From Torpedo marmorata (lineage: Eukaryota): DNA of 64,000 nt. The notes under the pieces are model-generated. The model was not told where the DNA came from. It saw nothing but the letters and a program-made list of their open reading frames with translations, and searched no databases. Shown here one piece after another: positions 1 to 64,000 of the stretch. Each line of letters begins with the position of its first letter. The stretch's first letter is position 1. Position numbers and translations under genes: made by a program. The stretch spans positions 67,332,001 to 67,396,000 of the forward strand of contig OZ360238.1 of the NCBI GenBank assembly GCA_977017645.1, read 5' to 3'.

Positions 1-351
1 TACGGATGAGGACACCCAGCAAGGATGTATGACAGCCTCATCTCTATCCATCTTTATTTTCTCTCACCTAATCCTACCCGCTGACATCTCTGTCAGGATT
101 CTTCAAAATTGGATTTGAGTTTAAATTACATATTTGCTGGGTTTTCAGTTTTTCTATTCCCTGAACAAATAGAAAATCAATATGTTGAAGCAACGGTATG
201 TGAGAGGAGGAAAAGTATGGTTGTTTCATCTTCCTTATAAATTTCATTTTTCAGATTGACCATGCCAAAGTTGCAATAATGGAAACCTGATATTAATTAC
301 TGAAATTATGAAATGTATCTCCAAGGTTAATGATTCCTCGTGTTCCTTCCT

Positions 352-803
352 AACCCTCCCCATTATTGAGTACATCTACAGGGAACGCTGCCGTTGGAGA
401 GCAGCAGCAATCATCAAAGACCGACACCACCCAGCACACGCTCTGTTCTCGCTGCTGCCATCAGGAGAGAGGTATAGGTGCCACAAGACTCGCACCACCA
501 GGTTCAGGAACAGCTGCTACCCCTCCACCATCAGAATCCTCAACGACAGTCAAATCAGAGACTTATTTAAGGACTCTTACTTGTGCACTTTATTGATTTT
601 TCTTTGCTCTCTCTGTATTGCACAGTTTGTTTACATTCGTTACCTGTTAGCAGTTCTTTTGATTGTTTACATGTTTACGCTGTGTACAGTTTTTTTTTTG
701 CACTACCAATTAGTGGTAATACTGCCGCGCCCGCAGGAAAAAAGAATCTCAGGGTTGTATGTGACGTCATGTATGTACTCTGACAATAAATCTGAAATCT
801 GAA
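352..803 (+). mobile_element. Rex1/Babar-type LINE 3' fragment (ORF C-terminus, 3' UTR, tail)
   Basis: Translates as ...AAAIIKDRHHPAHALFSLLPSGERYRCHKTRTTRFRNSCYP, typical of the Rex1 RT C-terminus; ends GACAATAAATCTGAAATCTGAA; near-identical copies at 56.9-57.3k, 60.5-61.4k and 63.4-63.7k. Confidence 0.85.
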
Positions 804-942
804 CAATAATCAGTATGATTCCATTGTTACCAAATCATCCATTCAAGATCCAGCATGCAATTAAAGTAAAGTGAACACAGATTTGTATTCAAATTTTCCC
901 ACTGCTGAGAGACAATAGTGGGAAAACAAAGGTGATCATCCC

Positions 943-1146
943 GCACAATATAAAAAATGTGCTGGAGAAACTCAGCAGGTCATGCAGCATCCTTAGGAAG
1001 TGAAGGGTAACCAACATTTCAGGCCTGGGCACTTCATCGTTCCAGGCCCAAAGCAATGGTTACCTTTTACTTCCTCAGGATGTTGCATGACCTGCTGAGT
1101 TTCTCCAGTGCATTTGTGCATTGCACTTGACCCCAGCATCTGCAAG
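943..1146. mobile_element. Penelope-derived palindromic (foldback) repeat
   Basis: GCTGGAGAAACTCAGCAGGTCATGCAGCATCC and its inverted copy GGATGTTGCATGACCTGCTGAGTTTCTCCAG; same motif flanks the GIY-YIG fragment at 45.0-45.4k. Confidence 0.7.
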
Positions 1147-1725
1147 CTTTCTTGATTAGTGGGGATCATCCAGCCTTCTTTTGCATGTAATCAGCTGTTA
1201 AGTGGCAACCTGCGACATGCACAAAACAGGTAGGAGAAATTCAGACATTAACCCAAAATGTGGTCAGAGGCAAGGCACATTATTGTGGTTACATCTACTT
1301 CAAATTTCTTGAGGCCTTATGAGCTTTAATATAAAGATTTATTTCAGTGCAACACAACGTAAAGGCCTCAATGGAATATACGAACAGATCAAAAATTGCA
1401 CGTCAATCCATTTGAGGAATCCTCACCAAGGAATGCAGAGGAAATACAGTAAATGATTAATTAGAATATTAATTTATTGTAAAATCAAGTTTGAAAACAA
1501 AGTGATAGAAGTATGAGAGGACATAAAAAGAGGCAGTGGTGGATTAACTACCACCCGGGCCCTAGGCTGAGCTTTAGTAAGCCCCCCCCTGACATTGCCC
1601 CATGGCCCCCACCCTTCGTTGAATAGAATAAAGAGAAATTGTTCCATTTGGGCGTGATGCCCTCACATATTCTAAATTTATCTGCCGGGTATGTGCTGGG
1701 AATACACCAGTTGGTGTTTGGTTGT

Positions 1726-1830
1726 GGAATCGGACATTTTGGTGCTGGACATTTTGCCGAAAAAAATGACTTTTGTAGCCCCTCGGACATTTTGGCGTCC
1801 GCAGTTTGGCGCCGGCTCTCGCATTTGGCA
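1726..1830. repeat. GGACATTTTG motif cluster, possibly the terminus of a nested MULE/foldback-type element
   Basis: GGACATTTTG three times in 1732-1795; inverted counterpart CCAAAATGTCCAGCAC at about 2511-2526. Confidence 0.5.
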
Positions 1831-1960
1831 ACAGACATGGCATGTAATTTATTATAATTTTCATTAAATATAATAAACATTAAGCATTGATTAAAATTGT
1901 TTCTTGGTGCTAACAGTTAGGCTACAACAATTTATTCACTTATTATATTTATTATGAAGC

Positions 1961-2080
1961 GAGGAGCGGCGCTTTCGGTTGTCGTGCGGGACCCTGCACT
2001 CGGGACAGCGGCTGTCGCTCTATCACTTCAAGCTGACCGACATGGCACTACGGGCGCTGGAGGCTTACCAGCGCTTGGCG
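1961..2080 (+). pseudogene. Captured ELL-family (Pol II elongation factor ELL/ELL2-like) exon 1 fragment, copy 1
   Basis: EERRFRLSCGTLHSGQRLSLYHFKLTDMALRALEAYQRLA followed by a phase-0 donor GTGAGT at 2081; resembles the recalled ELL2 N-terminus [36 protein letters not shown]; no in-frame start ATG. Confidence 0.85.
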
Positions 2081-2336
2081 GTGAGTAAGCAGCGGCGGCG
2101 GACGGTGGGAGGGAACTTGTTGCTGAGCCCTTTCGGGGTAGGTCAACGGGACAAGGGGACAGGGGGGAACCGGGTGGAGGGGACCGGATGACAGAGGGGG
2201 ACCGGGAGCGGAGGGTGATCAGGGATCATGAGGGTATCGGTGTCCGGTCCCCAGCCCCGGGACAGCCTGCCTCCGCTACCCCGAAAGGGCTCGGCAACAG
2301 GTTCCCTCCCACCGTTCACCGCCGCCGCTTACTCAC

Positions 2337-2456
2337 TGCCAAGTGCTGGTAAGCCTCCAGCGCCCGTAGTGCCGTGTCGGTCAACTTGACGTGATAGAGC
2401 GACAGCCGCTGTCCCGAGTGCAGGGTCCCGCACGACAGCCCGAAGCGTCGCTCCTC
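2337..2456 (-). pseudogene. Captured ELL-family exon 1 fragment, copy 2 (inverted)
   Basis: EERRFGLSCGTLHSGQRLSLYHVKLTDTALRALEAYQHLA followed by donor GTGAGT (2336-2331); keeps the GLSCG and HVKLT motifs. Confidence 0.85.
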
Positions 2457-2730
2457 GCTTCATAATAAATATAATAAGTGAATAAATTGTTTGTAGCCTA
2501 ACTGTTAGCGCCAAAATGTCCAGCACTAAATTTCATTAAAATCAAACAAAACTTTACCTTACAGAAGCCGTCTGCTAACCCCAAATAATTTGAAAAGTCT
2601 GTTAGTTATAAAAGGATAAATAAAATCAGTTCTAAAAAAACAGTCTCTACAGAATAACACAGGAGAAGGGAGAGTCTTTTTAAAAAATAGTAAACCTCAG
2701 CTCCACAGAAATATAGTGATAGTTAAGAGT

Positions 2731-2791
2731 CTTTCCTCCTGTGGACGCTGCGAGACCTGCTGAGTTTCTCCAGCATTTCCGTGTTTTTACT
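2731..2791. mobile_element. Short Penelope-derived terminal fragment
   Basis: GGACGCTGCGAGACCTGCTGAGTTTCTCCAGCATTTCCGTGTTTTTACT motif. Confidence 0.6.
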
Positions 2792-3510
2792 TTGCAAAAG
2801 AAGCGTGGTGCCCCTCCCCCTCAGGGTGCCCAGCGCGCAGGTGATTGACAGTTTTCATGGCCAAACCCGACTGGGAGAATGGGACACATGGTGGCGATTG
2901 GCCTGGAGGAGGGTCCAAGATAGTGACAGGTTTCCGAAGTCGAGCATTGGTGGAAGATGGGGAGCGGGGATGAGTGGGTGGGCGCTGTGTGTGATGATGT
3001 CATTACGGGAGATCACGTAGTTTAGTTGCAGTTCATGTATTCTTTTTAAGGCGGGCGAGATGGAACAGTTTCTGCACCGCTTTGCATTGTGGGTAAAAAC
3101 ACTGACATCTCTCTTGCTGTGCCCCATGTTAAGAATTCTGCTCTGGCAGCACTGCACCCCTGTGATGGGTGGATCCAGGACTAACGCGAGCCCATATTGA
3201 CATTGATGTACCAGTGGTTGTGACGGGCCCCCTTACCTTCTGGGCCCCTCGGCTTCAGCCTACTCAGCCTAATGGTTAATCCACCACTGGACAGAGATAG
3301 ATTCTTTTGGCAGTAATTAATGTTTTTCATGCTATTTAAATAACAGCTTCCATTAAGATGACACCTTAGATAAAGCAAAATTTGCTGAGGTACTTCACAG
3401 GAGCTCTGTCAAATAAAAACAAAACTGATGGTACATAGTGAGATATTTGAGCACATGATGTAAAATGGTCAAGGTGTTTCAATTTAACATCGGAGAGTTG
3501 GAAACATTTA

Positions 3511-4106
3511 TATTACGGTGACTTCGATCCAACAATAGTCACCTGGAGGCTAAGTGAGATACTTGTCTTTGACGCGTTTTAATTAATTTACTAACAAAGT
3601 CCAATATGTTCAAAACCTTTATTTACACACGTGACTTGCAGTAATCTTCAATGACTTTAATATAAACAGTTCTTGTAAACGATGTATGATGATTTTCTTT
3701 AAATGATTCTTCAAACAATTCCAAAACGATATGAAACGATGTAAAACGATGTAAAAAGTTATAAAACGCTGTAAAGACGGTCAATAAAGATGTGGAGACC
3801 TCACTCACCCTCCTAACATCTCCATCTTTCCTTTATTCTATTCCTTTCCTATTCTACCCGATTCGCGCATGCTCCGTCGCTCCCCTAACACTGCGCACCC
3901 TCCACCGCGCACACTACATCTCCCAGACTGCACCGCGCACAATGACGTCACTCCAAACTGCGCATGCGCCCGTCGGCACTCCAGCGCATGTGCAGAGCAC
4001 AGAACGGGCCGAGAACGGCCCACAGACAACGCGAGCGCTCCGAACGGGCCGACGAGACATCGGAGCGCCGCAACAATGGTAAGTTAACGAGCCTACGGCT
4101 CTTACA
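3511..4106 (-). repeat. BEL 3' LTR
   Basis: Direct repeat of 8906-9501; reads TGTAAG...GTAATA on the minus strand; internal AAACGATGTA repeats and a CpG-rich segment. Confidence 0.95.
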
Positions 4107-4314
4107 CCGGCCCCTAATTATTATAATTAGACGTAATGTCTTGAATAATAATTACACTATAAATTATAAATAACAATAACCATAACATTCAAACAATACA
4201 AATCTTCTTTCTTCCTTCTTCATAAACCCAGAGTTTACCATAACTCTGAATCAACAAAAGTCTGTAACCTGTGAAATATACAACAACAAATAAAGTCAGT
4301 TTATGTTTATCAAA

Positions 4315-4495
4315 GTTCCTCTGTCTCCAACAAAAGACAGACCTTGTTAATAGGTCTGTTTAGAAAACCAGTCTTAGCTTTAATTCACACTTGACGCACA
4401 AGTCCTCTTTTGTCTTGAAAAGTCTCAATAATTTTTCCAAATAACCAGGAGTTTCTTGAAGTCGAATTATCCATAATAATCACAATGTCTCTTTA
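4315..4495 (-). pseudogene. Remnant of the BEL post-integrase C-terminal domain (DUF5641-like)
   Basis: DIVIIMDNSTSRNSWLFGKIIETFQDKRGLVRQV*IKAKTGFLNRPINKVCLLLE; internal stop; lies downstream of the ORF stop at 4530. Confidence 0.8.
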
Positions 4496-4529
4496 AAGCT
4501 CTTTTATCTCCATAATCTGAGTTAAAACG

Positions 4530-6011
4530 TCAACCAGTAAACCTCAAATCTTCCTCAGACAAAATAGATACAGTTTTTCTTTTGAATTTAACACAAGGCA
4601 CTTCTTCAGCATGTCGTTTCACTTTATTCCTTTCTTCAGTATTCCATTTCTCATGTGAAGAATTTAAACTCTTAGGATTAGAATTTGAATATTTATTTGA
4701 TCCTTTCGATTTTAAACAGGTCTGTTTAAACACTCTGGTTTCTATGGCTCTTTCCTGCAATTCTAAATCCAATTTTGCAACTTTCAATTCAGTCTCAGTT
4801 CTTTCCGAGAAATTAATAATTTGATCTGAAGTCAAAATATCATGTGATACGTTGATATTTTCATTGTCAATCCTGTTGCGACAAACTTGAAATTTTTTAA
4901 TTTCTTCATCTTGTTTGTTACATTTCTGCAATGCAATATCACATTCTTTCTGCATTGTTAATTGTTGAACATTCAATTTACATTCTTGATTGGTTTTTAA
5001 AGTCAACTGTTTTGTGTTATTAACCAATAACTTGTTCTCTTTTAAAACATTAATCTCTTCCTCCAACCTTTTACATTTTGATAATGCTGAATCTCTTTCC
5101 TCAATAACTGTATTCATTTCTTCAGCAGTTATTCTTTTCTTCCGCTTTCTGACTTTGCGAGTTTTATTTACAATTAAATCTTTCTGTTTACTGTTTTCTT
5201 GATTATCTAATATTTCCAATTCCCCTTTCAACATTTTGTTCTCTGGATTCAATTGCATTAAATTATCATTCACATTATTCTTTATTCCATCAGCACAATT
5301 TTCTGTGTTCTCCAGTTTTACATCACATTGTAACCTTTCTTCATTAGCTTTGTCTGTTGTAATCTCTGAACTACAAAATCTACATTCAGATTTGTTTTCA
5401 GTCACTTGTTTTATTCCTGTATCTGATTCAATTACACATGAATAATCAATAGTATTATTTGCAACATCTTCTAATACTTCACTTTCATCTATTTCTGACG
5501 AAATTAATTCTTTCAATGTTGTTTTAAATACCATTGATTTATTTTCACATTGATCTGTTTTCTTTTCTTCAAAAGTGATTTTCTTATTCACAGTTTTTTG
5601 CTCTTCGCTTAACTCTTCAACTTTCACAACCGAAATTCTATTAATATTTATCGCTACCTGTTCCTGAGCAATATCATTATTTCTTTCCATTGGTCCATTG
5701 ATTGTCCAACCAAGTATGGTTTTAACAGCATAAGGTCCATTCCTTTTACTCTCTATTACTTCTTTTGGTACCAAAATCTTTGGCACATCTGAACCAATCA
5801 GCATTTCTATCTCAGAATTAATTTCAGGTAAATAAACCTTCCACAGATAAGCTAAATGATGGATATCCCTTTGATGAGGAATATTTCCTTCATTCACAGG
5901 CATAGTCTTCTGAGTATATACACTTGGAAGATCACAAAAAATTTTGTCATCCAATCCAGCAACCTCTAAGCCTGAAACAATGTTAGTTTCAACAACCTTT
6001 TCTTGTCCCAT
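4530..6011 (-). CDS. BEL protease C-terminal part fused to an acidic linker and a MIPOL1-like coiled coil (493 aa)
   Basis: N-terminal LIGSDVP...GPYAVKTILGWTINGP is the BEL protease tail; no YxDD, RNaseH or DDE motifs; NPENKML...RITAEEMNTVIEERDSALSKCKRLEEEI resembles recalled vertebrate MIPOL1. Confidence 0.8.
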   Translation of the reverse strand: MGQEKVVETNIVSGLEVAGLDDKIFCDLPSVYTQKTMPVNEGNIPHQRDIHHLAYLWKVYLPEINSEIEMLIGSDVPKILVPKEVIESKRNGPYAVKTILGWTINGPMERNNDIAQEQVAININRISVVKVEELSEEQKTVNKKITFEEKKTDQCENKSMVFKTTLKELISSEIDESEVLEDVANNTIDYSCVIESDTGIKQVTENKSECRFCSSEITTDKANEERLQCDVKLENTENCADGIKNNVNDNLMQLNPENKMLKGELEILDNQENSKQKDLIVNKTRKVRKRKKRITAEEMNTVIEERDSALSKCKRLEEEINVLKENKLLVNNTKQLTLKTNQECKLNVQQLTMQKECDIALQKCNKQDEEIKKFQVCRNRIDNENINVSHDILTSDQIINFSERTETELKVAKLDLELQERAIETRVFKQTCLKSKGSNKYSNSNPKSLNSSHEKWNTEERNKVKRHAEEVPCVKFKRKTVSILSEEDLRFTG

Positions 6012-8517
6012 GGTTTTTTAACATAATTCTTGATCTTTTTCCTTGAATATTAAGTTTATTCATTAGTCCTTCCGTGCAAAAAGATGCAGTGCTGCCTGGG
6101 TCTAAAAATGCATATGTGTTTACTATTACATCCCCTTTCTTGGCCTTGACTTGTACAGGCACTATTGAAAGTTTGCAGTTATTCACCCCGGCCCCAGTAA
6201 GACCACTTGTCTGAACCGAGGTTATAACATTATTTTCTGTTGTTTCCTTTGTTTCTGTTTGCTCCTTTTCCAATTCCTTGTTTCTGTTATGGATATGCAA
6301 AATTCTAGGATGTTTCAAATTGCATATGTTACAATTAATTCGCTTCTCGAAGTTTTTACTGATGTGCCCTTTACACAGACAGCTAAAACATATTCCATTT
6401 TCCTTTAAGAAAGCGATCTTTTCCTTATGTTCCTTCTTTTCCAATCGTAAACACATTTCCAAAGCATGTCCACCTTTACAGAACAAACAACTCTTTTCAT
6501 TAGGCAAACTTTCCTTTTCCTTATTTACTTTGTCATTTTCTTTACTTATAACTTGCACATTAGTAGCAAAAGTACTCCTTTTTAATTTCGGACTAGACTG
6601 TGTGTTAGACTTCTTTACATCTTTGCCCATTGAATTATCTCTGGTATTTCCATATAGTGGATCTGTTTCAACGTACACTTGTCGTTCAAGAAAATTTACC
6701 AAATCCTTTAAGGCAATTTTTCGACCATAATTTATTTGTAAATCACAAGCCAAATTTCTCCATCTATCCCATAACTTGTAAGATAATTTTTCTAAGATGA
6801 TTCGCATATTACTATGCACTTCAAGCTCACGAATATTATCGATTTCTTCCATAGCATTACAACATCCTCTTAAAAACAAATTATATTCTTGCAGAGCCTT
6901 TACATCATTTTGTTTTATTGATGTCCATTTAAGAGCTTTATCCATATAAGCTAAAGCAATTCGATGTTTGTTGCCAAAATATTGTTCCAATAAAGCCTTA
7001 GCTTTGTCTAATCCTCTTTTTGAAGACATTTGTTTACAACTCTTTACCAGTTCTTTTGGATGTCCCTTTGTGAACATTTCCAAATAATAAAGACATTCAT
7101 CACGATCTTGGCATTTATCTTCAATATTGTGTTTGAAAGATCTCATAAATGATTGATATTGAAGTGGATCACCATCAAAAGTTTGTATCTCTTTCTTGGG
7201 TAAAGAAGAGAGAGACTGTAACTGAAACAATGATGCAGCAATTTCATTTTGTCTTTCCTTGGACGACAATACATTGCTCTGTTCACCGTCTCTTGTTGCA
7301 TGCAATGTATCTGGAAACCTCACTGGTGTAGTTTCTTCCATATTTCTGATGCTTGACTCATATAACAAAGAAGCTGCTTCGTTCGACTGAACCCAAGCCG
7401 CAGCTTTGCTTTCAGATGTTACTATTGGTACATGTGACTCGATACCAATATGCTCTTGAAAGGTTTGTCCTTGTATATGTAAGTTTTGTATCCTTGGTTC
7501 TAAAATATCTATCCTTTTGGTTGGTTTCTTTTCCTGTGACTCCTTTTTTAAATATGACCTTTTATTATCAGACAATTTAGATAATTTACTGCTAGCACCA
7601 GATACCATTGAGCCTTTTATTGCTTTCTTTTTTGCCTTGGCAATAGCAATGTTTGCTTCCAGCTCCTGCTTTTCTTTTCTCTGCCTTAGCTGCTCCTTCT
7701 CTTGTCTTAGCTGCTCCATTAGCTGCTTCTCATTTTGTCTTAGCTGCTCCTCCTCTTGTCTTAGCTGCTCCTTTAGCTGCTTCTCATTTTGTCTTATCTG
7801 CTCCTCCTTTTGTCTTAGCTGCTCCTTTAGCTGCTTCTCATTTTGTCTTATCTGCTCCTCCTTTTGTCTTAGCTGCTCCTTTAGCTGCACCTCCTTTTGT
7901 CTTATCTGCTCCTCCTTTTGTTCTAAAATATGTTTCTCCTTAAGCATTTTTTGTTGTGCAAAAAGTGTGGCCAAGTCAACTTCAATCTTTGTATGTGACG
8001 ATGCAGAACTTGAAGTACGAGAAACTCTGGAGCTCGAACCAGAACTTCTTTTGCTTCTCCTGCTTTCAGCATTTGAGACACTGTCACTTGCTTGTATTTC
8101 GTCCTGCAGTTCATATGTTGTCTTCATACTTACCTCTTTATCCAATTCGAATTGTATATCCTTTGCATCTTCAATCACTTTAATTTCTTCAACATTTGGT
8201 GACACAATTTCAGCCATTTCCACGTTATCTTCTTGTTCAACTAATGAAGCTGCCTCTTCATCCTTTGCCTGCTTCAATCTTTCGATAAGAGCCCTTTTAT
8301 TTCCACTTATGTCCTTTTTCAGTCGCTTCAATTCTTCTTTAATATCCGAAACCTTCATGTCTTCAATACGTTGGTCCTCAACAGCAACATCAGCGGTTGC
8401 TGCGTCAGCTGCTGATACATCAGTAGCTGCTGTATCAGAGGCTGCTGCGGCCATTTTACTCGTCTTGTTCCTCTTTCCTTCAAGCATACACAACACTAGC
8501 CAAACAACAGTCCCCAA
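5989..8517 (-). CDS. BEL gag-protease: SAP-like N-terminus, heptad repeats, DUF1759-like capsid, Zn knuckles, aspartic protease
   Basis: FDGDPLQYQSF capsid motif; CLFCKGGHALEMC, CFSCLCKGH and CNICNLKHPRILH knuckles; YAFLDPGS active site; frameshift at an A6 run near 6013-6018. Confidence 0.9.
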   Translation of the reverse strand: MGTVVWLVLCMLEGKRNKTSKMAAAASDTAATDVSAADAATADVAVEDQRIEDMKVSDIKEELKRLKKDISGNKRALIERLKQAKDEEAASLVEQEDNVEMAEIVSPNVEEIKVIEDAKDIQFELDKEVSMKTTYELQDEIQASDSVSNAESRRSKRSSGSSSRVSRTSSSASSHTKIEVDLATLFAQQKMLKEKHILEQKEEQIRQKEVQLKEQLRQKEEQIRQNEKQLKEQLRQKEEQIRQNEKQLKEQLRQEEEQLRQNEKQLMEQLRQEKEQLRQRKEKQELEANIAIAKAKKKAIKGSMVSGASSKLSKLSDNKRSYLKKESQEKKPTKRIDILEPRIQNLHIQGQTFQEHIGIESHVPIVTSESKAAAWVQSNEAASLLYESSIRNMEETTPVRFPDTLHATRDGEQSNVLSSKERQNEIAASLFQLQSLSSLPKKEIQTFDGDPLQYQSFMRSFKHNIEDKCQDRDECLYYLEMFTKGHPKELVKSCKQMSSKRGLDKAKALLEQYFGNKHRIALAYMDKALKWTSIKQNDVKALQEYNLFLRGCCNAMEEIDNIRELEVHSNMRIILEKLSYKLWDRWRNLACDLQINYGRKIALKDLVNFLERQVYVETDPLYGNTRDNSMGKDVKKSNTQSSPKLKRSTFATNVQVISKENDKVNKEKESLPNEKSCLFCKGGHALEMCLRLEKKEHKEKIAFLKENGICFSCLCKGHISKNFEKRINCNICNLKHPRILHIHNRNKELEKEQTETKETTENNVITSVQTSGLTGAGVNNCKLSIVPVQVKAKKGDVIVNTYAFLDPGSTASFCTEGLMNKLNIQGKRSRIMLKNHGTRKGC
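7680..7920 (-). repeat. Coding tandem repeat in gag (EQLRQ/EQIRQ coiled-coil units)
   Basis: Repeated TTGTCTTA(G/T)CTGCTCCT units on the + strand. Confidence 0.9.
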
Positions 8518-8905
8518 TGGACCAGCGGCAGCAATTCCAATCTGTGTTCTTACTTGCTAAAGATACACAGAAGGAGTCCACAGACTTATGCCTACCACTT
8601 CAAATGACTGTAATGTGCTGCTATCCACAAACGAGTTTCAACCACAACATCCGTCAATAATATCACTAATTTTCCAAAAATAGTTTCTCCAACGTATTTA
8701 TAGGACACTTTACTATAAGATTTGAAGCTTTAAATCCCTCTCTGGCTGTTATTCATGGCAGATGGATGTGGATTACAAACTGCCCCCAACTCGAGGCATC
8801 TCCAAGATGGCCACCATTTTATATATCAGTCCAAAGCACAGAGAGTTTTTTCTATCTTCTTTCTTTCAAACTTCTGTTCCAAAACAGCCAGCTCTTTATT
8901 GACTA

Positions 8906-9501
8906 TATTACGGTGACTTCGATCCAACAATAGTCACCTGGAGGCTAAGTGAGTTACTTGTCTTTGACGCGTTTTAATTAATTTACTAACAAAGTCCAAT
9001 ATGTTCAAAACCTTTATTTACATACGTGACTTGCAGTAATCTTCAATGACTTTAATATAAACAGTTCTTGTAAACGATGTATGATGATTTTCTTTAAATG
9101 ATTCTTTAAACAATTCCAAAACGATATGAAACGATGTAAAACGATGTAAAAAGTTATAAAACGCTGTAAAAACGGTCAATAAAGATGTGGAGACCTCACT
9201 CACCCTCCTAACATCTCCATCTTTCCTTTATTCTATTCCTTTCCTATTCTACCCGATTCGCGCATGCTCCGTCGCTCCCCTAACACTGCGCACCCTCCAC
9301 CGCGCACACTACATCTCCCAGACTGCACCGCGCACAATGACGTCACTCCAAACTGCGCATGCGCCCGTCGGCACTCCAGCGCATGCGCAGAGCACAGAAC
9401 GGGCCGAGAACGGCCCACAGACAACGCGAGCGCTCCGAACGGGCCGACGAGACATCGGAGCGCCGCAACAATGGTAAGTTAACGAGCCTACGGCTCTTAC
9501 A
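8906..9501 (-). repeat. BEL 5' LTR
   Basis: Direct repeat of 3511-4106; followed on the minus strand by TAGTCAATAAAG. Confidence 0.95.
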
Positions 9502-10999
9502 ATTTAGAAAGAGAACTTTAGTGTAAAATATACTTAAATTGAATGCAAAAGCCCTAGATTGGGCAGTTTATCAGTGAGGTACAGATGAAATGAGGCTCAT
9601 GGAGGAGACTGCTGACTTTTGCATTCGATAATAAATATATGGATGGCAAAGTTCAAAGTTCAAATTTATTGTCAGAGTACATACATGACATGACATAACA
9701 TACAACCCTGGGATTCTTTTACCTGTGGGCCCGGCAGAATTTCTACTTATCAGTCACTGTAAACTGTACTCAAGAAGAAAGATATGTATACAAAAGAGAG
9801 AAATGTAAGCAAAGAAAGAAATGTGAACAAACCGACTGTGCAAATACAGGAAAATAAATATTCAGTAATAAATAATGAGCAAAGTAAGAGTCCCTAAATG
9901 AATCTGTTGTTTAGGAGTCTGATGGTTGAGGGGTAGCAACCATCAGACTCTTGTGCCTGAACCTGGTGGTACAAGTCCTGTGGCACCGATAGCTCTTTCC
10001 TGACGGCAGCAGTGAGAACAGAGCATGTCCTGGGAAGTGTGGATCCTTAATGATTGCTGCTGCTTTCCATCAGCAACATTCCCTGTAGATGTTCTCAATG
10101 GTGGGGAGAGTTTTGCCTGTGATGTACTGGGCTGTGTCCACTACCTTTTGCAGGGCTTTCCACTCAGAGGAAATTGGTCCCCCCATACCAGGCCGTGATG
10201 CAGCCGGTCAACACACTTTCCACTACACTTCTGCAGATGTTTGCCGAGGTTTCCGATGACATACCGAACCTCCACAAACTCCTGAGGAAGTAGAGGCGCT
10301 GACGTGCTTTCCTCACGATGACATTAGTATGTTAGGTCCAGGAAAGGTCCTCTGAGATTGTGACTCCCAGGCTCACCCTCTCCACCTCTGATCTCCCAAT
10401 GATCACTGGATTGTACCTCTGGTTTTCCCTTCCTGAAGTCAAAAATCAGCTCCTTGGTTTTGGTGATGTTGTGTGCGAGGTTGTTAGTACAGCATTCAGC
10501 CACGTTTTCAATCTCCCTTCTGTATGCTGACTCATCACCCCTTCATATACAACCCACTTCCGTGGTATCATCAGCAAATTTGTAGATGGTATTGTTGTCG
10601 TACCAAGCCACACAGTCATAGATGTAAAGCAAGTAGACCAGGGGGCTAAGTACACTCCCTGTGGTGCTCCAGTGCAGATGGAGATTGTGGAGATGGGTTT
10701 TTTTCCTATCCGCACTGACTGGGGTCTGGAGGGGAGGAAATCCAGGATCCAATTGTACAGTGAGTTATTGAGGCCCAGGTCTTGGATTTTTCTGATCTGT
10801 TTTGAGGGGGTGATGGTGTTGAATGCTGAACTGTGGTCAATATAGAGTAGTGATTCCCAAAGTGGGCGGTGGAAAGATCCAAGGGGGCCGTGAGGAAAAA
10901 GGGAGCGGTCAGGGGACATTGAGGAAAAAGGGGGCGGTCTGAACGTTTGTTTGTATCTTGGTTACGTGGTCTAGGATATTGGGCCTCGAAATTCCCGGC

Positions 11000-12349
11000 C
11001 GGGAAATGACGGGTGAACGAATCCGCCAGGAGATCTGGCCACAATCCTACTGCAGCGGAGTGGACCGTCGCCATACAATGGCCACCCCTTCTGACACTGC
11101 AGCTCCACCACTACTTCCTGCAGGGCATCGATGGATGCATGCAGGGCCTTGGTGTGGCCTGGAGGAGGCACCGACGGGGGATGGCCCAACCCGTGCCCTT
11201 TGCGGACGGATCCCATTCCATCGCTCAACTTCCCTGCACAATGCTCCTTCCAGATTGCATGCAGGGCGAAGGCAAATATCGCGTTGATCCGGTCCTAAGT
11301 TAGCCCTACATTCTTTTCTACCTTCCGGGCCCGAACACGCACGGCCCTCTCCAAGTACTCCAGCCCTTCCAGCAGTCTCCTTCGCTATCTTACCAACCAC
11401 TGGACAGATTAAAGACAGCACAATCCCCTTCAGATAGGGAAGGATGGTGGTAACTAGGTGTCCTGCCACTGTGGCGGTAATCCGGAGCCCTCAGGGGACT
11501 CACGGCCGTGGGCACCCTCATATAGTCCAGTAACTAGATCCCAGTCACTAAGGGCCCTAATCACATCCTTTACCGTACGCCACTCTGGCTCTGCCCGCAA
11601 CTGTAATTCCCACTGCAGCAAGGAGGGGCCCGTCACCCGGACAGCAGCTTCTTCCTGGACCCACAGGAATGTGTTACCCTCCATGGCCTCAGATGGTATC
11701 CGCAGGCCGTTGTTCATGGCTTCCTGACTGGATAACCCACCCAGATACCTGCTTCCGATGGGGTACGCTCACGCCGGTACCAACCGCGTCCCAGATCTGG
11801 AGCAGCCATGTGGCCACAGCTCAAACTACCGTACATTGACCAGCCTGCACGCTAGCTGCGTGCCTTTATTCTCTCTGGCCCAGGTTTCCCCATCGGGGAG
11901 CAACGCTGCAGCAGCGTTTACACCTCAAATTTTAACTGGGTGATCTCGTGTTCCTTTCTTCGCAAGGCTTCGTGTCGGTGCCGCAGGAAGACTGTCAGCA
12001 GCCAAAAGATCTCTCTATGGCTCCCCTTACATCCCGTGAACTCCGATTATTTGAGGAGGGACAAAAGATGGTGGCCAATCTCCTTCTCTTACAAGTTCAG
12101 GCTATCTGACCATTCCATCAGTTTGCGATGCTCCTCCAGCACGCTGGCCAGACATCCGAACCCAGCAGTATCTTTGATCGACCACGATACTCTGCCCCTG
12201 TACACATGGAGCCCTTCATTTTAGCCTTTTGCCAGAACATCGCTCCCACCCAATTGCCTGGTTGTTTTTCCTTGAACCATTCTCGTAGCGCCAATCTGTG
12301 GGAGGAAAACAAGTTCGAAGGGTTCAAATAGTGACAATCCTCGCTACCA
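11000..12349 (-). pseudogene. Decayed class III (ERV-L/Fv1-like) retroviral PBS, leader and gag carried inside the Charlie element
   Basis: PBS-like TGGTAGCGAGGATTG at 12349-12335; frameshifted peptides ATWLLQIWDAVG, PEWRTVKDVIRAL, ESPEG and LPYLKGIVLSLICP in the order of recalled ERV-L gag motifs WEWILRVWDNGG, LPWFNVEEGIQRL, EGPED and PASLKSSVIALLCRP. Confidence 0.6.
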
Positions 12350-12400
12350 GGGGCGTAGCTAGGGGGGGAGCAGATTTTTCAAAAGTGGCACCTTTTCAGC
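12348..12400 (+). mobile_element. Orphan terminus of a second hAT-like element
   Basis: CAGGGGCGTAGCTAGGGGGGG start; no partner TIR found. Confidence 0.45.
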
Positions 12401-12419
12401 CTGGCATTGCCCATGGCCC

Positions 12420-12545
12420 TAAGCGGAACTTTTGAAAACGTTTTGAAGAGCAGCTGCGCGGCAAGCCGCGAGCCAGCGTTCAATCGGAGGGCGTCCCGTG
12501 TTCCATTGGAATGGCAGGGAATGGTCTGTGGGATCCGATTGGGAG
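12420..12545 (+). promoter_or_regulatory. Captured MASTL promoter/5' UTR with two CHR-like TTTGAA motifs
   Basis: TTTGAA at 12431 and 12442, CGGAA ETS-like core, CpG-rich, directly upstream of the kinase ATG. Confidence 0.5.
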
Positions 12546-12731
12546 ATGGAGGTTCCCAGCACCGATGACGCTAGTCCTGCCGTCCCGTACAGGAATGTGA
12601 AGGCAATCAAGGTGCCGGCTGCCCCCAGCATCGAGGACTTCATTATTATCCAACCCATCAGCCCTGGGGCATTCGGTAAAGTGTACCTGGCTCGGAAAAA
12701 ACACCCCGAGAATAAGGTGTATGCAGTCAAG
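12546..12731 (+). pseudogene. MASTL: Captured MASTL/Greatwall kinase exon 1 (62 codons)
   Basis: [62 protein letters not shown] matches recalled Greatwall [26 protein letters not shown]...LYAVK; ends at donor-like GCAAGT; no further kinase exons seen. Confidence 0.88.
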
Positions 12732-13074
12732 GCAAGTACTGGATTTGGTGGTCAGCTGAAATACGATAGCTGAAGATTTACTGTAATCAAGACAAAACGA
12801 GCCACGTTATGTCTTTTGGTGTTCTAGTGCAGAAAGATTGTAATTTTCACGTGACATTTGGGCATGTGTAGGCGTGCTTGGTGGCTGTGGGGCAGAACTC
12901 GCTCGTCCACAGCGGGCCTGTGGTCCTCGCGATTGATCCTGCGATGGGACCACTTTGTTGGGCAGCGAGGCCGGACCATCCCACCCGCTCTGCTCACCAA
13001 GCCTCCCGGCCCAGTCATCCTACCCGGCGGGGATGGGTCTGTGTTTGAAGTGAAATCAAGCACATTAGAGTCAA

Positions 13075-13318
13075 AAGTAAATCACGAAAATCTGTAGACA
13101 CCGTGGTTGAAGTAAAAACACAAATGCTGGAGAAGCTCAGCAGGTCAAACAGTGTCCTTTATGTAGCAAAGATAGAAATACATAACCGACGTTTCGGGCT
13201 TGAGCCCTTCATTTACTTTGATGAAGGGCTCAAGCCCGAAACGTCGGTTATGTACTTCTATCTTTGCTACATAAAGGACACTGTTTGACCTGCTGAGCTT
13301 CTCCAGCATTTGTGTTTT
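13075..13318. mobile_element. Penelope-derived palindromic insertion
   Basis: Near-perfect hairpin centred at about 13214; flanked by 14-bp direct repeat CACATTAGAGTCAA (13061-13074 / 13319-13332). Confidence 0.85.
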
Positions 13319-13466
13319 CACATTAGAGTCAAGCCAGTTTTATAAAAAATATGAGCAGCGTTTGAAGTGAAATGCAGTACATCAGAGCTGTGGCTGCCAA
13401 TTTAAAAAGGTGATGTGTATCTATCTACAAGTTACAAGGGTGAGACACAATAGTTGTTGTTTTAAA

Positions 13467-13791
13467 TTTGCTCCTTTCTCCACCTATCATCTCCTGCATT
13501 CGCCACCCCTTTCCCCATCCCCCACTCTTTTGTTCGGACACCTGCCGGCATTTTCTCATAATCCCTTCTCCCCCTCATTACTGCTGTCCCCTCCCTCCTT
13601 TCTCCACCTATCATCTCCTGCCTTTGCCACCTCTTTCCCCATCCCCCACTCTTTTGTTCGGACGCCTGACGGCATTTTCTCATACTTTGATGAAGGGCTC
13701 AAGCCCGAAACGTCGGTTATGTATTTCTATCTTTGCTACATAAAGGACACTGTTTGACCTGCTGAGCTTCTCCAGCATTTGTGTTTTTACT
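13467..13791 (+). mobile_element. Penelope 3' terminal fragment with internal duplication
   Basis: CT-rich segment duplicated, then TGATGAAGGGCTCAAGCCCGAAACGTCGG...CCTGCTGAGCTTCTCCAGC. Confidence 0.75.
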
Positions 13792-14064
13792 AATACCAAG
13801 AAAGAGGTGTGTGTTCGTTGTATGTGTATGTGTGTGGGGGGAAGGGGGGGGGGGCGCTAGGGATGTGTCCTGGGAGCCAAGGGGGCGGCAGCCCGAAAAC
13901 GTTTGGGAACCACTGATATAGAGCATCCTCATGTATGCATATTTGCTATCCAGGTGTTCCAGGGCTTTGTGTGAGCCAGTGAGATGGCATCTACCGTAGA
14001 CCTGTTTGCCGCTCAGACAGGAACTGATGTGCTTCAACATCAGTTCAACATGTGCTTCAACTCT

Positions 14065-14700
14065 TGACGACCGTTGAGGTCGTCCAGAGTACCAAGTTTC
14101 TTGGAGTGCACTTGGCGGAGAATCTCACCTGGTCCCTCAACACCAGTTCCATAGCCAAGAAAGCCCAGCAGCGCCTCTACTTCCTGCGAAGGCTGAGGAA
14201 AGTTCATCTTCCACCCTCCATCCTTACTACATTCTACAGAGGATGTATTGAGAGTATTCTGAGCAATTGCATCACCGCTTGGTTTGGAAACTGTACCATC
14301 TCAGACCGTAAGACCCTGCAGAGGATAGTGGGGTCAGCGTAGAAAATTATTGGTGTCTCTCTTCCCACCACGACGGACATCTACAACACACAATGCATGC
14401 GAAAGGCAAATAACATTGTGAAGGACTTCTCACACCCCTCTTGTAAACTTTTCTCCCTTCTGCCATCTGGAAGGAGGTACCGAAGCATTCGGGCCCACAT
14501 GTCCAGATTGTGCAACAGCTTTTCCCCCCAAGCCATCAGGCTCCTCAATTCCTAGATATATATGTGTATTAGCATGTTATAGTTTTTTATTGTATTATGC
14601 TATTTATGTAAATTTGCTCATGGTCCTGGAGAAACGCTATCTCGTCTTTACTGTGTATATGGTAATGAATGACAAATAAAGGTGACTTGACTTGACTTGA
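14065..14700 (+). mobile_element. Rex1/Babar-type LINE 3' fragment
   Basis: KFLGVHLAENLTWSLNTSSIAKKAQQRLYFLRRL; tail GACAAATAAAGGTGACTTGACTTGACTTGA. Confidence 0.85.
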
Positions 14701-15914
14701 CCAGCCAATCTGATCTGGTTGACACTTTGTCCCTGTACATTGCATGGTTAGCAAAGCAGTAACTCGACTTTAATGATGTATTCTGAGGCCCCTCCCCGAA
14801 ACACCCTGATAATAAATCAATCTTGCCGAAAGCTTGTGGGTGTCCCTGGAAAAATAATGGTGTAATATATTGAATTAACAGCACCTTCAATTAATTTTAA
14901 AACTTTAAAATAAAAGAAACTTAGCCTTCATCTTTTTACTCAGGGCCAGTAACCCAACTCAAACGAAGGGGTTTGTGGTACTCATGCCTGTGGAACATAA
15001 AGTGTATCAGGGTGAAAGTGGGAGCTAGATTCAGAAACACCCGACCTTCAGTTCCTCCCTGCCTTCCACATTTCAATAGGTCTGAGAGGATTTGGAAAGC
15101 AAGTTGCTGATGGCTAGATCCAGCATGTTGTTATAACTGCCGCAATACTGAGGTCAATACATAGAAGCACGTGGTACACATAAAAGTGAAAATACCATAA
15201 TATGACATTTACATTCTTATTGTCGGAGCTAAAATGCAACAAAAACTTCAAGTATCATGATTGTCAGACAGAGCAAATCTCCATCACTGACCCTTTCTAG
15301 GTTGGAAAAGGCAACCGCTTATGTAGAGCAAATAGAGGTGATTATGAAAGTTGCGTTACAAAAGCAGCACTCCTTCCAAACTGTGCATGACAGCATCCGC
15401 CACATCAGCCTACCACATTAATTTCCTGTCCACCCACTGCCAGCATACAGTATACAACCCCAGCCTCTCACCTCCCACTGCCAGATTGGGCAATCCCAGT
15501 TGTCAGATTATCTCTCCACTACGGCTGCTGGAATGGCCTTTTTCTCTTGCGCTGCTGTAAGTCATTCTGCTTCTGTTCTCAAACTGTCCCTCCTAATCTT
15601 GAAGACTGCACTTGCACCCTGACCAATTCAACATTAAAGAGTTAAAGTTCTTGCTTATTCTATTGATGTCTTTATACTGCAGGTATGCATGCAGATTTCA
15701 AGCTTTTGAAAGTTTTTCAAATCTCGCAATCTGGGCAACAAATTTTCCCATTCCATGCACTGCATTATTTGTGAGAAATGAGCAGCTCTCAGTCATCTGA
15801 ACTGAGGACAGGGTGTGAATAACTGCTCTAGATTTTTGATAAAAAGGTGATTTCCCAAAATGGAAGGTCCAAAGGGGCGCAACAAACATAGATATCCACC
15901 TAATTTTCATGGTA

Positions 15915-16661
15915 CAGTAAAATCCCTATTATCCAGCACCTAAAGGGATCGCGGATGCCGGATATGCAAATTTTCCGGTTGACTGAGACTCACTCTTACA
16001 ATGCCTAACTAATACACCTGCATTAAGAATACACCATTTAAAAGACAGTGCAAAATGTAAAGTAATTTGAAAAAAAATCAGTATTGTAGTCTTTAATTAT
16101 GTAAAAATCACTTTAATCAAGTAATTCCTGTAACTTACAAAATTTAAATTTAAATTTGAACTCTGGTCGCTGGCGCTGTAACAGCGTTGCGGTAACCGCT
16201 ATGCTAACCATGCCATCGTCATTATTAAACCCCCCTCACCCAAGTTTACAGATAAAGCCTTACTAATATGCTTAATAATATACTAATAAAGATAAAGAGT
16301 CTTACCAGGCAGGAATAGGGAGACACTTTGGGAGAGCTTCTCCAGCGGCGAGCTCTTCATCCTGGGCGACGCCATTTTATTCAAACACAACTTTATTGGA
16401 ACTTTATTCAAACAGCTGCTGCGGGCGGGGCACGACCGGGGCGCTCCGCTGGCTGAATGTTTGCTCCCATCTTCACCAAGGGTTTGTGTGTTGCTTTGAA
16501 GATTTGAAGAGCATATACTTTTACAATTTTAAACTTTTATTTAAATTTTTTTTTATTCTTACTTATTTTAAAAAAATATATATTTATGTATTTCCTTGAA
16601 TTTTTTTGCCAGTTGTTTGAGTTTCCAGTTGATTGAATGCCGGATAATGGGGATTTTACTG
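15915..16661. mobile_element. Tc1/mariner-superfamily (Tigger/pogo-like) MITE with captured CpG-rich insert
   Basis: TIRs CAGTAAAATCCCTATTATCCAGCA and TGCCGGATAATGGGGATTTTACTG (2 mismatches in 24); TA on both sides. Confidence 0.88.
16306..16375 (-). pseudogene. Candidate captured first coding exon of an unidentified gene
   Basis: AAAATGG Kozak context; MASPRMKSSPLEKLSQSVSLFLP plus 1 nt, then donor GTAAG; upstream two TTTGAA motifs and a GC box. Confidence 0.55.
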
Positions 16662-16704
16662 TAATTATCTTTTAACATGCAATAATTCTTATGTAGTGAA
16701 TTAT

Positions 16705-17302
16705 TAGAATCAGAATGAGAATTTATTGTTATGATCATGACACAAAATTTGTTGTTTTGCGGCAGCATTACAATGGCAACATTGCTCTAAAATTACATTT
16801 AAAAATAAATAAATTAGTGCAAAAATAAGAAAAAATGAGGTAGTGTCTGTGGTTCATTGTCCATTCAGAAATCTGATGGCAGAGGGGAAGAAGGTGTTTT
16901 TGTACCATTGGATGATCGTCTTCAGGCTCCTGTACCTTCTTCCTGATAGCAGCAGTGCGAAAAGGGCATGGCCTGGGTGGTGGGGATCCTTGAGGATAGA
17001 GGCTGCTGTTTTAAGACACCACCTCTTGTAGATGTCCTTGATGGAGTGAAGACTGTTGCCCATGATGGCGCTGGCCGAGTTAACAACTCTCTGTAGCCGC
17101 CTTCTGTCCTGGGCATTGGCACCTCCATACAAGACAGTGATGCAACCAGACAGAATGCTCTCCACGGTACACCTGTGGAAATTTGCAAGAGTCTTTGTTG
17201 ACATACCAAATCTCCTCAAACTCCTTACGAAGTATAGCTGCTGGCGAACCTTCTTCATGATTGCATCGACATAGAGGCCCCAGGACAGATCCTCAGAGAT
17301 AT
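16705..17302 (-). mobile_element. Rex1/Babar-type LINE 3' fragment
   Basis: ORF 16854-17258 ...ASILKDPHHPGHALFALLLSGRRYRS; tail with AATAAATTCTCATTCTGATTCT. Confidence 0.85.
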
Positions 17303-17435
17303 TGTCATCTTATTGCAACTGTACGATGAGACACGAAGGGAATGCAAGGAATGAGTTACTCTGCCGTGTCTTAGGAAAAAAGTTCAGCCAGAGCAGCAAG
17401 GAATCCACGTATCTTTTTCAATTGATCAGTCATAC

Positions 17436-20400
17436 TGTCGCGATCGCGTACTTATCTGCATCGGGAGTGGTGCCGGGAGCCGCTGATGATGTAACCGAAG
17501 CGACACGCGGGAGTAATAGCACGCATGCGCGGGTTAGTTAAGCAGTCAGGGTGATGGATCTCGGACACAGGAGGAGGAGAGTGAGCGTCAGGATCACCTG
17601 TGTGGCGGTGAGCCAATGAGAAGGTCAGAGGGGTTTGGCTGGGTGGTGTTTGGGGAGTTGAAGGATGCAGTTTGTGTCTGAGGAGAATAAAGAAAGTCGA
17701 CTCCATTTTGTGCTGAAATAAATGAGTGAGTGTATTCTTTAATTGTGTGTAAACTGGGTAAATCAGTGTCGTTACAAGTGGTGACCCTGTGAGTTCACAG
17801 CACCTTCTAGTTTAAAATGGATAGTGATGAGGATAAACCCCTTACAGGAGTCGGGATGGTCAAACTGGAAATTTCCCCCCCCCATTTTTATTAATAATGC
17901 ACCAGCGTGGTTCACGATCCTTGAGGCACGTTTCTCCGCCCTCAGTGTGACAAATCAGAAGATGAAATACGGTTTACTTGTGGCGCGTCTTCCAGAACAG
18001 ATTGCCTGTGAAGTGGAGGATGTTTTAGTGGATCCGGATGGTAATCTCCCATACGACATCCTTAAGGCTGCTATTCTGCGGCGTACTCAGCCATCTTGGA
18101 AGACTCGTATTGCCAAATTACTCGCTGATGACAGCCTAGGCAATAGGCAACTGTCACAGATGTTAAGGAGATGGCGCAACTGCTTACTACACCTTGTGAA
18201 ACGCCAGCACCTTATCAATCGAAGATAACTGAGTTGGAGCAGCAAATGGCAGCACTGACTACGCAGGTCCAGGCTTTGGGGACGCAACAGAATTCCTTCT
18301 GTCGACCTGGTTGGAATCGTGGTGGTCGAGGACGTGGTAGAGGCGACGGGCAGTGTATTTGTTAGAAGCATTGGAGATCTGGTGCTGCCGTCTGGTCCTG
18401 CCAGCCACCTTCTACAAATGGCAGCCGGGAACCGACCAGGCCCGGCAGTAGAGGCCGCCGTCTCTTCCTCAAAGACCATCTCTTGGGTGATCAATTTATT
18501 GTCAATTCTGGTGCAGAGATTTCTGTGGTCCCTCCAACCCCTGAGGAATGCAGACACCCTAATATGTCATGTGTTCTTTTTTTTTAAAATATTTTATTTA
18601 TATTTTTTAAAGCCAAACATAATATCAATAACAAAAACAATACATCATTGAATATAATATTCATATTAGACAACTGATATATGTTGACTATTATACCAAA
18701 GGAAAAAAAAAGAAAGAGAAAAGCCCACCCACCCACTTCCCCCCAAAAGAAAGAAAAAAAAAGAATGGAATAAGAAAAAGTTGAAATAGAAAAAAAAAGA
18801 AACGTTGGAGGTTCGCCGTCTATTCCGCAGGCTTAAATGACTTGGCTTACTCGGATTTTGAAGGGGAAACGGACATAGGTCTTGGAGGCGAGGGGGGGCC
18901 TAACTATAGATTTACAGCTATATATTGAAAGTATGGATTCCAAATCTTTAAAAATATATCATATTTACATCTAAGATTATAGGTAATCTTTTCAAGGGGA
19001 ACACAACTATATATTTCCTCATTCCATCTTGTCATACCTCGATGGGAATCAGACTTCCATGTGACTGCTATACATTTCCTGGCCACCGCCAATGCAATGT
19101 CTACAAATTTTATTTGAAATTTTGACAGCCTCATCTTAGGTCTTACGCCAAAGACATTGCCCAATTAAAAACAATTCTGGACATTGTGGGAACTGAATTC
19201 CTGTAATTTGCTCTAAAAATTTCCCTTAGTCCATCCAGAAAGAACTTACCTTGGGGCATGACCAGGTTGAATATAAAAAGGTTTCTTTTTCTTTGCCGCA
19301 TCTAAAACATTTATCTGATATTTCTGATTTAAATTTGTTCAATTTTTGCGGCGTGAGATATAACTGGTGCAAAAAATTGTATTGTACCAGTCTATATCTC
19401 ACATTTATTGTATTTTTCATACTGTCCTGACATGTCGGAACAGCTTTGTTCATCAATTATTATATCTCATGTGTTCTTTCAACCGCAAATGATTCTCATT
19501 TTCAAACATATGGCCAGAGGTCACTCACGTTAGATTTATGTCTCAACAAACCTTTTCGGTGGGTTTTCATGGTTGCAAATGTGGCAAATTCTATTTTGAG
19601 AGTGGATTTCTTGTCACATTTTTCTTTGTGGGTGGATTTGAAAAATCGCTGTGTCGTGGACCGCAGCTCTTGTATGCAAGTGAGCTGCATCTGTCGTCCA
19701 TCCAACGTCGTCAGCCGCCTGACGAGCCTTCAACCTGGCTCCTGCCCTTTCCGAGCCTTGCTCAAGTGTTTCCCTCGCCAAGTGACCCCATCGTATCACC
19801 ATGGGGACATTAAACATGCAGTAACCCACCATATAGAGACCCAGGGTCCTCCGGTTGCAGCGCGGGCTCGTAGATTGCCCCCGGACCATCTTAAAATCGC
19901 GAAAGCGGAATTCGACCACATGCAAGAGTTGGGCATAGTCCGCAGATCTGACAGCTGCTGGGCGTCACTGTTGCATATGGTTCCAAAAAAATCTTCTGGA
20001 GATTGGCAGCCTTGTGGTGATTATCGTGCCCTGAACAATTCCAGCGTGCCTGACCGATACAACATTCCCAATTTACAAGACTTCTCAGCAAACGTGTATT
20101 TGCGAAAATAGATCTAGTACGTGCTTACTATCAGATTCCAGTTGAGCCTTCTGATGTCGCCAAGATGGCAGTAATTACCCCTTCCGGCACCTTTGAGTTT
20201 CTGCGAATGCCATTCGGTCTACAGATTGCAGCTCAGACATTCCAGCGGTTTATGGACCACGTACTCGCCGGCCTCAATTTTGTGTTTGTTTACATCGACG
20301 ATATTCTGGTCACAAGTGTGGATGAAGAGGAACACAAGCACCACCTTATCTCATTATTGCAGAGGCTTGAAGAATTTGGCATTGTGATCAATCCCAGTAA

Positions 20401-22123
20401 ATATGTTTTTGGTGCTGCTGATCTTATATTTTTGGAGCATAGATTTACGCAACATGTTATTTTGCCTGATGAATCGAAAGTGCGAGAAATTTGAGAATTT
20501 CCTACACCAGTTACGTTTGGCCAGTTGCGAAGTTTTTTAGGCATGATGAATTTTCCACAGGAAGACCTAGGCCTTTTGTGTCAGCGGCAATGAGGCGGGA
20601 GATTTTTGAGTCTCTTCATAATCTATCTCATCCTGGTAGAAGAGCATCAATCAAAATGATTACGGAACATTTTACCTGGCCTCATGTTAAACGGGATGTT
20701 GGATTATGGGCAAGGACCTGCTTGCCGTGTCAATGCTCTAAAGTCTCCAGACACACGAAATCCAAGCTGGGGGATTTTGTTGTTCCGGATTCCCATTTCC
20801 AGCACATGCACGCGGACTTGGTAGGCCCTCTTTCGCCATCTCGGGGATATACTTATCTGCTCACGTGTGAAGACCGGACTACCAGGTGTCAGGAGGCCAT
20901 TGTGTCACTGATATCTCTGCGAAGACGATCGCTCAGGCTTTCGAGGATCGTTGGGTTCCATCTTTCGGTGTTTTGGGCACTATTACGATGGATTGAGGGT
21001 CTCAGTTTGAGTCGGTATTGTTCCGAGCTCTCACTGATCTTCTGGGCACTACCCGTATTCGCACTACAGCTTACCATCCGCAGGCAACAGCCTCGTTGAG
21101 CGTTTCCATCGAAAATTGAAAGCAGCATTGACAGCAGGTGGCGATGTATCTACGTGGAGCGAACATTTGCCCATGGTTCTCCTTGGTGTGTGTCCTGCTG
21201 TAAAGGCGGTTCAGTGGCAGAGCTGGTATATGGCACTATGCTGACCTTGCCCGGCGAGTTTGTGAATCCGAGTCCAGGGACAACGCTCTATGATCCTGTG
21301 AGTTATGTTGATCGTCTTCAGGAAAACATGAGATTACTCCGACCTACTCCTATGCAACATGCGTCACCTGCAGTGTATGTGGCAAACAATTTACAGCGCT
21401 GTACTCATGTGTTCCTTCGGCATGATGCTGTTCGCAAACCACTTCAGCCCTTTTACGATGGTCCTTTTCAGGTCTTACGATGACACTCGAAGACTTTTGT
21501 GATTGACAGGAATGGAAAAGCTGACATGGTTTCCATTGACAGGTTGAAGCCGGCGTATATCGACAGTCCATGTTCTGCATCGGGGCCAGAGTCGGAGGAC
21601 CAGTCGCACCGTACATCGGCTGTCTTGCAGTATCGTACGAGGTCGGGCTGAACTGTCAGCCCTCCAGACCATTACATAGCGGGACAGTTCCATTCAGTCA
21701 CCTCCTTGCATGGCTCGAAGGCTGAGGGGGGGCTGTCGCAGTCGGTAGGGAGTGGTGCCGGTCGCCGCTGATGACATAACCGAAATAGCCTGTAACCGTG
21801 CTGTATGTCTAAATTTTAATTTTTTTTAAAAAACCGAAGCAAATCGCGAGGGTAATAGCACGCATGCGCGGGTGTGTTAAGCGTCAGCATACGGGTGATG
21901 GACCTCGGACGCAGGAGGAAGAGAGTGAGAGCGTCAGGATCACCTGTGTGGTGGTGAGCCAATGAGAAGGTCAGAGGGGTTTGGCTGGGTGGTGTTTGAG
22001 AAGTTGAAGAATGCAACGTTGTGTCTGAAGAGAATAAAGAAAGTCGACTCCATTTTGTGCTGAAAGAAATGAGTGAGTGTATTCTTTAATTGTGTGTAAA
22101 CTGGGTAAATCAGTGTCATTGCA
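17436..22123 (+). mobile_element. Decayed Gypsy/Ty3 LTR retrotransposon
   Basis: LTRs 17436-17776 and 21734-22123 (TG...CA); 4-bp TSD ATAC; PBS TGGTGACCC; PPT GAGGGGGGG; gag (PAWFTILEARF), RT (MPFGL, YIDD) and integrase (HNLSHPG, CLPCQ) fragments with stops and frameshifts. Confidence 0.92.
18580..19461 (-). mobile_element. L1/Tx1 LINE 3' fragment nested in the Gypsy element
   Basis: ORF2 C-terminus (CFRCGKEKETF...WSCPKV), poly(A) end, 18-bp TSD ATAT(G/C)TCATGTGTTCTTT (18562-18579 / 19462-19479). Confidence 0.9.
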
Positions 22124-22607
22124 ATACCCACCAGACCGCCAAAACAGGCAAAAATACCTTAGATTCGCATCTCATTTTAAACAGGTTTTGTCTAAAAATG
22201 CAGCACTCCCTTTTCTGACAATTTTAATTTGTGTTGTCCCAAGGCTAATCCCAGAACCATTTTCCTTTCTTCCAAGGAATAGAACATAATGATTAAGTTT
22301 AAAACTTGTCATATTCAACTTCAACAGTTATTTTCTAACTGACAGCATACTGAATTCCCCAGTGGAGCACAACACTTCTATATGATCCAGATTAGGGTTT
22401 TTTGTGACAGATCATTACTGCATGTCAGTGTATCTGGATTACTACCAATACATCAAACACCAAGCAAGTAAATTTATCAGTTTTGAAATAGCTTCAATTC
22501 CGTGAAAAAATGGTTTCACTGCTTATCCGCTTCTATGATCAGCTTGTCATTTCTAAATCTTTTTAGGCAATATGATCTTTTTGTATTTGATTTTGTTTGT
22601 TATCTAT

Positions 22608-22652
22608 ATGTAGTATTACGTGACAATAATGGAACCTTTACCTTTACCTTTA
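22608..22652 (+). mobile_element. Isolated SINE/LINE tail fragment
   Basis: TGTAGTATTACGTGACAATAATGGAACCTTTACCTTTACCTTTA, same tail as at 34481, 48294 and 61174. Confidence 0.65.
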
Positions 22653-23844
22653 CAAATTGATGGTAATTCCAAGACAGAAACTTGTCAATGCCTTATGGTC
22701 CTATATTTGGCAATTATATTATCACATCAATTCTATGCACTTTTTATAAAGAATATTGCAAAACATAAAGGATTACCAGTTAGGTAATATTATGAATTAT
22801 ACAAAGTTTGCAGGGTTTATGAATCTTTGTCAATGCAGAGCTTAAATGATAACATTAAAATTACTTCTTGTTCTTTGCATCTAATTATAATTTATTCTGC
22901 TTCAGTCTGATATGGAGTGTATGATTCCGTTTTTGTCAGCTTCATTTTGAGAATAGGTGTGGCATCGAAGGATCAACTCTCAGTGTGCTCCTGCTTCAAT
23001 GCAAGATAAAGATGTTCGATATTAGGAATATGAGTGCTACTTTTTAGATATTTCTGACAGCTGCAGATACAAATTTAACATGTTAAAGAGGAAATTGTAA
23101 TATTAATAAAATCTAATTTTAAAAACAAAGATCACTTTTGATGGTTTTAATCAAATTCCTGGCAATTTCCCAGTGTTTTAACTGCATTCATTTTGCATGT
23201 TGTCATTACGTTGATTCATGCATATCTTGCAAATGTTAGGAAGCGCAGCATTCATATCGCAGAACATACTTACAAACTGATATTCGATCAACTTTTCAAA
23301 GCATTTCAGGGGCATTTTTTCGTAAAGATTTTTGCAGACTAGGGAACCATGAGACTCTTCACTGGTGGTCAGTCTGCTCTCTGACATGCTTGTCAGATTG
23401 ATAGACTCTAAAGAGATTTGACCTGGAGGAATGAGTGATCAGTCATCATAAAGATTGAATATCTTGTGTATGTGTGTCTCAATTTTGCAGATGTCCAGCA
23501 ATACAATGGAGGGAGTCTCAGGAGTGGTCAGGAAAATGAGAAGACTAGATTCTCTGCCATATGAGGAAGAAGAGACAAGAGCAAGTGGTACAGAATGCCT
23601 GAATCAGGTATCCTTTCATTCAGTGGTAAAGATCACATCCAAAAACAGAAGAAATATTTTTGATTTATTGTGGCATATAACCAATAAACAAAAATTCCCC
23701 TGTGAATATTACAGTGCAAAATAAGACAATATTTTTGTTACATCATATGAAGCTATTGCCAATCCCTAAAAAAAAAGATAAAGCTTTCTCCCTTTGGCTG
23801 CATCCAGTAATGATAAATTATTACTCAAACCATATATTTTTTAA

Positions 23845-24656
23845 ATGGCGATGCTGCCAGAGCTGCTGTGTAACGGCAGTGCTATCGCTGGTGCGGACCT
23901 GGGATAGTGGAGAGCGGAGACACAGTACTGCTCCGCCACGTCCTACCGCCCAGCTCTGTACAGGCTTTAAACAGCCTTTTGAAGGAGCTGACGTTTTTTT
24001 TAAATCCTGCAACCATAGGGTCTGTGCCCAAGATGGCGGCTGTGCTGGGCACCGTACCACGAGGGTTGCAGACTCCGGGGGAGCAGCAGACTGGAGGAGG
24101 GCACCAGAAATAGGGAGAACACCCTCCCTGCCGTTGAGAAGGAGAAGCGAAGGAAATGACCCTGCAGGACGGTGACCCCGGCAGCAGACCAGCGAGGGGC
24201 TCAGTAGCTGAGGGACCCAAATGGACTGTGGATGGTTGGCAACTTGTGGTCAAAGGACCCACACAGGCTGCGGGCTGCTGCAGACTGGCTTATGGAAACA
24301 AGGTATTGGAACCAGGATTCGAGAGGGTGCTGAGGGCAAGAAAGGCTCCCAAAAGGCCTTGGGCGCTGAAAGCTTCCTGATCGTATCGGAGGTTTAGATC
24401 TGGAGCTCGGGTTGCCGATAGTTTGAACTGGAGTTTGTGCAACTGCTGAGGCTATAGGAGCGCTGGAGGCGAATCCAGGGACACTGTCTCTGAAAGGACT
24501 CTCTTTTGCTTCTCTTTCTCCTATTGTTATGGGCGCCGGGAAATGCTCATGGCAACTCTTTGTTTGCCTGATGGCATTAAAAAGCTGAAATATATCATGT
24601 ATATTAGATTTTTAATGTGTTATTACGTGACAATAAAAGAAACCTTTGAACCTTGA
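23845..24656 (+). mobile_element. Probable non-autonomous Rex1-dependent retroposon (GC-rich body plus LINE tail)
   Basis: GC-rich body with CCAAGATGGCGGC; ends TATTACGTGACAATAAAAGAAACCTTTGAACCTTGA; no credible ORF; 5' boundary approximate. Confidence 0.5.
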
Positions 24657-24761
24657 TTTGAAGGACAGATGACACACACAAAACACAAGTGATGCCTTTC
24701 AACAGAGATAACAAGGTCAGTTTTATATTGTTACTTGCTTTGTTATTAGAAACTGTATGCA

Positions 24762-26310
24762 TGGGGGGTTTGCAACTCCCTAATTTTAAGAATTATTATC
24801 GAGCGGCACAAATGCGATTTGTTGCTTCTTTTTTTGAAACTGAAGAAAGACCTGCGTGGGTTGGAATAGAACTAGGAGAAATAGGAGAAAAGGTACCACA
24901 AGAATTTATATATAAATGGAATTCAAAACTACTGACAGGTGTTAAAGAAACGCTGTTATTAAAACATTTGATTAATACTTGGAATAAGGTTAATGATGAT
25001 ATAGGGTTGAAAGGAAGTATATCACCCAAAGTGCCTTTGATACAGAATAATCTTATACCATTTACAAAAGATAATCAATTTTTAAATACTTGGTCATTAA
25101 AAGGAATAAAGAAGATAGAAGATTGTTATGAAGGAAATCAATTGATGTCATTTATACAATTACGGAATAAATATGGAATACCTAATAATACTCTTTTTTG
25201 TTATTTTCAATTAAGAGGTTATTTAAGAGAAAAACTAGGTCCAGATATGTTGTTACAAGTTTGTAGTGAGGTAGAAACCCTTATTAGGAAAGGAAATATT
25301 AAGAAATTTACTTCTATAGTGTATTCTTTACTACAAAGGGGAGCTTTAAAACGAGGACTTCATAAATCTAGACAGAGATGGGAACAAGATCTTAATGTTA
25401 TAATTGATGAAAAAAGGTGGTCGGATTTATGTTTAGATAGTATGACTAATACTGTTAATGTAAGATATAGACTGGTACAATATAACTTTTTACATCAATT
25501 ATATCTTACACCACAAAAATTGAATAAGATAAACTCTACGATATCAAATAGATGTTTTAGATGTGGTGAAGAAGAGGGAACCTTTTTACACTCAACGTGG
25601 TCATGTCCAAAAGTTAAAGGTTTTTGGATAGAGTTAGGAAACCAGTTAAAACAAATTACAGGAGTTACATTTCCACAGAATCCTGACTTATTTTTATTGG
25701 GAAATGTGGAAGGAACTAGACCAAAGTCGAAGTTATCTACATGGCAATTGAAATTTGTGAAAATTGCATTAGCAGTAGCAAGGAAATGTATAGCAGTAAC
25801 TTGGAAATCGGATACAAATCTAAGTATGGATAGATGGAACTCAGAGATGCGGAGTTGTATTCCGTTGGAAAGAATAACATATAATATGAGGAATAAATAT
25901 GGGGTATTTTTGCAAATTTGGCGTCCATTCATCCAATTATTAGGAATGAATATTTAAATGTGTTGTTCTACATCCTAGACCCTGCTGACTCTCTTAAATT
26001 TAAACTTAAAGAATGAACATTGTTGAATGTCTCGAACCGAGCCGTGGACCCGTACGGATGTTTTTCGATAAATGTCAATGTCTTCTCCTCTTTCTTCTTT
26101 TTTCTTTTCTTTATTTTTAGTAAGGGGAGGGAGTAAGGGATGGGAAGGGTGGAGGGTGGGTTGTTCTAGTGAGGGTGGGTTGAGATGGGGTTAGCACCAC
26201 GGTGATACAAATTTTGTTTGTATTGGACTCATTAATGTTTATTGTATATTGTGTACTATTTTGTATTATTGTGAAAAATTTGAAAATTTAAAATAAAATA
26301 TTTAAAAAAA
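24762..26310 (+). mobile_element. 5'-truncated L1/Tx1 LINE with open ORF2 C-terminus
   Basis: GGLQLPNFKNYYRAAQ...CFRCGEEEGTFLHSTWSC Zn finger, stop at 25957, G-rich 3' UTR, poly(A); 14-bp TSD AGAAACTGTATGCA (24748-24761 / 26311-26324). Confidence 0.95.
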
Positions 26311-29300
26311 AGAAACTGTATGCACATTCTGTGTTTACATTTCATTCAAAAGGCAGGAGTTATAATATTAACCTGAATCTTTCCATTAGTTACCAAAAAA
26401 AAGACAACAGGCTCTCTTTGTTGCTTTGCATGCTGACTTTTTTGGTGGAATTATTAAACTGTTCAGTTCATGTGTCCTACTGATTGGTAACATAGCATTA
26501 AGTAATAAAAAAACGTGAAGCAGAAATGAATTTGCCGACAGTTCAGTGATTGTATGATGTGATGGCAGCAATGTTTGATTGTTTAGATGCCAATTACTCT
26601 CTCAAGAATAATGCAATGGTGTTGGCGCAATATCTCGTTCAAAGTCATTGTTGTTGGTGATGATCTGATGTAATACATGGCAGCTTTCATTTTAGGAATT
26701 TTATAGGCCTGCATTTTTCATTGAAAGGTTACTTCCAGATAGTTTTTAACAAATAAATTATTTTCACATCCTCTTCGAAACGTACATCAACTGAACAACT
26801 TGAATATATTTTTCGACCAATCTCAGTTTCATCAATAAAGAGCAATGGTTTAAAAAATAATTTCACCTAAATTCACTCTGGTCCAGTTTCTTTTCAAAGT
26901 AACTTCTTTTCAAGAAGGGACAATTAATCAAATTTTACTGCTGTCTTACTTTTTGCATTTCCTGGTAATTGTGTCAACAGTGACACCACTAAGGTTTCGG
27001 AACAATTAGCAAATACTTTGTAGTCAGGAAAAAGCTTTAAAAGGAGTAAAAAAATAATAAATGTTAGTGAAATTTCCCAATAATTTCCCTTTGATTTTTG
27101 TAAATAATGCCTGCCATGTATTTCAACATAATCACAATATTCTATTTTTTCACAAGCAGTGACAAAGTAATGGCTCTCAAAGCAAACAGCCCAAGAAGAT
27201 TCAGCAGCATGGGTTTTAGCTTTTCTGTCAATGGTCACTTCCTGAAGGGAGTTCATGCATCCAGAAGCTGTAAGATCATCAACAATGCTGGACACTGAAA
27301 GACTCTCATGGGCTGCAAACCAGAGAACCAAACAATGCACGATTTTAACTAAATCTGAAATAAGCAGAGTACAAAATTGAAACATGTATATGAGACTAAA
27401 GTAGAAGCTTGAAAATACCATAAACCTTCAATATTTAATGTTACTTATTTGAACATTTCTATTTTTTAAATATATATCTGAAGGAGTTACAACTCAAACA
27501 TCTAAAGTTAACTTTTTAAGGCAGGGAAGCACATTGAGCAGTAATTATACCACAGTGTTAGACTTTAAAATGATCCAAAGTTCGAACCAATTTAGGGAAG
27601 GAAAATTTAATGTGAACCTTGGCAGAACAATTGCATAAAATGAAACAGTCACTCCAGACCAGTGCAATAACACAAGGCAGGATCAGACAAAATGACCAGT
27701 GATAGATTGTTAAGTGTGAGATTTTATTGCAAGCATGGGAGATTGCTGCCAACACAATCTCAACCACAGACAGAAGCTGGTTTATGAAATGCAAATTATC
27801 TTAACATTTTACTTTGGATATTAAATTTCAGGTCTACATTAAGAAGTGAGAAACAAAAATAACAGGTAACAAGTGTTAGGAATAGAAAGGTTTGGAGAAA
27901 GGATTCTTATGGAAAATCAACAGGTGAATTAAATGGGTATTCATATTGTTCTTAGGAAAGGATTCAGTGCAATGAAGAGCAAATCTACACTGTACTTGTT
28001 CACTTACTATGTTGTTTCTTTCTTGCCTCGCAATCCACAGCACATGCTCGCAACTGTGCACAGTAATTTTACAAGGGAAGTAAACACTGTGATGCTAAAA
28101 GGGAAATAAGTACATGACATTCTCAAAGTGGATAAAATAGCATTAAAACACTATCTATAAGTGCCCAACATTATGTGAGTAAGCAGTTGCCCTGAAGATT
28201 GTTAAAATAACCTACTGGTGGTTTTTGGTTGGACATAACTTTGAAGTTGCTGCCATGCATGTAGCGATGAAGAAGGACAATGCCCCTAAGTGAGAGACTG
28301 TGCTTCTCACTCTGTGAATAATGCTGTTCCAAAGGTATTGCTAATCTGTTCATTGTGATGGCAATCGACATTTTATCTGTCTTTGTTTTCTGTGCCAAGA
28401 ATAGCATCAAGATCAGCTTCCTAGCTTTGGGTCATAGTAAACAGCGGTACATGAGGTGTTAAACATTACACGATCAAGTAAGCTGCAGGCTTTTGAGTTT
28501 CTGCTCATTCCCATTCTCTGGTTAGATAGTGTAGGAGAGCTGACTGTATAAATCAGAAATAAATTGGCCACAATAGGTGGTGAGCACAAACAAACTGCAA
28601 TCAGTGATTCTTTGGGTCTGTCAAGGCAAGCAGGATTGTCGAATACATACAGAAGAAATCAGTCATCCTTTGTCTTGATTCATGGTGACAATGCAAACTC
28701 AAAGGTAATGCTCCATTTTGCACTTGGAAGCTTATGTTCTGCGCTATCATATATCACAACGCCATTGCTGCTGATCAGTGTGCCTTCGGGTCCTCACAGG
28801 ACGTACTATATGAGGTTCTGAAACACCTGACCACTGAACACACTCTGAGGTTTTGCCTTATGGATAATAGAACTCCAGTATCTGTAGAAAACAAACATGC
28901 TCAATAATGAGGTTTTGCTGAAAACCCAATGCACTGTCACTCAGTATTGTCTAGCTTTGTGAAATGCATAAAGCTGTTGATTTTTACAGTAATTTCATCA
29001 ATCATTGGTTTCAAGTGATGCTCATGTTTGAATGGATGCACACTTCCACACAGAAATGAATCTGTTTTTGACATTTATTTCCTGATTATTTGTTTGGATG
29101 AAGCCTATTGAGTTAGCTCATCTGGTACTCTTTCCATTCATGTCCAGCCTTCACTCATGCTATTGAATGAGGCCCTGCATATGTGATCTCTACATTGTGA
29201 GGAGCTGGCACTGTGGAAAAACTTAGAAGTATCTACTGAAATAATATAGAATATCGTATCTAAACTCATGGATTTGAACTTCATTTGCGATGGAAACATT

Positions 29301-29679
29301 CCCAGAATTGTGTTTAAAAAAAGTAATGTAACATTTCCTCATTGAGTTAGAGTGGATGACAGTGACAATGTTGAAGCTTTGTTGGTTCATTATGTTGATA
29401 GAGGCATCTAAATCACTAGGACATTGATTCACATGTTCACTCCTACCTGTGGCTCACTGCCCTGATGGCCAAGGAGAATTACAAGCACATAAACAGGATT
29501 ATCAGAATTGTTGTTGATCTCTACATGGACTTCAACCTTCATGACGTTCTTTGATAAGTCTTGAAGCATTTGGTTTGTGCTGATCCTAGACTCTGTTGAA
29601 TGGCAAACTTTAACAAAATGGCTCTGTTTTCCACATGACTTACTTTACATTACCAGAATGGGATGATTTACACAATTAC

Positions 29680-30497
29680 AGGATACTGTTCATCAATCTC
29701 ACAGCCTGCAGGAAGAAGCTATTGCTCAGACTGGCAGTCCTGATTTTGATGCTCCTGTACCTCCTTCTTGATGGTAGTGGGTCAAACATACTGTGTGCTG
29801 GGTGGAAAGGGTTGTCTATAATTTCTTGAGCCCTATTTAGGCAACGCTCCCAGTAAATGTCATCAATAGAGGAAAGTAAGACTCTAGTGATCCTCCCAGT
29901 TGTTTTAATGATCTTCTGTATAGACCTCCGGTCCGATGCTTTGCAGTTACCATACCACGCAATGATGCAGCCAGACAGAACACTCTCAATTGTGCTCCTG
30001 TAAAATGTGGTCAAGATGGGGGCCGGTAGCCTTTCCCTCCTCAACCTCCTTAGGAAGTGTAGGCACTGCTGTGCTTTCCTGACTAATGAGGTAGTACTCT
30101 GAGTCCAGAATAGGTCCACCTTTATATGCAGACCAAGGAATTTTGTGCTCTCCACTCTCTCCACAATGGAACCATTGATGTGTAGTGGAGAATAGTCGAT
30201 CTTCATCCACAATCATCTCCTTTGTCTTGTCCACGTTGAGACTCAGGTCATTGTTCTCACACCATTTTTACAAGCCTTTCAACATCCTCTCTGTAATGCG
30301 ACTCATCATTGTTGTTGATGAGGCCAACTACTGTTGCATCATCTGCAAATTAGATGATTCTGTTAGAAGTGAACCTGGCAGTGCAGTCGTGACTCAGCAG
30401 CGTGAACAGCAGTGGGCTGAGCACACAGCCCTGAGGTGCGCCAGTGCTCAGCATGATGGGGCTTGAGGTTTTGCTGCCAACCTGATCAGACTGTGGT
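29680..30497 (-). mobile_element. Rex1/Babar-type LINE fragment
   Basis: KTKEMIVD, KFLGLHI, KAQQCLHFLRRL, HPAHSMFDPLPSRRRYRS. Confidence 0.85.
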
Positions 30498-30832
30498 TAA
30501 TTACTTGGACAATGTGAGCAGCTTGGACAGTGTGCTCTCCTTTGAAGGTGTCTTGTCCATGTTGCTTCAACATGCTTCTTTAGTGGTCCATGTTTTAAGC
30601 CGGCCTTGATAATCATGAACTTTGCTGCAGGTGGGTTCAAGTCCCTGCAATGCTGATCAATTATCTCTTTTACTTGTATCATTACAACAGAACAGTATTT
30701 TATCCTTTTACCACATATTGCTTTAAAATTGAATGTAAAGTCAGGACAAGTTTTGTTCTTTTGTTCTCATCAGTTGCAGATGACAATGGATCAAATTCTG
30801 ATGTGGGCGGTGGTTGCACTGGGAATAATATT

Positions 30833-31073
30833 TAAATTTTTTTAATTCAGACGTAACAGGCCTCTCTGGCCCACGATCCTGTGCCACCCAAATACACCCA
30901 TTAACCTACAACCCCCATACGTTTTGAAGGGTTGGATGAAACCAGATCACCCAGAGGAAACCACGCAGACACGGGGAGAACGTACAAACTCCTTACAGAC
31001 AGCGCCCTATTTGAACCCTGGTCGTTGGCGCTGTAATAGTGTTGCGCTAACCGCTACGCTAACCATGCCGCCC
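30833..31073 (-). mobile_element. tRNA-derived SINE (HE1/V-SINE-like)
   Basis: Head GGCGGCATGGTTAGCGTAGCGGTTAGCGC, core TGTAAGGAGTTTGTACGTTCTCCCCGTGTCTGCGTGG, A-rich tail. Confidence 0.85.
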
Positions 31074-31937
31074 TTGTGTTCACTCTCTGATGTTCAATGT
31101 TCCTCTGATGTGTGAGCCTGTGCACTGCAACACAGAATGGGAGGAAGAAACACTTTAATTTTATAGCAATATTTGCACTGTAATGCTGCCGCAAAACAAT
31201 GAATTTCATGACATGTTCATGACAATAAATTCTGATTCTGACTTAAGGCACCACTTACTGATACAAAATCAAATGCTGCTTAGAGTTGAACCAACTTAAT
31301 CACTGTTGTCTGATTACACTCCAAAAGAGATTGCATTGATACAAGAGTAAAATGTAGTTAATGTTAGAACTGAGGGGCACACTAAGGAATAGATTTCCAT
31401 TTGCAGGAAACAGCTTGATACCTTGAAGGTAGTGATCCCTCTCAAGGTTAATTCAGCTTTCCATCTGCAGTTAAATGCACTTCATGGTTTTAGAGTTTTA
31501 GATTTCTTACGTCCTTAGTCTAGTTTAATACTCACCCATCAACACAATGTTGATATTGTGGCTGAACTAAGATGGAAGAAAAGTTATAAGTTTTAAAGGT
31601 CTTTTACTTGGGTTAATAAGATAGGAACCGAAAGAGACGTCATTTGATTTTGCGTGGCACTTGCCCTGCACTCTCAAAGCAACACCCTGTGTAGTGGCCT
31701 TGTTCCATCATTTGCAACAGATGTGCAATGAATTGGTGGATGCATTGGTAGGGGCCAGATACAATGCTATTCATAGGAGCTTTATACCCATCCCCATTCT
31801 TAGTCCTATAATATGACTCAAGCAATCTGTGAAAATAGACCTCAAAATTATTCACATTATTTAATTTCTTTCAAGGCCACCCATCAGAAAAAAAATTATG
31901 CTAACAATTCTGTTGAAACTTGACATTTAAAATTATC

Positions 31938-32075
31938 TGAAACATGAAAGTCTGCAGACGCTGTGATTGAAGTAAGCACGCACAGAAATGCTGGAGGAAC
32001 TCAGCTGGTTTCGCAGCGTCCATTGGAGGTAAAGATATATTACCGACATTTTGGGCCTTAGCCCTTCTCCAAGGG
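31938..32075. mobile_element. Penelope-derived terminal fragment
   Basis: GAAAGTCTGCAGACGCTG...TGCTGGAGGAACTCAGC motif. Confidence 0.6.
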
Positions 32076-32496
32076 ATAAAATCAACTGACCAGAATCAAT
32101 TTGGGAGAAGAGAACAACCTGTCAGCAGAGTCCTGCTATTATCTTCCCCTCTATGTATTGGACATGGATCGCTCTGGTATTTCCAACATAATATCAGGGA
32201 GATCTGCAGAATGCCTTACTGCTCAATCCATTCACATCCTCCAGCTAGAGCAAAAATTCAACCAGTTGTATCTTTGCCTGCACTCTGTCCCACTAACTCA
32301 TTTAACTTCAGTGCTCTGCGTCCCTTTACATACTTACCCAACCTACCTGTGACTTATCCAGCCTGATATTCCTTCACACACCCAATGCATTTCTGTCTCT
32401 ATCATATACATTTCACTATCTGAAACTTCTTGGGTAAACCCTTCACCTCTCCCTCTTTTGACCTTGAAAAGAACTAGTTAAAACATAATATTCTTT

Positions 32497-32745
32497 TTTT
32501 TTAAATGTAGAGATACAGCACGGTAACAGGCCATTTCGGCCCACGAGCCCGTGCAGCCCAATTACACCCAATTAACCTACAACCTACGTTTTGAATGGTG
32601 GGAGGAAACCGGAGCACCCGGAGGAAACCCATGCAGACACAGGGAGAACGTACAAACTCTTTAGACAGTGCAGGATTCGAACCCCGGTCTTGATCGTTGG
32701 CGCTGTAACAGCGTTACGCTAAACGCTACACTAACCGGGCCGCCA
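32497..32745 (-). mobile_element. tRNA-derived SINE (HE1/V-SINE-like)
   Basis: Same head, core and tail as 30833-31073. Confidence 0.85.
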
Positions 32746-34480
32746 TGTAAACTTTTCCATAAATGATTTTTTTTGTTTGTTGGAGCGTGATTGACCTTTT
32801 TTATAGTGTTTACTGGAACACGTTCTTATTTTTGCAGATAATAACACAACAGGAAATTAAGGACACTGAGGACAGTGGTTTGCTAGTTAGTTTAAAATGT
32901 CACTGAATAGTAAGATGCTACAATAGTTTTGATTCCTTGTAGTTTACGTCACTGTTTCTAATAGATCACATAATTAAACTACACTAAATTATTCAAAAGA
33001 ACAAATAAAATAGCACATTGCTGATATTTAAGAGCACATTAGGATACATTTATTTCCTTGGACTGATATTCTTTCAGCAAAACATTCCACTAAATATCAC
33101 AGTGGGTTGCATAGGGCAACCTTATCTGGAGCTTAATGTTAATTGTGGAATAAGCTTATTTTCTGGATCATCTCATTAAAGGTAGAATGGTATTTATTAG
33201 CTACTGTCAGAGAATCACAGATTTTGGTCCTTGCAGAACCAAACAAAAATCATTTGATCCCCATAATTGCATTCTGGCTCCCCTCTGCATCTTCATTAAG
33301 GTCAGACCCAAGCATTGTTACTTATTGGAAGCAATTGATTACCTTAAACCTTGCAATTTCTTTGTGCAATTTTTGTTTCAATATGCACAAAATTACAATG
33401 TGAATACTTGTGTACAAACACTTAAATATATTCATATAAAATGTCTTTGTTCACTATTTAATTCATGCATTTAAACTTTTTAATACCAGCTATTAAAAAA
33501 GTTGAAAATAAATTTTAAATGACTGTACATATGAATTATAATGCTATAAAATTAAGCATTATACACTAATATTTAATTACCGGTAACTAAATTTCAAAGT
33601 ACAATACTGGTATGTGAAATTGGGCACATTTTCAGAAAAAGAAAAATGTCTTGGGCTCCAAAAATATGTATTGGGCCTTTCCGGATTTCCAAAAGTTAAT
33701 AAAGTGTGAATTCTGTGGTAATGCAGCAGTTCATCAGGTTACTCTAGTAACCTCCCTGCAGAGCACTGATTCACAATCGCACTCTTGGTTCTGGAGTTGG
33801 AGCAAACGCAGGTCAATACTCTGTTCCTGAAATGAGACATCTGCTCGGGCTGAGATCTGCTGTGCATGGAACCTGGCACAAACTGGGTCTGAGACATGGG
33901 GCCCTGGGAATCATGCTGGCCAGTTTAGTGAGTGGTGACCTTTGCTGAGACTGGCAGCAGCTGAACCATGTACTGATAGACTGCCCAGGTCCTATAGTCT
34001 CTCTCATCAACATGGTGGGCTTTACCATTGGGGTTTTCTCCTCCCACTTTCCAAAGATGAACGGATTAGTAGGTTAATTGGTCACATTGTTGTAATTGGG
34101 CAGCATACGCTCATGGGCCGTTGATTCTTAGGTTGTTATTCTCGCACCATTTCACGAGATATTCCACCTCTTCTCAACCACTCATTGTTGCTGATGAGGC
34201 CAACTACTGTCATGTCATCTGAAACCTGATGACTTTATTGGAGCTGGATCTGGCATTGCAGTTGTGGGCCAGTAGCATGAACAGGATCGGGCTGAGCACA
34301 CAGCTCTGAGGTGTGCCAGTGCTCAGCGAGACGGTGCTCGACTTTCTGTTGCCAACCTGGACAAACTGCAGTCTTTTCATTATGAAAAGATGGGTGCTGA
34401 GTCCCAACGAGAACACCTTCTCCACCAGTCTCTGGGGTATGATCATATTAAATGCCGAGCTGAAGTCAATGAACAGCAGT

Positions 34481-34676
34481 AAGGTAAAGGTTCCATTATT
34501 GTCACGTAATACTACATTTAGAATGAAACTACATGAAATTCTTTAACTTTGTCTACCGTAAGGAAGACAGTCGCTACTTTGTCCAGCGCCCCTCACAGAA
34601 ATGAGGCCCCAGTGAGGAACGAACTCGCAACCCCTGATTTACAAGACCAGTGCTCTAACCACTGAGCTATGGAGGC
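34481..34676 (-). mobile_element. SINE-like chimera: complete tRNA-Thr head joined to the body/tail of the 5S-derived SINE
   Basis: tRNA followed by TTTCTGTGAGGGGCGCTGGACAAAGT...ACGTGACAATAATGGAACCTTTACCTT; inserted in a LINE. Confidence 0.8.
34604..34676 (-). tRNA. tRNA-Thr(TGT) retrocopy/pseudogene
   Basis: 73 nt GCCTCCATAGCTCAGTGGTTAGAGCACTGGTCTTGTAAATCAGGGGTTGCGAGTTCGTTCCTCACTGGGGCCT; cloverleaf with anticodon TGT; one acceptor-stem mismatch. Confidence 0.85.
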
Positions 34677-36399
34677 GTCGTTCTACAAGTGGGTAAGGAC
34701 GGAGTGGAGGCATAAGGCTATAAAATCATCGGTGCAACGGCTCTGCCTGTAGGCAAATTGAAATGGTCCAGCATCTCTGAGAGGTGTGCTTTGATACGTT
34801 CCATCACCAGACGCTCGAAGCATTTCATAATGGTGGAGGTCAGTGCCACTGGGCGGTCGTCTTTGAGACCTGTTACTGTTACCCTCTTTGGATGATGGTG
34901 GCTACCTTGAAATCCGTGGGGACAATGGACTGCTGCAGTGAGGTGTTGAAGATCTCCGCAAGGACCTCCATCAGTTGGTCAGCACGGTCCTTCAGTACCC
35001 GGCCGGGTATGATGTCTGGTCCCGCTGCCTTGTGTGGGTTCACCCTAAATAGGATTCTCCTCACCTCAGACATGGCTATGCAGGGGGCCTGTTCATCAGG
35101 GGGAGAAGGAGCTTTCTTTGGTGTCAGTCTGTTCTTCTTGTCGAACCGTACATAGAAGTTGTTCAGTCTGTTTGGAAGGGAGGCATTGTTGTCATTGATT
35201 CACAAGGTTCTTTTGTGGTTTGTTATTGTTTTGATATCTTGTCACATGCACCTCGTGTCACCGGTGTTGCACAGCTGGCAATGGATCCCCTGTGCGTAAC
35301 CACGCTTTGCCATCCGGATTGCACGGGAGAGTTCAGCCTTGGCTGATCTTAGTGCCAACATCATCTGTGCTAAAGGCTGCATCTCGAGCTCTAAGAAGAG
35401 CATGGACCTCTGCGTCCAACCATGGTTTCTGGTTAGCCCTGGTTGTGTGGCATTAGATCTCCGTGACATCCTCGATGCACTTGCTGATGTAGCCAGTCAC
35501 TGAGCTCGTGGACTCCTCGATGTTTATATGTTGTAGGTGGCCGCCTCCCTGAAACAGCTCCAATCCGTGGTCTCAGAGCAGTCCTCTAGCGCAGCTGTGC
35601 CGCCCCCCTCCGGTCACGTCCTGATCCCCTTACGAACTGACCGTTTATTTTTCCAGCGGTCTGTATGCCGGAGTTAGCAGGATGGATATGTGATCCGAGG
35701 TGGGGCGAGGAGTAACCTTGAATACACGAGGTATGTTGGTGTATACTTGATCTAGGGTGTTCTCTCCTTTGGTGGAAAAGTGGACATGCTGTTAAAATTG
35801 TGGTAGAACAGTTTTCAGGTTGGCATGGTTGAAGTCGCCAGCTACAATCATGCAACCATCAGGGTGAGACGTCTGGGTTTCGAAGATGGCACCATAAAAC
35901 TCCTTCATTGCTTCACCCTCATTCGCCGAAGGCGGAACGTAAACTGGGGTAATCAGTGTAGCTGAGAATTTCCTGGGCAGGTAGAAGGGTCTGTATTTCA
36001 CCATCAGGTACTCTATCTCTGCTGAGTAGAAATTCTTTACAACGGAGACATTTATGCACTAGTTCTCACTGATTTAAATGTACAGACCCCCCCAACCCAC
36101 ACCACCACCCCCGCCTCGAATCTTGCCAGATGTAGCAGCATCTCTGTCTGCCCTGAGTGTATCTCTTAATGTTGATTAAGAGATGAATATTGGCCAGGGG
36201 AAACACCAGTTATTACGAATTGGCCATTCTTCAGAACAATGCATGGAATCAATTCATCTGGGGTGCGGGGAGGGAGGGGTGGGTGGTGCTTGGTTCCATA
36301 CCTTTTTGCAATTACTGCATTTCCAAAGGTGTAGCATTGGAATATCAGCTTGTATTTTAGTGCTTGGATTTCTGCCTTAGAAATGAGAGTACTAAACCC

Positions 36400-36742
36400 T
36401 CCCTACCTCGTAACCCTCTGTTTTTCTTTCATCCATGTGCCCATCTGAGAGTCTCTTAAATGCCCCTATTGTTACAGCCTCCACCACTACCCCTGGCAAG
36501 GCATTCCAGGTACACACAAGTCTCTGTGTTAAAAAACTTACCCCTGATGTCTCCCCAAAACTTTCCTCCCTTCACTTTGTACAGATGTCCCCTGATGTTT
36601 GCTATTCCTACCCTGGGAAAAAGGCGCTGACTGTCCACCTTATCTATGCCTCTCAGAATCTTGTAGACCTCTATTAAGTCTCCTCTCATCCTTCGTTCCA
36701 AAGAGAAAAGTCCCTGCTCTGCTAACCTTGCCTCATAAGACT
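36400..36742 (-). mobile_element. CR1/HER1 LINE 3' fragment
   Basis: SYEARLAEQGLFSLERRMRGDLIEVYKILRGIDKVD. Confidence 0.85.
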
Positions 36743-36744
36743 TA

Positions 36745-36838
36745 TTAACATATATGTTAATTAACATAACATACATTAACATACAAACATGCTTAACATA
36801 CGTTAATTGACATAACATACATTAACATTCAAACATGC
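36745..36838. repeat. AT-rich TAACATA tandem duplication
   Basis: Two similar units of about 47 bp. Confidence 0.7.
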
Positions 36839-39142
36839 ACACACATTTCTTTCCCTCTCTCTCTCCCCTTACTCTTCCTGTCCATTCTCATAACTCTTAT
36901 GACATCTGATAGTCTTGGAGCTCAAATGATGTTGGAATTGGGGTTGGTGTGGGTGCGAGTGAGGTGGGTACTGCTGACAACATGAACCCTCAATGTAATC
37001 CTTAGAAAACTAATCATCTGTGACACATAGTTTAAGAACTACTGCTCCACAGCAATAGACAACCAGGGAAAAAAAAATAGGTCTTTGTATTATTGTAATT
37101 GAATAGTTGAGGTTGTCTGCTTTAAATTATATTCATAACTTCCCTTGTTCCCAGCAGTTGCATGTCAACTTATACCAATAAACATGCATCAAGTGATACT
37201 GAGAAACTAGACAATTACTTTGCAACATTATTATACACTCTATGACAGACACTAAATTCATAAATAATGCTTCATACTTTGAAAGAGCAATCTTTTATGA
37301 TATAAAATTTAACCGATATTCTGTTTTATTGCTTATATCTTTGCTATTTACCTGGAAATTAACTTCAAAAAGTACTTCAAATTTTATGGTAACAATAGCA
37401 ATTTTAAAGATTAAACTATGTTCTGTAAAATAACATGACCCAAAGGCCTAATTTGTCAGTGCTTGCATATGTGGATTAAACATTGTAATATTATCTGTAC
37501 TATTGCATCTCAAGATTGGATTACTCAGTACATGTTCTGTGCAGACATTCATTTCTGCAGCAGCTCAATAAACCTGTTTAAAGATTAAGAACTAAATTGT
37601 AAAGCTGACAGATAAACAAGCTCTTAATGAGCCTTTATGGAATAGTTGCTAATGAAACCAAAGGTGGCTGTGAGCATTTCTTCAAGCTCCTTTCAACATG
37701 ACTAATGAACCTCTAACCCCATAACTCTTCTGTGCTTAAATTGTCTCCGCTTAAACATAGAAACTGGTGCATCACCACATTCATATCATTGTGCCACGCT
37801 GTTTCTTTTCTGGTTTCCTTAATCAATGCTTAAAGAAAGCAGTTAATCCTTCCTGTCCCTTTACGTATTTCATGAAACTTAAGATATTTAGACAGTGACA
37901 AATGTGTACTTGTAATTAGCTATCATTCAGGATTCACTTTCGTTGTCAGGAAGTCTTTAATTTGCTAAATTTGCTGTATTGAGATACTTAAAACTGCTGC
38001 TAACTGCTTATTTGGCTGGATCAGTTCCTGTTGATTAACAGCATCACATAGCTGGTTCGTCTTGTCTTATAATCAGGCCTTCATCAGAATAAAGCTCTTC
38101 ATTATATAGAATGAGAAGAAATCTTAACCAGGCAGTTTAGATTTAATCAACTGTAAATATTTTACGAGCAATCACTTAGAACCAATAAATGGGGCAGGAG
38201 AAGAGACACGAACCTCGGGTTCAATTGCAATGGTACCAGGTGACTGTGTGGGTTTTGCAGTTGAAGGGTGGTTTGAGCAATTATTCAAATACACATGTAA
38301 TTTGTATTCCTACTGTTATTTACACTCCATTCATTATCCTTCTTAAATCATATAATGGAGGAACCTGCTTGAAAAAAAAGTTTTCTCATCCTGGATTGTG
38401 AATGGTGTTTGTGTGCTGGACTTTTGTGCATTGCATGAGTCTCCGAATGGGTTACAGCATGATTTTTGAAATGGATATGTCAACCCATAAAGGGATATCA
38501 TATTTTGAAACATGCTTTACTGGAATCAGGCTGTCGTGATTTGCAAAACTACCAAATATGCTCAGAAAGATCAACTGCAATGTTAATTATATCAAATCCA
38601 AGAAAAATCTGATGTCTTTGAAGTACCTAGTGCAACATATTCTTATCATTTGTGTCTAAACTTGAAAATGATTTTCCATATTAGGCCTCCAGTCGTAATG
38701 GAAAAATCTCTAAAATTAAGAGCACGGAATCTTATTTTTATTATTTTGAGAGAACTGGGCTTATGTGAGTCGTCTCAAGTAACACCCCAACACCAGACTA
38801 TTAAAATTAATCGCTGTAGTCAGTTGCAAAGATGTTATTTCTCAGAGGTAAAACATGCTGGCCCAGATCAGACAGTGGGAATCAGACTTGGTTATCAAAG
38901 AATTTACCTGGGCCGTGTGTTTTGAAATAGTAATTCTGCTAGTTGTATGCCCACGAGCCATTTAGTGGATTAAAGTCTCAACTCCACAATTCCACACTGG
39001 AACTGTTGCTTCTACTATAGAGGAACTCCTGGTTTATTGCTGTGTCACTGCATTAATGGGAGTAACAATGGCATCAGTGTTCCTGGACAGGAGAAGGGAG
39101 GAAAACCTAGCCGGGGCATTTAGTGTCAAACCAGTGTCTTTG

Positions 39143-42100
39143 TGTGGTAAACCACTGTATTTGTATTGGTGTGTTGTGGTGTGCTCTAGTATTGCAGGCC
39201 GGACTGATACCTACTCCCTCCCCTCCCTTGGGTGTCCAGGTAATCCCTCCCCTTCCTCACCTGAATAAAGGCCACTGTATTTGGCCCACCCCCTTCAGTC
39301 CGGATCTGATCGAGTGGTAAGCACGGCTCCATTCTTTGATAATAAAAGCCTATGATTTACTCGCTCTCTATGATTCAGTCTTTGAGTAATCATTGATAGG
39401 CCTATCAATTTTATTATCAAAGTTGTTTTTTTTTCCGATGGAAGGAGCACTACGGCCAGCTATCCTCGACCTCGATCACCTAGCTCCTGATGCCGGTAAC
39501 GTCTTTGAACACTGGTTGCGATGTCTTGAATCGTTTATGGAAACCATCGAAGCCGTAACCGAAGCGCAGCGACTGAAGGTCCTCATCTCCAGGGTAAGCT
39601 CCCGTGTGTACGTTACCATAAGAGACTGTGCGGATTACACGAGGGCTATGGAGGCCCTGAGAGGAATCTACCTGTCGCCGGTCAACGCGGTCTACGCACG
39701 GTACCGACTCTACACCCGAGGGCAGCGAGCAGGGGAATCGACCGTTGAATATGTCAGGGCAATACAGTCACTAGCACGGGCGTGCGACTGTAAAGCCCAG
39801 ACTGCGGAGGAACACCTGCGAGTGGTGGAGCGAGATGCCTTCATCATGGGGCTCAGGTCGGTATATGTGCGCCAGAGACTGCTAGAGCACGCCGACCTGG
39901 ACTTTAAAGGGGCCGTTGCGATGGTCTGCACGCTGGAGAACGCACAAAGGAACTCCGACGCCATGCAACCCCGCGACTCTCAGGCCACAACGTGGTCAGC
40001 CCCATCCCCCAGCCCTGCTAACGAAATGACCGCCGCTGTCGCCATCCGCGCCGACCCGACCGCTACCGCGATCCTCACCGCCGCTGCAGCCAGCCGCGAG
40101 CCCGAGAAGTGCTACTTCTGCGGGCTGGAGAAGCACCCGCGGAAGCGCTGCCCGGCCCGCGACGCGACTTGTTCCGGATGCGGCAGAAAAGGCCACTACG
40201 TGAAGGCCTGCCGCTCCAAGTCGCGCCCGGGCCTGAACAGCGCCGCGTGCGAGCTGAGGGGGCAGCCATCCGCTTACCTGAGGTTGCTTCCGGAGTCGGC
40301 CTCGTGCGAGCTGCGGGGGCAGCCATCTTTCCGCCGGGAACTTCCGGAGTCGACCTCGTGCGAGCCGCGGGGGCGGCCATCTTTAATGCTGGCACTTCCG
40401 GCGCCGCCCGCATCGGTACTTCCGGCCATACTGCCGCCGCCATCTTCCAGCAGCGACACGTGCGAGCCACGGGAGCGGCCATCTTTGTCGGTGGTGGAGG
40501 ATGAAGATGAAGAATACTTAGCGACGCTTGCCTCAGTCACCCTCGACCAGAGTGTCCCGCACCAGCTATCAAGATCGATGATGGACATTCTGGTGGAGGG
40601 CCACAAGACCACATGCCTCTTCGATACGGGCAGTACGGAGAGCTTCATCCACCCGGACACTGTCCAGCGCTGTGGCCTCACTACCATACCGGTAAGCCAG
40701 AGGGTGGCCATGGCGTCTGGGTCACACACAACAGACATCCGGGGGGCTTGTGTGGCTGATATTGTGGTACAGGGGACAAAGTACAAACATTTTTCCCTCT
40801 TTATTATGGATCGTTTATGTGCACCTGTATTGTTGGGACTCGATTTTCAGAGCCACTTGCGCAGTGTCACTATGCGGTACGATGGTCCGCACCCGGCGAT
40901 CACTGTAGTCAACCACCAGTTCCTTAATAATGAGCCCCAGACTACCTGTGGTCTCTCCACTCTTAAGATCTCGCCTCCGTCGTTATTCGCCAACCTGACC
41001 CCGGACTGTAAGCCTGTGGCGACCAAGAGCAGGCGTTACAGCTCGGGGGACAGGGCGTTTATCAAGACGGAGGTACAGAGGTTGCTGCAAGAGGGGATTA
41101 TTGAAAGGAGCAATAGTCCCTGGAGGGCCCAGGTGGTCGTAGTAAAAGGGGCCAAGAGTAGGATGGTGGTGGACTACAGTCAGACGATTAACCGGTTCAC
41201 CCTGTTGGACGCATATCCGCTACCGAGGATTGCGGATATGGTTAATCAGATCGCCCAATATAAGGTCTTTTCCACAATCGACCTAAAGTCCGCGTACCAT
41301 CAGCTCCCTATCCGTCGGGAGGACCGCCAGTACACTGCGTTTGAGGCTGACGGGAAACTGTTCCACTTCCTGCGGGTTCCGTTCGGGGTTACTAATGGTG
41401 TTTCTGTGTTCCAGCGGGAAATGAACAACATGGTAGAGGTATATAAACTTCAAGCCACCTTCCCGTACCTGGACGATATCACCATCTGTGGGCTGGATCG
41501 TCAGGATCACGACGCCAATCTCCGGAAGTTCCTGCAGGCGGCTAAAGCACTAAACCTGACATACAATAAAGATAAATGTGTGTTCGGTACCACGCGCCTC
41601 GCTATTTTGGGGTACGTGGTAGAGAACGGGGTGATTGGGCCAGACCCCGATCGCATGCGCCCCCTACTGGAACTTCCACTACCCCCCACCCCCAAAGCAC
41701 TCAAGCGATGCCTCGGTTTCTTTTCCTACTATGCACAGTGGGTACCGAATTATGCAGATAAGGCCCGACCCCTGGTGAAATCCACCGTATTCCCCCTCGA
41801 CTCGGAGGCACGTAAGGCCTTTGACCTTATAAAGGGGGACATTGCGCGAGCAACAATGCACGCGGTGGATGAGGAGATACCTTTCCAGGTGGAGAGTGAC
41901 GCGTCGGACTTCGCACTGGCTGCTACCCTCAACCAGGCGGGAAGGCCGGTGGCGTTTTTCTCCCGCACCCTTCAAGGCCCCGAAATTCGGCACTCCGCCG
42001 TGGAGAAAGAAGCCCAGGCCATTGTGGAAGCAATCAGGCACTGGAGGCACTATCTCGCAGGCAAGCATTTTACCCTGCTGACCGACCAACGCTCGGTAGC

Positions 42101-43727
42101 ATTCATGTTCAGCAACCAGCAGCGGGGTAAGATCAAAAATGATAAAATTATGATGTGGAAAATAGAACTCTCCACCTATAACTACGACATCCGCTATCGG
42201 CCCGGGAAGCTCAATGAGCCCTCAGACGCTCTATCCCGGGGATCATGCGCCAGCGCGCAGATCGACCGATTACACGCCCTACATGACCTCCTCTGTCACC
42301 CAGGAGTTACCAGGCTCTTCCACTTTGTGAAGGCTCAGAACCTGCCATACTCCCTGGAAGAGGTCAGGGCTTTGACCAGAGACTGTCGGGTTTGCGCAGA
42401 GTGCAAACCTCAGTTCTACCGCCCGGACAGGGCACAGCTGATCAAAGCCACGCGCCCCTTCGAACGTCTCAGTATTGACTTCAAGGGGCCCCTTCCCTCC
42501 ACGAACCGCAACGTGTACTTCCTAAACGTTGTCGACGAGTACTCGCGGTTCCCCTTTGCCATCCCCTGCCCCGACACGTCAGCTGCCTCAACCATAAAGG
42601 CTCTCCACCAGGTATTCACGCTGTTTGGTTTCCCAAACTACATACATAGCGACCGGGGAGCAGCTTTTATGAGTGAGGAGCTGCGCAGGTACCTGCAGGA
42701 CCGAGGCATCGCCACCAGCAGAACTACAGCATATAACCCCCGAGGAAATGGACAGGTGGAAAGGGAGAACGCCACGGTATGGAAGGCCGCGCTCCTAGCC
42801 CTTACGTCAAAGGGCTGGCCGGTCTCCCGCTGGCAAGACGTTCTCCCCGAAGCCCTCCACTCTATCCGGTCCCTTTTGTGCACTTCCACCAACGCAACCC
42901 CTCATGAACGATTTTTTTCCTTCCCCAGGAAGTCGTCCACCGGAACCTCCCTACCTGCCTGGCTGATGTCCCCGGGACCAGTGCTGCTCCGGAACCACCT
43001 TCGGGGCAGCAAATATGAACCAACGGTTCAGAGGGTGCAGTTGGCGCACGCCAACCCCCAGTATGCATATGTGGTCTTCCCGGATGGACGAGAAGACACC
43101 GTCTCCATACGAGACCTTGCGCCCGATGGGGCGCCAGAGCGGCATTCCGACGGGCAAGACCACAGACTGCAAAACCACCCAACACAACCCCTTCCTAACA
43201 TCCCATCCGATGTGCTAGACCCCGCCCCCTCAACGCAAGCACGCCGAGAGGCCAGGCAGGAGGCACAGACGAACCTACCACCTCCCCCATCACCAATTTC
43301 CCCAGCACCACAACCCGACCCGCCACTACGCAGGTCCCAGCGGAACATTCGGCCGCCGGATCGCCTCGACCTGTGAGGAGGGGTCTATATGTATATATGT
43401 ATATATGTTTTCCGCATGTAGAGTGGTCACGTCACCCCGCTGGACTCTTTCTAAAAAGGAGGGGTGAATGTGGTAAACCACTGTATTTGTATTGGTGTGT
43501 TGTGGTGTGCTCTAGTATTGCAGGCCGGACTGATACCTACTCCCTCCCCTCCCTTGGGTGTCCAGGTAATCCCTCCCCTTCCTCACCTGAATAAAGGCCA
43601 CTGTATTTGGCCCACCCCCTTCAGTCCGGATCTGATCGAGTGGGAAGCACGGCTCCATTCTTTGATAATAAAAGCCTATGATTCACTCGCTCTCACAGTC
43701 TTTGAGTAATCATTGATAGGCCTATCA
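39143..43727 (+). mobile_element. Full-length, apparently intact Gypsy/Ty3 LTR retrotransposon
   Basis: LTRs 39143-39407 and 43469-43727 (TG...CA, nearly identical); 5-bp TSD CTTTG; PPT AAAAAGGAGGGGTGAA; single open gag-pol ORF. Confidence 0.97.
39438..43376 (+). CDS. Gypsy gag-pol polyprotein (gag, two Zn knuckles, protease, RT, RNase H, integrase)
   Basis: First ATG at 39438; CYFCGLEKHPRKRC and CSGCGRKGHYVKAC; LFDTGS; VPFGV and YLDD; ESDASD; HDLLCHPG...CRVC; IDFKGP, SDRG, NGQVER. Confidence 0.95.
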   Translation: MEGALRPAILDLDHLAPDAGNVFEHWLRCLESFMETIEAVTEAQRLKVLISRVSSRVYVTIRDCADYTRAMEALRGIYLSPVNAVYARYRLYTRGQRAGESTVEYVRAIQSLARACDCKAQTAEEHLRVVERDAFIMGLRSVYVRQRLLEHADLDFKGAVAMVCTLENAQRNSDAMQPRDSQATTWSAPSPSPANEMTAAVAIRADPTATAILTAAAASREPEKCYFCGLEKHPRKRCPARDATCSGCGRKGHYVKACRSKSRPGLNSAACELRGQPSAYLRLLPESASCELRGQPSFRRELPESTSCEPRGRPSLMLALPAPPASVLPAILPPPSSSSDTCEPRERPSLSVVEDEDEEYLATLASVTLDQSVPHQLSRSMMDILVEGHKTTCLFDTGSTESFIHPDTVQRCGLTTIPVSQRVAMASGSHTTDIRGACVADIVVQGTKYKHFSLFIMDRLCAPVLLGLDFQSHLRSVTMRYDGPHPAITVVNHQFLNNEPQTTCGLSTLKISPPSLFANLTPDCKPVATKSRRYSSGDRAFIKTEVQRLLQEGIIERSNSPWRAQVVVVKGAKSRMVVDYSQTINRFTLLDAYPLPRIADMVNQIAQYKVFSTIDLKSAYHQLPIRREDRQYTAFEADGKLFHFLRVPFGVTNGVSVFQREMNNMVEVYKLQATFPYLDDITICGLDRQDHDANLRKFLQAAKALNLTYNKDKCVFGTTRLAILGYVVENGVIGPDPDRMRPLLELPLPPTPKALKRCLGFFSYYAQWVPNYADKARPLVKSTVFPLDSEARKAFDLIKGDIARATMHAVDEEIPFQVESDASDFALAATLNQAGRPVAFFSRTLQGPEIRHSAVEKEAQAIVEAIRHWRHYLAGKHFTLLTDQRSVAFMFSNQQRGKIKNDKIMMWKIELSTYNYDIRYRPGKLNEPSDALSRGSCASAQIDRLHALHDLLCHPGVTRLFHFVKAQNLPYSLEEVRALTRDCRVCAECKPQFYRPDRAQLIKATRPFERLSIDFKGPLPSTNRNVYFLNVVDEYSRFPFAIPCPDTSAASTIKALHQVFTLFGFPNYIHSDRGAAFMSEELRRYLQDRGIATSRTTAYNPRGNGQVERENATVWKAALLALTSKGWPVSRWQDVLPEALHSIRSLLCTSTNATPHERFFSFPRKSSTGTSLPAWLMSPGPVLLRNHLRGSKYEPTVQRVQLAHANPQYAYVVFPDGREDTVSIRDLAPDGAPERHSDGQDHRLQNHPTQPLPNIPSDVLDPAPSTQARREARQEAQTNLPPPPSPISPAPQPDPPLRRSQRNIRPPDRLDL

Positions 43728-44994
43728 CTTTGAATGAAAGATGTATGTATCTTGGTGTCATGTGAAAATAGCACTGGGATCCGTTGTAAATCCTCCCCAG
43801 GGCAAAGTAAATTGCTAGGTTATTTCATTGGAATAATAATCTGTCTGGCCCAATAGAATGAGCTCAAATCCTATTTCCCCATCCAGAGAATTTAAATATC
43901 ACCCTTTTGTTTAATAAACTGGAATAGAAGGCTAATATCAGTAATGGTGACCATGCAACTAACCGACAGACTTGAAAAAAACATATCATTCACTAAACCT
44001 CTGAGGAAAGGAAGTTTCCCATCCTTACATGTCTGGCCATTTAGACCGCAGGACAACAGCAATACAGTTGTCTCTTCAAAGCCCTCTGAAAAGGCCAGCA
44101 AGCTAATCAGTTATATTAAAAAAAACTGCTAGAAACTATGGGAATACCTTTGCCATTCAAGAAACCAGCTCTAAACTTGGGCACATATTGCTGATGTTAT
44201 CAGGGATATATCACATTCCTCCAAATTCTGGATATTAAACCATTCGGAGTGTAATGTGTTTGTGTTTGCTGATGACAAAAAGCTAGGGGCTTTGAGTCAG
44301 GGGTTAAGTTTGTTGGTTAAGGGTTCAGAGGCCTACACCAGAACTTGGGTAGGAGGGAAAGGTCTGTTGCCAGAGATTAAGCCAAGGAACAGGTCAGAAA
44401 GATCTGGATCAGTGGTGAGGCTTAGCAGAAGGATCAGTGGTTGAAACCAATGAGATCCTTCTGGATGTCTTGCCAATTTGTGAGGTTGATATGGAAATTA
44501 AAATGGTGGTACAACTCTTAATGATGCACAATGTTACTTGCCATGTCAGCTACTGTCCCTATCCATAAGAGGCCTACATGGAGTAAATTTGAAGGCTTTA
44601 TCTTCCTTTGCAGGGTGGCCAAAAAAACAGGGTGCAAATATTTAAAGGGCTTGGCAGTAAGATTACAGGAAAAATTAGGAAAAGCTGTTTTCACCTGTGG
44701 GGTACTTGAAGTCTCAGCCTGAAGATGGTAGAGGGAGAAACTTCCACCAGTTGAAGAGCAGTGGCTTGCAGGACTATGGACTTGGTGCTGGAACATGGTA
44801 TTAGATTGGGTCACTCTTTATCCACCAATAAAAATGGTGTGCGTTGTATTGTAAAGTTTCTGTGATTTGCTGTTTCTTTACTTCTTCCCGGGGTAGTGCA
44901 AACAAAATGTTCAATTAACTGTCAGCTTCTTGCTGAAATCTTCCTGAGTATGCCATGGAAAATATAGTTATTATTGAATGAATTGTGCTCCCGT

Positions 44995-45660
44995 TGAGGT
45001 CTCCTCTACATCGGAGAGACTGGGCGCAGACTGGGAGATCGCTTTGTTGAGCACCTCGGCTCTGTCCACCACAATAGTGTGGATCGCCCAATGGCCACCC
45101 ATTTCAATTCTCCATCCCATTCCCTTGCTGACATGTCTGTCCATCGTCTCGTGCACTGCCAGACTGAGACCACCCACAAATTGGAGGAACAACACCTCAT
45201 CTTCTGTCTGGCACCATCCAACCAGATGGCATCAACCCATCTGCCGATATTCTTCCATACCTTGATGAAGGGCTCAAGCCCGAAACGTCGGTTATGTATT
45301 TTTACCTTTGCTACATAAAGAACACTGTTTGACCAGCTTAGTTTCTCGAGCATTTTGTGTTTTGACTTCTCTGGTTTCCATTAAGCACACCCCCCCCCCC
45401 TCCCGTCTTCTTCCCCGTCACCTTACCCCCAGCTCCGTCCCTCTCTCTCTCTCTCTCTCTCTTCCCTTTTCCCTCTGTCTCCTTTCACAGAGCCAAAATC
45501 AATTCTCAACTCTCCTCTTATCATATCCAATTAACACCTTTTGTTGGTCTGGACTCCACCCCCTGCCAGTCTTCATTCTTCATTCTAACGCCTTCCTGTT
45601 CTTTACTTATTCCTTGAAGAATGGCTCTGGCCCGAAACGTCGATAATATATCTTTACCTC
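44995..45660 (+). mobile_element. Penelope fragment: GIY-YIG endonuclease C-terminal half plus terminal repeats
   Basis: LLYIGETGRRLGDRFVEHLGSV...MATHFNSPSHSLADM...KLEEQHLIFCL, followed by GATGAAGGGCTCAAGCCCGAAACGTCG. Confidence 0.85.
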
Positions 45661-45845
45661 TGTTGGCAGTTTTCCTGAGATAACGGGAAGTATAGATGGA
45701 GTTGATGGAGTGAAGTTTGGTTTGTGTGATGTCCTGAGCTTTTGCAGTTTCTTGCGGTCTTGGGTAAAGTAGTTCCTGTACCAAGCATCCGGACAGAATA
45801 CTTTCTATGGTGCATGTGTAAAATTTGGTAAAAAACCTTGGGGAC
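45661..45845 (-). mobile_element. Rex1-type LINE fragment
   Basis: KFYTCTIESILSGC. Confidence 0.65.
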
Positions 45846-47542
45846 ACGTTGAAGAAATCTAATCCACGATCTCACTTTCTTTGGCAGCACTTTGAAGGAC
45901 CCACGAGTGATTAAGAACTGTTAAGATGGGAGAAGGTAATCAATGTGATATAATAAATGCCAGGAAAACTACCTGTGATTGAAGGTTAAATTAGTTGATC
46001 TGATGTCTGATTTGCCTTTCCAGTGAGGTGCAGAATGCAAAATTTTCTGAAATGGTGCTTGAGGAGCAAACACAAGCAGAACCAAAATAATTAATGCCAG
46101 CTTTTTGTTTGTTGAGTGAACTGGTCTAAAAGATGAAAAAAATACATGCCTACCATGAGAGGTCATGAGTATTTATTTCCAGTCATCTGCTTCATTTATG
46201 CTTTCAAGCAGTTTGTTACATCAATATATGTATCAGAAAATAGGTTTTAGAAGTGTGAAATGTCAAATGATTCATACAAAGCATTTCAAGGCAACATTTC
46301 CCATTTGACAGAGAATAGGACAAAAAAATATCTGCCAGGGAAAATTGCGCATACCCTAAGGAAACTTCTGTAATTTTAATGGAAGGAATATCAGGCAGAT
46401 GCTATTGCTAGGGTTCTTCATGATCCTGTAGTGCAGGAACAGGAGAAGCAATTACAGAAATATAGTAGCTCAGAAATCCAATAGCCATTGGTGTAATAAG
46501 AACAAAATAATCAAACATTGCACAAAGCAATGTAAGCCCCCCAGTGATTGTTGTGCTTGAGTATGTTAGATTCCCGTAAGGGTGAAATTTGGAGCATGTG
46601 CATGTGAGAAGGGAAATTGGCAATATCCTGGCCAGCTCATTCAGTCTCTGTGCAGTGAAAAGGCAATTCTTTTTAAATGAAGAGATATTTCCTAAAAGTG
46701 ATATTTCATTTTTCTCCTCAGAAGTGCTAGTACACTGTACACTCACCTCACACAAGGAAAATATGCAATAAAACGCACCACTTCAGTGAGCTCTATTTCA
46801 ACTTGCTGGCAGTAACTGATAGAACTTCACCTCCAGACAGTCTGGACAGATGGACCATTACAGCCATATTCTGTAGAATTGACTGTACCATCGCAAGGTT
46901 CTTTAAAACCAATTTCATTGGAACTGGCAATAATAATTCAAGTTGGTCACCAATGTATTTTTTAACTGGGGTAAAATCTTTCTTTATGTTCTCATGGAAA
47001 ACTGATAAAGAGAGCATTGCAATTCTAAAGTGCAGGATGCTATTGATTTAGTCACGTGGTCATTAAAATCTCTGCAAACAATAGAAATAGGTTCAATTCC
47101 CTCATTGTTAATGGCTATGAAACTAATATTTGCCCTATTTCTTGCTTAACAAAGTAATATCTTTATTTTAAATCCATTTGCTCTACTCAGATTACTTGAA
47201 GCAAATGGCAGATTGCTGGAACCGAAGGGTGATATTTTCAGCCTTTCACTTGAGACCCAGGGAACAACTAGGAAAGTCATTCCATCTGGATGTATTTTGC
47301 ATGTTCCTTTTATCATGAATGAAGGAAGCATTGCCTTCAAGAGGCCAATGAATAGGGCAAAGAGGGCCTTAAATGTGTCACTTATATTGATAAGATATTA
47401 TTAAATATCAAGTGCATTAGCAGATTGTTCCAGATTCTTCATTTAAGTTTCACCAGTGTCACTGTTGAGAAGTTAACAAGAAGGCAAAAATGACTGCCCT
47501 TTTGATTTTATTTTGGGCTAATACTGCCCTGTACCTATTTAA

Positions 47543-47788
47543 GGGCGACACAATTAGCGTAGCGGTTAGCGCAATGCTGTTACAGCACCAGCGACCCAGG
47601 TTCAAATCCGGCACTGTCTGTAAGGAGTTTGTACGTTCTCCCCGTGTCTGCGTGGGTTTCCTACGGGTGCTCCGATTTCCTCCCACCCTTCAAAACGTAC
47701 CGGGGTTGTAGGTCAATTGGGTGGCACGGGCTTATGGGCCGAAATGGGTTGTAACCGTGCTGCATGTCTAAATCTAAATTTTAAAATC
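47543..47788 (+). mobile_element. tRNA-derived SINE (HE1/V-SINE-like)
   Basis: Family head, core and tail. Confidence 0.85.
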
Positions 47789-48214
47789 TGTCATCCATTA
47801 TTGGAGCTGATGAAAGCAAGCTGTTCCCCACTGCTTCCTCAATAAAGATGTCCACGATTCCAACAAATGTGTCAACCCAGCACTTCCTTGGCCAGTTATT
47901 TGTAAAGGCAATGGAAGTGTACATATCCTCTTGCATTTTGGACTGGAGTTTGATTTATAACTCCACGCATAGGGAAAATGGCTTAGTCTATGCAGCCAGA
48001 ATCTGCTTTATATGAGTGGAATCTATCTTGCATTTATATTCTGGCATGTCATGTCTTTGCAAAATCCACAATATATTCCCACAAACTCTACTTCAAGTCT
48101 GATGTAGATTTAGGGTTAGCTATACCACTTGAAAACATTACTTATAATTGACGTAACAAATATCATTTCTTTTTGAAAATATGGAGCCCATATATAAAAA
48201 CTGTGGGTTTAAGG

Positions 48215-48527
48215 ATTTGAAGATCTCTGGATATCAGATCTGACTGGTGAACCTGTGTTCCACAATAAAATTAGCTTATACGTGTTCTTTTTAGGTAAAG
48301 GTAAAGGTTCCATTATTGTCACGTAATACTACATTCTCCTTACTTTATCTTTTCTTTCTTTCTTTCTTTCTTTCTTTCTATCTTATTAGAATAGTTAGGG
48401 TGGGAGGGTTAGGGAGGGAGGGGGGGTGAAAATATATCACATGTATTTTGATAATTTTGCATTTTATAATATGCATTATCGAGTAATTTAAAACTTTAAA
48501 TAAAATATTTAAATTTTTTTAAAAAGA
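48215..48527 (+). mobile_element. L1 3' UTR fragment containing a short SINE-tail insertion (48294-48333)
   Basis: T-rich then G-rich tract and AATAAA/poly(A), like 26100-26310. Confidence 0.55.
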
Positions 48528-49121
48528 ATAGCATGTGGAACACACTGGGCATCATGAGACTCCTGGACTTCGTAAGCTTCTGTCCTAAATCTAGCCTAGA
48601 CCTTGTTGTGTATATCTATTGAAAGTGCTTGTGCATTATGGTTACAGTAAATATTTTGTGAGGTGCCAGTAGATGTGTAAATGTATGACCATCTACATTC
48701 CAGGCTTTTTTTAAACTAGAATACTGTTCTTATACAATAGCATAGTGATTGAGTTGCTGATCAGCAGGCAACATTCTAGACCACAGGTTCAAAGTCGTGA
48801 CGATGAAACTCACCACAAAGACTGGGGAATTTACATTTCAAGCAATTAAATAAATCTGGATTTTAGAAAAAAAAAAGTTCATCTCAGTTAGTAAACAATG
48901 AAACTACAGAATTTTCATTGAAGAAACTTTTGCAAAGCTTCTAATTGGGGAGCTAACCGAAGGGAAAGAAAGGTGCCACCCGAACCTGGTCTGGCCTATT
49001 TGTGAATACAGACACAGTAACGTGCACACACTCCTCAGTTAAGGTGCAATGAGGGATGGATAACAAATGTCACCATTGCCAGCAACATCCAAACTGGTGG
49101 CACCTTTGCAATGGGCAGCCC

Positions 49122-49300
49122 CAGTGGTGCTGCAATAGTGTGGCTGCCTCACCGCTCCAGTGGTCTTGGTTTGATTCTGATTTCTGGTATTTTATGTGAT
49201 GGAATCGGCATGATCCTCCTGTGATCCAATGAGTTCCACCTGAGTTCTCCAGTTTCCTTCCACATCCCAAAGATGTACCGGTTGTTTGGTTAATTGGCTA
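49122..49300 (+). mobile_element. Old diverged tRNA-derived SINE
   Basis: Degenerate head and CTCCAGTTTCCTTCCACATCCCAAAGA core. Confidence 0.55.
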
Positions 49301-50339
49301 GTAGATCTCTCCTTTTGTCGGTGGTGGTGGTAGAGACGGAGATATTAACAGGCATGTGTGATTGAGCAAGTTATAGGGAACTGAGCGGGGGAATGAGATA
49401 GATACGATTTCTCATGCATAGTCTTAATGGACCTAAGTGGCCTCCTTGTACATCACATGGGAATAAACAACAAAAAAAGTTAAAACTGATCAATTGTCTG
49501 TGAAAAGCACAAATAAATGTGCTTTTAAGGTTATGTGTGCAGAAATATCTGTCAATTACCACTTTTGAAGTTGATCATTCTAAAATGATATACAAAGCAG
49601 TGCACTTTGGAGTTAAATGTCAAATTCCAAGTGCCAGAAGTGTCGGTGGACAAAATTTAGATCCATCAGTGAGGATATTGTCACAAATAGACAGGAATAT
49701 TAGATTAGATGCAAATAAAGAAAGGTCATCAAAGCAAGTTTTTTACTCATTTTCAGCTTTACTAACAAGGATGACTGAAGCTTCTTTGGCCATTGAGAAC
49801 AGGTTAGAAGGTCACTAACAATAAAGAGCATATACTGAGGCCCTTGGTTCTGCTGTGGTGAAACCTCTCCATCACCTCTCCTTTGAAATGTTCTTTGACC
49901 TAAATTTGTGATGCATTAGTTAGCTCAATATTCATTTTCTGACCATACGCGTAAAAATTGCAGCTCTGTTGTTGTAAAATATCCCAAAGTAATGTAAATA
50001 GGGTTTGTTTTGGTTAAAGGGTGAAGTGACTCTACGGCTGATGCAAGTGAGGTGGTAAAGTTGTCTGAAGCCAAAAATAGCCAGGCAACATGAAGTAGAG
50101 AGGGAGAAGAGGGAGCAGCAGGATCAGAAAGCAACAGGGAAAAGAGCCAGAGGGAAGAGGAAGATGGTGAAGGTGAGGACAGGTGCATGATGAGTTGAAG
50201 GAGAGGAGAAGGGAGAAAAAAGGAATGGAATGGATGATTTTCCTATGATCAGAGGAATGATGCGGGAAAGGGAAAGGAAGTGCATGGAGAAGATCTCAAG
50301 CCAGAGTGAAGCTCCATTTAAAAAAAGAAAAAAAATTTC

Positions 50340-52440
50340 TGCATAAAGTTTCACTTTATGCAGATGATTTATTATTATATATTTCTAACCCTGAACGTTC
50401 TATTCCAGCGGTATTATTGTTGCTCAAAAAATTTGGTAAATTTTCCGGTTATAAACACAATTTGACTAAAAGTGAGATCTTTGTCCTTAAACCCCCTCGT
50501 AACTTAGATTTTGATAACCGTTTAAGGTTGCTACAAATTTCTTTACATACTTGGGAGTGAATTTAACTTTACAATTTGGTAACTTGTATAAGGAGAATTA
50601 TCTCACTTTATTAACCACAATTAAAAAATTACTTGCTCAATGGTCTCCCCTTTCCACTTCTTTTGTGGGAAGGGTAAACTTGGTTAAAATGAGTGTTTTG
50701 CCTAAATTATTATATGTATTTCAGGCGCTTCCCGTTTTCTTACCTAAATCTTATTTTGATAAACTAGATTCAATGATATCTTCTTATATTTGGAATAATA
50801 AAGTGGCCCGTGTCAGGAAGATCTTTTTACAAAAACCCAAGAAGGAGGGTGGTCTTGGCCTCCCAAACTTTAGGTTGTATTACTGGGCCGCTAATATTAG
50901 ATATGTTAATTTTTGGGTTCATGCGGTGGGAGACAGACTGGTTAGTCCATGGCTGGAATTTGAATTAAACTCTATTAAAAACATTCACTTATATCGGACT
51001 TGGGCGCCACTCTGCCTTTCTCCGTTTCTAAATTTGTGACTAATTCGGTTGTTAAACATACTTTACGAATTTGGTTTCAATTTAGGAAGTCTGTAGGTGT
51101 GCATGGTTTTCTATTGAATAGTCCCATTTTGTATAATTCTTTTTTTCTCCCATCAATAATGGATAGCGGTTTCCACAACTGGTCAACATTTGGGATTAGG
51201 ACTTTCCTTGATTTATATGTGGATGGTAATCTTGCAACGTTTCAACAATTAGTTACTAAATTTAACTTACCCGCTCAACATTTTTTCCGATATCTTCAAG
51301 TCAGGAACTTCTTAATTTCGCTTAAATTGTGTCTCCCTCAAGCATTAAATTTGGAAATTATCCGAGAGATTTACGAGGTCAAGTCAGATACTAAGAAACC
51401 CCTATCTCTTTTTTATTTGTTATTGACTCATTTTAGTTATAGGGAAGATATATTATTAAAGGATAGGGAAGATATATTATTAAAGGTTAAACAGCAGTGG
51501 GAACTAGATTTTCAAGAGGAGATTTCTGTTCCCGTATGGGAACGGGTGCTCCTAGCTATTAATTCTTCTTCTTTATGTGCTCGCCATTCATTTCTCCATC
51601 TTAAAGTTGTTCATCGAGCTCATTATTCTAAGTCTCGATTAGCTAAGTTTTACCCAAATCTTTCCCCCCTTTGTGATAGATGTAAAATCGAGGAAGGTAC
51701 CTTATACCATATGTTTTGGACATGTTCTTCATTATATAATTACTGGTCTAGTATTTTTCAGACGTGGTCCACTGTTCTCGATGTAAATTTAACTCCTAAC
51801 CCATTTATGGGTTTATTCGGGATTCATAAAGTGAATGACTCTAAACTTACGAAGTCGCAATTGCATGTGATAGCATTTACGTCACTCATTGCTAGGAAAA
51901 ATATTCTTTTACACTGGAAAGACGTTGATCCCCCTTCACATCGCCACTGCTCAACTGTGTGATGTCATGCTTGACGTTGGAAAAAATTTGTTGTTCTAAT
52001 CTTGATAAGAATCTCAATTTTCAGAGGATATGGGGTTCGTTTATGAGCCTCTTTCTGACATTGTAATACGGGCTTTATAACATTCTCTCTTTCTTTTTTC
52101 TTTATCTTAGCCAGTTTCAGACGCGCATGGATTAGGGTTTAGATTTCCTCCCCTTTTCTGTTAGTTAGTTGTAGTTTAGATTCCTTTTTTTCTTTTCCTT
52201 TCTTTTTCCCTTGCTTTTATGTTTTGGGGGTATGTCAGTTTTATGTGGCCATTCCTTGATTGCTCTTTCCTTGTATTATTACTTCTGAGAGGGGACTTAA
52301 TGACATTTGTAATTATAATTGTCTTTATTATTATCCTTGTATTGTACTTATTGTATACTCTTGCACTGACTGCCTCTGTATTGTTTGACCTTATTTGTTT
52401 TAAAAATCAATAAATAAAATTAAAAAGGAAAAAAAGAAAA
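50340..52440 (+). mobile_element. 5'-truncated L1 LINE of a second family, frameshifted ORF2
   Basis: HKVSLYADDLLLYI RT motif; GGLGLPNFRLYYWAA; CDRCKIEEGTLYHMFWTC; AATAAA and poly(A). Confidence 0.92.
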
Positions 52441-52751
52441 ACCAACAAATTATGCGTTGCAAAATTTGAAAATAAGTTAACAGCTTCTGGATCTAAAAAG
52501 AAAGGTCACAGAAACAAATAAATGGTGGCTATGCTGAGATAAATTATTCAGAAAATATCTGTCATGTGACAGCTCTGCATGTTAAATGAAGTAATTGGGT
52601 TTGTAGTAAATAGTAAAATTTTGGCAAAAAGCTGTTGGCAAAAACACACTCACATTTGGGTGGCGCAGGCAGGAGGGGGAATGAACAAAAGATTCGTAAA
52701 ATGGATGGACAGATTTACATGTTTGTGGAAATTCACTGTTTCCTATCAAAT

Positions 52752-52980
52752 GGGCAGCACGGTTAGTGTAGCGGTTAGCATAACACTATTACGGCGCCAG
52801 TGACCGGGGTTCCAATCTGGCGATGTCTGTAAGGAGTTTGTACGTTCTCCCCGCATCTCTGTGGGCACTCCGGTTTCCTCCCACCTTTCAAAGCGTATGG
52901 TTAATTGCGGTATTCGGGCGGCATGGGCTTGTGAGCCTGAAGGGCCTGTTACTGTGCTGTACATCTTTAAAAAAAAATAA
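52752..52980 (+). mobile_element. tRNA-derived SINE (HE1/V-SINE-like)
   Basis: Family head, core and tail. Confidence 0.85.
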
Positions 52981-54733
52981 CATTTGTTGTTTTATCCAAG
53001 ATTTTTAAAAAGCAAACAGTACCATTGAACAAAATGTTCTCTGCTTTTTATGCCCCCCATATTGGATTAAACCAAGGAGGAGTGTTCACATAATCCTTTT
53101 GTGATACTATAACGTTCTTTGTACAGGAAGATTTGAACTAGAGATGCCACTCATATGTACGATTAAAGAACGGTTGACACGGCCTTGGCATTATATAATT
53201 AAAATTTTTGTGGTGCAAATGAAATGCAAGCTGCAGTGGGTTGTCATTTAGAATGGTTTCCTTACAATAATTGTGCACTAACTCTTTCACCCTTTTTCTG
53301 TTTGTCAATGAAGGGCATGAAAAATGGAATGTAAAGAAAAGCTGAAGAAATTCCTGTGGAGCTGCAGCTGTTCCTCCAGTCAGTGTCGGGTCTGTGGCCT
53401 TCTCATTAGGCTGCAAAAGTACAGTTACACTCGCAATGCCAGCAGACCTTTAATTGCTTATTCCATCCGCCCCTGTTTAGTGCTTTCACCCTGCAGAGAA
53501 AAAAGACATTTAAAGATTACTGAAGCAAGTTTGTATTGAAGCAGTTACCTCTTTGTTTATCCTTTAGCCAGCAGCAATCGTAGGGATACTAATTAAAGGA
53601 TGAATTATTGGCATCCATGGTGCACTGCAGGGGCATTTAAATGAGAGTAGTTTCTTGCTTGCCTTTTAGCTAGCCACCAAGTAGTGGAGAAATGCTTTTC
53701 CTCTGGTGTATTATCAAAATCAACCATATTTACTGAATAGCAATAACGCACATCCTTGGCTTTTCACAATTTCACTCCATCAATTATTTAATTTGAAAAA
53801 ATGCAAGCACTTTACATGTGATTTTATTTACATGAGACATGACAGATAAAACCATTTTCTGCCATGTCTCGTTTTGTTTACAAAATAGTTTTAATTGCAT
53901 TTCTGTGCATTCAAGTCTTGGTATTGTTGCAGAAATGATTGATTCTACCTGGGTTTTTATATTTGTGTCCACTACCAGCCCAATTCTGCAGATCATGTTG
54001 AAAATTCAGGAACTGTAATGATATATCCAACATCCTTCAAGTGCTCTATGGTGTTTGAGGTGATTCTCTACAGTAAATCAAATATTTGGATGTGTGCAAA
54101 TGAGCTTTTCCACGAGATTTGTATATTTGAATCAGGCCTTTCATTTTTTTTCCATAGCTTAATACATTAATGCAGCTACAAAATTTGGCAGAGGAAAACC
54201 TTTTGTTTCCTATATCCCTTAAAACACCAAAGGCTTGAAATGATTTTTCCTATCAAAGGGCACAATTTAGGATGAACTGATTCTTTCTTTACTCTTGATT
54301 TTTTTTTCTATATAGCTTGAGTTTTGAGCTGATTTTAATCCATTATATTTTGACCTTGTAGCACAATAGTATTTTGAAAGATTAAAAGTGGATTTTTCCA
54401 ATTGATAATTTGTGCATACAGTTTACAATAAACAATTCATACAAACTGCTGTCTCTCTTGATGCGTGTGAGTGGTATTGAATAATGAACAAAAACTGCAA
54501 ATTATTAACTTTTAAATGAAACAGAAGAATCTATTAATGCATTGCAAGACTAGAGACATTCTTGAATGCAAAAATTGAGGGTCGGGCAGAGGTGAGGAGG
54601 ATACCATAGCACTTCTGGCATGCTCTCTCTGAACATCTAGAGTAAATATAGTTCGGGATTAGTCACCTGCTGACCTTTGCTTGAGGTAGAACTTTTACAC
54701 ACCCAAAATATGGTCACTTACGAGGTACTGCCT

Positions 54734-55604
54734 TGTTACACCCAGCCCCTCCATCTATCCCTTTCTTATGGGGTTACATGACACGGAGCTGAAGATCGGA
54801 TCAGAGTGACAGGGCAGGTTGGGGGATGATGTGGCCAACTCCTGCTCCTACTTGTGCTTTTTTTGTCCACTGATGAGCAAGCAAGGAGAAGGCAGAAACT
54901 GGTATTATGGACCATGACTGACCATTTGGACTGCGGACGGTCAGCAGGAAGGATGAAGTCTTTTTGGAGTACACACTGGGACCAGGTACTGAAAGAGTTA
55001 ACTTGCCCAGGACTTGGTGTACCCAGAGAGAGAGAGAGACCAGAGAGAGACAGGCTGTGGAAAAGATACTTTGTTGCACTTTTGCAAAAGGCAGGTGCAG
55101 ACCTCTGCAAAAAGCAGGCAGTTTGGAGTTGCAAAGGCTAGAGAACACAGCAAAATCCAGGCTTGTGCATCCCAGAGGAAAAGGCTGGAAGAATAGCACA
55201 TGGCCTCCTGTCTCAGAGAAATCCTGAGTTAAAGCAACTTTTGTGGAGCACAGGCGTGAGATCAGCGAGACCAGCTGTGAGATCCAAGCACACGCCTCAA
55301 TCAGTGGTATACTGATTTGGAGTCGCAATCCTCGTGAATCTCTACCAAAAGGGAAAGTCATCAGAGAAGAAAAAACAAGCCAAGTATTCATAAGCATAAA
55401 CAGTCATTGTCTCTCCCCAACGTTCATTGAAAAGTCCTTCTACCAGCACACAGAGCTGAATTTGGAACCTGAACTTAGAGAGTGAATTTTTGTGGACTGT
55501 ATTATATTTTTTTGACTGACTTGTTTTTATGACTGACCTGGGGTTTTTGGGGAAAGTTTTTCCATTTTTACATGAGGGTTTGGCACAGACTGTAATGGTC
55601 TGGG

Positions 55605-55640
<36 letters not shown>

Positions 55641-55785
55641 TTTAGATAAGAATAGTGTTTATAGATGTTTATAGTGGGGTTAATTGTTGTGAAATTATAT
55701 GTTTAATTATCTTTAATAAATATAAATTTCAATTTTACCCCTTTTGCATTGCGTCTTCTGTCGTTGCTGGTTTGATTTTGTAACA
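54734..55785 (+). mobile_element. Probable solo LTR
   Basis: TGTTACA...TGTAACA inverted ends, GA-rich body, (CA)n and AATAAA near the 3' end; no clear TSD. Confidence 0.45.
55608..55638. repeat. (CA)n microsatellite
   Basis: Direct inspection. Confidence 0.95.
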
Positions 55786-56311
55786 CTGGAACAACAGCCA
55801 ACATCTGTATATACAATGACTACAATGGCAACCAGGTCTGTATATGCAGTTGGGATGCAGGATGACAATATGTCAGCTGAAGGACTCATGTTTTATTTTA
55901 AATCCTCCAAAATAGCTTTTGTTCTCACTGACCTTTACATTAAGTTGACATAATCCAGCTATCGATAAAAGCTTCCCATTATAATTTCATAACAATAGCA
56001 GATGCTGACTATTATCCATGAATTTTAAGCCCTGCAGACCATACGAACAAAAGAAACTCAGAGCAGGATTAGGCCACCTGGCCCCTCTAGCTATCCTGCT
56101 ATCCAACATGATCATGTCAGTCCTGCTCCAGGCCTCCTCCTCTGTGCCAGTTCCTCAGGGCCCTAGTTTTTCAATAGTTTATCTACTTCCTCATCAAATA
56201 TAACCAATGACATGGGCTTCCCAACCCTCCAGGTCCAAGAATTTCAGAGATTCATCGCTTTCTTCCTCCTTCATAGGAAGAAATTCGCTCACTCCCCAGT
56301 TTTAATTGATA

Positions 56312-56585
56312 ACTCAGAATCAGAATTTATTGTCATGTACATGTATCACGAAATTCGTTGTTTTGCGGCAGCATTACAGGTGCAAAATTGCTATAAATTA
56401 AATTTTTAAATAAATAAATTAGTGAAAAGTAAGGTACTGTCTGTAGTTCATTGTCCATTCAGAAATATGATGGTGGAAGGGAAGAAGCTGTTTTTGTAAA
56501 ATTGGGTGTTCGTCTTCAGGCTCCTGTACCTCCTTCCTGATGCTGGCAGTGAGAAGAGGGCATGGCCTGGGTGGTGAGGATCCTG
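56312..56585 (-). mobile_element. Rex1-type LINE 3' end
   Basis: Similar to 16705-16990. Confidence 0.75.
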
Positions 56586-56687
56586 CACCTATTGTGCTTT
56601 TGAGTTATGAGTGATTGGATAGGTTTCCTGGTGCAGGTGAGGCTAAGAGGTAAAGTTATGGGGGCATATAGTTCTTGGGAGTCACAG

Positions 56688-57367
56688 TCGCTATCTCAGA
56701 GGATCTTTCCTGGACCCAACACTCAAATGGCATCATGAAAATGCACGTCAGCACCTCTACTTCCTCAGGTGTTTGCGGAGGTTTGATATGACATCGTAAA
56801 CCCTGGCAAAATTCTACAGAGGTGTGGTGGAAAGTATGCTGAGCAGCTGCATCATGGTCTGGTATGGGGACACCAATACCCCTGAGTGTATAGCCCTGCT
56901 AAAGGTAGTGGACACAGCCCAGGACATCATGGGTAAAACCCTCCCCACCATTAAGAAAATCTACAGGAAACGCTGCCGTTGGAGTGCAGCAGCAATCATC
57001 AAGGATCCACACCACCCAGCACACGCTCTGTTCTCACTGCTACCATCAGGAAAGAGGTACAGGTGCCACAAGACTCGCACCACCAGGTTCAGGAACAGCT
57101 GCTACCCCTCCACCATCAGAATCCTCAACAACAAACTCAATCAGGGACTCATTTAAGGACTTACTTTTGCATTTTATTGATTTTGTTTCTCTGTCTCTCT
57201 GTATTGCAGTGTCAATTTGTTTACATTTCATGATTTGTTTACATGTGTATGTTGAGTCAGTTTTCTTTTGCACTGCCAATTAGTGGTAATTCTGCCTTGC
57301 CTGCTGGAAAAAGAATCTCAGCGTTGTATGGGATGTCATGTATGTACTCTGACAATAAATCTGAAAT
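56688..57367 (+). mobile_element. Rex1/Babar-type LINE 3' fragment
   Basis: ORF 56824-57156 and family tail. Confidence 0.85.
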
Positions 57368-57752
57368 ATAAAATTATAAGGAACACAGATTGGAGAGATA
57401 GCCTGTGTCCATTTCCCATGGTAGAGGTGTCTAAAACTAGAAGGCATGGGTTTTAGGTGAGAGGGAGGAAGTGTAAATGGATCTGAGGGTTAAATTTATC
57501 ATGCAGAAATTTGTGGATATCTGGAATGAGCTACCAGAAGTGGAGGTGAAGGCAGGAGCAGTAACAATATTTAAGAGGAATCTAGGCAGTTACTTGAATG
57601 AGCAGGGCATTGAGGGATGTGGAATTAATGCAGGTAAATTGGATTAGAATAGATAGGCATGATGGTCATCGTGGATGTGGTCAGCAGAAGGGCCTATTTC
57701 CATGATGGTCATGGATGTGGTCAGCAGAAGGGCCTATTTCCATGCTGTATGC
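57368..57752 (+). mobile_element. CR1/HER1 LINE 3' end with a tandem duplication of about 40 bp
   Basis: TCTAAAACTAGAAGGCATGGGTTTTAGGTGAGAGGG...GAAGGGCCTATTTCCAT repeated twice (57660-57742). Confidence 0.75.
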
Positions 57753-58302
57753 TCTTTGTTCACCATGTTTCTGAGAGAAGAAAATTCTACTTATCTCGTT
57801 CAAAGTAGCTGAACGAATCTATGGGAACCATTCTCAAATCTTTGGAATCTTGGAAAACAACACCAGAGCACCCTCCATCTCAACAGGCAATACTTTAAAT
57901 ACACTGTATTCCACAGGACAGGGATTCTGGTGAGAGCCAAAGGTGATTCATTCTCGATGCATACAGCAGGGACAGACCCTTCAGCTCAACTGTCCCAGGC
58001 TAACCAAGTTGGCATTCTGGCTGGCCCCATTTGCCTGCATTTGTTCATATCCTTCTTATCTCATTCTTTTCATATATTTGTCCAAATGTCTTTTGAAGGC
58101 TGAAATTGCCCGCACTGCTATCCCTCCACTCTCAGTCTTACAAGATTACTGATACTGTTCTCCTTTGCTCTGCACTAAATAATCTGTAATTCTGCACTTC
58201 TATGCTGTTTTACTTGCTGTACTATGTATGGGATGTCTAGCTGGACTGCAGGCAAAGAAAACTTTCTCACTGCACCTTGGTACACGTGACAATAAACTGG
58301 AA

Positions 58303-58565
58303 CGGGCGGCACGGTTAGTGTAGTGGTTAGCGCAACGCTGTTACAGCACCAGCGATCAGGACAGGGGTTCGAATCCCGCACTGTCTGTAAGGAGTTTGCA
58401 TATTCTCCCCGTGTCAGCGTGGGTTTTCCCCAGGGGCTCCCGTTTCCTCCCACCATTCAAAACGTACCGGGGGTTGTAGCTTAATTGGGTGTCGTTGGGC
58501 TGCACGGGCTCGTGGGCCGAAAGGGCCTGTTACCGTGCTGTATGTCTAAGTTTAAATTTAAAAAT
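58303..58565 (+). mobile_element. tRNA-derived SINE (HE1/V-SINE-like)
   Basis: Family head, core and tail. Confidence 0.85.
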
Positions 58566-58788
58566 CCACTGGTCGAGTCATGACTTACTAAAGAGAGAGA
58601 TTCTTCACATCCAGCCATCAGCATTATGCCACAGGGAGGTGACGAACAAAAGTTTACTCTGTTCCGATCTTTGAACCTGTACAAAAGCACAAGTGCTTTC
58701 CTTAATTTCTTTTAATGTTCTTAATTATGAGTTTTCAATGAATCTTATTTGTTTTTGAGCTTTTCATTTTCTTATTTTTTAATATATT

Positions 58789-59014
58789 GGCACGGTTAGC
58801 GCAATGCTATTACAACGCCAGTGACCGGGGTTCGAATCCAGCGCTGTCTGTAAGGAGTTTGTATGTTCTCCCCGTGTCTGCGTGGGTTTCCTCCAGGTCC
58901 TCTGGTTTCCTCCCACCGTTCAAAACGTACCGGGGTTGCAGGTTAATTGGGTGGCACAGGCTCATTGTCCGAAAGGGCCTGTTATCGTGCTGTATGTCTA
59001 AATTTAAATCTAAA
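58789..59014 (+). mobile_element. tRNA-derived SINE (HE1/V-SINE-like)
   Basis: Family core and tail, slightly shortened head. Confidence 0.85.
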
Positions 59015-59351
59015 TCATATACTCTATCTGAAGAGCTTTAAAATGTCTCCATAAGAGATACTTACAAACTGCTGGATCACTTTCGAGTGCCAGCAGGTGT
59101 ATTTACTCACTTACTTACTGTTGTGCTTCTGCCTGTTAGATGTGGAGAGACAGCTCTTCAAGTCATTTGCATTAGGAAATAATAAGTGCCACGAGGCAGT
59201 GAGTCTGGACAAGGTGCGAGATCCAGGTGATCCAATCCATTGTTTCAGGTTATCAACAGTTCATCAGAATTAACAGTGCATTGGTTGTGACCAAAACTGA
59301 AACCGAGCTCTCTTTTACTCTCCATGGATGTTGCCTGACAAGCTGTGTTGT

Positions 59352-59600
59352 TTTTTAGACATACATCATGGTAACAGGCCCTATCAGCCCACGAGCCCAT
59401 GTCGCCCAATTACACCCAATTGACCTCCAACCCCCGGTACGTTTTGAAGGGTGGGAGGAAACTGGAGCCCCCGGGGACAACCCACGCAGACACAGGGAGA
59501 ACGTACAAACTCCTTACAGACAGAGCGGGATTTGAACCCCTGTCCCGATCGCTGACGCTGCAACAGTGTTGCGCTAACCGCTACGCTAACCGTGCCACCC
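59352..59600 (-). mobile_element. tRNA-derived SINE (HE1/V-SINE-like)
   Basis: Family head, core and tail. Confidence 0.85.
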
Positions 59601-60487
59601 TCAGAATCGTGTTCTGTTTTTGATCTTATTCTAAGTTTGCTTTATAATTTCATTGAGGTTCCTGACTTGACAATCCAGTTTATCAAACCTGCTACCACCA
59701 TCAGGATATAAATGAAAATAGACCACACTGGCAACTAGCATAGTTGCTCAACCTCCGTTATCATGTGTTTTGCTGCCCTTTGAAAAGTTATGAAAACAAA
59801 CTACTCCATCTGCATTGAGCTTTATTCACTCTATATATTAGATATTGAACTGTGCCTCCAGTAACCTCATAACTTTTTTTATTTTCAGATCAATATAAAT
59901 GTTGTCAGTTTCTTTCACATTAAAAAGATTTATGGGGAGATAGTGATTTAACCTTTCTGGGGATGACGTTTCAAGAATATCTCTGTAATATTGAAATATA
60001 AGCAAGGGTCAGAGTGGAATGGGTTAATTCTAATTTAATTCTTCTTTCCAAATTGGACATTAAAATTTGGATGGTGTCCTTTGCTTGATTCTAATTGATT
60101 TCTTTCTAAGACTGGAAATCAGTTGAGTATCAGATCAGTGCATACAGATTGAACCATTTATCAATCCAATTAAATGTTAAAGGTCATCCTGAGGAGAGGA
60201 CTGGGAATTTGAGACTTCACATTTATTCAATTTAATCAGGCAATTTTAGCTTACAAGGTAGAACTCATCACTTATTCAAATTCAACTTTACGAAGATCGA
60301 AGACATGATCTTCAGCACTCAAACTCGGCTCCCTTGCCACTCATTCATCTGCCAGCTACTTTGTTTGGCTGACCTGGGTACTCACAACATCAGCATTCTG
60401 CTCAACTCTAAATTGAGCTTATTAATTTTTGTATTCATGTAAAGGATGTGGATGTCTTTAACAAAGCCAGCATTTATTACTCTATAA

Positions 60488-61454
60488 TCCACACCACCCA
60501 GCACGCGCTCTGTTTTCGCTGTTACTATCAGGAAAGAGGTATAGGTGCCACAAGACTCACACCACCAGGTTCAGGAACAGCTGCTACCCCTCCACCATCA
60601 GACTCCTCAAAAACAGGTTTGGTATGACATCAGAAACCCTGGCAAATTTCTACAGATGTGTGATGGAAAGTTGCTGACCGGCTGCATCACAGTCTGGTAT
60701 GGGGACACCAATACCCCTGAGCATAAAGCCCTGCAAAAGGTAGTGGACACAGCCCAGGACATCACAGGTAAAACCCTCCCCACCATTGAGAACATCTACA
60801 GGGAACACTGCTGTCAGAGAACAGCAGCAATCATCAAAGATCCACATCACCCAGCACACGCTCTGTTCTCGCTGCTACCATCACGAAAGAGGTATAGGTG
60901 CCACAAGACTCACACCACCAGGTTCAGGAACAGCTGCTACCCCTCCACCATCAGACTCCTCAACAACAAATTCAATCAGGGACTTATTTAAGGACTCTTA
61001 CTTATGCACTTTATTGATTTTTTTTCTCTCACTCTGTATTGCAGTCAATTTGTTTACATTTCTTTATTTGTTTACATGTGTACGTCAAGTCAGGTTTTTT
61101 TGCACTGCCAATAAGTGGTAATTCTGCCTCGCCCGCAGGAAAAAGAATCTCAGGGTTGTATTTGATGTCATATAAAGGTAAAGGAAAGGAGGAGTCCATT
61201 ATTGTCACGTAATACTACATTTTAGAATGTAACATACATGAAATTCTTTAATTTTTGTCTACCGTATGGCAGACAGAGGGTCATTACTTTGTCCAGCGCC
61301 CCTCACAGAAACCTACAGCACCTGTTGTTCCTTGGCGGTCTCCCCTCCAAGTACTGACCAGTCCTCTGCCTGCTTAGCTTCTGAGATCAGACAATCCCAA
61401 TCGTATTCAGGCTATTGGTGCTGTATGTACTCTGACAATAAATCTGAATCTGAA
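60488..61454 (+). mobile_element. Rex1/Babar-type LINE 3' fragment with internal duplication and a SINE in its tail
   Basis: HPAHALFSLL...TTRFRNSCYP segment present twice; tail split at about 61174-61421. Confidence 0.85.
61174..61425 (-). mobile_element. 5S rRNA-derived SINE (SINE3-like)
   Basis: Minus strand GTCTGATCTCAGAAGCTAAGCAGG...GGTCAGTACTTGGAGGGGAGACCGCC...GGTGCTGTAGGTTT is diverged 5S rRNA with boxes A and C, followed by body and Rex1-like tail. Confidence 0.85.
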
Positions 61455-61842
61455 CGGGAAGACATGTCGATAGTGCAGTTATATTGGTGTCTGCAAGATC
61501 TTGATGCAGCAACACTGATGTATTTATAAATTAGGATGGTGTAAAATTTCAAAGTGACCTTAGAGGAGGCATTTTCACCAACATGGTGAGTACTTTCCTC
61601 GACAAATGGTGGAGATCATCTATTGAGGAGATGCCATCAAAGAAGCTTAGACAATGAACATCCATACTCTGAGGAAGACTGCAAAACAGGCTTTACCTCT
61701 TCCTGTGCGCTGAAGGAAGCGGAGATGTCGTCTTTTCTCTTTGATTATGGAGTTTGGGTAACATCCCCGATTCAGCACTTAGCAACAAACAATGAGATGT
61801 GGCAACATTACCAACAATTTGGACTGTATCTGAGGTAAGAAA

Positions 61843-62100
61843 GGGGTGGCATGGTTGGCGTAACGGTTAGCGCAACGCCTTTACAGCACCAGCGATGGGG
61901 ACCTGGGTTCAAATCCCACGCTGTCTGTAAGGAGTTTGTACGTTCTCCCCATGTCTGCGTGGGTTTTCCCCGGGGGCTCCGGTTTCCTCCCACCATTCGA
62001 AACGTACTGGGGGTGTAGGTTAATTGGGTGTAAATTGGGCGGCATGGACCCATAGGCTGAAATGGTCTGCTGTATGTCTAAATTTATAAAATTTATAAAA
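61843..62100 (+). mobile_element. tRNA-derived SINE (HE1/V-SINE-like)
   Basis: Family head, core and tail. Confidence 0.85.
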
Positions 62101-62814
62101 GGTGACAGTGCCCATTATCCTGAGCTCCTGAAGTGAAAAGCAATCATATGAGGTTGCATTTGAAGTCATTGGAGGTGTCTGATCTTTTTGAAGACTGAAG
62201 GATACAGTTCAAATGCTGTTTTTGTTTTAACTAAAATTGTTTCAGGAGAAAGGTTTTGAAAGATCCAATTATTTTGAGTACATAAAAACTTTAATTATGA
62301 GGTTGAAAAATCAGAGGCAAATGATTTTGCTTATTGTTCTATTGTTAGTATCATTTAGAAGAGTTTATGGAGGACAAACAGTGTTAGAGAGAAAAAAACC
62401 CTGCTGAAAAATAAGAAGACAAATTGATAATGGCCATGAGACACCCAGATACGTAAACAAAGTTCCACTTCTCTAGATTAACCAGTTTTCAAAGGCATAC
62501 CCTATTTTTGCAGTTGCATGAATGTTAACCTACACCTGAATAGATACCTGGTGGCCAACCGAAGTGTATTAGCTGATCCAGTCGCATGCGTTTTATTATT
62601 ATGATAATTAATGTTGAGTTATTTTCATTCTTAATATTGAAGAGGGTTAATCAAGTATCTACCATGGGAAGAATGTGCTATTTAATTAAGTGTACTTTCG
62701 GTCAGTTCAAGATTGTTTAACGTGACAACATCCATTTCTAATTTTAGTAACTTTAATAAAGCGTGAGATTCAAATAATCTGATCTGCATAATTTACGTTG
62801 TCTATTCTTCCTCA

Positions 62815-63745
62815 CCTTCAGACCACAATCAGTGAAGATTGGCAAGAACTTCTCCTCCACAATCTCCATCAGTACCGGAGCATCACAGGGCTGTGTTCTT
62901 AGCCCCCTGCTCTACTCACTTTACACCTACGACTGTGTGGCTCGGTACGACAATAACACCATCTAAAAATTTGCCAACGATACCACGGTAGTGGGTTGTA
63001 TAAAGGAAAGTGATGAGTCAGCATACAGGATGGAGATTGAAAACTTGGCTGAATGGTGCAACAATAACAACCTTGCCCTCAATGTCACCAAAACTAAGGA
63101 GCTGATTGTTGACTTCAGGAAAGGAAAGCCAGAGGTATACAATCCAGTGATCATTGGGGGATCAGAGGTGGAGAGGGTGAGCAAATTTAAGTTATTGGGA
63201 GTCACTATCTCGGAGGAAATTTCCTGGTCCCAACACACCAATGGCATAGTGAAGAAAGCACGTCAGCACCTCTACTTCCTCAGCAGTCTGCGGAGTTTTG
63301 GTATGACATCAGAAACCCTGGCAAATTTCTACAGAGGTGTGGTGGAAAGTGTGCTGACTGGCTGCATCACAGTCTGGTATGGGGACACCAATACCCCTGA
63401 GCGTAAAGCCCTCCAAAAGGTAGTGGACACAGCCCAGGACATCACAGGCAAAACCCTCCCCACTATTGAGTACATCTACAGGGAACGCTGCCGTCAGAGA
63501 TCAGCAGCAATCATCAAAGACCCACACCACCCAGCACACGCTCTGTTCTTGCTGCTGCCATCAGGAAAGAGGTATAGGTGCCACAACACTCACACCACCA
63601 GGTTCAGGAACAGCTGCTACCCCTCTAACATCAGACTCCTCAACACTACTAATTAGTGGTAATTCTGCCGCACCTGCAGGAAAAAGGAATCTCAGTGTTG
63701 TATGTGATGCCATGTATGTACTCTGACAATAAATCTGAAATCTTA
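62815..63745 (+). mobile_element. Rex1/Babar-type LINE 3' third
   Basis: GASQGCVLSPLLYSLYTYDC, NVTKTKELIVDFRK, ORF 62991-63656, family tail. Confidence 0.9.
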
Positions 63746-64000
63746 ATCTTAAAAAAAATCCTTATTGGAGAAAGGCAAAGATTATTATCCAGTTATTGCA
63801 GTGCCTCTAGCTTTTGATGTTCTGTCTCATTTTGTTACTCTGCTTTACAGTCTCTGAATCAGAATGGTGTCACCTGCTGGCCGTGATTTAAGATAGGGTT
63901 ATCCTCACAGCAGTAAGATTCCAGACTTGTGAGTCTACCACCTGCTCATCAGACATTGCAGGACCAATTCATTGGTCAATGTTATGCCACACTGCAAAGT

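Follow-up and report, generated by a model that had tools for sequence, protein, structure and literature searches.

A captured ELL-family exon in the genome of Torpedo marmorata is probably carried by a foldback Pack-MULE nested in a hAT-type MITE

An ELL-family exon that forms a long inverted repeat in the genome of Torpedo marmorata is carried by a Mutator-like element (MULE), and not by the hAT-type element that encloses it. It lies at positions 1534-3289 of the window, by which we mean the whole stretch of 64,000 nucleotides that was analysed (contig OZ360238.1, positions 67,332,001 to 67,396,000 of the forward strand), and this segment is a composite in which an inner MULE (1725-2532) is nested within an outer hAT-type element (Table 1). 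Taking structure and origin together, we consider it highly probable (roughly 0.88) that the inner element is a non-autonomous Pack-MULE which entered a hAT MITE and was later mobilised by it.

Table 1. Features of the composite element and its flank, in window coordinates.
Feature	Position	Strand	Remark
hAT left flank, decayed 8-bp TSD	1526-1533		5/8 match against 3290-3297
Outer hAT-type MITE, left 15-bp TIR	1534-1548	+	
hAT MITE left body	1534-1724	+	joined directly to 2528-3289 in empty copies
9-mer ahead of MULE	1716-1724		left target copy of the MULE
Inner MULE left end	1725-1906	+	terminus, tandem subterminal units, AT-rich stretch
Tandem subterminal units of MULE left end	1732-1797		
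Left arm	1904-2141	+	inverted duplicate of MULE right subterminal region and captured ELL fragment
ELL-paralog exon 1 in left arm	1959-2080	+	from inside codon 5 to exon end, without ATG
68-bp arm extension	2074-2141	+	private to window copy; contains GT donor at 2081
Loop	2142-2275	-	more parent intron-1 sequence, GC-rich repeat units
Right arm	2276-2514	-	original capture and MULE subterminal sequence
Right-arm contents	donor 2331-2336; exon 2337-2458	-	intron 1 start, donor, exon
MULE right end, truncated	2459-2532	+	
hAT MITE right body	2528-3289	+	
Piece (about 60 bp) of very abundant short repeat	2730-2791		within hAT right body
hAT MITE right 15-bp TIR	3275-3289	-	

Much of this architecture had been described in an earlier note on the same DNA, which reported perfect 15-bp TIRs enclosing a foldback with 238-bp arms, each arm bearing 40 codons of an ELL-family N-terminus and a GTGAGT splice donor, and all of these features are present. 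The arms are about 94% complementary and are separated by a loop of 134 nt; both match positions 1-38 of the Pfam ELL model PF10390 (35 and 45 bits, cut-off 22.9), the 40 codons lie at 1961-2080 (+) and 2456-2337 (-) with the donor directly after each, and the amino-acid differences listed between the arms (FRL/FGL, HFK/HVK, DM/DT) are real. About 55 bp at the start of each arm is transposon sequence and not ELL, and the AT-rich stretch of the MULE left end is also present in the transposase-bearing copy described below. Within the loop, 2255-2275 extends the right arm's match to the parent gene, while further in the identity is about 73%. At the other side of the nest, the MULE terminus, its right 9-bp TSD and about 15 bp of hAT were deleted at a 5-nt microhomology (2528-2532), hence this TSD of the nested MULE cannot be observed directly. 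The fold check that had been proposed gave a predicted RNA hairpin of -547 kcal/mol (z = -45.8 against 20 shuffles), and an Rfam scan of window 1400-3400 returned no matches.

The outer element is non-autonomous, about 1.0 kb long, has 15-bp TIRs and is also found empty. Its TSD is 8 bp long, perfect in 36 of 53 cases and within one mismatch in 49 of them, with none of the 53 passing at 7, 9 or 10 bp; the flanking 8-mers of the window copy itself match at five of eight positions. An 8-bp TSD is a hallmark of hAT elements, and we call the element hAT-type on the basis of TSD length and TIR form only. Searches with its outer parts gave 2945 and 2794 first-look candidates, from each of which the best 40 were scored, and 31 of the 51 TIR-to-TIR elements proved to be empty copies (0.64-1.3 kb, mainly 0.7 or 1.0 kb). 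Other insertions with the same TIRs and different TSDs, which the earlier note had suggested looking for, are thus numerous, each with its distinct 8 bp. No autonomous hAT partner was enclosed by these TIRs at the 30 loci examined among 150 listed PF05699 loci (2134 candidates). One candidate, L197/L209, has a TIR 1 kb from a hAT transposase; this TIR faces away from it and belongs to a neighbouring MITE. The abundant short repeat found at 2730-2791 also makes a hairpin with 74-bp arms at window 955-1115.

Elsewhere in the window, an open frame of 1328 aa at 39390-43376 (+) has protease, RT, RNase H and integrase domains, and is thus a polyprotein of LTR-retrotransposon type. At 4530-8556 (-) there are two long AT-rich ORFs (855 aa and 495 aa), the longer of which has a SAP domain along with a tandem repeat (7685-7950); similar 10-bp arrays flank them at 3723-3775 and 9118-9171, and the region probably represents a mobile element that has long terminal repeats.

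Loci fetched with the arms fell into two classes, one matching the whole 1756 bp and the other about 1725-2530 alone. Free inner elements, which lack hAT flanks, have ends of their own (CGGAATC-type on the left and TAGACCC-type on the right, with tandem subterminal units) and 9-bp TSDs; they measure 606-1033 bp and hold host sequence between the MULE ends, the transposase having been lost. Among 42 MULE end-pairs, 27 have a 9-bp TSD within one mismatch, against four that pass at 8 bp, one at 10 bp and none at 7 or 11 bp. The same TSD length was found for nine of the 13 ELL-carrying free rows, with TSDs differing between copies; two of the four failing rows seem to be off by one base, and the other two are mispairings in one locus. 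The right-end pattern of this MULE occurs 582 times genome-wide (control 1), and ELL is present in four of the first 30 loci with it.

These observations bear directly on the label "Pack-hAT" under which the element had originally been described, that is, on the idea that the hAT itself captured the ELL exon and made the hairpin. It is true that the hairpin sits between hAT-type TIRs and that at least 146 hAT-MULE composite junctions exist genome-wide (control 0). However, the hAT is found empty, the ELL hairpin is found in places that have no hAT, bounded by MULE ends and 9-bp TSDs, and ELL adjoins MULE and not hAT sequence. We thus gave up the label, as the capturing element is the nested MULE, which moves alone, and direct capture by hAT is in our view highly improbable. 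The nested reading is also consistent with the composite junctions themselves: a fixed 9-mer directly precedes the MULE in composites, and the same left junction was found in 18 of 20 readable composites and the same right junction in all 20, which argues for one nesting event that was frozen and then spread by hAT.

The transposase that belongs to these ends was found among 25 loci with the PF10551 domain. Twelve of them have an inner-element end at most 1.5 kb away, and 15 are 81-100% protein-identical to the core of locus L159, its own locus included. In L159 both MULE ends surround FLYWCH (E 1.6e-14) and MULE (E 5.5e-13) domains, and D, D, CxxH and E can be aligned, which we take to be the MULE transposase motifs. 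A LINE insertion and a stop break up L159, whose own TSD is imperfect, and no intact MULE transposase was found among the 25 PF10551 loci examined. Its termini are inverted arrays of tandem subterminal units (about 100-120 bp, 70-80% identity) in which the terminal 7 bp are mismatched, and such arrays vary between copies of the family. Two deleted copies, L163 and L128, have perfect 9-bp TSDs. Relative to the two distinguishable MULE ends the transposase of L159 lies opposite to those of L163 and L128, which implies that the interior was inverted between the repetitive ends. The inner element is thus a MULE by its TSD length (MULE TSDs are given as 8-11 bp in the part of PMC6446971 cited here), by its cognate transposase and by its long and variable TIRs.

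The relatives of this transposase are 44-59% identical, the closest being proteins from ENA/Logan assemblies, a mantis shrimp (58%) and aphids (44-50%). A snake protein with KRAB, FLYWCH and MULE domains (P0129) is 50% identical to the L159-type core; it is a possible transposase-capture fusion, and it shows that among vertebrates the FLYWCH-MULE lineage is not unique to Torpedo marmorata. With these as the closest transposases, it is plausible that the lineage was acquired by horizontal transfer.

As regards the cargo, a PF10390 search of the 6.2-Gb genome gave 139 matches, from the best 138 of 407 candidates scored, and revealed three multi-exon ELL genes (C2, C54 and C68), beside which there are more than 100 matches to exon 1 only. 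Aligned with C68 over 220 columns of exon 1 and early intron 1, the window arm is 86.8% identical, a 16-bp GGC-repeat difference included, and the family majority sequence differs from the C68 exon at two of 120 bases; the C54 exon matches the arm at about 75% over some 50 bp only, and the C2 exon does not match it. The captured fragment therefore consists of about 120 bp of exon 1 and about 200 bp of intron 1 of a third ELL paralog, C68, a gene with downstream exons and with no matched MULE ends within 10 kb around its exon 1. An ELL or ELL2 parent had been expected; an ELL-family parent was indeed found, but it is this third paralog and neither C54 (ELL) nor C2 (ELL2). The nearest proteins to the captured sequence belong to rays and sharks (93% at most), and while the Callorhinchus ortholog (P0008) is named ELL3, other orthologs are named ELL or ELL2. 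As C68 is neither ELL nor ELL2 here and one source name points the same way, it is probably ELL3 as far as sequence comparison can tell.

The intron is retained and the parent lies elsewhere, so the capture occurred at the DNA level and was not a retrocopy, as had been proposed from the window sequence. The captured stretch starts inside codon 5, which leaves the parental ATG and promoter out of the cargo; an in-frame TGA stands ahead of the exon at 1955-1957, and the ATG formed by filler sequence is out of frame with the ELL codons. Host cargo, an unlinked intact parent and transposition after capture together make the inner element a Pack-MULE. At its exon 1 (L041) C68 itself has expanded GC-rich minisatellites, both upstream and in intron 1, and a GGC run longer than that of the captured copy, so that the captured copy may reflect how the C68 intron looked at an earlier time.

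We counted at least 426 ELL arms by MULE-ELL junctions genome-wide (control 2), that is, at least about 210 elements. The family exists beyond this assembly, since the MULE-ELL junction is bridged by contigs of three DNA-type sequencing runs, labelled as three organisms, and the empty hAT joint is also present in all four runs compared; one contig of run X1 passes from the right TIR into the flank, its 26 bases on the element side being too few for a bridge. Copies were compared at loci best matching the window's own arm, and are thus a biased sample. Outside CpG sites the arms differ from the majority by 2-3%, and the hAT bodies by a median of 2.7% in 18 empty and 2.2% in 19 composite copies, these being best matches and thus biased young. 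Twenty exact composite junctions cluster on C80 (10.08-13.12 Mb), where the four fetched copies (L174-L177) are segmental duplicates in both orientations, 95-99% identical over kilobases, and therefore not independent insertions.

The 34 cores compared comprise three single-armed copies, 29 with a short left arm and a shared filler, one unclassed core and the window copy. Where foldback copies switch, the single-arm ones still read as the autonomous element does. The usual left arm is at most about 165 bp long and ends before the donor in a filler of about 16-19 nt, which is absent from the stretch of parent intron searched; in the window copy it is swapped for 68 bases from the right arm. One could imagine the opposite order, with the long-armed, two-donor form being ancestral and the form with arms of about 165 bp derived from it by deletion with filler, and a single deletion could in principle do this. 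Against it, the window copy is a composite and thus derived, the short arm and filler are common to free and composite copies (29 of 34 cores), and the genome has a single long-arm junction, which makes this order very unlikely. Some left-end length variants are also common to free and composite copies, and the order that we propose therefore needs recurrent deletion or conversion.

The uniqueness of the extension junction, together with the fact that no long read across the extension was seen, could also suggest an assembly artefact, either in the palindrome as a whole or in the 68-bp extension alone. The extension, however, carries three private transitions on each arm relative to the family majority, which would not be expected of an artefactual fold-back and indicates that it is old, and the shorter hairpin recurs at many loci. 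The palindrome described in the earlier note is thus genuine, and an artefact is exceedingly improbable.

The foldback Pack-MULE nested in hAT may have arisen in four steps, the order of which is read from junctions and not from a tree. First, a FLYWCH-MULE would have left an excision gap, or replication would have stalled in its repetitive ends, and repair may have taken the third ELL paralog as its new template, at the GC-rich 5' end of that gene; a stretch of about 315 bp, made up of exon 1 without its start codon, the donor and the beginning of intron 1, would thus have been copied, giving a single-arm Pack-MULE. Second, the junctions suggest another template switch at a repeated subterminal motif, by which an inverted second copy of the right end and most of the exon would have been made, so that a foldback with arms of about 165 bp resulted. 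The single-arm and foldback forms both transposed with 9-bp TSDs. Third, as the shared junctions show, one foldback copy entered the hAT MITE of about 1 kb, a microhomology deletion took its right terminus and with it MULE-type movement, and the composite was amplified between the hAT TIRs with 8-bp TSDs. Fourth, a switch within the hairpin probably added 68 bp to the left arm of the window copy around the time of its insertion.

The same hand-over from MULE to hAT happened independently at least in one more case. A second MULE derivative, with a GC-rich cargo of 690 bp (L167:955-2690 and L168 on C1, with related L169, L170 and L172), lies in the same hAT family, about 15 bp away from where the ELL-MULE is inserted; it has both ends and a perfect 9-bp TSD, and is found at two loci with different 8-bp hAT TSDs. 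A search with its cargo (as in L134) gave seven matches at six loci, with no parent gene and no obvious frame. Further MULE derivatives (L130, L138, L140, L145, L153 and L155) bear a 30-bp GC-rich tandem repeat, which in L130 is preceded by telomere-like GGGTTA units and is possibly captured subtelomeric sequence. Five others (L141, L147, L148, L151 and L154) have in common an internal segment of about 280 bp that is absent from the transposase loci examined.

A separate question is whether the hairpin family does anything for its host. With the origin unchanged, it could modulate the ELL3-like gene through endo-siRNAs, piRNAs or ADAR substrates formed from read-through transcripts, or copies within introns could supply their splice donor. 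The predicted fold is very stable, hundreds of arms are nearly identical to the parent exon, the GT donor of the right arm is intact in 26 of 32 copies, and Tan et al. 2021 (PMC8277862) regard plant Pack-MULEs as a possible source of small RNAs. On the other hand, the arms are not homogenised and the exon is unconstrained. Of 281 substitutions in 60 arms 109 are synonymous, as compared with 102.7 +/- 7.8 expected from a null in which base and CpG context were matched (P = 0.23); a naive pN/pS of 0.6, which could have been taken for selection on the ELL frame, vanished under this null. Frameshifts occur in ten and stops in four of the 60 arms. Divergence between the arms is 4.9% within one copy and 5.1% between copies, which rules out concerted evolution and means that arm pairing is not maintained.

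Moreover, CpG sites decay at about four times the rate of the others, which is what methylated, silent DNA should show; the cargo lacks the promoter of the parent, and none of the 17 window ORF translations scanned matches a host-gene family beyond transposon-type domains. A strong donor in either orientation, which the earlier note had inferred, holds for the window copy and not for the other cores: most copies have one donor, and only one core of 34 has two. Run X11, which is RNA by guess, has a small number of short contigs from the element, of which one is equally explicable as parent mRNA exon; these contigs were counted neither for nor against expression. A regulatory function of the hairpin family is thus unlikely, although it keeps some weight with us. 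The ELL cargo is most likely a selfish, silenced and neutrally decaying passenger and any RNA effect incidental; read-through would give a strong predicted hairpin homologous to parent exon 1, and an incidental small-RNA effect is possible.

Gene capture by MULEs is well known in plants. Like the Pack-MULEs of rice and maize as described in the parts cited of PMC8277862 and PMC6446971, the Torpedo element is a non-autonomous MULE with a GC-rich host fragment of about 300 bp (the rice median is 305 bp, PMC8277862), an unlinked parent on another chromosome, and several copies with distinct TSDs; unlike them, it is found in a vertebrate in hundreds of copies, its cargo is inverted-duplicated into a long inverted repeat, and it was re-mobilised by a second superfamily. 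In the cited account (PMC8277862), Ssk-FB4 of Drosophila melanogaster provides an animal precedent: it is likewise a foldback-type MULE with repetitive, rearranging ends (TSDs 9-10 bp), and captured a host gene by template switching (the FoSTeST model) before transposing, as we propose here. Ssk-FB4, however, has four polymorphic copies of a near-complete gene, whereas the Torpedo element is old, high-copy and carries an ATG-less exon fragment in a hairpin. Pack-hAT-N8_XT of Xenopus tropicalis (PMC8277862) is similarly a vertebrate TIR element with a host 5' fragment amplified by hAT, but it has three copies and arose by direct hAT capture, with a hairpin not mentioned in the portion cited, while the Torpedo hAT carries a nested Pack-MULE. 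With the FLYWCH-type MULE transposases of invertebrates the Torpedo MULE shares both domains, differing in its presence in a cartilaginous fish genome and in its hundreds of derivatives.

The surveys cited, in the parts used here, report no Pack-MULE among 100 reference genomes from animals and few, low-copy cases of multicopy capture in vertebrates (Tan et al. 2021, PMC8277862), judge vertebrate MULE reports to be misidentified while leaving absence open, and recognise no vertebrate MULE transposase as credible (Dupeyron et al. 2019, PMC6446971). The Torpedo genome, in which a MULE family has a recognisable transposase, hundreds of derivatives flanked by TSDs and a branch that captures genes, speaks directly to both. 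Our search of the accessible literature found no vertebrate Pack-MULE and no description of this family, the consensus of which Repbase, Dfam, supplements or subscription journals may already hold. The novelty lies in a high-copy vertebrate foldback Pack-MULE re-mobilised by hAT, the type of capture itself being known. All intermediates are preserved (transposase-bearing, single-arm, foldback, nested composite and lengthened arm), and template-switch capture, growth of an arm and hand-over between superfamilies can therefore be traced in one genome.

A bolder reading, which we regard as rather improbable, is that this first high-copy vertebrate Pack-MULE, of a lineage acquired horizontally from invertebrates and with its foldback copies spread by two different transposases, gives rise in the germline to small RNAs that are antisense to the ELL3-like gene's exon 1, and that its silencing tunes the host gene. 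Several hundred near-perfect hairpins of one exon offer a clean test of parent-gene small-RNA silencing in a vertebrate; if this reading were true, transposon silencing would adjust a Pol II elongation gene in this fish lineage.

Follow-up and report, generated by a model that had tools for sequence, protein, structure and literature searches.

A non-autonomous BEL/Pao retrotransposon of Torpedo marmorata with pieces of three host genes in place of pol, one of them most likely copied from a circular RNA

The window analysed here, a stretch of 64,000 nucleotides from the 6.2-Gb assembly of Torpedo marmorata, contains a BEL/Pao LTR retrotransposon in which a long open frame of host origin stands where pol would be expected. 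Such an element raises three questions, namely which host sequences were captured, by what route they entered the element, and what has kept them open since.

Structure of the element and size of the family

The non-autonomous element occupies positions 3511–9501 of the window on the minus strand, as do all of its features given below. It is bounded by a 5′ LTR (8906–9501) and a 3′ LTR (3511–4106) of 596 nt, which are 99% alike (5 mismatches in 596 nt), and by a 5-bp target site duplication, ATTTA, on both flanks (9502–9506 and 3506–3510), in agreement with the initial annotation. The LTRs start with TG and end with TA instead of the usual CA, and the same ends are seen in 5/5 of the sister copies shown. 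The gag ORF (5989–8454) encodes a SAP N-terminus, a coiled-coil repeat, a capsid-like region, Cys/His knuckles, and the start of the aspartic protease (FLDPGS at 6108). The SAP domain lies at about 8266–8367 and is also present in a pol-bearing sister, L010, while the Q/E/K/L coiled coil is encoded by a tandem 54-nt (21+21+12) repeat at 7628–7951. A search of the PDB with the gag SAP domain gave a generic SAP match only, and SAFB/SLTM, considered as a source of this domain, received no support, as residues 1–130 gave no match with E≤0.01 among 1110 candidates.

The C-terminal half of the protease (5700–6017), which also marks the approximate crossover between backbone and cassette, is followed by about 350 further open codons of cargo. 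In the window copy the frames 5989–8556 and 4530–6017 differ, such that a frameshift near 6000–6017 parts gag-protease from the cargo; the locus L019 is broken at the same place. Consequently, the single gag-protease ORF that had been described as continuing into the insert does not exist in this copy. Among 18 sister loci that were retrieved with cargo, 4 contain a single ORF of 1333–1341 codons. The absence of RT, RNase H and integrase families from both window ORFs was confirmed by a domain search, and a Pfam search of the 495-residue frame at 4530–6017 gave no match. Downstream of the cargo lies a DUF5641 remnant (4388–4492), which represents the integrase tail and falls slightly short of the curated cut-off (E 1e-4). 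It is followed by a polypurine tract (4107–4117) ahead of the 3′ LTR, and both features are as previously proposed. No env was seen, and there is no room for one between the cargo and the polypurine tract.

Far from being unique to the window copy, a possibility that the initial annotation had raised, the insert belongs to a huge family on two backbones, referred to here as young (that of the window copy) and older. A search with the insert protein returned 38,148 first-look candidates, a figure not equal to the number of copies; the best 150 scored are 97–100% identical, and 37 of these matches lie in frames of at least 1200 codons. Four young copies occur within 320 kb that were fetched for another reason, inside the introns of host MIPOL1 (C40:64339900-64496000), which extrapolates to roughly 20,000–200,000 copies, and the young family probably numbers in the tens of thousands. 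By rough extrapolation, this number of copies of ~6 kb may total hundreds of megabases of the assembly. The LTR pairs of 12 sister loci are 95.9–99.7% alike, indicating that the insertions are recent and were not simultaneous. Contigs that resemble the element and match its cargo are present under all three organism codes examined. In these animals, the family will confuse both annotation and circRNA calling wherever BRCA1, MIPOL1, or Elongin A is concerned.

The proposal of recent transposition in trans agrees with this recent spread and with the presence of a pol-bearing partner. Two loci, L010 and L123, share the window backbone and carry RT and RNase H, with integrase in L123. The domains scored are DUF1759 and Peptidase_A17 in L010, which is 95% identical in DNA to the LTR-gag-protease part of the window element, and RVT_1, Peptidase_A17, rve, and DUF5641 in L123. 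The window element returns to this pol-bearing backbone at 4491. A search with the partner pol gave 4467 first-look candidates, the best 40 at 98–100%. Nine near-identical pol-bearing copies, 42–92 kb apart, are found at C45:16236138-16597394, which suggests a large tandem segmental array.

Composition of the cargo and the exon order of MIPOL1

The insert was initially read as MIPOL1. MIPOL1 is indeed present, but pieces of BRCA1 and Elongin A were captured as well. The BRCA1 piece (5183–5585) has 79% nucleotide identity to host BRCA1 on C61 and spans the acceptor of the large BRCA1 exon; residues 145–283 of the 495-residue frame are 61% identical to Narcine BRCA1 (E 6e-44). The peptide NPENKMLKGEL, previously taken as the start of MIPOL1, is present in the 495-codon frame and belongs to this BRCA1 stretch, and the MIPOL1 portion of the cargo begins at DLIV. 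MIPOL1 exons f (3′ part), g, and h, spliced, lie at 4876–5180 and are followed downstream by exons b and c at 4731–4875, with the back-splice junction at about 4875. The Elongin A piece (4530–4720) completes the frame, which ends before the BC-box and Elongin_A domain kept by older copies. The match to MIPOL1 is far above chance, as had been anticipated: a profile search of 1.84 billion proteins gave 37 matches with E≤0.001, the best of them at 1e-23, and the window DNA is 76–89% identical to five host MIPOL1 exons. Ten of the matches were looked up, of which 8 are named MIPOL1 by their source, 1 clusters with a MIPOL1-named member, and 1 is unnamed. In the ESM Atlas, MIPOL1 was top-ranked at 0.95, which serves as a lead only, and the Elongin A piece gave nothing.

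The older family was discovered by a search with shark MIPOL1. Its gag, protease, and cargo are 75–82% identical to those of the window element, and the LTRs barely align. Because the older cargo is much closer to the host (89–98% across the pieces), the remaining captured pieces could be named. BRCA1 accounts for the upstream piece (E 2e-75; 89–93% nucleotide identity to the host exon on C61). The Elongin A piece, which has a PDB match at E 8e-16, is 96–98% identical to one host exon on C41 and 90–96% identical to the next, the two being joined without the intron; a paralog on C25 was rejected as the donor (74–78% vs 96–98% for C41). The older copies (143 matches) continue in frame across what we take to be the BC-box region and into the Elongin_A Pfam domain, up to about three quarters of its length.

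The protease, BRCA1, MIPOL1, and Elongin A parts are joined in one frame in natural older copies (L053, L110, L118). The joins between captured gene pieces are not at splice sites, and that between BRCA1 and MIPOL1 shares only about 2 nt. Linkers lie beside the captured exons, with about 12 nt before BRCA1 and about 30 nt between MIPOL1 exon d and Elongin A (L108:6292-6326); the latter could be a fourth capture. The nearest listed relatives of host BRCA1 and MIPOL1 are those of Narcine (80–85%), which puts the host genome among the rays. Near the start of the large BRCA1 exon, 9 nt are kept in older element copies and missing from the host BRCA1 allele (L124, C61); the corresponding residues are present in Narcine BRCA1, so that the element has conserved an earlier state of the host gene. 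Residues 1–190 of a database Narcine BRCA1 isoform appear by eye to be retrotransposon gag-like rather than a RING domain, which is probably a gene-model artefact.

Host MIPOL1 on C40 has one copy of each exon, in the order a to i, over 320 kb, while the order in the element is f-g-h followed by b-c-d. In older copies the piece begins with the last 124 nt of f, continues with g, h, b, and c, and stops about 20 nt into d; its identity to the host is 92–97%. Alignment to the host locus, a check that the initial annotation had suggested, shows that the joins f/g, g/h, b/c, and c/d are exact ordinary splices. At the h/b join, the exon h donor is linked base-exactly to the exon b acceptor, which lies about 206 kb upstream in the host. 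Exon h is directly followed by exon b in 20/20 of the older loci that retain exon h (22 examined), and the window copy is ungapped across the junction (73/104 nt identical). Together, exons b–h comprise 780 nt with no stop in a full turn, and all seven are flanked by AG..GT; a b–h circle could thus be copied in frame from any entry point. Only b, c, d, f, g, and h match the captured MIPOL1, and sequence of exon a or i is absent from it. An exon duplication in the present host gene is ruled out by the single copy of each exon in normal order. As for the earlier claim that a spliced MIPOL1 mRNA was transduced, the splicing stands, and the template was most likely a circular rather than a linear RNA, a conclusion that we draw from the junction sequence with considerable confidence.

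The same scrambled order could in principle have arisen from a linear template, either through a backward jump of reverse transcriptase at microhomology or from a trans-spliced or exon-repeated transcript. Microhomology of 3 nt is present at the h-to-b join, where a template switch could therefore have produced an identical sequence, and the other joins of the element are template switches with little microhomology. Non-colinear joins can also have other causes, as the relevant passages of PMC4897178 point out. The two ends fall exactly on splice sites, however, which is the case for only 3/6644 backward joins that keep the frame and share 3 nt or more of microhomology (about 0.05%), and the captured stretch lies wholly within exons b–h, without exon a or i. 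Taken together, these findings make an origin without a circle improbable, although a trans-spliced linear template would be compatible with the sequence. Contigs from runs guessed to be RNA have the normal host order, in which exon b is preceded by a and exon h is followed by i; they also contain the exit point of BRCA1 and the entry point of Elongin A. Among the datasets listed, none is recorded as RNA. Contigs that span the h–b junction differ at many positions and seem to derive from the element; among the matches listed (with 2282 further matches beyond these), none is a host-like contig spanning the junction, which is evidence neither way. A junction-spanning query matched 51 database proteins, none covering more than 65% of the query. 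A human MIPOL1 circRNA is listed in a table of PMC8783515, from which it is known here by its id alone. If the template was circular, the element constitutes the fossil record of one particular circular RNA of a cartilaginous fish, and its older copies differ from the host gene by only 4–7%. In one older copy (L107:6836-7945) the MIPOL1 segment including the junction is repeated in tandem, in frame, which looks like a later local duplication.

Proposed transfer between backbones and selection on the cargo

The two families differ in how far their parts have diverged. Between old and young copies, the silent divergence of the cargo (dS 0.30–0.35) is about half that of gag and protease (dS 0.53–0.79), with omega values of 0.59–0.69 and 0.25–0.51, respectively. 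Furthermore, the young gag-protease has 93–99% identity to that of L010 up to codon ~940, at the protease end, and the identity falls thereafter. The simplest reading is that the cassette moved onto a newer backbone by two crossovers with loss of the 3′ BC-box region of Elongin A. The young family has lost the BC-box and about 400 nt of cargo, and its sub-groups have recurrent in-frame deletions of 24–45 nt.

The open frame of the cargo is under selection. Between the host exons and four young copies, 87–94 base changes are found in 151–155 MIPOL1 codons, with 0 stops against 5.3–5.6 expected when the changes are redistributed (P 0.001–0.003); for the whole cargo the corresponding figures are 0 and 11–13. 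Indels that distinguish young from old cargo in several copies (3, 24, 120, 81, 195, 3, and 3 nt) are all multiples of three. Among young copies, 4/5 of the shared indels are in frame vs 4/11 of the private ones, and the shared exception lies in the last codons. The absence of stops and the in-frame shared indels thus indicate that the frame is selected, with both stops and frameshifts purged from lineages that replicate, and the claim that the insert stays open is upheld. The insert had also been said to have become A-rich, but most of this property comes from the host exons, which have 40% A compared with 44% A in the young cargo.

Evidence for selection on the amino acids themselves is mixed. 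From host to young copies, 56 amino-acid changes are observed vs 57 expected, which is the neutral rate, and the kind of change is also neutral (BLOSUM P 0.49). The omega of the cargo on this branch is 0.6–1.0, with intervals spanning 1, while that of gag and protease is about 0.3. Variation among young copies was examined in 22 copies not picked by protein likeness, with uncorrected P values, as a shared-versus-private test on all 51 copies is biased by the retrieval of 29 of the 51 young loci through protein likeness. Cargo variants common to at least 3 copies include 27 synonymous changes vs 17.0 expected (P 0.003), or 21 vs 13.1 without CpG-type changes (P 0.009), an excess similar in size to that in gag. 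It is strongest in the MIPOL1 part (14 vs 8.1, P 0.012; without CpG-type changes 10 vs 5.9, P 0.04) and weaker for cargo variants in at least 2 copies (P 0.10). Private variants have a synonymous excess in gag-protease and none in the cargo. Consequently, the earlier suggestion that the fusion protein is maintained by selection holds in part: stops have been purged and shared variants are rich in synonymous changes, but amino-acid change from host to young copies was neutral.

The explanation that we consider probable as a whole combines a non-autonomous family, capture by template switching, a circular template, transfer of a cassette, and a frame-selected cargo that is mostly filler. The element would make its own gag and protease and borrow RT and integrase from a co-resident pol-bearing family. 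The host pieces that replace pol would have been acquired through template switching by reverse transcriptase to host RNAs carried in the particle. One of these may have been a 780-nt circular RNA of exons b–h, of which about three quarters would have been copied, from an entry point in exon f to an exit point in exon d. The cassette would then have been transferred by two crossovers, at the protease end and in the integrase tail, to a newer autonomous lineage and amplified there. Less certain is the function of the cargo, which may act as filler whose lack of stops allows translation to continue until about 420 nt or less from the 3′ LTR; such run-through might protect the RNA from nonsense-mediated decay, favour its packaging, or both, and the constraint on the peptide would be at most weak. 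Host coding sequence, and above all a stop-free circle, would offer a ready-made open frame for this purpose. The synonymous excess among shared young variants counts against filler alone, and a plain in-frame deletion of pol would likewise give a short open frame. Under the filler explanation, it is for the open frame that host coding sequence has been retained, through about 20% divergence and a switch of backbone, and a frame-selected cargo makes it testable why non-autonomous elements retain cargo.

Two other accounts of the cargo share the observation of an open frame and differ in its cause. The released BRCA1-MIPOL1-Elongin A polypeptide, tracing back to the same circular RNA and two mRNAs, may instead have a sequence-dependent job, a possibility that we regard as less likely but as a serious rival. 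HIV Vif recruits Elongin B/C and a cullin ligase, and in the older family the BC-box could do likewise, and the permuted MIPOL1 coiled coil of young copies might form an oligomerisation or scaffold arm on Gag. All three captures being in frame, the in-frame BC-box region and Elongin_A domain of older copies, the synonymous excess among shared young variants, which peaks in MIPOL1, and the survival of the cassette across the backbone change are consistent with such a job. It is opposed by the fact that amino-acid change along the long branch separating host and young copies was neutral, by a synonymous excess of private variants that lies in gag-protease and not in the cargo, and by the fact that the most abundant family does without the BC-box and about 400 nt of cargo, with sub-groups deleting 24–45 nt more. 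The most ambitious form of this idea seems rather unlikely: a circular RNA and two mRNAs would have furnished the element with a new protein arm, in which the BC-box came first, perhaps hijacking a ubiquitin ligase against silencing factors, and the permuted MIPOL1 coiled coil later became a working part of the polyprotein that aided spread to tens of thousands of copies. If true, the order of the MIPOL1 protein in the element exists only through back-splicing. The cargo might also be a neutral passenger whose open frame results from the choice of intact copies, since 29/51 young loci came by protein likeness and dN/dS against the host does not differ from 1. This is very improbable, as the 20% divergence from the host is common to all young copies and contains no stop, copies retrieved by DNA or found by chance in introns share the frame, breaks are scattered and mostly private, and shared indels are mostly in frame. 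Camouflage of the young family through likeness to host genes was considered and is unlikely at about 20% divergence from the host.

Relation to known elements and local surroundings

In acutely transforming retroviruses of the gag-onc type, pol is replaced in frame by spliced host sequence and a helper is needed. The ray element resembles these in having in-frame spliced host sequence for pol and in needing a partner, so the architecture of the analogy drawn in the initial annotation stands. The analogy does not extend to an effect on the host cell, as there is no evidence of one on cell growth. Additional differences from gag-onc retroviruses are that no env is seen, that spread is intragenomic in the germ line, and that three unrelated fragments were captured.

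The closest precedents are maize Bs1 and the circRNA-derived pseudogenes of mouse. The passages of PMC5131818 and PMC13317346 that concern maize Bs1 describe an LTR element with spliced pieces of three unlinked host genes in a hybrid ORF that has been re-retroposed, as is the case here. Bs1 is present in 1–5 copies, while the ray element probably reaches tens of thousands; unlike Bs1, the latter is a vertebrate BEL/Pao element that kept gag-protease, has one back-spliced piece, and occurs on two backbones (PMC5131818, PMC13317346). The relevant passages of Tan et al. 2016 (PMC5131818) describe LTR-mediated retroposition in animals, including one BEL case in mosquito, in which the internal ORF is replaced by partial mRNAs at microsimilarity. 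ORF replacement, multi-gene chimeras, and secondary retroposition as non-autonomous elements are common to that work and the ray element. The word 'circular' is absent from its main text, while the ray element has a back-spliced piece, and its passages on these chimeras describe no high-copy family or long-term selection on the frame, both of which are features of the ray element.

Genomic copies with a reversed exon-exon junction, as seen here, are described as circRNA-derived pseudogenes by Dong et al. 2016 (PMC4897178). The pertinent passages of that paper report 33 mouse circRFWD2 copies with LTR-rich flanks and term the mechanism mysterious, the link to LTRs being an enrichment only. In contrast to those copies, the junction in the ray lies inside a complete LTR element, between the protease and the integrase tail, in a frame-selected ORF. 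To the extent covered by these passages, template-switch capture, multi-gene chimeras and their secondary spread, and genomic circRNA copies with LTR-rich flanks were known already (PMC5131818, PMC13317346, PMC4897178). Searches of open-access papers turned up no description of an LTR element that is complete, frame-selected, and high-copy and has a back-splice junction within it; the family may be catalogued in sources beyond these, such as Repbase, Dfam, supplements, and subscription journals. The ray element offers a natural case for the question left by PMC4897178 and suggests that circular RNA can be converted to DNA through packaging and template switching by the reverse transcriptase of an LTR element.

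The surroundings of the element contain a few other features. A short frame at 12447–12773 on the plus strand matches the start of the Greatwall/MASTL kinase (E 2e-8) and is probably the first exon of a host MASTL gene neighbouring the element. ARAGORN identifies a tRNA-Thr(TGT) gene at 34603–34676 on the minus strand. Finally, a GC-rich inverted repeat (1926–2141 and 2276–2491), with 216-nt arms that are 94% complementary and 134 nt apart, is possibly a small DNA transposon.
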